Shown here: in pieces, positions 1 to 40,961 of the stretch
How positions within the stretch are numbered: the stretch's first letter is position 1
How the letters are laid out: each line of letters starts with the position of its first letter
Source: Flavobacteriales bacterium CG_4_9_14_3_um_filter_32_8
Lineage (GTDB): Bacteria; Bacteroidota; Bacteroidia; Flavobacteriales_E; Vicingaceae
Assembly (NCBI GenBank): GCA_002790175.1
Contig: PFUQ01000174.1
Location: 1-40,961 of the forward strand
DNA: 40,961 bases
Reading direction: 5' to 3'
Notes under the pieces: model-generated
Told to the model about the DNA's origin: nothing
The model's input: the letters and a program-made list of their open reading frames with translations, nothing else
The model's database searches: none
Made by a program: the position numbers and the translations under genes

Positions 1-51
1 CTGATGATGTAGGAAACTCATCGTCAATATCAATACCTTTTATAAGATAAT

Positions 52-438
52 ATGGATTTAAGCAACGAGTTTGAAAATGGTAGTTACAGTGTTAATTTAA
101 GAAAATTAACACGAAAAGCAAGGTTGGGTTTTGGTTACCAAGAAATTAAAAATATTTCTATTCAGGATATTTTAATCATGAACAAACATAAAGAATTGAT
201 TAAAATTTATTTTGGATTGGATAAAATAACTTTTACGGATGATATTTTGGAAGAATGTGGAATAGCTGAAGACATGCGTATTGTGAAACCTGGTAAAATA
301 AAGGATTATGCCGAAAGAGATATTCTTATTGATAAAGCATTGGTTACTGTTAAAGCTCGTAAAAAAGAAGAAATTGCTGCTTTTCGAGAAATGGCAAAAG
401 AATTAAGAGAAGAAGTAAAAAAAGAAAGTAAAAAGTGA
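52..438 (+). CDS. hypothetical protein, 128 aa, Lys/Glu-rich C-terminal tail
   Basis: ATG ORF bounded upstream by an in-frame TAA (43-45). Composition is coding-like. No family recognisable by eye. Confidence 0.45.
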   Translation: MDLSNEFENGSYSVNLRKLTRKARLGFGYQEIKNISIQDILIMNKHKELIKIYFGLDKITFTDDILEECGIAEDMRIVKPGKIKDYAERDILIDKALVTVKARKKEEIAAFREMAKELREEVKKESKK

Positions 439-451
439 AAAAGTCATCAGT

Positions 452-475
452 CCCCAGTCCCCAGTCCCCTGTCCC
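452..475. repeat. tandem heptamer CCCCAGT x3 + CCC (complement GGG-aca-GGGG-act-GGGG-act-GGGG)
   Basis: Read directly: tCCCCagtCCCCagtCCCCtgtCCC followed by a T-run, in the 46-nt gap between convergent genes. Confidence 0.9.
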
Positions 476-484
476 TTTTTTAAT

Positions 485-1597
485 CTACTCAGCTATAACC
501 AACTTCTGTACAAAGTATTCTTTATTATCAATACTTAATTCTACAAAATATATTCCTGATTGAATCGAATGTCTTGCTAAATCAATAAGCAATTTATTAT
601 TTCCAGCAGCTAAATTATTCGTGTAAATTGTTGCAATGTCTTTTCCTAAAACATCTTTCAATTTAACTTTAACAGAACCAGCAATAGTTGATTCAAAATC
701 AATAGTAATAAAGTTTTTTGCAGGATTTGGAAAAAGTTTTAATCCATTTATTTCATTGATTTCAGCTACCGACACATTTAAATCAATATCCTGATACTCT
801 ATTTGAGTAACATTACCAGCATTGGTAATAATTTTTAAAACTGGTATTCCAGTTCCTACAGCTAACCATTTATATTCAATTTCCTCTGGTCGGGGAATGG
901 TGGTGCCAAATCCAAATTGATCGATATAGGTGGTATCAATTTTATGCAAAATTGATTTTACTCTTAAAACTGTATAATTGGCATTTGGCAAAGTTAAAGT
1001 TCCCCAACCATCAACAGTATCAATTCTTTCTACAGATTGACCATAATAACCAAAAGTAGGAACACTCATGCCAAAAACAGAGTTAGAATTATGATTGTCG
1101 TTGTAATTCATTGGGAAAGTATATTCTCTATCAACAGGATTATTTTGTGTAGAGCTTGGTACACCATTAATTTTAGAACCAAAACCCACATTATCATATG
1201 CTGAAGATGAATTTTTGATGTAATTAAAAACCTCAGTAATGGGTACTTGAGGGATTCCTAAATCTATTCCTTTAATTGCATAACTTGCTTTATGGTTGGG
1301 ATAAAGAATAATGTTGTTAAAATAAAATTGGTAAGCTAATGGCGTTGACGATACAGAAAAAAAAGTATCCAATCTTTGTGATGATGGGACTAATGTTGAA
1401 AAATTCCAACTGTAATTGGTGCCAGTTAATACTGGGTCTAATCCTTGTATATTGTTGGTAGTACTTAACCGAAAAGTATCATTAACATTAGGCATATCGT
1501 TATTAGTAATGGTAATTTGAGCATTCATAGTAGTTGTCAGAAAAAAGAATGCCAAGAAAAAATTTAGAAACTTCATTTTTATAAAATTTAAATTCAA
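485..1597 (-). CDS. secreted protein of unknown function with T9SS (Por) C-terminal sorting domain
   Basis: 370-aa ORF. A better start is probably the internal ATG at 1576 (MKFLNFFLAFFFLTTTMNAQ signal peptide). The C-terminal ~80 aa (LKLFPNPAKNFITIDF...GIYFVELSIDNKEYFVQKLVI) fit the type A T9SS CTD pattern. Confidence 0.8.
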   Translation of the reverse strand: MNLNFIKMKFLNFFLAFFFLTTTMNAQITITNNDMPNVNDTFRLSTTNNIQGLDPVLTGTNYSWNFSTLVPSSQRLDTFFSVSSTPLAYQFYFNNIILYPNHKASYAIKGIDLGIPQVPITEVFNYIKNSSSAYDNVGFGSKINGVPSSTQNNPVDREYTFPMNYNDNHNSNSVFGMSVPTFGYYGQSVERIDTVDGWGTLTLPNANYTVLRVKSILHKIDTTYIDQFGFGTTIPRPEEIEYKWLAVGTGIPVLKIITNAGNVTQIEYQDIDLNVSVAEINEINGLKLFPNPAKNFITIDFESTIAGSVKVKLKDVLGKDIATIYTNNLAAGNNKLLIDLARHSIQSGIYFVELSIDNKEYFVQKLVIAE

Positions 1598-1730
1598 ATG
1601 TACACTATTTTTAGAATAATTGATTTAAGGTGGGTTCTAAAAACTGATTCTTCATTCGCAGCTTTCCATTTCAGTTCTTATATGGCATTTGGCAAGGTGT
1701 GTGGGTATTCTCGATTATTACGTATGAATG

Positions 1731-4700
1731 TTAATCTCCACCACCATCAGAAGTCCCAAACTCTTTAATCACCACTTTTTTTCTGTTTTCAATAATGTAG
1801 AAAGAAACATAAACTCCATCTTGAGTGTTTTTTAAAGTAATGGGAATATTGTTTCTAGTTAATTTATATTTACTACCTAAAATACTTTCATCCATTGTAA
1901 TAATGTAATCGCCATTAGGCATGTAAAATTCAAACTTACCTTTTATATTTGTTAAGGTATTATAGGTTTTTCCGTTGGTAGCGGTTATTTTAATTCTCGA
2001 TAAATCGAAAGATTTAGAGGTGTCTGCAATGGCTATTTTTTGTCGGTCTAAAACCACATCACCATAAACTTTAACTCCACGTACAAACGGAATAAATTGT
2101 TGATTATTGGTAATTACCTGAATGGTATCTTTTACATCAGGAAACCAACCCTGTAAATTATCTAAACTCCTTACATAAAATGGGTACGAGTTCATCATTA
2201 TATTTTTAATTTTAGCCTCCCCTTTATTATTGGTAATGACTTCTTTTGCTCCTAATCTTATAATTACATTCTCAATGGCAGGTTCATCCTTGTCACGTTT
2301 TCCATTTCCATTAATGTCATAAAAAGAAATAAAATCTAAGGATGCAGAAGTTTTTTTAATGAAAGGAATTGGTATTCCAAATTCTTTTCGAACCGTAGCT
2401 CCTATGGTAAAGTTTTGAGTAAGATTTCTTCCGTGGTCATTACTATTGATATTAACTAGTGTGTCGTTCGTGTAAAATGAACCATATTTACTGGTATTGA
2501 ATGAGTAATTTCCTCTTAAACTAAATTTCCAACCAGAATTGGTAAAGTAAAATATTTCAGGAAAAATTCCTATACTATGGTTGGTATAAATATTATCATA
2601 GTTGTAAATTAAATTTGATTCTAATATTAAATGCTTATTTTTAAATTGATGTTGATTTTGTAATGATAAACGCACATTTTGTGGGGTTATATCCTTATAT
2701 ACTTGGGTTTGAAAGGCATTGGTAGAAAAAGATCCGTAATTATATCTTGCAGAAAAATCCCAAACATGATATCGAAGTAAAGAAGAGAATTCAAAGTTAA
2801 AGTAATTTTTTTCAACTTCTAAATCTATAGGGTCGCTATATCCCGCTTTAATAAATGTGAAAACCAAGAAGTTTTGTAAAAAATCATACGTAGAGTATCT
2901 AAAACTACCCCCACGATTATGAATTCTTCTTGAAAGATAATCTCTATAATCATAAAAAACACCCGGTTGGTAGGATCCTTTATCTTTTTTTGTTGAGAAA
3001 GTTAAATTATTAAACAATAATTCTTGTTTAAACCCAGGTAATGTTGTAAATGTATTGTAGGTTTGTATATTTTGATAATTGTTCGACAAATAGGTATCCC
3101 AATTTTTATTTAGTTTATAGCTTGTATAGTGTGTTAAACTAAAGCGTTGAAATGAACCCATGCTAAAATTTTTATTGTTAAAACGAGATCCTAAATTAAA
3201 TTTTAATTTTTTTTCTAAAAACTGACTAGAGTAATTACCACCCACTAAGAAACCATAAATTTGATTAGAAGGAGTAGATGTATTATAATCGCTTCGTGTT
3301 GTTGTAGCACCAACGAAGCTAAAAAAATGTTTAAGTTGAATATTAAAATTAGGAAGTAGAGAAAATGAATTGATGGATTTATTACTGTAATAGGATATTT
3401 GCCGACCAAATTTACCAGTAATATTAAAATATTCGTTGTGCAGATAGGTATGAAAAATCCCGAAAGATTCGTTGCGTACTTGTCCAAATAGCCCTGGTGC
3501 TTTAACATAAAATGCCCCAGTTTTGTGTTTTTCTAAATAACTGTAAGATGCTTTTACCCCTTTTCCATAGCTAGTTATTCCAATTACATTTCCACTTACA
3601 TTACCAACTTCTACTGTTTTTTTATCATCAAAATAACCAATATACCAAGGTGCATTGGTTAAAAAATTATTAGTGTAATAATTTCGATTGTAATTCAATT
3701 GTGTAAAATAGGAAATACTTGCTTTTTCATTAATTTGTTTGAAGCCACGCATATCAATTGACATAAATGAGTTTACATCTAATAAATTTTGTACTGAAGC
3801 TTCAACGGTTAGAGGTAAATAGGGATAGCCATATTCTACCGCTTTAGCTTGATTAGGAAGTTTAATAAAATCAACTTTATTCCCCTTTTTAAACGCCCCT
3901 GCTTCTATTCCTTTCGGTTCGCTACTATTAATGTATAAGCTATATTTTTTGTAATATAAATTGGTATTTGGAAGGTATGAATTAATAGATATTTTTTTAA
4001 AATTTCGTTCTTTTTGAGTTAAAATTGACGTTCTATATTTTAATGTAGAATCTTGATGGCTTTCTAAACTCAAAGTAAAATTCGGGTTTTTAATGATAAA
4101 GTCATTCGTGTCCATTAACATTAAATCGCCTCTAAGCATCTTATAACTTACAAAAATATCTTGTTTGTAATTTCCTGTATTTTCAATTCGATATTCAAAA
4201 TCTTTATTGTTTTCTCCGTTTTTAAAATAGAATGTATTCGTTGGTTCAACACTTACGTTCCACGAGATTTTTTTTTTGGTATAAATCGAAAAATTATCAT
4301 TCGCAATTTGTTGATTATCAATATCGATAATAAATGCATTAATGATTACTTCAGTATTTCCGTTAATTAATTTTGTTGGGATAAGTATTACAGGAACAAA
4401 CAATGTATCTTTTGGTTTTATTTCGTATGAAATGGTTACATCATTCATCGATATCCAACTTCCAGGATAAATCAAATCAATTGTAAACTTTATATTTTCT
4501 GAGGTATTGTTGTAAATTTTTAAAACATTTGAAATAATTTCGCCTTGTTTTAATTCAATATTGTTTTTATTGAAACCCGTATGCAATTGGTCGGTTTCGT
4601 TTCCTTTTAAAGAGTTGCTAATACTGTCTTTTAGCTCTTTAACTAGTATTGGAGTGTTTTTGGTTGAATCGGGATTAAGCAAATCAATTATAGGTGAGCC

Positions 4701-4802
4701 TAAAATGGAATCATTTTGTGAAAAACTTAGGCTTATAAAAATTAGGTTCAATAATACGATTAATGAAAAATGAATAACAGAGCTATGTACATTTTTTTTC
4801 AA
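1731..4802 (-). CDS. 1023-aa outer-membrane protein with N-terminal beta-sandwich modules, a central beta-barrel-like region and two C-terminal SdrD-B/carboxypeptidase-regulatory-like modules (usher-like architecture)
   Basis: Long ORF with a TTG start 6 nt after the stop of the upstream gene and a KK + hydrophobic signal peptide ending SFSQ. Residues ~330-810 are dense in short alternating aromatic/polar strands (Y/F/N/S) typical of OM barrels. The C-terminal motifs are DINGNGKRDKDEPAIENVIIRL and KITATNGKTYNTLTNIKGKFEFYMPNGDY. Confidence 0.8.
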   Translation of the reverse strand: MKKNVHSSVIHFSLIVLLNLIFISLSFSQNDSILGSPIIDLLNPDSTKNTPILVKELKDSISNSLKGNETDQLHTGFNKNNIELKQGEIISNVLKIYNNTSENIKFTIDLIYPGSWISMNDVTISYEIKPKDTLFVPVILIPTKLINGNTEVIINAFIIDIDNQQIANDNFSIYTKKKISWNVSVEPTNTFYFKNGENNKDFEYRIENTGNYKQDIFVSYKMLRGDLMLMDTNDFIIKNPNFTLSLESHQDSTLKYRTSILTQKERNFKKISINSYLPNTNLYYKKYSLYINSSEPKGIEAGAFKKGNKVDFIKLPNQAKAVEYGYPYLPLTVEASVQNLLDVNSFMSIDMRGFKQINEKASISYFTQLNYNRNYYTNNFLTNAPWYIGYFDDKKTVEVGNVSGNVIGITSYGKGVKASYSYLEKHKTGAFYVKAPGLFGQVRNESFGIFHTYLHNEYFNITGKFGRQISYYSNKSINSFSLLPNFNIQLKHFFSFVGATTTRSDYNTSTPSNQIYGFLVGGNYSSQFLEKKLKFNLGSRFNNKNFSMGSFQRFSLTHYTSYKLNKNWDTYLSNNYQNIQTYNTFTTLPGFKQELLFNNLTFSTKKDKGSYQPGVFYDYRDYLSRRIHNRGGSFRYSTYDFLQNFLVFTFIKAGYSDPIDLEVEKNYFNFEFSSLLRYHVWDFSARYNYGSFSTNAFQTQVYKDITPQNVRLSLQNQHQFKNKHLILESNLIYNYDNIYTNHSIGIFPEIFYFTNSGWKFSLRGNYSFNTSKYGSFYTNDTLVNINSNDHGRNLTQNFTIGATVRKEFGIPIPFIKKTSASLDFISFYDINGNGKRDKDEPAIENVIIRLGAKEVITNNKGEAKIKNIMMNSYPFYVRSLDNLQGWFPDVKDTIQVITNNQQFIPFVRGVKVYGDVVLDRQKIAIADTSKSFDLSRIKITATNGKTYNTLTNIKGKFEFYMPNGDYIITMDESILGSKYKLTRNNIPITLKNTQDGVYVSFYIIENRKKVVIKEFGTSDGGGD

Positions 4803-4808
4803 ACGATT

Positions 4809-5423
4809 CTATGGATTTTCTTCAAGGTGGAATTTAATGTTTAATTGATATATTCCTGGATTATAGGTAAAATTGGGTTTTACACGAATATCAATATCAA
4901 AGTTAAACTCGTCGTAATTAGTTAAATAGTTGCCTGATCCATTGACATTGTCTGTACAACTACCTGCTGGTGTAACGGGTAATAATGCTGCAATAATATC
5001 TATAATATCATTGTTATTGGTAAATGTTTGAAAAACACCATCCATAGGGGAAGTAGTACAAATATTTCTAACTCTAATTTCAAGAGCATTAATAGGTGGA
5101 TTTATTCCTAATCCACTTCCATATAAATTTAACTGTTCCCATTCTGATAGTGGTGTGCCACCTCCTGGATTATTATTGATAATCATCGTTAAACTCCAAG
5201 AACATAAAGGGTCTGGAATAACTTTGTCCTCTACTTTTACTCTAATTTTAGCTACACTATTAATAATAATTCCACCATTGTAACTGGTAAAATTGTCAAA
5301 TAATAGGAGTGAATTAACGGTGGTGTTGGGGATAATTTCTACTAGCCCACAATGAATTTGAGCTTCAATAAAATTTGAAACTAAAAGAAGTATTAAAGAA
5401 AAAAAAGTTACTTTAGAAATCAT
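4809..5423 (-). CDS. secreted 204-aa subunit-like protein, paralogue of the 260-aa protein upstream (4 Cys)
   Basis: ATG start and signal peptide ...NFIEAQ. The C-terminal strand PGIYQLNIKFHLEENP aligns with PGVYTMYVQYILLEDQ of the neighbour, and the two share F-x-FD...Y..GI / [LI]RV / SW[DS]L motifs. Confidence 0.75.
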   Translation of the reverse strand: MISKVTFFSLILLLVSNFIEAQIHCGLVEIIPNTTVNSLLLFDNFTSYNGGIIINSVAKIRVKVEDKVIPDPLCSWSLTMIINNNPGGGTPLSEWEQLNLYGSGLGINPPINALEIRVRNICTTSPMDGVFQTFTNNNDIIDIIAALLPVTPAGSCTDNVNGSGNYLTNYDEFNFDIDIRVKPNFTYNPGIYQLNIKFHLEENP

Positions 5424-5436
5424 CTTTATAGAATTA

Positions 5437-5473
5437 TTAAAGGATGTGTTTGATTAGCAAACACATCCTTTAA
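5437..5473 (-). promoter_or_regulatory. 16-bp perfect stem-loop between the two subunit-like genes (possible attenuator or mRNA-stabilising hairpin)
   Basis: ttaaaggatgtgtttg-attag-caaacacatcctttaa read directly. No clear U-tract on either strand. Confidence 0.5.
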
Positions 5474-5495
5474 AATAATTACTTACCAATTTATT

Positions 5496-6278
5496 TTATT
5501 GGTCTTCTAACAAAATGTATTGAACGTACATGGTGTAAACACCTGGTTCTGCATAAGCTCCAGCTCCATTTACAGTCGCAATATCTTCAAATGTTGCACC
5601 GTCAGCATCAGCAGCATTTGGAAAAATTGCTGGTAAGCTTGGCAAAATTCTGTAGTCTATTACGTAGAAATAATCAGAAGTTAAACCTGTTTGAGTTAAA
5701 TAACTACCACCTGGCAAAAAGTCAGCACCAACTATACCAGAAGTACCAGCATGTCCACCAATGTATTTATCTACAGTTGTTGGAGGTGTGTTTGTACCTG
5801 CGTTTACATACAAACTGTTACCAGCACTTGGAGTTGTTGCAGGTGAAAAAGCTTGATTGTAATCTGAAAATAAACCTGTTGCTGCTCCATCACCATTGTT
5901 AGGTTGATTTTGGTGTAATTCTAATAAACTCAAAGGAAGATCTGGAATGGCATTCACGTTATTGTTGCCATAATCAATTTGTTGATCCCAAAATTCGGGA
6001 CCATTCGTACCAGTTGAACGTCCAACAGCATACAAATCCCAACTAACTGTTGAGCTTACTCTTAATACTGTAGCACCATACTTAGTAATACCAGCATAGT
6101 ACTCGTTAATTTCATCGAATACAAATTCGATTTGATCTGGAGTGGTCATATCCAGTTGTAAAACTGGTTGAAGATCCATGGTTACAGTTACATCTTTTTC
6201 GTCGATTAACTGTGCTTTTAAACTGCTTGCAGAGCCTATTATTAATAAAGCACCACACAAATACGATAAATTTTTCAT
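5496..6278 (-). CDS. secreted 260-aa Gly/Ala/Thr/Asn/Pro-rich subunit-like protein (candidate major fibre subunit)
   Basis: ATG start and signal peptide ...SLKAQ. The mature N-terminus DVTVTMDLQPVLQLDM has an alternating hydrophobic pattern. The C-terminal beta-strand motif is PGVYTMYVQYILLEDQ. The gene is visibly less AT-rich than its neighbours. Confidence 0.8.
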   Translation of the reverse strand: MKNLSYLCGALLIIGSASSLKAQLIDEKDVTVTMDLQPVLQLDMTTPDQIEFVFDEINEYYAGITKYGATVLRVSSTVSWDLYAVGRSTGTNGPEFWDQQIDYGNNNVNAIPDLPLSLLELHQNQPNNGDGAATGLFSDYNQAFSPATTPSAGNSLYVNAGTNTPPTTVDKYIGGHAGTSGIVGADFLPGGSYLTQTGLTSDYFYVIDYRILPSLPAIFPNAADADGATFEDIATVNGAGAYAEPGVYTMYVQYILLEDQ

Positions 6279-6295
6279 AATTGTTTTAATTTAAG

Positions 6296-6442
6296 GTTAA
6301 TAATTAATTGTTTAAGGTTTGAGGTTTGAGGTTTTTTTCAGCCTCTGATAACTTCTAACTTCCAACTTCAATTTTTTTAAGTTAATAATTGATTGATTGA
6401 TTGATTGAGATTTTTTAATAGTTTAAAGTTAATAATTAATTG
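6296..6442. repeat. three direct copies of a 15-bp core GTTAATAATT(A/G)ATTG (6296-6310, 6381-6395, 6428-6442), plus (AGGTTTG)n at 6315-6338 and (GATT)4 at 6391-6406
   Basis: Read directly in the 174-bp spacer between the PapD-like gene and the 260-aa gene. Copies 1 and 3 are identical; copy 2 has one mismatch. Confidence 0.8.
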
Positions 6443-6452
6443 ATAAATGCTA

Positions 6453-7376
6453 TTATTTTATTTCAAAATTTAATTTTGCTGCTTGAATTTCCTCTGAATT
6501 TTCGTAATCCAACACGCCAATGGCAAGGTAATTTCCTTTTTTAAGGTTTTTTGGTAACACAAAGATAAAGTCACGAATTAATTCAGGAACAATGGTAAAA
6601 GTTTTCACAGTTAAACGTTCTTGTTGCCCAGTTTTTAAGTTGGTTAAATCAATATATGATGTACAAAAAGCTATTCCATCGCCTATGTTTTTGGCTTCAA
6701 TGGTAATCATTTGAGCAGTATCTTTTTCGGCAAAACTAAAATTGATAATCTCAACTTTGTTGGTGGCAACATTTGGAGGATTTTGGTAAACAAAAACGCC
6801 AAAAGCGTAAGTGGGAATAACTCCTAAAGCTACTGTTCCATCTCCTTTTGATGGTGGTTCTAATGTTTTTCTTGGAGATTCTTGTTCCAACATAATAACG
6901 CTCCATGCCGATTTTTCCCCTGCTTCATTATTAGGAACGCTTACCGTAAATTTTACTTCTTTTTTTTCTCCAGGTTTCAATTCAATAAAAGTAGGTGAGA
7001 TGTTTATCCATTTAGCTAATGAATATTTCCCGTTTCCAGGAGCCATAAAACTTGTTTTTCCTTTTCCATTCATATTAAAATCGTAGATATTTACTTTAAA
7101 TTGTTTGGCAATTTTTGTGTCGTTATGAACAGAAATTTTATATGTTTTAGCTTCTCCAAGTTTTTGTGTTAAATGAAAATGTGCTGGAGAAACTGAAACT
7201 CCTTTGGTTTGATAATTATTTTCGCCACTTGCCTCAGGAATATTTACTGAAGGATTTACCGTAGTGGCTGATGTACTATCAGGCTTAGCAATAGAGGCAG
7301 AGTCTGTTTGAGCCAAAACAGTGAAACATTCTCCACATATAATTAATACTATTAAAAAAGTACTTAATCTAGTCAT
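6453..7376 (-). CDS. periplasmic two-domain beta-sandwich protein, PapD-like chaperone candidate
   Basis: 307-aa ORF with a signal peptide ...TVLAQ and a Ser/Thr/Pro linker, followed by two ~110-aa halves. ISPTFIELKPGEKKEVKFTVSVP and GTVALGVIPTYAFGVFVYQNPP resemble the F1/G1 strands and the ...YRP hinge of pilus chaperones. Confidence 0.75.
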   Translation of the reverse strand: MTRLSTFLIVLIICGECFTVLAQTDSASIAKPDSTSATTVNPSVNIPEASGENNYQTKGVSVSPAHFHLTQKLGEAKTYKISVHNDTKIAKQFKVNIYDFNMNGKGKTSFMAPGNGKYSLAKWINISPTFIELKPGEKKEVKFTVSVPNNEAGEKSAWSVIMLEQESPRKTLEPPSKGDGTVALGVIPTYAFGVFVYQNPPNVATNKVEIINFSFAEKDTAQMITIEAKNIGDGIAFCTSYIDLTNLKTGQQERLTVKTFTIVPELIRDFIFVLPKNLKKGNYLAIGVLDYENSEEIQAAKLNFEIK

Positions 7377-7570
7377 TAATATAAGTTTAAAATATAACTT
7401 TGCTAAAGTAATTATTTATGATTGAATTTACTGTTACGTATCATTAAAAGAATAGTTGCTTTTACTCGTAGTACATTTGTAAAAAATAAATAAGTTGTTC
7501 ATGTTTTTTCGACAAAAAATAATATATTTATTTGATTATCAAGTAGTTACTACAATACAAAAATCGTACA

Positions 7571-7616
7571 AAATAAAAAAACATCAACAAATTGATAATC
7601 AATAAGTTGATGTTTT
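7571..7616 (-). terminator. Rho-independent terminator of ssrA
   Basis: 11-bp stem aaaacatcaac / gttgatgtttt (7578-7588 / 7606-7616) with a 17-nt loop, followed on the minus strand by UUUUUUAUUU. It starts 7 nt after the tmRNA 3' end. Confidence 0.6.
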
Positions 7617-7622
7617 AATTTG

Positions 7623-8021
7623 TGGAGTCGGAGGGATTCGAACCCTCGTCCAAACAAGGAACTAATAAGCTTTCTTCATGTGTAGCTTTTATTTAATTGT
7701 TAGACTTAAAGCAGGTTAAAAGCCACCAACCTTAAGCTTAAGCTTCTTTAGTTTCGCCAATAAACCGAAGCAATTTATTGACTAGTTTGAAATGATGATA
7801 CCTCTAATACACCCGTTAACAAACAGAACAGTTGTGAGGTAAATGGTTCTACCCCTCTAAGGAGTAGAATTAAGCAAATCCGACTAAGTCGAGATTAGGC
7901 AGCCATTGCATAGTTATTTTCGCCAATTAGCGATTTGAGAGCCGATATTTACGAGCCAACTCACAATGCTCGACATGCTTACCTATCCATTCATCTTGCT
8001 GTCAAAACCAAAAACGACCCC
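7623..8021 (-). ncRNA. ssrA: tmRNA (transfer-messenger RNA)
   Basis: On the minus strand the 5' end is GGGGTCGTTTTTGGTTTTGAC. The 3' end is ...GAGGGTTCGAATCCCTCCGACTCCA (T-arm plus acceptor pairing with the 5' end, CCA not encoded). The internal tag ORF GGC GAA AAT AAC TAT GCA ATG GCT GCC TAA (7924-7895) encodes GENNYAMAA, the Bacteroidota-type tag. Confidence 0.93.
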
Positions 8022-8046
8022 AGTAATTTCAATGAACTAACTCCCG

Positions 8047-8054
8047 CAAAATTA
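8047..8054 (-). promoter_or_regulatory. TAATTTTG (-7 box, TAnnTTTG) candidate ssrA promoter
   Basis: Exact match to the Bacteroidota -7 consensus ~26 nt upstream of the mature tmRNA 5' end. This is consistent with a short RNase P-processed leader. Confidence 0.35.
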
Positions 8055-8105
8055 AAGAAATTTAACTCAAACTTGTTTATTTTGTTAAAAAACATAAACT
8101 TTCAT

Positions 8106-8113
8106 TACATTTG
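8106..8113 (+). promoter_or_regulatory. TACATTTG (-7 box) candidate promoter of the 8119 gene
   Basis: Exact TAnnTTTG only 5 nt before the ATG, which implies a leaderless or near-leaderless mRNA. Confidence 0.35.
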
Positions 8114-8118
8114 TAGGC

Positions 8119-9330
8119 ATGAAAATTGGGATTATAAAAGAAGGGAAAACACCTCCTGATGAAAGAGCTCCTCTTTCACCTAAGCAATGTAAAGAAGTTA
8201 TTGAAAAATTTAAGAAAGTGAGTTTGGTGGTTCAAAAAAGCCAAGTGAGGAGATTTAAGGCTGAAGAATTTGAAGAAAATGGTATTGAATTAGTCGATTC
8301 TGTTGCTGATTGTGACATTTTAATGGGAGTAAAAGAAGTTCCTATTACTGATTTAATTCCAAATAAAACCTACTTCTTTTTTTCCCACACCATAAAAAAG
8401 CAAGCTTACAATAGAAATTTATTGAAAGCAATGTTAGCCAAAAAAATTACCATGGTAGATTATGAAACCCTTACCAATGAATTTGGAACTCGATTAATTG
8501 GTTTTGGTTATTATGCTGGGGTTGTTGGCTCTTACAATACCTTTTATGCTTACGGTAAACGAACAGGTCTTTTTGATTTAAAAAGAGCTTATTTGTGTCA
8601 TGATAAAGCCGAAATGTTAACCAATCTTAGAAAAGTTCAGTTACCAGAAAATTATAAAATTGTGATAACTGGTGGTGGAAGAGTTGCAAGTGGTGTCATT
8701 AGAATTTTAGAACAATTAAATATTAATAAAGTTTCTCCCGAAGATTTTATTACAAAAAACTATAATGAACCTGTTTATACTCAACTTTTCCCTGAAGATT
8801 ATTACAAGAGAATTGACAATAAACCTTTTACAAGAAAAGAGTTTTACGAGAATTCCATAGGTTATGAATCTAATTTCATGAAATATGCTCAAGTTGCCGA
8901 AATGTATATTTCTTGTCATTTTTGGGCAAAAGGTTCTCCACTTATCATTTCTAATGAAGCCATTAAATCTAGTACATTTAATATAAAAATTATTGGCGAT
9001 ATTAGTTGCGATGTTGATGGACCCATCGCTAGTACAATAAGACCATCAACAATTACTAATCCTCTTTACGGTTATCACCCAATCAATGAAAGTGAAGTTG
9101 CTTTTGATGATGAAAATGCAATTACAGTAATGGCTGTTGATAATTTACCATGCGAATTGCCAAAAGATGCTTCTGCAGGTTTTGGTAGAGAATTAATTGA
9201 TAAAATTTTTCCTCACATTATCAATGATAAGGAAGGAGTTATTGAAAGAGCTACTATTTGTAAAGATGGTAAGTTAATGAATCGCTTCGAGTACTTGAGA
9301 GATTATGTGAATGGTGAAATTATGGTCTGA
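8119..9330 (+). CDS. AlaDH/PNT-family dehydrogenase, lysine-ketoglutarate reductase / saccharopine dehydrogenase (L-lysine-forming)-like
   Basis: 403 aa. MKIGIIKEGKTPPDERAPLSP, GVKEVP, KTYFFFSHTIKKQAYN, MVDYE and the Rossmann motif VITGGGRVASG match the LKR domain pattern. Confidence 0.75.
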   Translation: MKIGIIKEGKTPPDERAPLSPKQCKEVIEKFKKVSLVVQKSQVRRFKAEEFEENGIELVDSVADCDILMGVKEVPITDLIPNKTYFFFSHTIKKQAYNRNLLKAMLAKKITMVDYETLTNEFGTRLIGFGYYAGVVGSYNTFYAYGKRTGLFDLKRAYLCHDKAEMLTNLRKVQLPENYKIVITGGGRVASGVIRILEQLNINKVSPEDFITKNYNEPVYTQLFPEDYYKRIDNKPFTRKEFYENSIGYESNFMKYAQVAEMYISCHFWAKGSPLIISNEAIKSSTFNIKIIGDISCDVDGPIASTIRPSTITNPLYGYHPINESEVAFDDENAITVMAVDNLPCELPKDASAGFGRELIDKIFPHIINDKEGVIERATICKDGKLMNRFEYLRDYVNGEIMV

Positions 9331-10168
9331 TTATTTTATTTTTTCCAACTATTTTCTTTAATAAATAATAAAAATATTCCGTTTTAATTATTTCCTTTCC
9401 TCCTTGCTGCAATTCCATTGGAATTCGTTGTAGATGATTTTTTATAGTATCATCCTTTAATCCTGCACATCCAAAAGTTAAATCCACCTCATTTTTAATT
9501 GCAGCAAAAAATTGATGAGAAACTCCGAAATCAGTAAATGGAAATGAAAATACGTTATACTCTAAATTATATGGAGTTATTACAGCTTTTATACTTTCTT
9601 TAGTTTGAGTAATTTGCTCTTCTAACTTGATTTGATTATACAAAGGATGGTTTTTACTGTGAGCACCAACAGTAAAACCTTGTTGTATTAATTGTTCTAT
9701 TTGTGGTGAAGTTAAATAAGGCTTCTCATTTTTTAAGTATTCTTCAAAGTCAATGTTATTTTCTTTAGCCAATTCATCTAAAATTTCTTTTTCTGAATAA
9801 GAAATATCCAATAACCCTTTTGCAACTAATTTTTCTGCTAAAATACTTGCTTTAAAACGATAAAAAATAGCTTTATTATCAATAAAATCAGAATTTAAAA
9901 ATATGGTTGCAGGAATTCCTTGTTCTTTTAAAATTGGAGCAGCAACATCATAAAAATCTCTTAATCCATCATCAAAAGTCAAGTGAAAATAATTTTTTTT
10001 TAGCGGTTTATCTTCTTTTACCAATCGAATAAGTTCTTTTAATTCAATGGGTTCGAAGTATTTTAAAAAATAAGCTAAATCTGCTTTAAATAATTGACTA
10101 CTTCGAGGTTGATACAAATGTTTTAAATGGAATGGAACATTATCTGAAACTGCATGGTAGAATGGCAA
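9320..10168 (-). CDS. polysaccharide deacetylase (NodB homology) family protein
   Basis: HLTFDDGLRDFYDVAAPILKEQGIPATIFL and GAHSKNHP motifs. The called start is TTG, and the frame stays open upstream to the neighbour's stop, so the true start is uncertain. Confidence 0.8.
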   Translation of the reverse strand: MPFYHAVSDNVPFHLKHLYQPRSSQLFKADLAYFLKYFEPIELKELIRLVKEDKPLKKNYFHLTFDDGLRDFYDVAAPILKEQGIPATIFLNSDFIDNKAIFYRFKASILAEKLVAKGLLDISYSEKEILDELAKENNIDFEEYLKNEKPYLTSPQIEQLIQQGFTVGAHSKNHPLYNQIKLEEQITQTKESIKAVITPYNLEYNVFSFPFTDFGVSHQFFAAIKNEVDLTFGCAGLKDDTIKNHLQRIPMELQQGGKEIIKTEYFYYLLKKIVGKNKIIRP

Positions 10169-10261
10169 AATAATTTTTTTCCCTGTTAATCCAATTAATA
10201 GATTTTGACTAAAAATTTTAGCTCCTAAACTCGAAATATTTTTTGCTAAGTCCTTGATGAT

Positions 10262-11200
10262 TTAGTAGTTTAAAAGTTTTAAAACTTTAGAATTAGTTTT
10301 ACTAATTTGAAAATAAGAGGTTTGAATACCTCCAAAAGCCCTAAAATAACGTTCGATAGATTCCACCATGCTTCCTTCAAAGTTAAATGCTGTTGTTTTT
10401 TTAGCTGATTTTTTGATGGCTTCCCACAACAACAAACTCATAGAACCAGATGTTTTAAACTTAGTAGTTGTAACTCCATGTAAATAATAGGCAGAAACCT
10501 TATCCCACACATAAAATAATATAGAATGAATATTTCCTTGTTCATCTTTAGCCATTAACAATTCACCACAATGGGATGATTTACAAAAATCAAAGACCTT
10601 TTTTAATTTAGAAAAAGGAATAGGATAATTCTCTTTATTATCTTGATACACTTTTAATTTCAATTGATACAGTAATGAAATATCGTCAATCGTTTCGATA
10701 GTCAACAGTTTTTCAGCTTTTCGAATTTCCCTTCTTATATTTTCCTTAAAATCAGCAAACACTTTTTCGGTATCAGTTAAATCATTAATAATATAGGTAT
10801 ATCTAGTTGATTGTTGAAATCCTTTCCAATTAAATGGTAACCAATTGGTAAATTCTGGTAAAAAATTTTGTTTAAATGCATCTACTTTTGGTAACTGTTC
10901 AATCATACTTGTAAGCACTTCTTTCTCAAATCCAACTTTATTGGTGTACTTTTGATTTTTAGGGTAATTGAGCCACACCCCTTGATACGGACACAGAAAT
11001 TGAGGAGTTATTATTTTAAAACTTTTCTTTTTAGTAATCACATAGGGTAAAAATCCTAAAACATTTTCACCTTTAGTTTCAATAACCACATCCCATTCTT
11101 CCTTTTTGTAAATTGCATCAAACCATTGGTATTGAAGAAATAAAGGAATAGATTTCTCTTCCTCACAAAATTTTTGATATACTAATTTAGTAGTGGTCAT
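10262..11200 (-). CDS. FemAB-like / GNAT-fold acyltransferase family protein
   Basis: 312 aa. The size and the C-terminal FNFEGS...IERYFRAFGG segment resemble the FemAB/BioF2-like acetyltransferase family. Assignment is by eye only. Confidence 0.55.
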   Translation of the reverse strand: MTTTKLVYQKFCEEEKSIPLFLQYQWFDAIYKKEEWDVVIETKGENVLGFLPYVITKKKSFKIITPQFLCPYQGVWLNYPKNQKYTNKVGFEKEVLTSMIEQLPKVDAFKQNFLPEFTNWLPFNWKGFQQSTRYTYIINDLTDTEKVFADFKENIRREIRKAEKLLTIETIDDISLLYQLKLKVYQDNKENYPIPFSKLKKVFDFCKSSHCGELLMAKDEQGNIHSILFYVWDKVSAYYLHGVTTTKFKTSGSMSLLLWEAIKKSAKKTTAFNFEGSMVESIERYFRAFGGIQTSYFQISKTNSKVLKLLNY

Positions 11201-11257
11201 ATAACTTCCAAAAATAGCTTTAAAATTTATAAACCGTAAAAAACTATTTTTATTTTA

Positions 11258-11265
11258 TAATTTTG
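11258..11265 (+). promoter_or_regulatory. TAATTTTG (-7 box) candidate pdhB promoter
   Basis: Exact TAnnTTTG 69 nt upstream of the pdhB ATG. Confidence 0.3.
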
Positions 11266-11333
11266 AAGTCTTAATTGATTTAGGTTTTAGTTTGTCGTTA
11301 TAAACTTTAAACTTATCAACATTAAACTACATT

Positions 11334-12311
11334 ATGAGGCAAATACAATATAGAGAGGCTTTAAACGAAGCCATGTGTGAAGAAATGCGTAAAGATGATT
11401 CCATTGTTTTAATGGGTGAAGAAGTTGCTGAATACGATGGTGCATACAAAGTAAGCAAAGGTATGCTGGCTGAATTTGGTCCAAAAAGAATAATTGATAC
11501 ACCCATTGCTGAAAATGGATTTACAGGTATTGCTGTGGGAGCAGCTATGAATGGTTTACGACCAATTGTTGAATACATGACCTGGAATTTTTCATTAGTA
11601 GCCATCGATCAAATTATAAATAATGCAGCGAAAATGCGTAATATGTCGGGCGGACAATTAAACATTCCTATTGTTTTTAGGGGAGGAACTGGTTCTGCGG
11701 GGCAATTAGGTGCTACACATTCACAAGATTTTTCCAACTGGTATGCCAATTGTCCAGGATTAAAAGTGATTCAACCTTCTAACCCAAAAGATGCTAAAGG
11801 TTTGTTAAAAGCATCAATTAGAGATAATGATCCTGTTATTTTTATGGAATCAGAGCAAATGTATGGCGATAAAGGAGAGGTTCCAGAAGGTGAATACATT
11901 ATTCCTATTGGTGTTGCAGACGTTGTAAGAGAAGGGAAAGATGTTACCATTGCTAGTTTCGGAAAAATGATGAAATTAGTAAATACTGCAGCACACGAAT
12001 TGGCAAAAGAAGGGATTAATGCAGAAGTAATAGATTTAAGAACATTGCGCCCTATTGATTATAATACTATAATAAAATCTGTTAAGAAAACGAACAGAAT
12101 GGTTTTTGTAGAAGAATCTTGGCCTTTGGGTTGCTTTGCATCAGAAGTAACTTATAAAGTGCAAAACGAAGCTTTTGATTATTTAGATGCTCCAATTATT
12201 AGAATTACTGGGGCAGATGTTCCTATGAGCTTCTCTCCACCATTAATAGAAGCATACTTGCCCAATGTTGATAAAATCATTAAAGCAGTAAAACAGGTAA
12301 TGTATAAATAA
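11334..12311 (+). CDS. pdhB: pyruvate dehydrogenase E1 component beta subunit
   Basis: 325 aa. YREALNEAMCEEMRKDDSIVLMGEEVAEYDGAYKVSKGMLAEFGPKRIIDTPIAENGFTGIAVGAAMNGLRP is a typical E1-beta (transketolase pyrimidine-binding plus C-terminal domain) sequence. Confidence 0.93.
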   Translation: MRQIQYREALNEAMCEEMRKDDSIVLMGEEVAEYDGAYKVSKGMLAEFGPKRIIDTPIAENGFTGIAVGAAMNGLRPIVEYMTWNFSLVAIDQIINNAAKMRNMSGGQLNIPIVFRGGTGSAGQLGATHSQDFSNWYANCPGLKVIQPSNPKDAKGLLKASIRDNDPVIFMESEQMYGDKGEVPEGEYIIPIGVADVVREGKDVTIASFGKMMKLVNTAAHELAKEGINAEVIDLRTLRPIDYNTIIKSVKKTNRMVFVEESWPLGCFASEVTYKVQNEAFDYLDAPIIRITGADVPMSFSPPLIEAYLPNVDKIIKAVKQVMYK

Positions 12312-12315
12312 GAAA

Positions 12316-12366
12316 GGGACAGGAGACAAGGGAAGGGGAAAGGGGGATAGGGGACAAGGGATAGGG
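12316..12366 (+). repeat. G-tract array (GGG/GGGG/GGGGG separated by 2-4 nt), G-quadruplex-capable, within a ~170-bp purine-rich tract
   Basis: Read directly: GGGacaGGagacaaGGGaaGGGGaaaGGGGGataGGGGacaaGGGataGGG, starting 5 nt after the pdhB stop. GGGGttaGGGG follows at 12410-12420. Confidence 0.85.
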
Positions 12367-12528
12367 AAAGTGAAATGGCATGTGAGTTAGGATTTTCCCT
12401 CTAAAAATAGGGGTTAGGGGTGTGTAAAAATTAGAAATGGAAAGAGAAAATGTGAAATAAGAAAGATGAAATATGATGGGACAAGGAAAAGAAAAAAAAC
12501 TTTACGTCTCTGCGAGAAATCCCAATAG

Positions 12529-12612
12529 CAAGAAGTCCAAAGTCGGAAGTAACGTCAAGCTTCGACCTTCCTCCGTCAGCTGACGGATTCGGTCTCCTGA
12601 CTTCCTGTTTTT
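12529..12612 (+). terminator. GC-rich multi-hairpin block ending in T5 (possible distal pdhB terminator or structured RNA)
   Basis: Outer stem agaagtc/gacttc (12532-12537 / 12599-12604), hairpin ggaag...cttcc (12545-12571) and a perfect 16-nt palindrome tccgtcagctgacgga (12572-12587), then ttttt at 12608-12612. Confidence 0.35.
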
Positions 12613-12666
12613 AACGACTAATATGAAATTATTCATTAATCATTATTCATTATACATTAAAATCTC

Positions 12667-12674
12667 TACTTTTG
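12667..12674 (+). promoter_or_regulatory. TACTTTTG (-7 box) candidate hppA promoter
   Basis: Exact TAnnTTTG 44 nt upstream of the ATG at 12718. Confidence 0.4.
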
Positions 12675-12717
12675 CCGTCCTAAAAAAACAAAATAGTACA
12701 ACAAAATAAATAACAGT

Positions 12718-15477
12718 ATGGGTTCAATAATGATTTACTTACCAATTTTAATGGCTTTTATCGGTCTAATTTTTATGGCTGCTAAAAGAGCATGGGTATT
12801 AAAACAAGATGCTGGTGATGGTAAAATGAAAGAGATTTCTGACCACATTTATGAAGGTGCATTGGCATTTTTAAAAGCAGAATATCGGTTACTTGCCATT
12901 TTTGTAATTGGAGCAAGTATTGTTTTAGCAGGAATTTCTTTTATTGTTCCTACTACTCACATATTAATAGTAGTAGCTTTTATTTTCGGTGCATTCTTTT
13001 CTGCTTTAGCTGGAAACATGGGAATGAAAATAGCAACCAAAACCAATGTAAGAACTACTCAAGCTGCACGTACTAGTTTACCACAAGCTCTAAAAGTTTC
13101 TTTTGGTGGTGGAACTGTAATGGGATTAGGTGTTGCTGGTCTAGCAGTTTTAGGTTTAACAGGTTTCTTTATCTTATTATTCAACTTTTTCATGAAAGGT
13201 GTCTGGACTTCAACCGAAGACATGACCATTGTGTTGGAAACTTTAGCAGGATTTTCATTAGGTGCTGAATCTATTGCATTATTTGCTCGTGTTGGTGGTG
13301 GTATTTATACCAAAGCTGCCGATGTTGGTGCTGATTTAGTAGGTAAAGTTGAAGCAGGTATTCCTGAAGATGATCCTCGTAATCCGGCTACAATTGCCGA
13401 TAATGTAGGCGATAATGTGGGCGATGTTGCAGGTATGGGTGCCGATTTATTTGGTTCTTATGTTGCTACAGTTTTAGCTGCAATGGTTTTAGGAAACTAT
13501 GTAATTAAAGACATGGGCGGAGCTATTTCAGATATTTTTGGAGGAATAGGACCTATCTTATTACCAATGGCAATTGCTGGTTTTGGAATTTTGTTTTCCA
13601 TCATTGGAACCATGTTGGTTAAACTAACCAATAAAGAAGCAAAAGAAAAACAAGTCCAAAATGCGTTGAACAAAGGAAATTGGGCTTCTATTATATTAAC
13701 AGCCATTGCTTGTTTTGTGTTGGTGAAATATATGTTGCCACCAACTATGAAAATGAACTTTTTTGGTGAAGGAATAATAGAAATATCTTCATTAAGAGTA
13801 TTTTACGCAACCATAGTAGGTTTAGCTGTAGGAGGAGTAATTTCATCTATAACTGAATATTACACTGGTTTAGGCACTAGACCTGTTTTACGAATTGTTG
13901 AAAAATCAAGTACTGGAGCTGGAACTAACGTAATTGCTGGATTAGCAACTGGTATGATTTCTACTTTTCCTACTGTATTAATATTTGCAGCTGCAATTTG
14001 GGCTTCTTATTCTTTTGCAGGATTTTATGGTGTTGCTTTAGCTGCTTCTGCCATGATGGCAACAACAGCCATGCAATTGGCTATCGATGCTTTTGGACCA
14101 ATTTCTGATAATGCTGGTGGAATTGCTGAAATGAGTGAATTGCCCAAAGAAGTAAGAACTCGTACTGATATTTTAGATTCTGTAGGTAATACAACTGCTG
14201 CTACTGGCAAAGGTTTTGCCATTGCTTCTGCTGCTTTAACCTCTTTGGCATTATTTGCTGCTTATGTTACGTTTACTGGAATTGATGGAATTAATATTTT
14301 TAAAGCACCAGTTTTAGCTATGTTATTTGTTGGTGGTATGATTCCAGTAGTTTTCTCTGCATTAGCAATGAACTCTGTCGGTAAAGCTGCCATGGATATG
14401 GTGTATGAAGTACGTCGTCAGTTTAAAGAAATTCCTGGCATTATGGAGGGTACTGGAAAACCTGAATATGGTAAATGTGTCGAAATATCTACTAAAGCAG
14501 CATTAAGAGAGATGATGTTACCAGGTATTTTAACCATCGGTTTTCCTATATTAGTAGTAACATTACCTATGTTATTGGGATATGATAACAAATTAATTGC
14601 TGAAATGCTAGGTGGTTATATGGCTGGAGTTACCGTTTCTGGAGTACTTTGGGCAATTTTTCAAAACAATGCTGGTGGTGCTTGGGACAATGCAAAAAAA
14701 TCGTTTGAAGCTGGTGTTATGATTAATGGTGAAATGACTTATAAAGGCTCTGATGCTCATAAAGCTGCTGTAACAGGTGATACTGTTGGTGATCCTTTTA
14801 AAGATACTTCTGGTCCTTCTATGAACATTTTAATTAAATTGACTTGTTTAATTGGTTTAGTGATTGCACCTATATTAGGTGGTCACACTACTGATGCTGC
14901 TACAAAAGAAACTGAAACTATTGCTGAAAATGTAATTATTGAAGAAACTCCTGCTACTCCTAGTATAGATGAGTTAACTGGAGAATGGGTGTTGGATGAA
15001 TCACATTCTTATGTAGAGTTTTCCATTCGTCACTTATTGGCAACATCTAAAGGAAGTTTCCAAAAAGTTAGTGGATTTGTAAACTTCTCAGATACTACAA
15101 CTAAAATGAATATCACCATTGATGTAAATTCTGTTTATACAGGTAATGAAAAAAGAGATAATCATTTAAAAGGGGAGGAGATGTTTAATTTGGCAAAATA
15201 CCCAACGATAACTTTTGTAGCCAATCAGGTTATTAAAACAGTTGATGGATATTTGGCTAAAGGAAAACTTACAATAATGGAAACTACTAAAGACGTTGAA
15301 ATTCCTTTCAATTATTTTGGAAAACAAGATACTCCTTGGGGTTTTCCATCAGCAGCATTTGCTGGTGGAATAATTATTAATAAAAATGATTTCGGCTTAA
15401 CTTATGGTAGTGGAATATTAGGAGAAGATGTGAAAATGGAGTTTGCAGTAGAGCTAAACCCTAAGAAAGCAGAGTAA
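12718..15477 (+). CDS. hppA: membrane-bound (K+-dependent type) ion-translocating pyrophosphatase fused to a C-terminal YceI-like domain
   Basis: 919 aa. PPase motifs include [55 protein letters not shown] (Ala at the K+-dependence position) and [14 protein letters not shown]. After a ~30-aa Thr/Glu linker, residues ~752-919 read [16 protein letters not shown]...[26 protein letters not shown], a YceI family pattern. Confidence 0.9.
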
Positions 15478-15669
15478 GATGTTGTTATTAATAAAAAAAA
15501 ATTGTTAATAAAATGTTATTTTTTAGATAGAATAGCTGGGTAATTTTTATTTCATTTGCTTTGTATTATTAATAATAACCTAAGTTTGACTTATAAACAA
15601 TGATGTTAATAAGTTTTAACAATTGTTAATATTATATAAAAAAACTTGCGAGATATAAAAAAAATGTAG

Positions 15670-15677
15670 TAAGTTTG
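15670..15677 (+). promoter_or_regulatory. TAAGTTTG (-7 box) candidate promoter of the OMP gene (second copy at 15581-15588)
   Basis: Exact TAnnTTTG 60 nt upstream of the ATG at 15738, with a TTG ~21 nt further upstream. Confidence 0.35.
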
Positions 15678-15737
15678 TTGCGAACTAAATATTTTATAAA
15701 TAAATAATTAATTAAAGTTTAACTAAAACAATTTGTA

Positions 15738-16634
15738 ATGAAGAAAAAAGTATTATTTGTAGCTTCTTTATTTGTAGCTACCGCAATTTTTGCACAAGAC
15801 GGTTTAACGTCAAAAAAAGGTGAAGCATACTTACCAGAAGCTGGTGATTGGTCTATCGGCTTTAATGCTAGTGCTCTAACCTATTATGCTGGTAATTTAT
15901 TTAATGGTAACGTATCAAACACAGCTTTAACTTCTGGTAGCTGGATGAATGGTTCAGTTGACCAAGAAATTAGATTTAAAATGTTCAAAGATGAAAAAAC
16001 TGCTTATAGATTAAGAGCTAGAATTGGTATGAGCTCTAGTGGTGGTGACCTTTTAGGTAAATATGACCAAGACGCTAATGATTCTACAGAAATCCAAGAT
16101 TACGTTGTTAATACAAAAAATTCAAATGGATTTACTGTAATTTTAGGAGCTGGTATTGAAAAAAGAAGAGGTAACACTAGAATTCAAGGATATTATGGTG
16201 GTGAAATTTTCTTCGGTTTATTAGGTGGTACTGACACTAAAACTGATGATGGAAGAATTCTTTCTGATGACTGGTTTCAACCTGTAGGTGCAGATCCTTA
16301 TGATTATGCTGGTACTTTTTCAGGTAATGTAAGAACTACAGAAGTTAAAACTGGAAGTGGATTTACCCTTGGATTACAAGGATTTATTGGTGTAGAATGG
16401 TTTTTTGCTCCAAAAGTATCTTTAGGTGCTGAGTACACTTGGGGTCTAGGAATGTCTTCTGTTGGAGAAGGTGAAACTACTACTGAGTACTGGGGTCTAA
16501 CTGACGTTGAAATTGCTACATTTTCTACAGCACCAAATCACGTAGTAACAGAAACAAATAAAACTGGTAAAACAGGTACTTTTTCTTTTGATACTGGACA
16601 CAATGCTATGTTAAATCTTAACTTCCACTTCTAA
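15738..16634 (+). CDS. outer-membrane beta-barrel (porin-like) protein
   Basis: 298 aa with signal peptide MKKKVLFVASLFVATAIFAQ, Gly/aromatic alternating strands and the terminal ...LNLNFHF (C-terminal Phe OMP signature). A strong terminator lies downstream. Confidence 0.8.
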   Translation: MKKKVLFVASLFVATAIFAQDGLTSKKGEAYLPEAGDWSIGFNASALTYYAGNLFNGNVSNTALTSGSWMNGSVDQEIRFKMFKDEKTAYRLRARIGMSSSGGDLLGKYDQDANDSTEIQDYVVNTKNSNGFTVILGAGIEKRRGNTRIQGYYGGEIFFGLLGGTDTKTDDGRILSDDWFQPVGADPYDYAGTFSGNVRTTEVKTGSGFTLGLQGFIGVEWFFAPKVSLGAEYTWGLGMSSVGEGETTTEYWGLTDVEIATFSTAPNHVVTETNKTGKTGTFSFDTGHNAMLNLNFHF

Positions 16635-16660
16635 GAAGTAGAATTAAAATAATAATTCAA

Positions 16661-16692
16661 AAGCCCCGACATTAACTGTCGGGGCTTTTTTT
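16661..16692 (+). terminator. Rho-independent terminator
   Basis: aagccccgac-attaact-gtcggggctt followed by a T-run, 27 nt after the stop codon. Confidence 0.85.
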
Positions 16693-16702
16693 GTAAAACC
16701 TA

Positions 16703-16739
16703 AACCTAACAGGTTTCTAAAACCTGTTAGGTTTTCTTT
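16703..16739. terminator. second perfect 13-bp hairpin (aacctaacaggtt-tctaa-aacctgttaggtt), possibly a bidirectional terminator
   Basis: Read directly. Followed by ttctttg on the + strand. Confidence 0.45.
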
Positions 16740-16912
16740 GATAGCATTTTTTGTCAACAAAAAAAGTGTAGTGTAAAATACAGAAAATAATTTTAAAGTT
16801 GTCAGATATTGGGATGGTAAAGTTGTTAAAAACAACGATAATATGGCTCACTCGGCACAGCCGAGCGAGGTTTACCCCAGTATATAGAGTTATTTCCACA
16901 TCATCCACTACC

Positions 16913-17046
16913 ATCATTGTGAGTGGAACGCAGTGTGGTGAAGCACCACGAATTAATACATTAATTTACAATAAAAACTGTCCTTCGATTAGACAGATTA
17001 CTTCATCTCCTACGCTCAATTCCAACGCTTGGGCTTCGCAATGACG
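16913..17046. repeat. intergenic palindromic repeat element of the (G/A)TCATTG(C/T)GAG...CTTCGCAATGAC family
   Basis: Left end atcattgtgagtggaacgcagtgtggtgaagca. Internal hairpin ctgtc-cttcgatta-gacag. Right end agattacttcatc...cttcgcaatgacg. The arms resemble the ribD insert at 25035-25121. Extra hairpins at 16851-16865 (ctcggc-aca-gccgag) and 17063-17086 (gtcat...atgac). Confidence 0.6.
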
Positions 17047-17129
17047 TATTTTAAATTCCTTTGTCATCAAAATCAAGGAATGACGATGTTCTTTAAAGGT
17101 GTCGGGGGAAGTGATGAATTATAAATCTT

Positions 17130-17753
17130 TCATTTTCCTTCAAATAATCCATAAACTTGGGCATCAATAGATTGAATAATCTTGCCTAAATCTTCAGCAT
17201 TTTCCGAAAAATTATTGGTATCAACATCTACGATTAATATTTTTCCTTGGTCATAAGTTGATATCCAAGCTTCATATCGTTCATTCAAACACTTTAAATA
17301 ATCTATTCGAATACTTTCTTCATAATCTCTACCTCTTTTTTGTATTTGATTTACTAAAGTAGGAACGGAAGCTCTCAAATAAATTAAGATATCTGGAGGT
17401 TGAATAAAAGTTTCTTGCAATTTAAACAAAGAAAAATAAGTTTCGAAATCGCGAGTAGTCATTAACCCCATCGAATGTAGGTTGGGTGCAAAAATGTAAG
17501 CATCCTCATATAAAGTTCTATCTTGGATTACATTTTTTTTATTTTTTCTAATCTCCTGGATTTTACTAATTCTACTGGTCATGTAGTAAATTTGGAGATT
17601 AAATGACCAGCGTTGCATATCATTATAAAAATCATTTAAAAAAGGATTTTCATCCACATCTTCAAAATGGGCATCCCATTTGTAATGTTTTGCTAATAAT
17701 GTTGTTAAAGTTGTCTTTCCAGACCCTATATTTCCAGCTACTGCGATTAACAT
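17130..17753 (-). CDS. deoxynucleoside kinase
   Basis: 207 aa. P-loop IAVAGNIGSGKTTL, then FEDVDENPFLNDFYNDMQRWSFNLQIYYMTSR and the DRTLYED motif typical of the dNK/dCK/dGK family. Confidence 0.9.
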   Translation of the reverse strand: MLIAVAGNIGSGKTTLTTLLAKHYKWDAHFEDVDENPFLNDFYNDMQRWSFNLQIYYMTSRISKIQEIRKNKKNVIQDRTLYEDAYIFAPNLHSMGLMTTRDFETYFSLFKLQETFIQPPDILIYLRASVPTLVNQIQKRGRDYEESIRIDYLKCLNERYEAWISTYDQGKILIVDVDTNNFSENAEDLGKIIQSIDAQVYGLFEGK

Positions 17754-17805
17754 ATATAATTTTTAAAAAGAAATTAAAAATACAAAAAAATGTGTTCAAT
17801 TCTGC

Positions 17806-18603
17806 TTAGTATTCAATTTTGTCAATAAATAGTTGCTTATTTTTATCAACAATGTAAATTAAGTTATTTTCAACACGAACTGAAACCGTTGAATTGTATT
17901 TCTTTGGTTGATATTTTGTTTTTTTTAAAGTAAAAAAATCGTAGGTTTCAACTTCTCCATTTAAATTAGAATAAATGATAAATTTATCTTTTACTTGAAA
18001 ACTAGATAACTCGTATAATGGTATTGTTTTAAGATAGGAACCATAACTATCGAATACCAAAATTCCATTTTTCGGATCATTTAAATAGAGCATATTGTTA
18101 TATTCTATTAAATAATTTGGTTGGATGTTTTCAGCTAATAAATTAGATAAATTTCCTGAGGAATTAGTGGTTATTAATTCTTGATTTTTTCGAATTAACT
18201 CAAAGCGAATTGGGTCGTAATACCATGTTCCGTCATTATATGACCTACAAACTAATGTAGTTTCATATAGTTCAAGTGTCGTTAAATCAATTACTTCACT
18301 TGATGGGGATAAGGTATTGTCTAATATTAATATTTTGGTAAATTCTTTAAAATAAACAAGAATTTTTTGTGGATTGCTCACATCAACATTGGAAATAATT
18401 CCTAACATATTATTGCTAAAAGAATACTCCAATTTTCCATCTGTTGCATACTTATTAATTGTAGTATTACTTATTTCATAATAATAGCCCAACTGGTCTG
18501 TCGTTATTGTAGTTCCAGTAAATGCTACTGATTTTACCTGAGCAAATGTAGGTAAGAAGAGTAATGTCGTTAAAAAAAGCAATAATTGTTTCATGACAAG
18601 CAT
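17806..18603 (-). CDS. hypothetical periplasmic/secreted protein
   Basis: 265-aa ORF with a signal peptide (MKQLLLFLTTLLFLPTFAQ from the internal ATG at 18594). Beta-rich and repetitive in character. No family recognised. Confidence 0.65.
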   Translation of the reverse strand: MLVMKQLLLFLTTLLFLPTFAQVKSVAFTGTTITTDQLGYYYEISNTTINKYATDGKLEYSFSNNMLGIISNVDVSNPQKILVYFKEFTKILILDNTLSPSSEVIDLTTLELYETTLVCRSYNDGTWYYDPIRFELIRKNQELITTNSSGNLSNLLAENIQPNYLIEYNNMLYLNDPKNGILVFDSYGSYLKTIPLYELSSFQVKDKFIIYSNLNGEVETYDFFTLKKTKYQPKKYNSTVSVRVENNLIYIVDKNKQLFIDKIEY

Positions 18604-18618
18604 TTTTTCAAGCTAAAA

Positions 18619-20127
18619 TTATACCATTTGCATCAATTCATCAACATAAATAGTGTCATTTGATAAACGAGGAATTTTATGCTGTCCTCCCAATTGATTT
18701 TTATTTTTCATCCATTTATAAAATGTGCCAGAAGTTAATTGAGTTATTTCAGGTTTTGAAAGTATCATGTTGTTAAATCTTTTCGCTTCATAATCAGAAT
18801 TCAATTGTTTCAACTCGTTGTCTAATAGGGTAGAAAAGTAATCAATATTTTGTGGTGATTTTTTAAATTCAATCAACCATTGATGTTTTCCAGTTGATTT
18901 GTCTATGAAAAATTGTGGAGCGACCGTAAACTCTTCTACAACAGCATCTGTTACCATACAAGCTTTAGAAAGTGCATTTTCGGCATTTTCAATAATTAAC
19001 TCTTCACCAAACGCATTAATATAATGTTTTATTCTGCCTGTAACTTTAATTCTAAAAGGACTTAACGAAGTAAATTCTATGGTGTCGCCAATTACATATC
19101 TCCATAAACCTGCATTGGTAGAAATAACGATGGCATAGTTCTTTTTAAGTTGAACATCGGCTAATGTAATTGTTTTTGGAGAGGGTTGGTCTATTTCATT
19201 TTTTTCAATAAACTCATAAAAGATTCCATAATCCAACATGAGTAACATTTCTTCTACTCTACTTTGATCTTGTAATCCAAAAAATCCTTCAGAAGCATTG
19301 TAATTTTCATAATAGTTCATTTGTTTACCTGGTATAATCTTTTTAAACTGCTCTTTATAAGGCGAGAAATTAACTCCTCCATGTAAGTACAACTCTAAGT
19401 TTGGCCATACTTCTAATAAATTACTTTTCCCATTAATTTCTAAAATTCGATTTAATAAAAATAGAGTCCAGGAAGGTACTCCAGAGATATTAGACACATC
19501 TTCATGAATTGTAGCTTGAGCCATTTTTTCAATTTTTTCTTCCCAATTATTCATTATTGCAATAGCTAATTCGGGAACCCTTCGTTGTTCCACCCACATC
19601 GGAAAATTTTTCATAATGATGGCTGATAAATCACCATAATAAGAGTTGTTACTAAATGAGTTAATTTCACTACTTCCGCCAACTACCAACACTTTTCCTA
19701 GTATTAATTTTGTTTCTGGATGATTGTTATGATAAATTGCTAGAAGGTCTTTTCCTCCTTTATAATGACAATCTACTAACGATTCTTTACTTACTGGAAT
19801 AAATTTGCTTTTACCTGTTGTAGTTCCAGAAGATTTTGCGAACCATTTGATATCCGATGGCCAAAGTATATTTTGCTCTCCTTGTTTAATTCTTAGTATC
19901 TGATTTTGTAAACTTTCATAGCTTTGCAAAGGAACTCGATTGATGAATTCATCATAACTTTTAATAGATTGGTAATCATATTTTTTTCCCCACTCTGTAT
20001 TTTTTGCAGTAATTAATAAATTATTAAACAATTCCTGTTGCACATCAATAGGATATTTCATAAAAAGCTCCATTTGATGAATCCTTTTTTTAATAATCCA
20101 CGAAAACACAGAATTAATTAACTCCAC
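18619..20127 (-). CDS. GH3 (auxin-responsive promoter) family adenylate-forming enzyme
   Basis: 502 aa with a GTG start. The N-terminus ...HQMELFMKYPIDVQQELFNNLLITAKNTEWGKKYDY, the SSGTTTGKSKFIP adenylation motif and the overall length match the bacterial GH3 family. Confidence 0.85.
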   Translation of the reverse strand: MELINSVFSWIIKKRIHQMELFMKYPIDVQQELFNNLLITAKNTEWGKKYDYQSIKSYDEFINRVPLQSYESLQNQILRIKQGEQNILWPSDIKWFAKSSGTTTGKSKFIPVSKESLVDCHYKGGKDLLAIYHNNHPETKLILGKVLVVGGSSEINSFSNNSYYGDLSAIIMKNFPMWVEQRRVPELAIAIMNNWEEKIEKMAQATIHEDVSNISGVPSWTLFLLNRILEINGKSNLLEVWPNLELYLHGGVNFSPYKEQFKKIIPGKQMNYYENYNASEGFFGLQDQSRVEEMLLMLDYGIFYEFIEKNEIDQPSPKTITLADVQLKKNYAIVISTNAGLWRYVIGDTIEFTSLSPFRIKVTGRIKHYINAFGEELIIENAENALSKACMVTDAVVEEFTVAPQFFIDKSTGKHQWLIEFKKSPQNIDYFSTLLDNELKQLNSDYEAKRFNNMILSKPEITQLTSGTFYKWMKNKNQLGGQHKIPRLSNDTIYVDELMQMV

Positions 20128-20165
20128 TTTATTAATTTTACGATTCTACTAACTTAATCAAATAT

Positions 20166-20963
20166 ATGCAATTTACCGGTCAAATTAGAAAAATGTACGC
20201 AAAATTAGGTGTTGAAGTTGAATATCACCTACCCATTGGAGATGATTTAATTGCTATGAATCAGTTTGTTGGAAAAGAAATTTCTTTGGCATTTCAGCAT
20301 CAAATCATTTGTATTAAATGTGGCAGGGAAACTGTAAAATCATTTAATCAAGGTTTTTGCTATTCGTGTTTTAGAGATGCTCCTGAGGCAGCAGATTGGT
20401 TTATACATCCCGAAAAATCTAAAGCACATTTAGGTATTGAGGATAGAAATTTATCTTATGAAGAAGAAGTTCAACTGACTCCTCATTTGGTGTATTTATC
20501 GTTAACAAGTGATGTTAAGGTCGGGGTAACTCGAGATACACAAATACCAACTCGGTGGATAGACCAAGGTGCTGTGAAAGCAATAAAATTGGCAATTACG
20601 CCCAATCGTTATCTGGCAGGTATGATTGAAGTTAGTCTAAAAAACTATATGGCAGACAAAACCAACTGGAGAAACATGTTAATGAACATTTACCCAACTA
20701 TTGATTTAATTGAAAAGAAAAATGAAACCAAAGCTTTATTAGCATCAGAATACCATCAATATTTTGTAGAACAAAATGAAGTGCTTGAAATCAATTTCCC
20801 AGTAATCAATTACCCAGTAAAAGTGAAAAGTATTGGTTTTGATGAAGTTCCTGAATATACAGGGAAATTAGTGGGAATAAAAGGTCAATACTTATTGTTT
20901 GCCAACGGAATTGTGTTAAATATTAGGAAACATGGTGGATATGTGATAACTTTATCTTATTAA
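20166..20963 (+). CDS. DUF2797 family protein (Cys4 zinc-ribbon-like motif)
   Basis: 265 aa. CIKCGRETVKSFNQGFCYSCF motif and overall pattern of DUF2797. Divergent from the GH3 gene with a 38-bp spacer. Confidence 0.7.
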   Translation: MQFTGQIRKMYAKLGVEVEYHLPIGDDLIAMNQFVGKEISLAFQHQIICIKCGRETVKSFNQGFCYSCFRDAPEAADWFIHPEKSKAHLGIEDRNLSYEEEVQLTPHLVYLSLTSDVKVGVTRDTQIPTRWIDQGAVKAIKLAITPNRYLAGMIEVSLKNYMADKTNWRNMLMNIYPTIDLIEKKNETKALLASEYHQYFVEQNEVLEINFPVINYPVKVKSIGFDEVPEYTGKLVGIKGQYLLFANGIVLNIRKHGGYVITLSY

Positions 20964-20982
20964 AGTTTATTTTATGAAAGAG

Positions 20983-21042
20983 TCATGAGCAAAATGCTCA
21001 CCAACAACGATGAATATTCTATCCCGAGTACTCGGGATGACC
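20983..21042. repeat. short GC-rich palindromic element bounded by GTCAT...ATGAC
   Basis: gtcatgagcaaaatgctcac...tcccgagtactcgggatgac. Contains the hairpin tgagca-aaa-tgctca (20986-21000) and a perfect 16-nt palindrome tcccgagtactcggga (21022-21037). Confidence 0.55.
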
Positions 21043-21066
21043 GATTTACTAAAATAAAATACACCT

Positions 21067-22410
21067 ATGAAAAATATTTTTTTATTCTGCACATTGCTTT
21101 TCTTTTGTTTCTTTGCTCAGGCTCAGGCTCAAGATTACGGTTATATTAATGGTGTTGAACTTGCTAATATGCCAATGCCTATTTCCAATAATGCAGTTGT
21201 TGGTGTTTGGGCAAATGATACTGCGTATGTGTTTTCATTTGGAGGCATAGATAGCACCAAAATTTGGTCAGGCATTACGCTAAAATCTTTTCGATACAAT
21301 ACTACCACTGATTTATGGGATACCATTCTTCCTTTGCCAGATACATTAGGAAAGATAGCTTCTGCAGCTAGTTATGTGGATAGTATAATTTATATTATTG
21401 GCGGATACCATGTACTCTCCAATGGTAACGAAATTTCATCGAATAAAGTGCATCGATATCAACCAAGTACCAACAGTTATCTTTCGGATGGAGTCAACCT
21501 TCCAATTCCTGTTGATGATCAAGTACAAGTAGTTTGGAACGATAGTTTAATTTATATAATTACTGGGTGGAGTAACACTGGTAATATTCCTGATGTGCAA
21601 ATTTACGACCCAGCAAATGATAACTGGTTAGTTGGCACTCCTGTTCCTAATAACAATACCTATAAAGCCTTTGGAGCATCAGGACTCATTATTGGTAATA
21701 CCATTTATTATCACGGTGGTGCAAGTACAGGAATTAATTTTCCTGGACAAAATACCTTAAGAATCGGACAAATTAACCCCTTAAATCCTAGTCAAATTAC
21801 TTGGTCTTCTCAAAGTACAAGTTATGTTTCTTATCGTGCGGCAGCTATTTATGATTATTGGATGAATAAACCAGTTTTTGTTGGCGGTTCGGAAATTACT
21901 TATAATTATGATGGCATCGCATATAACGGTAGCGGTGGTGTTCCTCCAAAAGGATTTAGCCTAGGATTTGATGCTTATTCTCCTAATGATTTAGGACCAA
22001 CTTTTCAACAATATGTGGGGTTTGACACCATACTTCCAATCGATTTAAGAGGCATCGCTTTCCCTTTTTCGTATGGGAACTATATCGCTGGAGGGATGTT
22101 GTACAACCAAGAAGTGAGTAATAAAACTTATAAGATTTTTTATGATCATGCTGAGTCTGTGAATGAATTGACAAACGATAATCTTTTTAAACTTTTTCCT
22201 AATCCAGTTACCAACCAATTAACAATTGTTTTTAAAGAAATTGAAAAAAGAACAATCCGATTAATTGATGTTTTGGGTAAAAAAGTTTTAGAAGATAAAA
22301 ATAGTGATGTAACGATAAAAGTAAATGTGTCGCAATTTTCAAAAGGAATTTACTTATTAAAAGTAGAAACTGATAAGGAAAACTCTTCACAAAAAATTAT
22401 TATTCAATAA
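21067..22410 (+). CDS. Kelch-type beta-propeller protein with T9SS C-terminal sorting domain
   Basis: 447 aa with a signal peptide ...FAQAQAQ. Repeated IY(I/Y)xGG(Y/W/A) blades (SIIYIIGGY, SLIYIITGW, NTIYYHGGA, PVFVGGS, YIAGGM). CTD is FKLFPNPVTNQLTIVF...GIYLLKVETDKENSSQKIIIQ. Confidence 0.85.
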   Translation: MKNIFLFCTLLFFCFFAQAQAQDYGYINGVELANMPMPISNNAVVGVWANDTAYVFSFGGIDSTKIWSGITLKSFRYNTTTDLWDTILPLPDTLGKIASAASYVDSIIYIIGGYHVLSNGNEISSNKVHRYQPSTNSYLSDGVNLPIPVDDQVQVVWNDSLIYIITGWSNTGNIPDVQIYDPANDNWLVGTPVPNNNTYKAFGASGLIIGNTIYYHGGASTGINFPGQNTLRIGQINPLNPSQITWSSQSTSYVSYRAAAIYDYWMNKPVFVGGSEITYNYDGIAYNGSGGVPPKGFSLGFDAYSPNDLGPTFQQYVGFDTILPIDLRGIAFPFSYGNYIAGGMLYNQEVSNKTYKIFYDHAESVNELTNDNLFKLFPNPVTNQLTIVFKEIEKRTIRLIDVLGKKVLEDKNSDVTIKVNVSQFSKGIYLLKVETDKENSSQKIIIQ

Positions 22411-22433
22411 AAGAGGAGCTTTAAGCTCCTCTT
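22411..22433. terminator. bidirectional hairpin terminator between convergent genes
   Basis: aagaggagc-tttaa-gctcctctt, immediately after the TAA of the + gene and 26 nt from the stop of the - gene. Confidence 0.65.
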
Positions 22434-22458
22434 CTAAATTTTAGTAGTTAAAAGTTTA

Positions 22459-23277
22459 TTAATTTTTTCCATTAGTCATTCCAGAATCTAATTCAAAACT
22501 TACTTGTTGCCCTTCTAATTTTTTAGCTTCGGTTTCTACAAAAGTATCTTTCCAGATAATAGTCATGTTAGCGAATTGCATATCCGCAACTTTTCCTGGA
22601 ATATGAAAAACTGCTTTAAATTTCACCTCCTCTCCTTTTCTTACCATCTCAATTTGATCATCTTTATTGTCATTGGCATATTCTCTTCCTGAGTCATCTA
22701 CTTTGATAACCAATTTAGAAGGATTTATTAACCCAATTTTATTTCCTAAATAAGTACATTCAAATTGTAGAACAGCTTCTTGAGTTTTTAAAGAACTTTT
22801 AGTAAGGTTAACTTTAAAAAGATCAGTATTTACTGCATTTTTACTAGCAGGAATAGGAAAATCTTCCATTTTACTAACGTCTCCTGTTAACGGCACAATA
22901 GAGATGCCATCAACTTTTAGATTAAATTTATCTACATGAAATTGCTCTCCGCCATTTGCTTCAAGCACTTTACTTTTGCTGCTATTGGGTTTAATAAAAA
23001 ACTCTTTGGGTTGGTCAGAGAAACTTCCAAAATCAAATTCAAATTTAGAATCGCCTCTTTCGAAGAGTAAAAAATCGTTGGTTTTATTGGTTATTTTCAG
23101 TGCCAACTTACAAAATACAGTTCGTGACACCACATCAGAAAAATTTAAAACATATTCTGTTGTGGCTACATCGGTTATATTTTTATAATAATTGGTATGT
23201 TTCGGATTTACTTTTTGAGCCGAAGTAGTTATTGTTAATAGTAACAAAGACACTAATAATGTGTTAATTTTTTTCAT
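22459..23277 (-). CDS. hypothetical secreted protein
   Basis: 272-aa ORF with signal peptide MKKINTLLVSLLLLTITTSAQ. No family recognised. Confidence 0.65.
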   Translation of the reverse strand: MKKINTLLVSLLLLTITTSAQKVNPKHTNYYKNITDVATTEYVLNFSDVVSRTVFCKLALKITNKTNDFLLFERGDSKFEFDFGSFSDQPKEFFIKPNSSKSKVLEANGGEQFHVDKFNLKVDGISIVPLTGDVSKMEDFPIPASKNAVNTDLFKVNLTKSSLKTQEAVLQFECTYLGNKIGLINPSKLVIKVDDSGREYANDNKDDQIEMVRKGEEVKFKAVFHIPGKVADMQFANMTIIWKDTFVETEAKKLEGQQVSFELDSGMTNGKN

Positions 23278-23331
23278 AGTTATTATTTTAATTTTTTTTA
23301 TTCAATTTTCAACTATTATGCCAAAATAGCA

Positions 23332-24420
23332 TCATTTAAAATACCTAAAATCATGTTCATTTTTAATTGTTAAGAGCGATTCGTAGATTAAACTGATGAC
23401 GTTATCCACATCTTCTTTGTGAACCATTTCTACAGTAGTGTGCATGTATCTTAACGGTAAAGATATTAATGCCGAAGCCACTCCACCAGTGGCATAAGCA
23501 AAAGCATCGGTATCTGTTCCTGTAGCTCTTGAAGCTGCAGCTCGTTGGAAGGATATTTTGTTTTTTTCGGCAGCTTTAATTATTAATTTTAGAAGATTAT
23601 TATGCACCGCTGGTCCATAAGTTAATACCGGTCCTTTTCCTGCATAATTATCTCCTTGCTCAATTTTACTAATCATTGGAGTTTGCGTGTCGTGGCAAAC
23701 ATCAGTAACAATGGCTACATTTGGCTTAATATTTTGAACCATCATTTCAGCACCTCTTAATCCAACTTCTTCTTGAACAGAATTAATAATGTATAATCCA
23801 AAAGGTAATTTCACTTTGTTTTCTTTTAACAAACGAGCTACTTCAGCAATCATAAATCCTCCAATTCTATTATCTAAAGCTCTTCCAACATAATACCTGT
23901 TATTTAAAATCATAAATTCATCTTCATAAGTTACCACGCAACCCACATGAACGCCTAATTTTTCTACTTCAACTTTAGTGATGCATCCACAATCTAAAAA
24001 GATATTTTCCAATTTTGGAGTTTCTTCTTTACCTGCAGTGCGAGTATGGATAGCAGGCCATCCGAAAACTGCTTTTACAATGCCTTTATCGGTATGAATG
24101 TTTACTCTTTTTGAAGGAGCAATTTGATGATCTGAACCACCATTTCTTCTTAAATAGATGAAACCTGTGTCTGAAATGTAATGTACAAACCACGAAATTT
24201 CATCTGCATGAGCTTCAATAACTACTTTATATTTTGCCTTGGGATTTATAATGGCTGCAACAGAACCGTAAGTGTCTATAATATGTTCATCAACATAAGG
24301 TTTAATGTAAGCTAACCACATTTTTTGACCTTCCGACTCAAATCCAGTTGGTGCAGCATTATTAATGTAGTTTTCTAAAAATTGTAGTGATTTAGCAGTA
24401 ATTTTTGATTTTTTTGCCAT
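23332..24420 (-). CDS. M42 family metallopeptidase (glutamyl aminopeptidase / FrvX-like)
   Basis: 362 aa. VVIEAHADEI, GRALDNRIGG, VQEEVGLRGA and the LPLRYMHT motifs are typical of peptidase family M42. Confidence 0.9.
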   Translation of the reverse strand: MAKKSKITAKSLQFLENYINNAAPTGFESEGQKMWLAYIKPYVDEHIIDTYGSVAAIINPKAKYKVVIEAHADEISWFVHYISDTGFIYLRRNGGSDHQIAPSKRVNIHTDKGIVKAVFGWPAIHTRTAGKEETPKLENIFLDCGCITKVEVEKLGVHVGCVVTYEDEFMILNNRYYVGRALDNRIGGFMIAEVARLLKENKVKLPFGLYIINSVQEEVGLRGAEMMVQNIKPNVAIVTDVCHDTQTPMISKIEQGDNYAGKGPVLTYGPAVHNNLLKLIIKAAEKNKISFQRAAASRATGTDTDAFAYATGGVASALISLPLRYMHTTVEMVHKEDVDNVISLIYESLLTIKNEHDFRYFK

Positions 24421-24503
24421 GTCTTTATATTTATTTATAAACCAATAAAAAACGAAATTAAGAATTTGAAATTTTCTAATCGAAAAAGTAACTTATATAT
24501 TTT

Positions 24504-25643
24504 ATGAAAAGATTACTTTTGAATCAGATGAATATTGATGAAAAATACATTCATATTTGCTTAGAATTAGCAAAAAAAGGAATTGGAAATGTTGCTCCTA
24601 ATCCAATAGTTGGTTGTGTAATTGTTTACGAAAATAAAATTATTGGAGAAGGTTATCATCAAAAATATGGTGAAAACCACGCTGAAGTGAATGCAATTAA
24701 TTCTGTAAAAAATAAAGATTTATTGAAAGAAAGTACTCTTTATGTGAATTTAGAACCTTGTACTCATTTCGGAAAAACCCCTCCCTGTTCTAATTTGATT
24801 ATTGAAAAAAAAATTCCAAAAGTTGTTGTAGGTTGTATAGATTCTTATGCCGAAGTTGCTGGAAAAGGAATACTAAAAATGAGAGATGCAGGAATTGAAG
24901 TGGTGGTGGGTGTGTTAGAAAAAGAATCGCTCGATTTGAATAAACGATTTTTTACGTTTCATCATAAAAAAAGACCATACCTAATTTTAAAATGGGCTGA
25001 AACCAAAGATGGATTTATTGATGTGGACAGAACCGTCATTGCGAACCATAAGGAACGAAATGGGAAGCAATCTTTTAAATCAACAGATTGCTTATCTTCG
25101 TTGTACTCCGTTCGTAATGAAGTTGATAATTGGATTACATCATCATTAAGTAAAAAATTAGTTCATCAATGGAGAAGTGAAGAACAAGCAATACTAGTTG
25201 GAACGAATACAGCTTTAAACGATAATCCACAATTAAATGTAAGAGAAATTGTTGGAAAGAACCCTTTAAGAATTGTTTTAGATTTGAATTTAAGGTTGCC
25301 TAAAAACTTGAATTTGTTTGACCATTCTGTACCAACTTTAGTAATCAACTTACTGAAACAGGAAAAAAACAACAATTTAGAATTGGTGAAAATTGAAAAT
25401 GAAAAAGATATCATTTCCCAACTCCTTGAAGTTTTGTATCAAAAAGAAATTCAATCAGTAATTATCGAAGGTGGTGCTCAATTGCTCAACGCTTTTATTA
25501 CTAAAAATTTATGGGATGAAGCTAGAGTGTTTATTGGTGATAAGTATTTTAAGAATGGTTTAAAAGCTCCAAACATCAACCGAAAACCCATGAAAACTGA
25601 GCAAGTTGAAACAGATGTACTAAACACTTATTTTAATGATTGA
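24504..25643 (+). CDS. ribD: bifunctional riboflavin biosynthesis protein RibD (pyrimidine deaminase / uracil reductase) carrying a 29-aa insertion
   Basis: Deaminase motifs HAEVNAI and LEPCTHFGKTPPC. Reductase region KWAETKDGFI...WITS...QWRSEEQAILVGTNTALNDNPQLNVR...VIIEGGAQL. The likely true start is the ATG at 24528 (MNIDEKY). Confidence 0.92.
   Translation: MKRLLLNQMNIDEKYIHICLELAKKGIGNVAPNPIVGCVIVYENKIIGEGYHQKYGENHAEVNAINSVKNKDLLKESTLYVNLEPCTHFGKTPPCSNLIIEKKIPKVVVGCIDSYAEVAGKGILKMRDAGIEVVVGVLEKESLDLNKRFFTFHHKKRPYLILKWAETKDGFIDVDRTVIANHKERNGKQSFKSTDCLSSLYSVRNEVDNWITSSLSKKLVHQWRSEEQAILVGTNTALNDNPQLNVREIVGKNPLRIVLDLNLRLPKNLNLFDHSVPTLVINLLKQEKNNNLELVKIENEKDIISQLLEVLYQKEIQSVIIEGGAQLLNAFITKNLWDEARVFIGDKYFKNGLKAPNINRKPMKTEQVETDVLNTYFND
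25035..25121 (+). repeat. 87-bp imperfect palindromic element inserted in frame within ribD (encodes VIANHKERNGKQSFKSTDCLSSLYSVRNE)
   Basis: Terminal arms gtcattgcgaac / gttcgtaatgaa are complementary at 10 of 12 positions. The central perfect 9-bp stem is aagcaatct / agattgctt (25065-25073 / 25085-25093) with an 11-nt loop. The arm sequence resembles the intergenic element at 16913-17046. Confidence 0.75.
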
Positions 25644-26502
25644 TATTCTTTTAACCATTGTTGCCTTTAATACCCTAATTGTCGTTTTTAAACTATTTGA
25701 CAAATTTGGTGTTGACAATTTACAAGCATTAATTATCAATTACTTTGTAGCTGGATTTTGTGGTTTATATTTTTCTGATCAAGAATTTTCTATTACTTAT
25801 ATTTTAAATGCCCCTTGGATTTATCACGCAGCATTAGTTGGAGTTTTGTTTATTATAACTTTTAATTTATATGCAATTGGAACACAAAAAGTAGGAATTG
25901 CAGTAACTACTGTTGCTAATAAGTTGTCGCTTTTAATTCCTGTTGGTTTTGCTTTGATTTTATACCCCAACGAACAACTTTCCTATCTAAAAATAATAGG
26001 TTTTATAATGGCTATTGTTGGCATTTACCTTTCCTCCACCAAAAAGAGAAAACTATCTTTTGATAAAAAATACTTAGTACTAATTATTTTAGTTTTTATT
26101 GGTCAAGGTTTTGCCGACACGATTTTTAATCATGCACAAAAAACAGTAGTAAATGATGATGAAAAAGGATTGTTTTTTATGTGTTTAATGTTTATCGCAG
26201 GAATTAGTGGTATTTTAATATTAATCGGAAAATCAATAAAGCAAAAACCAAAATTTGAAATTAAAAACAGTATTGGTGGAATTGTTCTAGGGTTACCCAA
26301 CTTTGCTTCATTAATTTTCTTTTTTAATGCATTAGAAAGTTCTGGTCTTTCTGCTTCCCAAGTTTTTCCAGTGGTAAGCATGGGCATTGTTACAGTTTCT
26401 GCATTGGTAGGATTAGTTCTTTTTAAAGAAAAATTAACTCTCTTAAATTGGATTGGGTTGGGCTTTGCAGTATTGGCTATATTTTTTATCACTTTTCTTT
26501 GA
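25636..26502 (+). CDS. DMT/EamA-like integral membrane transporter
   Basis: 288 aa, about ten hydrophobic segments and a two-halves organisation. The start overlaps the ribD stop by 8 nt (ATGATTGA). Confidence 0.65.
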   Translation: MIDILLTIVAFNTLIVVFKLFDKFGVDNLQALIINYFVAGFCGLYFSDQEFSITYILNAPWIYHAALVGVLFIITFNLYAIGTQKVGIAVTTVANKLSLLIPVGFALILYPNEQLSYLKIIGFIMAIVGIYLSSTKKRKLSFDKKYLVLIILVFIGQGFADTIFNHAQKTVVNDDEKGLFFMCLMFIAGISGILILIGKSIKQKPKFEIKNSIGGIVLGLPNFASLIFFFNALESSGLSASQVFPVVSMGIVTVSALVGLVLFKEKLTLLNWIGLGFAVLAIFFITFL

Positions 26503-26642
26503 TTGGTAAACAATTTTTTCACTTTTTGCAACTTTTAATCGTAATTATTCGTCTTTAAAAAACTTATTATAATCACCTTTGATTAGATGTTGTTGTGGTT
26601 GGGTTTTTTATAATTATTATTAACTAAGTAACAATTATTGCC

Positions 26643-29600
26643 ATGCGAAAACTAATTTCTTTTATTCTTTTACTCCTCCTTAACTTTTCTATTTCTGCCC
26701 AAAATTGGGTAAACTCTGCAGGCGGTAATTTTAATGACGAATCTTATGATGTTGAGGTAGATGCTGCTGGAAATATTTACACAACTGGTTACACCACAGC
26801 AGCTTCTGTTTTTGGACCTTCCATCAATTTAACAACCAATGGTTATAGTGATGTTTATGTTTCTAAAAGTAGTGCCAATGGTAATTTTTTATGGGTAAAG
26901 GTTTTTGGTGGACTTTTAGCAGATAGAGGATATGATATTGAAGTTGATGCATCAGGAAACATTTATGTAACAGGAACTTTTAATGGAACAGCTACGTTTG
27001 GAAGTGTTACGCTCACAGCTAACAATAATTCACAAGACATCTTTGTGCTTAAATTAGACAATTTAGGTAATGTGATTTGGGTTAAGTCGGAAGGAGGTCC
27101 AGAAGGTGATACTGGATATGGAATTACTTTCGATAATTCTGGAAATGTTATTGTTACTGGTCAATTTAAGGGAACTGCTCAAATAGGATTAAATACGTTT
27201 TCTAGTGCAATTGATCCTATTTCGGGATTACCAGCTTACGATATTTTTGTTTCAAAATACGATGCCAATGGAATTGATTTGTGGTCGATACAAGGTACTG
27301 CAAAATATGACGATAGGGGATTAGCCTTAAAAACAGACCAAAATAACAACATTTATATAACTGGTCAGTTTTCTGACACGCTTACCATTGCAGGTTCTAC
27401 ACACAACAATACTATTTTTAATGCTGGAATGTTGTTAAAATTAGATTCCATGGGTAATGAAGTTTGGTTTAAAAGAATGGGAGCTGTCCAGACGTTGGTA
27501 TATGACCTTGATATAGATAACCTAGGTAATATTTACATTACTGGCGATTTTATGGGACAAATGATTATTATTGGAGCAAGTGGAAATAATTATTTGAATG
27601 GAAACTATACTTATCGAATATTTATCATCAAATTCGATTCACAAGGAGAACTATTATGGATGCGTGAAGACGATTCTAATTCACAAGTATCTTCAAAAGC
27701 AATAACATTAGATGCTAATCAAGACCCATACATTTCAGGTACTTTTAAATGTGTTTTTGATGAATATGCCGATTCTTTGGGTTCAGGTTTATTTAATTCG
27801 GTTGGTTACAATGATATTTTTATCACCAAGTACAACAACTCTGGAACTCAACAATGGATGAAACAGTATGGTGGACCATTGGATGATTATTGTTCAGGAA
27901 TTGCCATTTCACAAATTAACAATCCAATTATTGCAGGAGGTTACACCGAGTATTTTAATTATCCAGTGGGTTTTAGTTTTTCGCTTTTCTCAGGAATAAA
28001 TAATTATTTCCCTCCTTATTCTTGGAATCCTTGGTGTTTCAACAATAATTACATGTATCTGAATGCCGTTGGTGCAAAAGATATTTTTATAGCAAAACCA
28101 GTCGATTTATTAATTCCACATTATTACTATTATGAGGATGTTGCATGTTATGATTCTAATTTACCTTGCATAGAATCTCTTTGTCCTGATTCATTGGTTT
28201 TTTGTGGCGGTGGTCAAGTAGCTGATTTTACACACACAGCAGGAAATGGTTACTACGATGAGGATTATAACGCCAATCCAACCAATTACCAGCATGGTCC
28301 TTATTTTGATTTCTTGTGGAATAATGGTGATACAACTTACTATACAAATACCCCAACTACTGGAGATTACTGGGCAAACACAAAACGTATTGATAATTGC
28401 ACCATTACTAATGATACTGTTTTTGTTACTATCAACCCTATTCCACAAATGCCTTTGTTAACGGACGACCATGGATTTAATACACTTTCTTCTTACTATA
28501 ATGATATGCATTTGTGTTTTCCAGATACTGTTACTACTTGGTTTAATTATTTAGATACAAATTACCAATTTAGTTATACTATTCCAAATGGCACGATTTA
28601 TACAGATTCTTTACCTCATCAAATATTTGAAGCTGGAACTTACAATGTGGAGGTAGTTGATAGTAATAATTGTTTAAGTGGACAAGATTTTATTTTACAA
28701 TATGATTATCCCGAAGTAAAAGATACTATAGTTCCTTACATCATACAATTAAATGATACTGTTTGTTTAGGAGAACAAATATGCTACATCATTGCAGATT
28801 CTATTACAAACCCAAATGCCAATTTAACTCCTTATTGTGATTCAAATATTTATTATCCAAATATAGGATGTTTAGGTTTTTGTTTTACACCATTAGTTAC
28901 AGGGTGGTATCCAGTAAACCATACTATTATTTTAGGATACATTAATTTATGTGGATTAGATACCACACATTATTATGTTGAGGATTCCCTTTATGTGGTA
29001 GTTTTACCCATTCCTACTATGAACCTAAATTTAAGTGGAGATGGCTTACTTTGTCCAGGAGATACGGTAAATATTTGGACAGATACAGTTGTGTCTGGAT
29101 TTACTTGGAGTGGACCAGGGATTTTAATCGTTTCAGCAAATGGTGATTCGATATTTGCCAACCAACAAGGAACTTATAGCTATGGTGGAATTTTGACTGA
29201 CTCGATTACTGGATGCACAAATGTAATCAATAAGTATTATAATCTTACGGTAAAACCTAGTCCAACGATAATGAGCAATGTACCTGATAATATTATCTGT
29301 CCAGGAGACTCCCTTTTATTAACATGTATGCAATCCGGCATAGCATATAATTGGATTGGACCACAAGGTAATTTAATAGGAACTAACCAAACCATTTGGG
29401 TAAATGTTCCTGGATTTTATCATTGTGTATTAACCGATTACGATGGATGTGAACTGACTTCCAATACTATCGAATTAAAAGAATACAATACACCGTATTT
29501 ATTAGTTGAACCAGGAACTGAGCTTTGTCATACAGGTGCAATTGTATTGACTGCGGTTTATAGTGGGTTACCAACATTTCAATGGTTACCTCCAATCAAT

Positions 29601-32072
29601 TCAACGAGCCCTTCAGTTACCGTAAATCAACCCGGAACCTATTACTTAGAAGTAACCCAATGTGGTTTTACTGTTACCGATAGTGTAACTATTACTTCTG
29701 CGAATGTTGTGGCTACTATTACGCCTTTAACCGATACCATTATTTGTCCGGGAGATACTGCTATTTTAATGGCAAATTCTGGCATGGGAGGTTACGAGTG
29801 GGGACCTCAAACTTTTTTTGGACAAATTCTTCAAACAACTGATTCTGGAGATTATTATGTAACGGTTACTGAAGCTTCAACTGGTTGTACAGCAATTTCT
29901 GATACTGTACATATTGGATTTTATCCTGGCGGAACCAATCCAAGTGTTCAGAATATTACAATCTGTGCAGGTGATACGGCTACTTTAACGAATTTGAATA
30001 CTGGATTAACAACCAACTGGTATGGAAACGCTTTAGCATCAACACCATTTTTTATTGGTGACAGTGTAACTCTTATTAATTTAACCAATGATACTACTAT
30101 TTATGTTGAGAATTTTGATTCTAATTGTACGAGTAATCGAGTTCCTGTAACTATTGCCATCAGTCAAGCTTCTTTTATTCCCATCATTAACGGAAATAAT
30201 AGTGTGTGTTCGGGTGATTCCATTTGGCTTTCTACACCAACTATTCCTAATGGTATTTACAATTGGAATGGACCCAATGGATTTACATCCACTCAAAATC
30301 CATTAATCATTATGAATGTTGATACAACTGATGCAGGAGTTTATACCTTATCGGTTTCAGATAATTACTGTGCGAGTGCTGATACTTCAGTAACCATTAC
30401 TATTTTGCCTTTACCTCAAATTACCATTAATTCTGCCGATACTATTTGGAAATGTTTAACTGACACCATTACCATTTCTGCATCAGGTAACTATCAAAAT
30501 ATTACCTGGAACAATGGTTCAACCTTCGATTCCACGCTGGTGTTTTATACAGGAATCTACTTTGCCCAAGTAGTTGGAATAAATGGTTGTTCTACCTTGT
30601 CGGATACAGTATATGTTCTTAATTACACCGTTCAACAACCACAACTATCCGATACCACCATTTGTTTTGGAGATAGTGTTGAATTAGCTGCACTCAATAA
30701 TTCTATGTTAAACTGGTATGATAGTAATTTAACATTAATAACTGTTGACTCAGTCTTCCAAACTCCTGCATTATTTAATGATGTTTCTTACTTCACACTT
30801 TTTATTGATAGTAATGGGTGTGAAAGCCCATTACAGCTAATTACTGTTTATGTTACTCCAGCAAATGGTTCTCCTACAATTATTGGAGATACAGTTGTTT
30901 GTGAAGGACAACCTTTGTATTTATCTACAACACCTATTTTAGGTGCAACTTACCAATGGAGTAATTTTTCGGGAGTGTTAAGTACCTCTGTAAATTATTC
31001 CAATCCTTCCGTTTTATTATCTGACAGTGGTTGGTATCAGTTAATTGTTGGAAATGTGGCGTGTATCAATACCCAAGCGAGTATTAATATTACTATTCAT
31101 CCAATTCCTGCAACACCTACTATTTTAGGCGATTCGATTTATTGTGAAAATGATACCTTATTATTGTTTACACCCGATACCAATGGCACGGTTTATTGGA
31201 TGGATGCCCAATTTAACTCCTATTTTCAAGATAGCTTAACTCTTCCATTTATTTCTCCTTCTAATTCGGGTAATTATTATTTATCTATTGAAGATAGTAA
31301 TGGCTGTTTATCTTTAGCCGATACTATACAAATTACCGTATTGGCAGCACCATCTACACCAACTATTTATGCAAATAGTTCATATTGTACAGGCGATAGT
31401 ATCAATATTTCAACCGATTCTATTGTTGGTTTAACTTACCAATGGAATGGACCAGATTCGTTAATTAGTTCGAACGACAGTAATTTAATAGTAAATGCAA
31501 CAACTAGTAATTCTGGTATCTATTATTTAACAGTAGTTGATTCAAACGGCTGTTCATCTGATAATTATCAATTGATAAAAGTTTATGATTATCCGATTGT
31601 TAATTTAGGAAATGATACGATAATTTGTATCGACTCGCTTCCTAACTTTGTGTTAGAAGTGGATAGTTCTTATAGCTTTTATACTTGGCAAGCTGGTAGC
31701 ACTAATCCATATTATGATGTAATGATTCCTGGATTGTATTTTGTTGTTGCTGAAATTGGTGGTGGTTGCACTACAACAGATTCCATCTTTGTTCAAACTG
31801 ATAGTTGTATCATCAATTCAATTGCTAATGTTTTCACTCCAAATGGTGATGGTATCAATGATTTTTTTATCATTAAAAATTTAGAATATTATCCGAATAG
31901 TAAGTTAGTAGTTTTTAACCGTTGGGGAAGAATAGTTTTTGAAGATAACAATTACCGAAACAATTGGGATGGTGGTAATCAATCATCAGGCACCTATTAT
32001 TATGTGTTTTATCCGAACGATTCCTCAGAAAATGCGAAACCGTTTAAAGGATTTATTAGCTTAATCAGGTAG
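26643..32072 (+). CDS. giant surface adhesin with N-terminal SBBP-type beta-propeller repeats, ~12 tandem Cys-pair Ig-like modules and a T9SS type B (gliding-motility-associated, CHU_C) C-terminal domain
   Basis: 1809 aa with signal peptide ...SISAQ. Repeats of GNIY(V/I)TG.F.GT..FG span ~26700-27960. Modules of ~78 aa with the pattern (I/V)C.GD...L....G..Y.W.GP......I......G.Y...V.D..GC.S span ~29007-31808. The CTD is ANVFTPNGDGINDFFIIKNLEYYPNSKLVVFNRWGRIVFE (31821-32069). Confidence 0.92.
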   Translation: MRKLISFILLLLLNFSISAQNWVNSAGGNFNDESYDVEVDAAGNIYTTGYTTAASVFGPSINLTTNGYSDVYVSKSSANGNFLWVKVFGGLLADRGYDIEVDASGNIYVTGTFNGTATFGSVTLTANNNSQDIFVLKLDNLGNVIWVKSEGGPEGDTGYGITFDNSGNVIVTGQFKGTAQIGLNTFSSAIDPISGLPAYDIFVSKYDANGIDLWSIQGTAKYDDRGLALKTDQNNNIYITGQFSDTLTIAGSTHNNTIFNAGMLLKLDSMGNEVWFKRMGAVQTLVYDLDIDNLGNIYITGDFMGQMIIIGASGNNYLNGNYTYRIFIIKFDSQGELLWMREDDSNSQVSSKAITLDANQDPYISGTFKCVFDEYADSLGSGLFNSVGYNDIFITKYNNSGTQQWMKQYGGPLDDYCSGIAISQINNPIIAGGYTEYFNYPVGFSFSLFSGINNYFPPYSWNPWCFNNNYMYLNAVGAKDIFIAKPVDLLIPHYYYYEDVACYDSNLPCIESLCPDSLVFCGGGQVADFTHTAGNGYYDEDYNANPTNYQHGPYFDFLWNNGDTTYYTNTPTTGDYWANTKRIDNCTITNDTVFVTINPIPQMPLLTDDHGFNTLSSYYNDMHLCFPDTVTTWFNYLDTNYQFSYTIPNGTIYTDSLPHQIFEAGTYNVEVVDSNNCLSGQDFILQYDYPEVKDTIVPYIIQLNDTVCLGEQICYIIADSITNPNANLTPYCDSNIYYPNIGCLGFCFTPLVTGWYPVNHTIILGYINLCGLDTTHYYVEDSLYVVVLPIPTMNLNLSGDGLLCPGDTVNIWTDTVVSGFTWSGPGILIVSANGDSIFANQQGTYSYGGILTDSITGCTNVINKYYNLTVKPSPTIMSNVPDNIICPGDSLLLTCMQSGIAYNWIGPQGNLIGTNQTIWVNVPGFYHCVLTDYDGCELTSNTIELKEYNTPYLLVEPGTELCHTGAIVLTAVYSGLPTFQWLPPINSTSPSVTVNQPGTYYLEVTQCGFTVTDSVTITSANVVATITPLTDTIICPGDTAILMANSGMGGYEWGPQTFFGQILQTTDSGDYYVTVTEASTGCTAISDTVHIGFYPGGTNPSVQNITICAGDTATLTNLNTGLTTNWYGNALASTPFFIGDSVTLINLTNDTTIYVENFDSNCTSNRVPVTIAISQASFIPIINGNNSVCSGDSIWLSTPTIPNGIYNWNGPNGFTSTQNPLIIMNVDTTDAGVYTLSVSDNYCASADTSVTITILPLPQITINSADTIWKCLTDTITISASGNYQNITWNNGSTFDSTLVFYTGIYFAQVVGINGCSTLSDTVYVLNYTVQQPQLSDTTICFGDSVELAALNNSMLNWYDSNLTLITVDSVFQTPALFNDVSYFTLFIDSNGCESPLQLITVYVTPANGSPTIIGDTVVCEGQPLYLSTTPILGATYQWSNFSGVLSTSVNYSNPSVLLSDSGWYQLIVGNVACINTQASINITIHPIPATPTILGDSIYCENDTLLLFTPDTNGTVYWMDAQFNSYFQDSLTLPFISPSNSGNYYLSIEDSNGCLSLADTIQITVLAAPSTPTIYANSSYCTGDSINISTDSIVGLTYQWNGPDSLISSNDSNLIVNATTSNSGIYYLTVVDSNGCSSDNYQLIKVYDYPIVNLGNDTIICIDSLPNFVLEVDSSYSFYTWQAGSTNPYYDVMIPGLYFVVAEIGGGCTTTDSIFVQTDSCIINSIANVFTPNGDGINDFFIIKNLEYYPNSKLVVFNRWGRIVFEDNNYRNNWDGGNQSSGTYYYVFYPNDSSENAKPFKGFISLIR

Positions 32073-32083
32073 ATAAAATGTGA

Positions 32084-33727
32084 TTATTTTTCTGGAGCTG
32101 GAAGTTGCACTAAATCAAACGAATTTTCTTTGATAAAGGTAGTTCCTTTTCCCAAAGGCAATTCAACTTTTTCTGCTAACGGTTGATATCCTGATGCATT
32201 AATTGTAATGGAATAAGTATGACCTCCAGCTAAAGTAATGAAATAATTACCAGATTCGTTAGAAACAGTTTTTCCAGCAATTGCTCCAGTTTCATTTTTA
32301 AATTCAATGTTGGCTTCCACTTTATTTTCACCATTGGTAATAACTCCTTTTAAAATAGAAAGGTTGGTGGTAACACCATCAGCCAAAATAGGATATTCCG
32401 ATAAATCAATTTTATAAATATCACGTTCACCAAGACCTTCTCCCTTAACAGCAGAATAGTATGCTGTTTTTCCATCTAAACTTAAAATAAAATGTACATC
32501 ATCATCAATGGTATTAATTGGATAACCTAAATTTTCTGGTTTCGACCAAGAACCATCATCTTGTAATTTAGACATAAAAATATCTAATCCACCAATCGAC
32601 AAATGTCCTTTTGAACTAAAAAATAAAGTTTTTCCATCGGGGTGAATAAAAACAGAAATCTCATCATCTGGTGTATTAATAATAGGTCCTAAATTTTTTG
32701 GTTCACTCCAAGTAGTCCTAGTTAATCGTTCAGAAACATAAATATCTCCTTTACCTTGAGCATCGCTTTTTTTACCTTCTCGTTCGCTCACAAAATAGAG
32801 TTTATTGCCATCGGCAGAAAGACAAGCAGAACTCTCAAAATAAGAAGTGTTGATGGGTTTTTCTAATGGAACTGGTAAGCCCCAAGATCCAGAACTTAGT
32901 GATTTTTTAGAAACAAAAATATCGCCAATATAAGCTCCACCATCGTTTCTGTAAATATAAATACTATTTCCATCTGGAGAAATGCTTAAACAGGCATCAT
33001 GACCTTCGGTATTCAAATTCCCTTCTATTGGTCTAGCTTTCCCCCATGAGTTATCAATAGAGTCCCAAATAGAAATATAAATGTCTTCAAAATATTTAAA
33101 ATCACCTGCTTTATCCACTTCGCCACCTTTGGTATCCGATCTTCTGGAAGTAAAAATCATTGTTCTTCCATCTGCAGAAATAGAAGGAGCATAATCTCCA
33201 CCTCTTGAATTAATTGCATTACCTAAATTTTCTATTTTAGCTTTTACAGGACTTGCCATCATCTTTTTAGCATAATCTAGTTGAGATATTCTGTTGGTGA
33301 TTTGATGAAATTTTCTGTCTTTTTGAGATGCTATGGAATTGTATTTATTATAGGCTTCTAATGATTCGTCCAACTGATTATTTCGATGATAGGCTTGTGC
33401 TAAACTAAAATATAAATCTTTATCAACTTTGTCGTTTATTCGTTGGGCATTTTGAAAATATTCAACGGCTAAATCGAAATTATCCAACCGATAATGACAT
33501 TCTCCAATTCTGTAATTTACCATAGCATCATTGGTGTAATCTTTCAATAATTCTCTATAAATATTTAAAGATTCTCTCACATTTCCATTGGTTAAAAATT
33601 GGTGCCGAGCATCTTGCATTTTATACTTATATTCTATTTTTCCAGTTTTTTTAACATCATCTTGACCAAAAACAGCAATGCTAAAGATATTGAAGATGAT
33701 AAGTAGTAGTAATAAGTATTTTTTCAT
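32084..33727 (-). CDS. TPR + TolB-like (PD40/WD40-like) beta-propeller + carboxypeptidase-regulatory-like domain protein
   Basis: 547 aa with a signal peptide. N-terminal TPR-like helices (YRIGECHYRLDNFDLAVEYFQNA...). Repeated SxDG(K/R/N)x(L/I/M)(Y/I)F(V/T)S blades. C-terminal beta-sandwich ending GHTYSITINASGYQP. Confidence 0.8.
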   Translation of the reverse strand: MKKYLLLLLIIFNIFSIAVFGQDDVKKTGKIEYKYKMQDARHQFLTNGNVRESLNIYRELLKDYTNDAMVNYRIGECHYRLDNFDLAVEYFQNAQRINDKVDKDLYFSLAQAYHRNNQLDESLEAYNKYNSIASQKDRKFHQITNRISQLDYAKKMMASPVKAKIENLGNAINSRGGDYAPSISADGRTMIFTSRRSDTKGGEVDKAGDFKYFEDIYISIWDSIDNSWGKARPIEGNLNTEGHDACLSISPDGNSIYIYRNDGGAYIGDIFVSKKSLSSGSWGLPVPLEKPINTSYFESSACLSADGNKLYFVSEREGKKSDAQGKGDIYVSERLTRTTWSEPKNLGPIINTPDDEISVFIHPDGKTLFFSSKGHLSIGGLDIFMSKLQDDGSWSKPENLGYPINTIDDDVHFILSLDGKTAYYSAVKGEGLGERDIYKIDLSEYPILADGVTTNLSILKGVITNGENKVEANIEFKNETGAIAGKTVSNESGNYFITLAGGHTYSITINASGYQPLAEKVELPLGKGTTFIKENSFDLVQLPAPEK

Positions 33728-33850
33728 TTTTTTTATTTTAAAGCCAAAGAAATAGAACTAAAACCATTTATTGGTGAGCAAATATTATTGTTGAATTCAA
33801 ACAAAAATAAGTAATAAGAATTGGATAAAAAATATTATTTTCAACAGTTA

Positions 33851-34630
33851 CTAAAAATCGAAAGATGTTTTTTCTTTCTCTTCTATATAGTTAAGAAATT
33901 TGGTTAATGCTTGTTGTTTATTTTTGTTGAATGGATAGGAAATCTTATTACTTAAATAATCATAAAGTTGCTTTTGATTGACGTTATTGTCTTTATAATC
34001 AGTAACCACTTCTTTAATATTGTCTATTCCTTTTTTTAACGCACTATTAAAATTTGTTATAAATTCTGGTGTTAATTTTTTATTAGCTACCCAACATGCA
34101 AAAACAAAAGGTAAATCGGTATGTTTTTTCCATTCCTCTGCTAAATCATATTGATAGTTAAATACTTTAGGAAGATTAAAAGTTCGGTCTCCAATGATAA
34201 CTCCTGCAATGGCATTGTCAATTTTATTTTCATAACCTGTTGCTGCTTTTAACCATTTCGGATTTATTTTCCAATATTCTTTGGCTAATAGTTGAACTAA
34301 ATTGATGGATGTTTTGGATTGATAATCTAAATAAATGGCTTTTATTTCATTTAATGGAACATCACTATAAAGCATCACTGAAGCAACTTTTCCTTCTGCA
34401 CCTATACAATAATCCGAAATAATATGATATTCTTTTAATTGAGGAAGAATAGCAACTGGAACTAAACCTAAATCAACTTCATTTGCTAATAATTTTTTTG
34501 CACAAACAGAAGGTATATCAACAGATAACTCTATTTCGTTGATAACATTCGAATGATAAATTCCAAAAAGAAAAGGTAATGTATTAAGATAAGATACCGC
34601 CGAAACTCTAACCTTCAATTTTTTTTGCAT
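33851..34630 (-). CDS. mqnA: chorismate dehydratase MqnA (futalosine pathway of menaquinone biosynthesis)
   Basis: 259 aa. The N-terminal VRVSAVSYLNTLPFLFGI and the periplasmic-binding-protein-like fold pattern of the VitK2_biosynth family favour MqnA over MqnD. Confidence 0.7.
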   Translation of the reverse strand: MQKKLKVRVSAVSYLNTLPFLFGIYHSNVINEIELSVDIPSVCAKKLLANEVDLGLVPVAILPQLKEYHIISDYCIGAEGKVASVMLYSDVPLNEIKAIYLDYQSKTSINLVQLLAKEYWKINPKWLKAATGYENKIDNAIAGVIIGDRTFNLPKVFNYQYDLAEEWKKHTDLPFVFACWVANKKLTPEFITNFNSALKKGIDNIKEVVTDYKDNNVNQKQLYDYLSNKISYPFNKNKQQALTKFLNYIEEKEKTSFDF

Positions 34631-35441
34631 ACGAATTATTTGACAAATCTACTACTTTATGAGTTGCAACTGTTGCTGCAATCACAGAAATAATTGCTAC
34701 AAAACCAGCCAATGTTGTTCCACAAAAAGGAATTAATAAAAAGAAAGAGAATATCAATCCGTTGGCAATTACCATTCCTTTGTTGGCTCTCATAAATTGA
34801 ACACTTTGTTTTACAGTTAACCTTCTTCTTTCGTTGTTATAATCGATAAATGAAAAGCCATAAAAATAGGACGAAATAAAAAATAGCAATATAGAGCCTA
34901 TAATTCCTCCAATAAACGGTATAAATAATCCTAAAGCAAAAATGGTAATCATATAAAACAATTCTATCAATAAATTTCTAAGCGCCAATATTATTCCTCG
35001 AACAACATCACGCATCATTTGGTCTCCATTAAATTTGTATTTATTTCCTGTCAAAATTTCTTCCGTTTTTTCTGATAAAAATGCAAATACAGGAGAAAGA
35101 CAAATAATAACAATGTACCCACCAAAATAAGCAAACACAAAAAAGAAAATAAACTTCATTAATACCCAAACTATTCCACTTGCAATACCCGACAAATACG
35201 CCGAAAGTGGAGCGATGTACTCAGCACCATAAAACGAGTCCTTTTCTATCTTCAATAAATCTTGTAACCAATTTTCGATGTAATCGCTTAAAGAGCCTAT
35301 TCCCAACCAACCCAAAATTAAAAATAACACGTTTAAGAGTATTGGAAATATCATGTACCAAATTAACCCTTTGGTAAAAAGCAATTCTACTGCTTTACCA
35401 TAAGCACTAAACCCAACTCCAAAACCTTTAAAATTGCTCAT
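34608..35441 (-). CDS. EI24/CysZ-like integral membrane protein
   Basis: 277 aa, multi-pass. The N-terminal GFGVGFSAYGKAVELLFTKGLIWYMIFPILLN resembles the EI24 domain. The 3' end overlaps the mqnA start by 23 nt, suggesting an operon. Confidence 0.55.
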   Translation of the reverse strand: MSNFKGFGVGFSAYGKAVELLFTKGLIWYMIFPILLNVLFLILGWLGIGSLSDYIENWLQDLLKIEKDSFYGAEYIAPLSAYLSGIASGIVWVLMKFIFFFVFAYFGGYIVIICLSPVFAFLSEKTEEILTGNKYKFNGDQMMRDVVRGIILALRNLLIELFYMITIFALGLFIPFIGGIIGSILLFFISSYFYGFSFIDYNNERRRLTVKQSVQFMRANKGMVIANGLIFSFFLLIPFCGTTLAGFVAIISVIAATVATHKVVDLSNNSYAKKIEG

Positions 35442-35527
35442 AATTAATATTAATTTCTGTTTTCAAATATACTAAAGAAGAATATGCCATTAACTTTCTT
35501 CTTTATCTTTTATTCCCTATAAATTGA

Positions 35528-35535
35528 TATTTTTG
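35528..35535 (+). promoter_or_regulatory. TATTTTTG (-7 box) candidate purB promoter
   Basis: Exact TAnnTTTG 19 nt upstream of the ATG at 35555. Confidence 0.35.
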
Positions 35536-35554
35536 TAGCTTAATTTGATGAACC

Positions 35555-36907
35555 ATGGAATTAACAGAATTAACTGCAATATCACCCATCGATGGAAGAT
35601 ACCGAAAAGTTACTCAAAATTTAGATAATTATTTCTCTGAATATGCACTCATTCAATATCGAGTTCGGGTAGAAATAGAATATTTTATTGCTTTATGCGA
35701 ACTCCCTTTGCCTCAACTCAAAAATTTTGATTCTATTTTATACGATTCTATCCGAAATATCTACAAAAACTTTACGAGAGAAGATGCTTTGGCAATTAAA
35801 GAAATAGAAAAAACCACCAACCATGATGTGAAAGCTGTTGAGTATTTTATTAAAGATAAGTTTACAGCATTAGGCATTAATGAACAAAAAGAGTTTGTCC
35901 ATTTCGGATTAACCTCCCAAGACATTAATAATACTTCGATTCCTTTGTCCATTAAAGAAGCTTTAACTGATATTTATTATCCATTGTTAACTGATGTTTT
36001 ACATATTTTAAAAGAAAAAGCGATAGCTTGGGCAACCATACCCATGTTGGCAAAAACACATGGACAACCAGCATCACCAACAATTTTAGGAAAAGAATTG
36101 TATGTTTTTGTTGAAAGGGTTGAGAAACAATTAGCACAAGTAAAGAGTATTCCATTCTCTGCAAAATTTGGTGGAGCAACAGGTAACTTAAATGCACATC
36201 ATGTTGCTTATCCAAAAATTAATTGGGTTGAATTTGCCAATAGCTATGTTAATAATGGTTTAGGGTTAAACCGTTCTCAAACCACCACTCAAATAGAACA
36301 CTATGACAATTTAGCGGCTTTGTTTGATGGATTAAAGAGAATCAACACTATTTTAATTGATTTAGACAGAGACATTTGGGCTTATGTTTCGATGGAATAT
36401 TTTAAACAACAAATTAAAGTTGGCGAAATTGGTTCTTCTGCAATGCCACATAAAGTTAATCCCATCGATTTTGAAAACTCAGAAGGAAACTTAGGAATTG
36501 CTAATGCTATTTTTGAACATCTTTCAGCAAAACTCCCAATATCTCGTTTACAAAGAGATTTAACTGATTCTACGGTTTTAAGAAATGTGGGTGTGCCCAT
36601 TGGACATACGGTTTTAGCAATAACTTCTTTAGTAAAAGGGTTGAATAAATTAATTATTAATGAAGAAAAAATAAAAGCCGATTTAGCGAATAACTGGGCA
36701 GTTGTGGCTGAAGCAATTCAGACAATATTAAGAAGAGAAGGGTTTCCAAACCCTTATGAAGCTTTGAAAGAATTAACACGAACCAACGAAAAAATTACTT
36801 CGGCTTCAATCACAAAATTTATTGATGGATTAGATGTTAATGAAGCTATAAAAACAGAATTAAAACAAATCTCTCCTTTTAATTTTACTGGAGTTAAGTT
36901 GTTCTAA
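35555..36907 (+). CDS. purB: adenylosuccinate lyase
   Basis: 450 aa. LTAISPIDGRYR, FGLTSQDINN, GSSAMPHKVNPIDFEN (fumarate lyase signature) and LQRDLTDS. Confidence 0.95.
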   Translation: MELTELTAISPIDGRYRKVTQNLDNYFSEYALIQYRVRVEIEYFIALCELPLPQLKNFDSILYDSIRNIYKNFTREDALAIKEIEKTTNHDVKAVEYFIKDKFTALGINEQKEFVHFGLTSQDINNTSIPLSIKEALTDIYYPLLTDVLHILKEKAIAWATIPMLAKTHGQPASPTILGKELYVFVERVEKQLAQVKSIPFSAKFGGATGNLNAHHVAYPKINWVEFANSYVNNGLGLNRSQTTTQIEHYDNLAALFDGLKRINTILIDLDRDIWAYVSMEYFKQQIKVGEIGSSAMPHKVNPIDFENSEGNLGIANAIFEHLSAKLPISRLQRDLTDSTVLRNVGVPIGHTVLAITSLVKGLNKLIINEEKIKADLANNWAVVAEAIQTILRREGFPNPYEALKELTRTNEKITSASITKFIDGLDVNEAIKTELKQISPFNFTGVKLF

Positions 36908-38734
36908 ATGAAGAGTTTTGCCAAAATATTAAAATACGCAGGAGGATATAAACTATATGCTTTTATAAATATTTTTTGTAATATTTTATCTGTTGTTTTT
37001 GAGTTATTGTCAGTAATGCTTTTCATTCCTTTTTTGAATATACTTTTTAACCAAGAATCTGTACCAATAACCACTAAACCACATTTTTCTTTCACAAAAG
37101 ATTACATCGAAGCTTATTACAATTACTCGTTAGGTCAGATGGTAGCAGAAAACGATAAAGTTGCTGCACTGCTTTTTGTTTGTGTTTTGGTTGGTATCTT
37201 GTTCTTTCTTAAAAATGTGTTTAGGTATTTGGCTTTGTATTACATTTCTGTTCTTCGCACTGGAGTGGTGAGGGATTTGAGAAAAAAAATTCATCAAAAA
37301 ACATTGGTTTTACCACTTTCTTATTACTCCGAACAACGCAAAGGCGACATCATGTCACGAATGACTGCTGATGTTCAGGAAGTAGAATGGTCTATTTTGA
37401 ATTCATTAGAACTCATGTTTAGAGAGCCTATTGCTGTGATATTATCAGTAGTTGTATTAGTGGTAATGAATGCCCAATTAACATTATTTGCAATGATATT
37501 GCTTCCAGTAAGTGGTTTAATTATCGGACAACTAGGAAAAAGTTTAAAACGTTCTTCCACCAAAGTACAAGATATGATGGGTATGATTTTATCTAATATC
37601 GAAGAAACATTAGGAGGATTAAGAATAATAAAAGCTTTTAATGCTGAAGAACAAGTTGGTAAAAAGTTTGATGAAATTAACGATGCCCATACTCAACTAA
37701 CGCTAAAAATGGCTCGGAAAAGAGATTCTGCATCTCCATTGAGTGAGTTTTTAGGCACCACGGTTATGGTAACCTTAGCTTATTATGGCGGAAGTTTAGT
37801 CTTAGCTGGAGACTCTGATTTTTCGGGTGGTGAATTTTTTGGATACATTGTCGTTTTTGCACGATTATTAACTCCTGTTAAATCATTTTCTACTGCTTAT
37901 GCAATTGTTTTAAAAGGAGCTGCTTCGGCAGATCGAATAGAAGAAGTATTAAGTGCAAAAAATAACATTATTGATTCTTTAAATCCTAAAGAAATAAAGG
38001 AGTTTGCAAATGAAATTATCTATAAAGACGTGCAATTTTCTTATGAAAATACTCCTGTTTTAGACCATATCAACATCACCATAAAAAAAGGAAAAACCAT
38101 TGCTTTAGTGGGAGAATCTGGAGGTGGAAAATCTACTTTTGCTGATTTACTACCTCGTTTTTATGACTTAGAAAAAGGTGAAATTTTAATCGATGGAATC
38201 AACATTAAAGAATTAACGATAAAAAACTTAAGAAGTTTAATGGGAATTGTTACACAAGAATCCATTTTGTTTAATGATACCATTTTTAACAACATTGCTC
38301 TTGGTACCGAAAAAGCAACTAAAGAGCAAGTTATCGAAGCGGCAAAAATAGCCAATGCCCATCATTTTATCATGGATATGGAAAATGGGTATGAAACTAG
38401 TATTGGAGATAGAGGAAGTAAATTATCTGGCGGACAACGACAACGATTAAGCATTGCAAGAGCTGTGTTAAAAAATCCTCCTATCTTAATTTTAGACGAA
38501 GCCACTTCTGCTTTAGATACTGAATCAGAAAAATTAGTACAAGATGCGTTGCTTAAATTAATGGAAAACAGAACTTCCATTGTTATTGCTCATCGGTTAT
38601 CTACCATTCAACATGCTGACGAAATTTTGGTGATACAAAAAGGGAAAATTGTAGAGCGTGGTACACATAATGAATTACTCAAACTATCAGGTGTTTATAA
38701 AAAACTTTCTGATTTACAATCCTTTTCGAAGTAA
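36908..38734 (+). CDS. ABC exporter, fused permease/ATPase (MsbA-like)
   Basis: 608 aa with six N-terminal TM helices. Walker A GESGGGKST, signature LSGGQRQRLSIARA and Walker B ILILDEATSALD. The ATG immediately follows the purB stop. Confidence 0.92.
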   Translation: MKSFAKILKYAGGYKLYAFINIFCNILSVVFELLSVMLFIPFLNILFNQESVPITTKPHFSFTKDYIEAYYNYSLGQMVAENDKVAALLFVCVLVGILFFLKNVFRYLALYYISVLRTGVVRDLRKKIHQKTLVLPLSYYSEQRKGDIMSRMTADVQEVEWSILNSLELMFREPIAVILSVVVLVVMNAQLTLFAMILLPVSGLIIGQLGKSLKRSSTKVQDMMGMILSNIEETLGGLRIIKAFNAEEQVGKKFDEINDAHTQLTLKMARKRDSASPLSEFLGTTVMVTLAYYGGSLVLAGDSDFSGGEFFGYIVVFARLLTPVKSFSTAYAIVLKGAASADRIEEVLSAKNNIIDSLNPKEIKEFANEIIYKDVQFSYENTPVLDHINITIKKGKTIALVGESGGGKSTFADLLPRFYDLEKGEILIDGINIKELTIKNLRSLMGIVTQESILFNDTIFNNIALGTEKATKEQVIEAAKIANAHHFIMDMENGYETSIGDRGSKLSGGQRQRLSIARAVLKNPPILILDEATSALDTESEKLVQDALLKLMENRTSIVIAHRLSTIQHADEILVIQKGKIVERGTHNELLKLSGVYKKLSDLQSFSK

Positions 38735-38780
38735 ATTAATTTTTTTTCCTATCTTTAAAACTTGTAAACAAGAAATTACT

Positions 38781-39236
38781 ATGAAAAAATTACTAGCTTT
38801 AAGTTGCCTATTTTTTTTAATCTTATTAGTAAACTCATGCGGAAATGAAGATCCAATTGAGGAAGTAGTTGTAGAAAAAACTTTTGTAGATGATGGAAGT
38901 GGTGAAGTAACTGCTGCTGATACTAGTTCAACAGGCGTATATCAAGAAGAAGTTAATGAACATGAAAAAACTTCTTTACAAGATGCCATGAAACAAACCA
39001 ACTCCGAAGAAATGGTTGGAGAAAATGGAATATCCTTTTGCGATTGTATTAAAAAACAAAAAGAATTATCTGATTTAATGTTGGCAACTGAAGATGATGC
39101 AGTGTTTGATAAAGCTATGGCAGATTTAGAAGCTTTAAAAAATGGAGATTGTAAATTTGTATTTTCAGGTAAACAAAATACCATTGACGAGAAAAAGGCA
39201 CACGAAAGAAAGGTTAAAAATTGCTTAGGAAAGTAA
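38781..39236 (+). CDS. small acidic lipoprotein, function unknown
   Basis: The ATG at 38781 gives MKKLLALSCLFFLILLVNSCGNEDP (signal peptide plus a lipobox-like Cys). The longer ORF from 38658 would overlap the ABC gene. Confidence 0.6.
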   Translation: MKKLLALSCLFFLILLVNSCGNEDPIEEVVVEKTFVDDGSGEVTAADTSSTGVYQEEVNEHEKTSLQDAMKQTNSEEMVGENGISFCDCIKKQKELSDLMLATEDDAVFDKAMADLEALKNGDCKFVFSGKQNTIDEKKAHERKVKNCLGK

Positions 39237-39324
39237 GAATAAACTCTTTTTGAAAATAGTTTTGAAACACTTATCTTTTATCTACTCGTTTAAATAAGCT
39301 ATAGAGAATTTCTTTTTTTAAACA

Positions 39325-40961
39325 TCATGGTTTTTTAGCCCATTCATCCATCGAATTTTCAATAATATCTAGAGGCATACAACCATCTTTTAAAAATTCG
39401 TCATGAAAAGCCGCTAGGTTAAATTTACTACCCAATAATTTGCTGTATTTTTCTCTTAACTCCCAAATTTTTAAAGCTCCAGTTTTATAACTTAATGCTT
39501 GTGCGGGATAAACCATATAACGTTCTATCTCTGCTATTGCCCCTTCTTCACTAATGGACTCATTTTCCATCATATAGGCAATGGCTTCCTCTCTAGTCAT
39601 TTTACCAGTGTGCATTGCAACGTCAACAACAAGCCTTATCGCTCTTAGAATTTCATCACCTAATGCACCCATTTGTTGGTAAGGATCGGAGTACAATCCC
39701 AATTCTTTCCCTAAGCTTTCACAATACAAGGCATAACCTTCACCATAAGCTCCATACCACAAAAATCTTCGAAAAATAGGTAATGCTAAATTTTCTGATT
39801 GAATACTACTTTGATAATGATGACCAGGTATTGCCTCGTGTAAAAAGGTACTTTCCATACCACCAGTAACATTGTATTTCGTTGCCTCTACAATCGGAAT
39901 GTAATAAATGCCTGGACGAGAACCATCAGGTAACCCTGGATAATATTCCGCACTAGCACTTGCCGCACGAAAAGCTTCTGTTTGTCGTATCTCAAATTTA
40001 GTTTTTGGAGTAAGCGTAAACATTTTTTTAAGATTGGGTTCAATTTTAGTTTGAATATTTCTAGTGGCAGTCAATATTTCATCGGCTGTTTTAAAAGGCA
40101 TAAATTGTGTGTCTGTTTTCATAAAATTGAAAAATGAATTCAAATCACCTTTAAACCCAACCTGATTTTTTATTTCTTCCATTTCATTTCTAATGCGTTT
40201 TACTTCCGATAGTCCAGTTTGATAAATCTCTTCTGGTGTTTTATTTGTGGTAGTCCAGTATTCAACTAAATAAGTATATAATTTATCGCCATTAGGTAAT
40301 TCATTGATGCCTGTTGTGTTTCTCGCTTTTGGCAAATATTCCGATTCTAAAAAATTGCTCAATTTTTTATAAGTTGGTACCATGATGTTGTTAATCATAT
40401 CAATGTATGCAATCGTTAATCTTTTTTTATCTGCTTCTGGAAAGGTTTTAGGCATCAACTGTATTGGAGTGTAAAATAAGCTTTTGTTGGCATCAGTGGT
40501 AATGATGTCATTCATTTGAGGAATCATTTTTAGGACAACAGCCTTTGGAAGCACATAATTAATTGCTATTCCTTTTTTAAAATAAACGATTGCACTATCT
40601 GCCCAAGCCGAAAAAGCAGTTGCTCGTTGCAACCAATCATCATAATCCTTAACGGTTTTAAAAGGTTGGTTGCCAGTGCCCGATCCCATTTGTCCCATAG
40701 CGATGGGAACTCCATTAAACTGGTCAAAAGGCATATAGGTAATGTCATTTTTATCCGGACTTCCTAAAAAATTTACTTGTAAACCTTTTAGTGCCATATC
40801 CATTTGATACTTAAAGATGTTATAACTCTTTTTATCATTATTCTCTAATGTGGTCGGATTAAATGTATTGATGGAATCATTATAACGAGAAAAAAAATCT
40901 TTGAGCTTTGCACGGTAACTATCGGTGAAGTCGGCAGGCAATAAGTTGTTGTAACGGATAT
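39325..40961 (-). CDS. DUF885 family protein (partial; N-terminus beyond the window end)
   Basis: The open frame runs to the window edge. FLHEAIPGHHYQ and the YGEGYALYCE...DPYQQMGAL...RAIRLVVDVAMHT pattern are typical of DUF885. Confidence 0.85.
   Translation of the reverse strand, partial: IRYNNLLPADFTDSYRAKLKDFFSRYNDSINTFNPTTLENNDKKSYNIFKYQMDMALKGLQVNFLGSPDKNDITYMPFDQFNGVPIAMGQMGSGTGNQPFKTVKDYDDWLQRATAFSAWADSAIVYFKKGIAINYVLPKAVVLKMIPQMNDIITTDANKSLFYTPIQLMPKTFPEADKKRLTIAYIDMINNIMVPTYKKLSNFLESEYLPKARNTTGINELPNGDKLYTYLVEYWTTTNKTPEEIYQTGLSEVKRIRNEMEEIKNQVGFKGDLNSFFNFMKTDTQFMPFKTADEILTATRNIQTKIEPNLKKMFTLTPKTKFEIRQTEAFRAASASAEYYPGLPDGSRPGIYYIPIVEATKYNVTGGMESTFLHEAIPGHHYQSSIQSENLALPIFRRFLWYGAYGEGYALYCESLGKELGLYSDPYQQMGALGDEILRAIRLVVDVAMHTGKMTREEAIAYMMENESISEEGAIAEIERYMVYPAQALSYKTGALKIWELREKYSKLLGSKFNLAAFHDEFLKDGCMPLDIIENSMDEWAKKP

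Follow-up and report, generated by a model that had tools for sequence, protein, structure and literature searches.

The window analyzed here, a stretch of 40,961 nucleotides from Flavobacteriales bacterium CG_4_9_14_3_um_filter_32_8, contains four genes on the minus strand (Table 1) that most likely encode a tube-shaped surface fiber, a helper protein, and an outer membrane pore, the last two resembling chaperone-usher machinery. The open reading frames agree with an earlier, sequence-only reading of this DNA, with gaps of 174, 72, and 6 nt counted from the 307-aa gene onward. As that reading also held, all four proteins have N termini resembling Sec signal peptides, with the predicted cut directly before a Gln. 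The two candidate subunits are acidic (pI 4.0 and 4.4; mature 260-aa protein, 4.05). Basic values were obtained for the other two, pI 8.4 for the mature chaperone-like 307-aa protein and 9.3 for the usher-like 1023-aa protein. Three short tandem-repeat arrays lie in the intergenic region upstream of the major-subunit gene; the matching gap is only ~35 to 55 nt in other Flavobacteriales loci, and a promoter or regulatory sequence of its own may lie in the region.

Table 1. Features of the fiber locus and its neighbor
Feature	Positions	Strand	Remark
Chaperone-like protein gene, 307 aa	6453-7376	minus	ATG start; ORF listing
Intergenic region, 174 nt	6279-6452	minus	upstream of 260-aa (major-subunit) gene
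Repeat array (ATTG)x5.2	6388-6408		
Repeat array (TAACTTC)x3	6349-6369		
Repeat array (GTTTGAG)x3.6	6310-6334		
Major fiber subunit gene, 260 aa	5496-6278	minus	ATG start; ORF listing
Minor subunit gene, 204 aa	4809-5423	minus	ATG start; ORF listing
Usher-like outer membrane protein gene, 1023 aa	1731-4802	minus	TTG start; ORF listing
T9SS neighbor ORF, 370 aa	485-1597		133 nt beyond 1023-aa gene

Across the Bacteroidia, 13 loci combine all four families, in two gene orders and with differing flanking genes. The Flavobacteriales among them are Vicingus, Polaribacter, Flavicella, and several MAGs, and the remainder are Geofilum rhodophaeum and one Sphingobacteriia MAG. The families stand together between different flanking genes in 11 further Flavobacteriales loci and, with the gene order changed, in two distant Bacteroidia loci, so that their co-occurrence goes beyond chance. 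The T9SS C-terminal domain was found only on the 370-aa neighbor (Por_Secre_tail, E 2e-12), and the sequence-only reading was correct that the four proteins lack it. That reading had also suggested the neighbor as a fifth member of the set; this was rejected, as tblastn found no match to it in the Flavobacteriales loci searched (L001-L013), where it is not conserved beside the cluster.

Conservation is highest in the 260-aa protein (71 to 89% identity among the relatives listed). Its family profile matched two PDB sequences over profile positions 23 to 257, 9IKK_A (E 4e-56) and 9IKJ_A (E 1e-54). These are TLP-1b and TLP-1a, 8-nm tubular fibrils that were imaged in pond water (PMC11494351). In a pairwise alignment the protein was 40% identical to TLP-1b over its whole mature length (E 2e-50), although this value is approximate because the deposited sequence of TLP-1 was deduced from the density map, guided by a Flavobacteriales AlphaFold model. 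The alignment begins at L24, one residue past the predicted signal peptide cut. Homology of this extent identifies the 260-aa protein as a relative of the TLP-1a/b protomer and as the predicted major fiber subunit. By cryo-electron microscopy, the TLP-1 protomer has a strand-deficient Ig-like fold that is completed by a neighbor's N-terminal strand, and polymerization proceeds by donor-strand exchange, protomer n receiving the N-terminal beta1 strand from protomer n+4 (PMC11494351). Complete folds unrelated to pilins in the small proteins would have spoken against the sequence-only reading; the homology of the 260-aa protein to a strand-deficient protomer points the other way. The N-terminal strand is nearly invariant across the 260-aa family, and the mature N terminus, QLIDEKDVTVTMDLQPVLQLDM, is the predicted donor strand. 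An identity of only 40% means that the TLP-1 fibrils themselves were not made by the window organism; a homolog in a Sphingobacteriia MAG reaches a similarly approximate 43%.

Pairwise BLASTP did not detect paralogy between the 260-aa and 204-aa proteins (E 0.13). Comparison of their families with hhalign gave a probability of 90.9% (E 1.1e-6, 176 columns), and cross-family hmmsearch gave matches at 5e-11 and 1e-8. The paralogy claimed earlier therefore stands at the level of families, and on these profile comparisons the 204-aa protein is classed as a distant paralog of the 260-aa protein. A C-terminal motif, PG[VI]Y-x-[LM]-x-[VI]-x-[YF]-x-L-x-E, is common to both. The 204-aa protein has a shortened N-terminal strand relative to the major subunit and four conserved Cys residues; in its family, three Cys of the mature part (C74, C122, and C156) are invariant, and an N-terminal Cys occurs in every sequence that extends to that end. 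The gene was found in every locus examined, and its product is the putative minor subunit, which may be a tip, adaptor, or terminator subunit.

In the 307-aa protein, a signal peptide is followed by a disordered Ser/Thr/Pro linker (residues 22 to 54) and two Ig-like domains (~60 to 198 and 208 to 306). The two-Ig-domain form that the sequence-only reading proposed was recovered in the AF2 model (pLDDT 81, pTM 0.66), and both strings on which it had relied, ISPTFIELKPGEKKEVKFTVSVP and GTVALGVIPTYAFGVFVYQNPP, are present in the translation. The placement in the PapD family was not upheld. The protein matched Pfam PF06030 (DUF916) at 29.5 bits against a cut-off of 27.3, and matches to it were obtained for all 47 of the 47 family members tested (best E 2e-11), many of which also had weak MSP, ASH, or Cep192 matches; the family had no PapD_N or PapD_C match in Pfam, and its profile compared with seven Escherichia coli chaperones by hhalign reached a probability of 3.1%. 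We assign it, from these profile matches, to the DUF916/WxLIP family. Foldseek against the PDB agreed, the best hits of the model being WxLIP of Enterococcus faecium (9i25_C and 9i1y, E 3e-12). CfaA, CsuC, Caf1M, EcpB, FimC, and YadV followed at E 1e-9 to 1e-7 with both domains aligned, although TM-scores against the chaperones were low (0.44 to 0.57) and RMSD was large. A loop of low confidence (residues 167 to 190, pLDDT 52 to 56) precedes the strand AFGVFVYQ. With neither a C-terminal membrane anchor nor a lipobox, the protein should be soluble in the periplasm.

The 1023-aa protein was modeled (pLDDT 80.7, pTM 0.59) as a signal peptide, two N-terminal Ig-like domains (73 to 174 and 181 to 314), a transmembrane-type barrel of ~26 to 28 strands and ~500 residues (328 to 828), and two C-terminal beta-sandwich domains (846 to 918 and 938 to 1005), which bears out the earlier description of a barrel with periplasmic-type modules on both sides. 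The top Foldseek match in the PDB was the FimD usher 3rfz_E (E 1.8e-12, 851 aligned columns), with further FimD and PapC entries at ~1e-10 to 1e-5; other barrels reached at best ~7e-7, about five orders of magnitude behind the leading FimD and PapC matches (E 2e-12 to 1e-9). TM-scores against the ushers were low (0.28 to 0.37) and RMSD was large. No usher match was found at the sequence level: Pfam gave none, the family profile found no usher among PDB sequences, and hhalign against five E. coli ushers reached a probability of 1.7%. In the barrel model no insertion between strands exceeds 21 residues, so a canonical plug domain is absent. The family comprises 1199 clusters at 50% identity (E <= 1e-3), and the full-length architecture is retained down to E 1e-67. 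Some relatives have an added C-terminal SPOR peptidoglycan-binding domain, which places the C-terminal end in the periplasm.

The chaperone-usher pili of Gram-negative bacteria are divided into classical (Fim/Pap), alternate (CFA/I and Ecp), and archaic (Csu/CupE) types. The locus resembles them in joining within one operon a two-Ig-domain periplasmic protein, small acidic subunits in which the N-terminal strand is conserved, and a large outer membrane barrel with periplasmic beta-sandwich domains on both sides, two of them C-terminal. The homologous TLP-1 fiber is likewise joined by donor-strand exchange, and pilus chaperones and ushers stand at or near the top of the structural matches. The profile searches, however, found no sequence-level homology of any of the four proteins to the PapD N/C, usher, fimbrial, SCPU, or DUF4402 families; in the models, the likeness to ushers and chaperones lies at the level of architecture and fold. 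Further differences are the DUF916/WxLIP identity of the chaperone-like protein, the two N-terminal domains and missing plug insertion of the barrel where a canonical usher has one domain and a plug, and the host, a member of the Bacteroidia, outside the phyla that the sequence-only reading gave from published surveys. The Bacteroidota are not known to have a chaperone-usher system. Subunits of chaperone-usher pili are exchanged from n+1 to n, whereas TLP-1 exchanges from n+4 to n in four protofilaments around a 15-Å lumen (PMC11494351), an arrangement not readily explained by a single-file usher. Type V (FimA/Mfa) pili and T9SS adhesins share the phylum of this locus, and type V pili also polymerize by strand exchange. 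Unlike type V pili, the subunits here have no lipoprotein signal, FimA or Mfa family matches, or protease-processing context, and the four proteins differ from T9SS adhesins in the domain discussed above.

We consider it likely that the four genes are an operon for building a surface fiber of the TLP-1 type through a chaperone-usher-like pathway. Sec would export all four proteins. In the periplasm, the basic two-Ig 307-aa protein would capture the acidic, strand-deficient 260-aa and 204-aa subunits, its flexible loop and the next strand (~176 to 198, TVALGVIPTYAFGVFVYQ) entering their open groove as donor-strand complementation. In published AF2 models of WxLIP the equivalent loop turns into a strand that completes the beta-sandwich of a partner (PMC10599100). 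Chaperone-subunit complexes would then bind the 1023-aa barrel at its periplasmic domains, where the near-invariant N-terminal strand of the incoming major subunit would displace the chaperone strand by donor-strand exchange, and the subunit chain may pass through the barrel, leave the cell, and pack into an 8-nm tubule. The predicted folds support this scheme, the 307-aa protein matching WxLIP and pilus chaperones best and the 1023-aa protein matching ushers best. The divergent chaperone/usher-like assembly system of the sequence-only reading is thereby kept and sharpened, without its PapD family, its suggested T9SS member, and its label of uncharacterized. Each check that could have refuted that reading was carried out directly or in an approximate form, and none contradicted it.

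It is also conceivable, but unlikely, that assembly takes place outside the cell and needs no chaperone, the subunits polymerizing by themselves like those of TasA fibers and archaeal cannulae. The 1023-aa barrel would then serve only as an export pore or as the surface anchor of the fiber, and the DUF916 protein would be no folding chaperone but an adaptor between fiber and envelope, a role proposed for WxLIP in Gram-positive bacteria. The four-protofilament geometry of TLP-1 suits single-file extrusion poorly and its fibers were obtained free in filtered pond water (PMC11494351), the barrel has no plug-sized insertion, and WxLIP, to which the 307-aa protein is structurally closest, is described as a surface linker (PMC10599100). 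Yet the 307-aa protein, lacking an anchor or lipobox, should be soluble, and a strand-deficient subunit in the periplasm requires protection. As the subunits carry no T9SS domain, no other way for them to cross the outer membrane is evident, FimD and PapC rank above all other barrels, and the four genes are strictly retained together across orders.

The DUF916 match raises the question of whether the WxL (Csc) surface-protein clusters of Firmicutes, in which WxLIP has a DUF916-DUF3324-transmembrane helix arrangement (PMC10599100; PDB 9I1Y and 9I25), have a Gram-negative counterpart in this locus. The small proteins would then be WxL-like, bound to the wall or surface and held there by the DUF916 protein, and would form no fiber. 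PF06030 lies above its cut-off, the best structural matches are crystal structures of WxLIP, which shares the two Ig-like domains and flexible loop, and both kinds of cluster pair one DUF916 protein with two related partners, which in WxL clusters are small or large (PMC10599100). We nevertheless regard this as highly improbable. The small proteins had no Pfam WxL match, and their profiles missed the WxL chain of 9I25 among PDB sequences even at E <= 10; there is no DUF3324 match, C-terminal membrane helix, or LPXTG protein; and the cluster belongs to a Gram-negative envelope, includes a large outer membrane barrel absent from WxL clusters, and has as the partner a clear homolog of a solved fibril protomer. 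To read the 1023-aa protein as an MSCRAMM/SdrD-type surface adhesin, with functionally unrelated small genes beside it, is hardly credible, despite weak Pfam matches to SdrD_B, SpaA, and CarboxypepD_reg in residues 827 to 999 and NCBI names of relatives such as "SdrD B-like domain-containing protein" and "MSCRAMM family protein." In the window protein, none of those matches reaches its Pfam cut-off and all lie within the final ~170 residues, whereas ~500 residues are modeled as a transmembrane-type barrel; some relatives carry the periplasmic SPOR domain beyond the matched region, and the small genes accompany the 1023-aa gene in 13 of 13 loci examined.

An operon for a TLP-1-type fiber thus remains the reading that we prefer. 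In correction of the sequence-only reading, the fiber is not wholly uncharacterized, since the structure of a subunit homolog is solved (9IKJ/9IKK). The TLP-1 paper names neither a producer species nor a gene cluster, chaperone, or usher (PMC11494351), and our literature search found no paper tying TLP-1 to this operon. Fibers of this type had already been imaged, but with no organism or gene cluster assigned, and the contribution of this locus is to give them a genomic context. In the aquatic Bacteroidia that carry it, the fiber probably functions in adhesion or matrix formation.

The best-supported reading of the locus is that its four adjacent genes, which encode a chaperone-like protein of 307 aa, a major subunit of 260 aa, a minor subunit of 204 aa, and an usher-like barrel protein of 1023 aa, constitute a pathway operating in the manner of chaperone-usher systems. 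The ORF list returned exactly the coordinates claimed for this quartet in the sequence-only reading, with intergenic gaps of 174, 72, and 6 nt and the ORF of a 370-aa protein another 133 nt on. Both peptide strings that had been quoted from the 307-aa protein were found in its translation, and the Sec signal peptides that had been proposed for all four proteins are recognizable at each N terminus, where a few basic residues lead into a hydrophobic core. The predicted signal cut precedes a Gln in all four (Ala-Gln in three, Ser-Gln in one), and in both subunits it is an Ala-Gln cut typical of signal peptidase I. The spacer 5' of the major-subunit gene carries the arrays (ATTG)x5.2, (TAACTTC)x3, and (GTTTGAG)x3.6 and is 174 nt long, compared with ~35 to 55 nt in other Flavobacteriales loci; the arrays could be a site of slipped-strand regulation. 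Bacteroidota promoters depart from the sigma-70 consensus, and a scan for sigma-70 promoters and terminators was uninformative.

Genes and other features at the quartet locus and elsewhere in the window
Feature	Position	Strand	Basis or remark
Chaperone-like 307-aa gene	6453-7376	minus	ORF list
Major-subunit 260-aa gene	5496-6278	minus	ORF list
Minor-subunit 204-aa gene	4809-5423	minus	ORF list
Usher-like 1023-aa gene, TTG start	1731-4802	minus	ORF list
370-aa T9SS-sorted secreted protein gene	485-1597	minus	ORF list; sorting-domain match
tmRNA (ssrA) gene, tag peptide GENNYAMAA	7622-8021	minus	Directly upstream of the 307-aa gene
Very large 1809-aa ORF, elsewhere in the window	26643-32072	plus	
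174-nt spacer 5' of the major-subunit gene	6279-6452		Three short tandem arrays

The identity of the 260-aa protein was settled, at the level of homology, by a search of PDB sequences with its family profile, which matched 9IKK_A (E 4e-56) and 9IKJ_A (E 1e-54) at full length (profile positions 23 to 257). These entries are TLP-1b and TLP-1a, respectively, fibrils for which cryo-EM of filtered Tsinghua Lotus Pond water gave the structures directly (PMC11494351). TLP-1 forms helical tubules of 8 nm with a negatively charged lumen of 15 Å, in which the N-terminal strand beta1 of protomer n+4 enters the cleft of protomer n and completes its Ig-like domain (PMC11494351). In BLASTP, the window protein shares 40% identity with TLP-1b (E 2e-50; window residues 24 to 258), and the alignment opens at L24, one residue past the predicted signal cut. 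The N-terminal segments are equivalent (window, LIDEKDVTVTMDLQPVLQL; TLP-1b, LISEQNVTVTMDLQPVLQL), and the donor-strand-equivalent segment QLIDEKDVTVTMDLQPVLQLDM is near invariant across the 260-aa family. By homology, the 260-aa protein would thus have an incomplete Ig-like fold that polymerizes via N-terminal strand exchange. It is also the most conserved protein of the quartet, at 71 to 89% identity among the relatives listed. The species producing TLP-1 was reported as unknown, its best AlphaFold DB match was a Flavobacteriales protein without annotation, and the words "chaperone" and "usher" occur in that paper in the reference list only (PMC11494351). The description of the fibre system as uncharacterized therefore needs qualification in that a homolog of the major subunit has a solved structure. 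In the literature searched, which omits most subscription journals, no paper ties TLP-1 or DUF916 to a chaperone-usher-like operon of Bacteroidota.

The proposal that the 260- and 204-aa proteins are paralogs would have been missed by pairwise BLASTP alone, which gave no relation (E 0.13), but was upheld by profile comparison (90.9% probability; E 1.1e-6; 176 columns). Each subunit HMM also picked up the other subunit family in distant loci (5e-11 and 1e-8), and together these matches identify the two as old paralogs. Members of the 204-aa family are shorter in the N-terminal segment and share four conserved Cys residues; our guess is that this protein is a tip, adaptor, or terminator.

The 307-aa protein is a member of PF06030 (DUF916, WxLIP_PGBD), scoring 29.5 bits against a curated cutoff of 27.3, and all 47 of the relatives tested match the same family (best E 2e-11). 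Many of these relatives also match MSP, ASH, and Cep192 domains weakly, domains that the "PapD-like" superfamily groups with the N-terminal domain of PapD. As modeled by AF2 (pLDDT 81; pTM 0.66), the protein runs from a disordered linker (residues 22 to 54) through a first Ig-like domain, a low-confidence loop (residues 167 to 190) preceding the last strand of that domain, the strand AFGVFVYQ, and a QNPP junction to a second Ig-like domain that reaches the C terminus. In Foldseek searches of the PDB, the top matches of this model were WxLIP of Enterococcus faecium (9i25_C and 9i1y, 2026 crystal structures; E 3e-12), and the next included the chaperones CfaA, CsuC, Caf1M, EcpB, FimC, and YadV (E 1e-9 to 1e-7). 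The chaperone alignments covered both domains over ~250 columns, with target-normalized TM scores of 0.44 to 0.57, and drew on every chaperone-usher branch. The predicted structure thus bears out the two-Ig-domain chaperone fold that had been read from the sequence, complete with a loop and strand that could be donated.

Membership of the 307-aa protein in the PapD family, which had also been suggested, found no such backing, as neither Pfam nor hhalign revealed a relation at the sequence level. PapD_N (PF00345) and PapD_C (PF02753) were absent from the window protein in Pfam at E <= 1, and the 25 families that the 47 relatives hit most often did not include PapD. Alignment of the family by hhalign with the Escherichia coli chaperones FimC, YadV, YehC, EcpB, EcpE, ElfD, and YcbF was not significant (3.1% probability); this nonsignificant alignment sets the two quoted motifs on strand regions of FimC that we take to be F1 and G1. 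Sequence and profile searches of PDB sequences with the 307-aa protein yielded chance matches only (Flattop and the synaptotagmin C2 domain). The system appears to work like chaperone-usher pili, yet by sequence-based tests it does not belong to that family.

The other family to which the DUF916 protein could be assigned is that of the Gram-positive WxL surface-protein clusters. Published AF2 work describes WxLIP as two Ig-like domains perpendicular to each other, with a loop that turns into a strand and fills in the beta-sandwich of its WxL partner (PMC10599100). Although not called so, this amounts to donor-strand complementation. DUF916 is common to both systems, but the other defining parts of WxL clusters are missing from the quartet. 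WxLIP has a DUF3324 domain and a C-terminal membrane helix, whereas the 307-aa protein has neither: DUF3324 was found neither in the window protein (E <= 1) nor among the 25 families most matched by its relatives, and the protein stops right after the last strand of domain 2, with no hydrophobic tail or membrane helix. WxL clusters also contain two WxL-domain proteins; here the WxL domain had no Pfam match at E <= 10 in 33 members of the 260-aa family, and the WxL chain of 9I25 was not found by the subunit profiles among PDB sequences at E <= 10. The quartet nonetheless suggests an evolutionary bridge to WxLIP.

The periplasmic-type modules that had been proposed to flank a barrel core in the 1023-aa protein are seen in its AF2 model (pLDDT 80.7; pTM 0.59). 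Two Ig-like domains (residues 73 to 174 and 181 to 314) are followed by a core of about 26 to 28 long antiparallel strands with short connecting loops (residues 328 to 828) and by two beta-sandwich domains (residues 846 to 918 and 938 to 1005). The top PDB match in Foldseek was the FimD usher (3rfz_E; E 1.8e-12), with 851 columns aligned to a chain of 778 residues, followed by further FimD and PapC entries; the best usher matches lay between E 2e-12 and 1e-9, with TM scores of just 0.28 to 0.37, and TonB-dependent receptors, LptD, and MtrB reached about 7e-7 at best. Ushers are defined by an N-terminal periplasmic domain, a 24-strand barrel, and two C-terminal periplasmic domains; the model shows two C-terminal domains, two N-terminal domains instead of one, and a barrel for which 26 to 28 strands is an approximate count. 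The classical barrel also carries a plug. No plug domain (about 80 to 90 residues) lies between the barrel strands in the model secondary structure, where the longest gap between strands in residues 328 to 828 is 21 residues, and the canonical plug insertion is therefore missing from the model. Neither the window protein nor any of 12 relatives matched Usher (PF00577), PapC_N, or PapC_C in Pfam, the family profile retrieved no usher and nothing relevant among PDB sequences, and hhalign with FimD, HtrE, YehB, EcpC, and ElfC of E. coli was not significant (1.7% probability). The N- and C-terminal domains were also unrelated to the 307-aa family by hhalign.

Relatives of the usher-like protein vary at both ends. 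The distant relatives P0514 and P0425 carry a SPOR domain in C-terminal extensions (34.5 bits in P0514). Because SPOR domains bind peptidoglycan, the C-terminal end of this family would lie in the periplasm, as in ushers, and some lineages may have the usher-like protein attached to their cell wall. The usher-like proteins of Polaribacter (loci L009 to L011 and L013) and Lutibacter (P0183 to P0194 and P0190) are 1400 to 1790 aa long and carry N-terminal extensions of 400 to 800 residues, in which a Pfam scan gave no meaningful match.

Several other explanations of the locus were considered and rejected. The C-terminal sorting domain of T9SS cargo is present next to the quartet, in the 370-aa protein alone (Por_Secre_tail, E 2e-12; TIGR04183, E 4e-10), which has a type A sorting domain and is otherwise without a recognized domain. 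Pfam and NCBIfam scans found it in none of the four quartet proteins, and export of the quartet as T9SS cargo was rejected. Nor did the suggestion that the 370-aa gene is a fifth operon member survive, since it had no tblastn match in the searched Flavobacteriales loci and is therefore placed outside the unit. The subunits of type V pili (FimA/Mfa) are made as lipoprotein precursors, whereas the window subunits have no lipobox. Neither subunit matched any Pfam or NCBIfam family (Pfam at E <= 1 for the window proteins), FimA/Mfa families included, and a Pfam scan of 33 members of the 260-aa family gave nothing useful even at E <= 10; a type V pilus was rejected on these grounds. An MSCRAMM adhesin would account for the weak SdrD_B, SpaA, and CarboxypepD_reg matches of the 1023-aa protein and for some database names of its distant relatives, all of which are listed as "hypothetical," "SdrD B-like domain-containing," or "MSCRAMM family." The Pfam matches are confined to the last ~170 residues, however, and the model of the protein contains a barrel, so that this reading was rejected as well.

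The distribution of the four genes points strongly to a joint function. Homologs of the 307-, 260-, and 1023-aa proteins are plentiful in Flavobacteriales genomes and aquatic metagenomes, and the quartet has the same gene order in 11 further Flavobacteriales loci with varying flanking genes, namely, those of a Vicingus metagenome-assembled genome (MAG), which is the nearest at 73 to 90% identity, several other MAGs, four Polaribacter genomes, and Flavicella sediminum. A scan of the genome collection that used one protein as the query gave 9 loci, and an alignment query would reach further. The 1023-aa family comprises 1199 clusters (50% identity) at E <= 1e-3 and 215 at E <= 1e-30, with full-length matches extending down to E 1e-67; its distant members belong to further orders of Bacteroidia, with Geofilum rhodophaeum and MAGs of Sphingobacteriia or Bacteroidia among them. 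The quartet is adjacent again in two distant loci, L019 (Geofilum) and L020 (a Sphingobacteriia MAG), which differ from the window in having the order major subunit, minor subunit, barrel protein, and DUF916 protein. In L019 and L020, respectively, hmmsearch E values were 3.5e-43 and 7e-70 for the DUF916 protein profile (A2), 8e-31 and 1e-88 for the major-subunit profile (A3), and 3.5e-21 and 2e-37 for the minor-subunit profile (A4). Co-occurrence has thus been kept despite rearrangement, a strong sign of shared function. L020 also contains, inserted between its usher-like and chaperone-like genes, a gene (positions 10991 to 12541) for a 516-aa FKBP-domain protein, a putative peptidyl-prolyl isomerase that may be an extra periplasmic folding factor.

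In a Flavobacteriales MAG from Crystal Geyser, the quartet occupies positions 10001 to 15447 of L003/L004 (locus tags CO023_02235 to CO023_02250). Its DUF916, 258-aa, and 206-aa proteins are each found on 63 to 74 contigs and its 990-aa protein (CO023_02250) on 21. AlphaFold DB entry A0A2M8AA21, which was used in building TLP-1, may derive from this MAG.

In the chaperone-usher-like pathway that we favor, all four proteins would be exported by Sec. The basic DUF916 protein would cap the acidic, strand-deficient subunits in the periplasm with its loop-and-strand segment, and the capped complexes would dock at the periplasmic domains of the barrel protein, where the N-terminal strand of the incoming major subunit would displace the chaperone strand. 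The fibre would then exit the cell through the barrel and pack as a tubule. What the analysis establishes is the conserved gene set, the homology of the major subunit to a fibril built by donor-strand exchange, and the place of the 307-aa protein in DUF916; the folds are predictions matched to solved structures, and complementation by the 307-aa protein, transit through the barrel, the part played by the minor subunit, and the biological function are inferred. The scheme does not account for the geometry of TLP-1, in which four protofilaments are strand exchanged (n+4 to n), whereas classical ushers extrude one chain. We tentatively put forward, at slightly less than an even chance, that the quartet represents an unrecognized class of donor-strand-exchange pilus, widespread in aquatic Bacteroidia, in which a DUF916 chaperone and a plug-less usher-like barrel, neither detectably related in sequence to PapD or ushers, build a four-protofilament tubule, with WxL clusters as evolutionary kin and WxLIP as originally a pilus-type chaperone.

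TLP-1, a fibril so far lacking an assigned species, gene cluster, or function, gains from this analysis a producer group, the Bacteroidia, as well as a locus in the genome and a candidate machinery for its assembly. Bacteroidota are known for type V pili and T9SS adhesins; chaperone-usher-type assembly would now reach Bacteroidia, and the Gram-positive WxL/WxLIP clusters would be linked to Gram-negative pilus chaperones. How a four-protofilament tubule could arise from a plug-less barrel is a mechanistic question raised by the locus. The system is open to experiment in several culturable carriers of the quartet, Polaribacter, Flavicella sediminum, Lutibacter sp. Hel_I_33_5, and Geofilum rhodophaeum. 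Given how abundant the quartet genes are in metagenomes from the sea and from fresh water, the fibre may influence how particles attach and how many free fibrils natural waters contain.

What the first reader, a model, noticed from the sequence alone, without database searches (positions are those of the whole stretch)
25035..25121. Palindromic repeat element inserted in frame inside ribD and apparently translated
SEEN: between the conserved RibD reductase motifs ...KWAETKDGFI and NWITS... there are 36 residues. The E. coli and B. subtilis enzymes, as I recall them, have ~8-10. The extra 29 codons (25035-25121, exactly 87 nt, starting on a codon boundary) form a long imperfect DNA palindrome. 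The outer arms gtcattgcgaac / gttcgtaatgaa are complementary at 10 of 12 positions. The middle arms are ggaacgaa / ttcgtt(gta)cc. The central perfect 9-bp stem is aagcaatct / agattgctt around an 11-nt loop. The arms resemble the intergenic element at 16913-17046 (tcattg[c/t]ga, ggaacg[a/c]a, gaagca; agatt[g/a]ctt...ttcg[t/c]aatga). The reading frame stays open (VIANHKERNGKQSFKSTDCLSSLYSVRNE). ESTABLISHED: Rickettsia palindromic elements (RPEs) are the classic case of ~100-150-bp palindromic repeats inserted in frame in protein-coding genes and retained as extra surface peptide segments. INFERENCE: a selfish palindromic repeat of this Bacteroidota genome has colonised an essential biosynthetic gene at a permissive surface loop. 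That would be an RPE-like phenomenon outside the Rickettsiales.
Basis: partly seen in the sequence, partly recalled or inferred. Interest (0 to 1): 0.75.

Follow-up and report, generated by a model that had tools for sequence, protein, structure and literature searches.

The report
Palindromic repeat translated inside ribD
A selfish, hairpin-forming DNA repeat of about 89 bases sits in frame inside the riboflavin gene ribD of a flavobacterium-like bacterium. It adds a floppy loop to the enzyme, a kind of event already known from other bacteria, but relatives show this one spot being filled, swapped and emptied again and again.

Summary
ribD (24504-25643, +) carries an imperfect palindrome. With its end tags it spans 25034-25122 (89 nt). 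It folds far better than shuffles (z = -4.3) and keeps the frame open.

Solved RibD structures have 6 residues where this protein has 35. The closest relatives (85% identical) have a 7-residue loop.

The insert is an inverted pair of REP-like units of the form CGTC-ATTGC...GCAAT-CT. It is homologous to a decayed intergenic copy at 16914-17046 and to intergenic copies in related genomes. A truncated metagenome scan found at least 154 such units, some in frame inside uvrC, hsdR, dnaX and other genes. AlphaFold gives a normal RibD fold, with the insert as a low-confidence excursion between strand 159-167 and helix 214-226.

New here: 84 of 118 close RibD homologues have a lengthened loop at exactly this site. 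The inserts have several architectures, nested units and deletion remnants. Their distribution barely tracks the RibD tree, so turnover is recurrent.

In-frame CGTC/GTAG-tagged REPs and Rickettsia RPEs are already published, so this is a new member of a known kind. Translation, genome-wide copy number and the mobilising enzyme are untested.

The parts
24504..25643 (+). ribD ORF (379 aa), the bifunctional deaminase/reductase that hosts the insert
   Evidence: ORF list. Pfam dCMP_cyt_deam_1 at 9-111 and RibD_C at 204-345. Best PDB matches are RibD/RibG. Zn-binding HAE and PC..C motifs and all columns invariant in 41 relatives are intact.
25034..25122 (+). Whole palindromic element (89 nt): an inverted pair of REP-like units with their tags pointing outwards. 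It is read through as residues about 177-206.
   Evidence: Sequence. Fold z = -4.29. nhmmer profile hit 25034-25120, E = 8e-23. Absent from L082-L084. GC 39% against 31% for ribD.
25034..25073 (+). Left (long) unit: tag CGTC (25034-25037), outer stem ATTGC/GCAAT, inner hairpin CCAT-AAGGAACGAA-ATGG, tail CT
   Evidence: Aligns with the long units of L085-L088 ribD copies and of the intergenic copies L087 3680-3779 and L088 8757-8828. The inner stem changes on both sides between copies: ACATT/AATGT, ATATT/AATAT, ACAC/GTGT.
25074..25084 (+). Spacer, the loop of the long hairpin (TTTAAATCAAC)
   Evidence: Identical in L085 although the host genes are only 70% identical.
25085..25122 (-). Right unit, inverted. 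On the minus strand it reads CTTC-ATTAC-GAACGGAGTACAACGAAGATAA-GCAAT-CT. The tag and the outer stem each carry one mutation.
   Evidence: minus-strand reading in L081 and L085, CGTCATTACGA.... L081 has the intact tag GACG.
25065..25093 (+). Central perfect 9-bp stem (25065-25073 / 25085-25093) formed by the two facing GCAATCT tails
   Evidence: (I2). The only helix that RNAalifold keeps across 9 copies; it is conserved in sequence and shows no covariation.
16914..17046 (-). Decayed intergenic copy of the same family, between the convergent porin-like gene (15738-16634, +) and the deoxynucleoside kinase gene (17130-17753, -)
   Evidence: Exact CGTCATTGCGA at 17036-17046 (-). nhmmer E = 4.6e-4. 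An orthologous, better preserved copy sits at the same intergenic site in L083; L089 and L091 have none. Fold z = -2.2.

Best explanation
The 89-nt segment 25034-25122 is a non-autonomous palindromic repeat: two inverted REP-like units, each built as a CGTC tag, an ATTGC...GCAAT stem and a CT tail, with the tags pointing outwards. It belongs to a family dispersed through Bacteroidota-like genomes.

**Shown.**
- It lies in the DNA that encodes the loop between the first strand and the following helix of the RibD reductase domain.
- The reading frame stays open.
- The rest of the enzyme is predicted to fold normally.
- Relatives with and without the insert both exist.
- The family has intergenic copies, and in-frame copies in other genes.

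**Inferred.**
- The insert is transcribed and translated as a disordered extension of about 25-29 residues. It is tolerated rather than useful, and only in-frame, stop-free variants survive because ribD is needed.
- Spread is by a DNA-level process that acts on the hairpin: either a single-strand HUH/Y1 (RAYT-like) enzyme that leaves no target duplication, or REP-to-REP recombination.
- Once a first copy had landed, the site became a landing pad. Units have since been swapped, nested and deleted repeatedly in the clade, which explains the many architectures and remnants.
For: - **Palindrome and frame:**
- **Extra relative to solved RibDs and nearest relatives:**
- **Family membership:** an alignment and a profile join the ribD copies to intergenic copies in L083, L087 and L088 and to window 16914-17046.
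- **In-frame copies in real genes:** UvrC, HsdR, PGA_cap, a methyltransferase and DnaX.
- **Fold preserved:** residues 173-208 have pLDDT below 50 and flank confident secondary structure. TM is about 0.8 to RibG/RibD.
- **Turnover:**
  - 84 of 118 homologues have loops of 10 aa or more; 44 have 22 aa or more.
  - Fitch parsimony needs 25 changes, against 29.8 for shuffled labels.
  - Bootstrap-supported sister pairs differ in loop state.
  - Deletion remnants include RECNKI, RNCKERSNDI and RCFVPRNDKQI.
  - Insert similarity is discordant with gene similarity. Window versus L085: gene third positions 48%, insert 90%. L091 versus L089: genes 89% aa identical, yet different architectures.
- **No target-site duplication** at four junction pairs.
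- **Published precedent:** CGTC-tagged REPs occur in genes (PMC3733652).
Against: - No expression or peptide data, so translation is inferred.
- The complete genome is not available. Copy number (2 in 41 kb) and the absence of a second ribD are unknown.
- The element length (89 nt) is not a multiple of three and the native loop is partly missing, so the original event cannot be reconstructed.
- No mobilising enzyme was found. A crude HUH/Y1 motif scan of all held loci gave one ORF, in L135, not adjacent to units.
- The window units do not have the 8-9 bp stem and 4-5 nt loop of canonical CGTC REPs.
- A single ancient insertion followed only by decay, deletion and gene conversion cannot be excluded as the source of the diversity.
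Confidence: 0.8

Rival explanations
1. One ancient insertion in the ancestor of this flavobacterial clade, inherited vertically. All present diversity comes from point decay and internal deletions, with no later insertion or exchange with other genomic copies.
For: Deletion derivatives clearly exist: RECNKI, RNCKERSNDI, RCFVPRNDKQI. L088 and L089 share the 5' junction and spacer, so some vertical descent with modification is visible. The 3' junction GACG|TT GAY AAY TGG is shared by many alleles.
Against: - Genes 81-89% identical carry three different left units and three different right units (L088, L089, L091). Point mutation cannot interconvert these.
- The same composite (a nested TGTCATCC...GTCGAAGGA unit plus an ATTGCGGG hairpin) occurs in two separate, well-supported clades, each of which also holds non-composite alleles.
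- Tags and stems stay near-perfect across lineages whose synonymous sites are saturated (third-position identity about 50%).
- The 5' junctions fall in two frames, AGA-NNC-GTC and CGT-CAT.
Confidence: 0.25
2. The extension is a selected protein feature: an exapted loop that modulates RibD, for example as a lid over the reductase site or as a partner-binding segment. The nucleotide palindromy is only a historical trace.
For: The site lies just before the conserved NWIT helix, next to the substrate pocket. From memory, this position corresponds to the Met20 loop of DHFR. Long or remnant loops are kept in 84 of 118 relatives. Insert aa identity between window and L085 (about 69%, counted by eye from the loop sequences) equals that of the rest of the protein (70%).
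Against: - Sequence, length (10-39 aa) and even reading frame of the insert differ between close relatives.
- The nearest relatives have none.
- AlphaFold gives no confident structure for it.
- The same units occur in unrelated proteins and in intergenic DNA.
Confidence: 0.1
3. The hairpin is a functional cis-element within the ribD message or DNA, such as an RNase site, a translational pause, or a gyrase or recombination site. It is kept for that reason.
For: Nucleotide identity of the insert between window and L085 (90%, including the unpaired loop) far exceeds third-position identity of the gene (48%). Both-sided changes keep the inner stem of the long unit. The fold is strong.
Against: - No Rfam family matches, even at E <= 10.
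- No terminator- or promoter-like signal.
- It is absent from the closest relatives, which share the same operon layout.
- Intergenic copies between convergent genes show the same conservation.
- The central stem shows conservation, not covariation.
Confidence: 0.1
4. Artefact or dead gene: an assembly chimera at a repeat, or a ribD pseudogene.
For: Repeats can mis-join contigs. The whole genome is not available to rule out a second ribD.
Against: An independent JGI assembly (L081) has the same structure at 99.96% identity. Dozens of relatives carry inserts at the same codon. The ORF is intact with all invariant residues, and the overlapping downstream gene arrangement is conserved.
Confidence: 0.03

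Closest known systems
CGTC-tagged REPs (Di Nocera, De Gregorio & Rocco 2013, BMC Genomics 14:522; PMC3733652)
   Same: Unpaired CGTC tag at one end (TGTC variants also occur). The stem begins A-T, T-A. A short tail follows. Units are paired in inverted orientation and can fold singly or as one long hairpin. Most copies lie between convergent or co-directional genes, with some in frame inside genes, including DNA repair and replication genes (uvrC and dnaX were seen here too). No transposase is associated. One relative's unit (L089, CGTC-ATTGCGGGC-TTGA-CCCGCAAT-CT) fits their consensus exactly.
   Different: The window's units have only a 5-bp outer stem, conserved internal loops (GAR / CGAA or GGAA) and a variable inner hairpin. 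Canonical units have an 8-9 bp stem and a 4-5 nt loop. The tail is CT rather than CCA. The host is a low-GC Bacteroidota lineage, whereas theirs were mainly Alphaproteobacteria. They did not report a single gene site with clade-wide turnover.
Rickettsia palindromic elements (RPE; Ogata et al. 2000, cited from memory and via PMC3733652)
   Same: Palindromic repeats inserted in frame in essential genes and kept as extra peptide segments in loops. According to PMC3733652, RPE-4 and RPE-6 also end in CGTC.
   Different: No sequence comparison with RPE consensus sequences was run. The host phylum and lifestyle differ (free-living, not an obligate intracellular bacterium). RPE-1 elements are longer (about 100-150 bp).
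REPINs and RAYT / TnpA_REP systems (Bertels & Rainey 2011, from memory; Quentin et al. 2018, PMC6006769)
   Same: The unit of spread appears to be a doublet of inverted REPs forming a hairpin, with no target-site duplication. PMC6006769 reports a Bacteroidetes-dominated TnpA_REP subclass (2.6) with atypical, non-GTAG structures.
   Different: The tag is CGTC, not GT[AG]G. No RAYT was found next to any copy held here.
Bacterial MITEs (Correia/NEMIS, Nezha, RUP and others)
   Same: Small, non-coding, terminal inverted repeats, dispersed, occasionally inside genes.
   Different: No target-site duplication at the junctions examined, no related autonomous IS identified, and a REP-like tagged hairpin architecture.

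Membership tests
CGTC-tagged REP superfamily (PMC3733652) | Unpaired CGTC (or TGTC/CCTC) tetranucleotide at one end of each unit | tested here: met
   Left unit: CGTC at 25034-25037. Right unit: GAAG at 25119-25122 in the window but GACG in the 99.96%-identical L081. The intergenic copy has GACG at 17043-17046.
CGTC-tagged REP superfamily (PMC3733652) | Stem begins with complementary A-T and T-A pairs | tested here: met
   ATTGC...GCAAT in all units.
CGTC-tagged REP superfamily (PMC3733652) | Stem of 8-9 bp and loop of 4-5 nt (their Table 1) | tested here: not met
   Window units have a 5-bp outer stem around a 24-26 nt interior with its own small hairpin. The feature is met only in a relative's unit, L089 ATTGCGGG-TCAA-GCCCGCAAT.
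CGTC-tagged REP superfamily (PMC3733652) | Short unpaired tail after the stem (consensus CCA) | tested here: inconclusive
   A conserved CT follows GCAAT. In dimers these tails pair with each other.
CGTC-tagged REP superfamily (PMC3733652) | Dispersed multi-copy family, mostly intergenic, often as inverted dimers | tested here: inconclusive
   Two copies in 41 kb. Intergenic dimers between convergent genes in L087 and L088. 154 units in a truncated metagenome scan, 18 in long ORFs. No complete genome of the source was available for a census.
Rickettsia palindromic elements (RPE) | Sequence similarity to an RPE family consensus | not tested
   No RPE sequences were on hand. Only the shared CGTC tag is known, from PMC3733652.
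Rickettsia palindromic elements (RPE) | In-frame insertion in a gene that stays intact | tested here: met
   ORF of 379 aa, conserved motifs intact, fold predicted normal. Expression of the peptide cannot be tested here.
REPIN / RAYT system | Two inverted REPs forming one hairpin as the repeated unit | tested here: met
REPIN / RAYT system | GT[AG]G tag and a cognate RAYT gene flanked by the same REPs | tested here: not met
   The tag is CGTC. An HUH...Y..NP motif scan of the window and 213 loci found one ORF, in L135, not flanked by units. That scan is crude and the source genome is incomplete.
MITE | Target-site duplication flanking terminal inverted repeats | tested here: not met
   Flanks are GAAC|...|TTGA (window ribD), AGCT|...|TTAA (L088 intergenic), TAAA|...|AACA (L087 intergenic) and GCTT|...|TTAA (L001). 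None forms a direct repeat.

The most novel reading that the evidence does not exclude
The codons for the loop between the first strand and the following helix of the RibD reductase domain are a true integration and replacement hot-spot in a whole flavobacterial clade. CGTC/TGTC-tagged REP units are repeatedly inserted, nested into one another at a fixed position, exchanged with the genomic pool or between lineages, and deleted. In one class (RHCEE...), the element's own CGT tag even supplies the codon of the Arg that is invariant in all 41 aligned relatives. If so, ribD alleles would be a natural time series of REP mobility in Bacteroidota. They would point to a site-specific, still unidentified mobilising activity for the "orphan" CGTC REPs.
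Probability: 0.45. Interest if true: 0.6.

Novelty: new member of a known kind. Interest (0 to 1): 0.42.

Why it matters
In-frame palindromic repeats show how selfish DNA can lengthen proteins without killing them. Most documented cases come from Rickettsia and from GC-rich Proteobacteria. This case adds a clean example in a free-living, low-GC Bacteroidota lineage.

More usefully, it offers one orthologous site that exists in dozens of states: native, two reading frames, several unit types, nested units and deletion scars. Such a series could be used to work out how the transposase-less CGTC REPs move or recombine. It could also measure how much length and sequence an active-site-adjacent enzyme loop can absorb.

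For annotation, it warns that peptide strings such as RHCEERSN, VIAN..KQS, DCFVPRND, IAGQARND and FDKLRVT inside Bacteroidota proteins are repeat-derived, not family signatures.

Tried and rejected
- **Rfam.** At gathering threshold on the whole window, and at E <= 10 on 24800-25400, the only real hit was a tmRNA elsewhere.
- **Terminator and promoter scan of 24300-25800.** No terminator-like site; promoter-like sites at or below the number in shuffles.
- **Window-wide repeat finder.** It did not link the two copies because they are too diverged and gapped. The 9-mer TCATTGCGA with one mismatch is not enriched in the window, 7 hits against 7.7 expected. The link needed the longer exact tag and a profile.
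- **RNAalifold on nine copies.** It kept only the invariant central stem, with no covariation. The both-sided changes in the inner stem were read by eye from the alignment, because a register shift prevents a clean column-wise count.
- **Genome-contig scan with RibD.** It returned mostly relatives below 60% identity without inserts.
- **HUH/Y1 motif scan for a RAYT.** One ORF, in L135, not adjacent to units.
- **Sliding identity, window versus L085.** It could not separate element-only similarity from recombination of a longer ribD tract, because the upstream flank is protein-constrained.
- **Considered and dismissed.** Intein: no nucleophile or HN motif, and too short. Translational bypass: no stop codon or take-off/landing codons. 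Group I/II intron: far too small.
Full report
**1. The observation**

The window encodes a 379-aa bifunctional RibD at 24504-25643 on the plus strand. It has a deaminase domain at residues 9-111 and a RibD_C reductase domain at 204-345.

The DNA under them is an imperfect palindrome:
- The outer arms are complementary at 10 of 12 positions.
- A perfect 9-bp central stem (25065-25073 / 25085-25093) surrounds an 11-nt loop.
- Region 25030-25126 folds at -29.9 kcal/mol. 200 dinucleotide shuffles average -16.8 (z = -4.29), and none folds as well.

With its end tags the element is 25034-25122, 89 nt. The insert has 39% GC, against 31% for the gene.

An independent JGI contig (L081) is 99.96% identical over 7.5 kb and has the same insert. 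One of its three differences restores the right-hand tag: GACG in L081, GAAG in the window. The feature is therefore not an assembly artefact.

**2. The segment is extra**

phmmer against solved structures splits the match in two. Query residues 173-207 face 6 residues in T. maritima 2hxv and B. subtilis 2b3z.

The closest relatives found (L082-L084) are 85% identical in protein, 71% identical at third codon positions, and share the gene order. Their loop is 21 nt, AGAACAAAGCAAACCACACTA (RTKQTTL/P), with no palindrome.

The AlphaFold model (41-sequence alignment, mean pLDDT 79) is confident except at residues 1-4, 173-208 and 238-249. The insert lies between strand 159-167 and helix 214-226. 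The model superposes on RibG/RibD crystal structures with TM about 0.8. The enzyme core is therefore predicted intact, and the insert is an unstructured excursion.

From memory, this loop corresponds to the Met20 loop of DHFR, next to the reductase substrate site. I did not verify that here.

**3. What the insert is**

It reads as two inverted units.
- **Left unit (25034-25073):** CGTC-ATTGC-GAAC-[CCAT AAGGAACGAA ATGG]-GAA-GCAAT-CT.
- **Right unit (25085-25122, read on the minus strand):** CTTC-ATTAC-...-GCAAT-CT.
- **Spacer:** 11 nt between them.

The same architecture (long unit, spacer, short unit) occurs between convergent genes in related genomes, at L087 3680-3779 and L088 8757-8828. It aligns with the ribD copies over its whole length.

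A profile built from these copies finds, in 220 kb of close relatives, every ribD copy and those intergenic copies. It also finds L083 5696-5754 (E = 1e-5) and window 16914-17046 on the minus strand (E = 4.6e-4). The last two are orthologous copies at the same intergenic site. L089 and L091 lack an element there. The intergenic copy is decayed (fold z = -2.2).

Between copies, the inner stem of the long unit changes on both sides: ACATT/AATGT, ATATT/AATAT, ACAC/GTGT, CCAT/ATGG. The central stem is simply conserved.

None of the junctions examined shows a target-site duplication.

**4. How widespread the family is**

I scanned the metagenome collection for CGTCATTGCGA-N(3-30)-GAAGCAATCT. Many form plus/minus pairs, tags outwards, 15-30 nt apart. 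Their interiors are variable and are themselves small hairpins.

Eighteen units lie in reading frames open for at least 50 codons on both sides. In low-GC contigs, five of these are clearly real genes interrupted in frame: UvrC, a type I restriction R subunit, a PGA_cap protein, a methyltransferase and DnaX.

No Rfam family matches, and there is no terminator or promoter signal at the ribD copy.

**5. The ribD site across relatives**

I measured the loop in 118 of the 120 closest RibD homologues (60-85% identity).
- 34 have 6-9 residues. Seven is the mode, and more distant Bacteroidota mostly have 7-8.
- 40 have 10-17 residues.
- 44 have 22-39 residues.

The long loops fall into several recognisable repeat translations:
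- R-x-VIAN..KQS...DCF...RND
- RHCEERSN...RND, which is the same unit in another frame
- ..SCHPE[LP]VEG..IAGQARND, which contains a nested TGTC-tagged unit and a canonical CGTC hairpin
- FDKLRVT / FDSAQDD types

DNA from ten relatives confirms the architectures. It shows two 5' junction frames, AGA-NNC-GTC-ATT and CGT-CAT-TGC. In the second, the element's tag supplies the codon of the Arg that is invariant in all 41 aligned relatives.

Loop state is almost uncorrelated with the RibD tree: Fitch parsimony needs 25 changes, against 29.8 for shuffled labels.

Bootstrap NJ gives well-supported clades that mix states.
- {P0001, P0002, P0004, P0005, P0006} holds both filled and native-length loops (96%).
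- Sister pairs differ, for example P0108/P0114 (100%) and P0075/P0089 (92%).
- Deletion scars are clear: RECNKI next to RECEEHSN...RNDV, plus RNCKERSNDI and RCFVPRNDKQI.

Insert similarity is discordant with gene similarity.
- Window versus L085: genes 70% aa identical, third positions 48%, but inserts 90% identical, including the unpaired spacer.
- Window versus L086: genes 84% identical, inserts 68%.
- L091 versus L089: genes 89% identical, yet different left and right units.
- The same composite is present in two separate clades, L089 and L092 (65% aa), each of which also holds non-composite alleles.

Point decay of one ancient insertion cannot produce this pattern. It needs unit replacement, nested insertion, re-insertion or recombination, together with frequent deletion.

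**6. Mechanism**

*Shown:* a dispersed tagged-hairpin repeat lies in frame in a loop-coding segment. The gene is otherwise intact, and alleles with and without the insert coexist in the clade.

*Inferred:*
- The insert is translated as a disordered loop and is tolerated. Essentiality of ribD filters for in-frame, stop-free variants.
- The family spreads either through a hairpin-recognising single-strand DNA activity, as RAYTs do for GTAG REPs, or by REP-to-REP recombination. The absence of target duplications fits both.
- The first copy made the site a landing pad for later units.

I could not find a mobilising enzyme. A crude HUH/Y1 motif scan gave one unlinked ORF. Di Nocera et al. also report none for CGTC REPs. 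Quentin et al. describe a Bacteroidetes-dominated TnpA_REP subclass with atypical structures, which is a candidate.

**7. Comparison with what is known**

Di Nocera et al. 2013 (PMC3733652) defined CGTC-tagged REPs by these features:
- an unpaired CGTC tag;
- a stem starting AT;
- an 8-9 bp stem and a 4-5 nt loop;
- a 3-nt tail;
- inverted dimers;
- intragenic copies in several species, notably in repair and replication genes;
- no associated transposase.

They showed that Rickettsia RPE-4 and RPE-6 belong to this superfamily.

The window element meets the tag, the AT-start stem and the dimer criteria. It fails the stem and loop dimensions, having a 5-bp outer stem with an inner hairpin. One relative's unit fits exactly. 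It therefore works like a CGTC REP dimer or an RPE and is best filed as a divergent member of that superfamily.

It is not a REPIN in the strict sense, since it has no GTAG tag and no RAYT. It is not a MITE, since it has no target-site duplication.

An "RPE-like phenomenon outside Rickettsiales" is already in the literature.

**8. Verdict**

The novelty is modest: a new member of a known kind. The added value is a single, clade-wide, highly dynamic insertion site in an essential enzyme.

Untested:
- translation of the insert;
- genome-wide copy number;
- whether a second ribD exists;
- the mobilising activity;
- whether turnover is by new insertion, gene conversion or inter-lineage recombination.

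Noticed in passing
window 7620-8021 (-): tmRNA gene (Rfam RF00023, 153 bits, full length), the only Rfam hit in the window.
   Followed up: no
window ~448-482 and 12309-12338: A C-rich heptamer run (CAGTCCC repeated, then a T-run) is 80% complementary to a G-rich stretch 11.8 kb away (GGGACAGGAGACAAGGGAAGGGG). This may be a second dispersed repeat family.
   Followed up: no
L085 ~4300-4700; L092 3015-3308; L093 13-285 (syntenic with window 16635-17129): The window and L083 carry the REP-like element at this intergenic site. Other relatives carry a small GIY-YIG nuclease ORF there instead, so this spacer is also a variable landing site.
   Followed up: partly
window 25636-25643: The ribD stop codon overlaps the start of the downstream EamA-family membrane protein gene by 8 nt. 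The overlap and gene order are conserved in L082-L084, L086-L089 and L091-L093 (L085 has a different downstream gene), which suggests translational coupling.
   Followed up: no
window 25121 vs L081 6818-6819: One of only three differences between the window and the 99.96%-identical JGI contig falls in the element's right-hand tag (GACG to GAAG, D to E). The repeat may therefore be decaying within the population.
   Followed up: partly
L089 10502-10603; L092 10502-10594: A TGTC-tagged unit (TGTCATCCYGAGCYTGTCGAAGGA) is nested at the same nucleotide position of the left unit. The two ribD genes are only 65% identical. This is either REP-into-REP targeting or horizontal movement of the whole composite.
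   Followed up: partly
L106, L136, L167, L168, L173 (metagenome loci): Units of the same family lie in frame inside uvrC, hsdR, a PGA_cap gene, a methyltransferase gene and dnaX. This echoes the published bias of intragenic REPs towards repair and replication genes.
   Followed up: partly
window 16660-16700: A GC-rich hairpin followed by a T-run (AAAAGCCCCGAC..GTCGGGGCTTTTTTT) lies just after the porin-like gene. It is conserved in L083, L085, L089 and L091 and is a likely intrinsic terminator, separate from the REP-like element.
   Followed up: no
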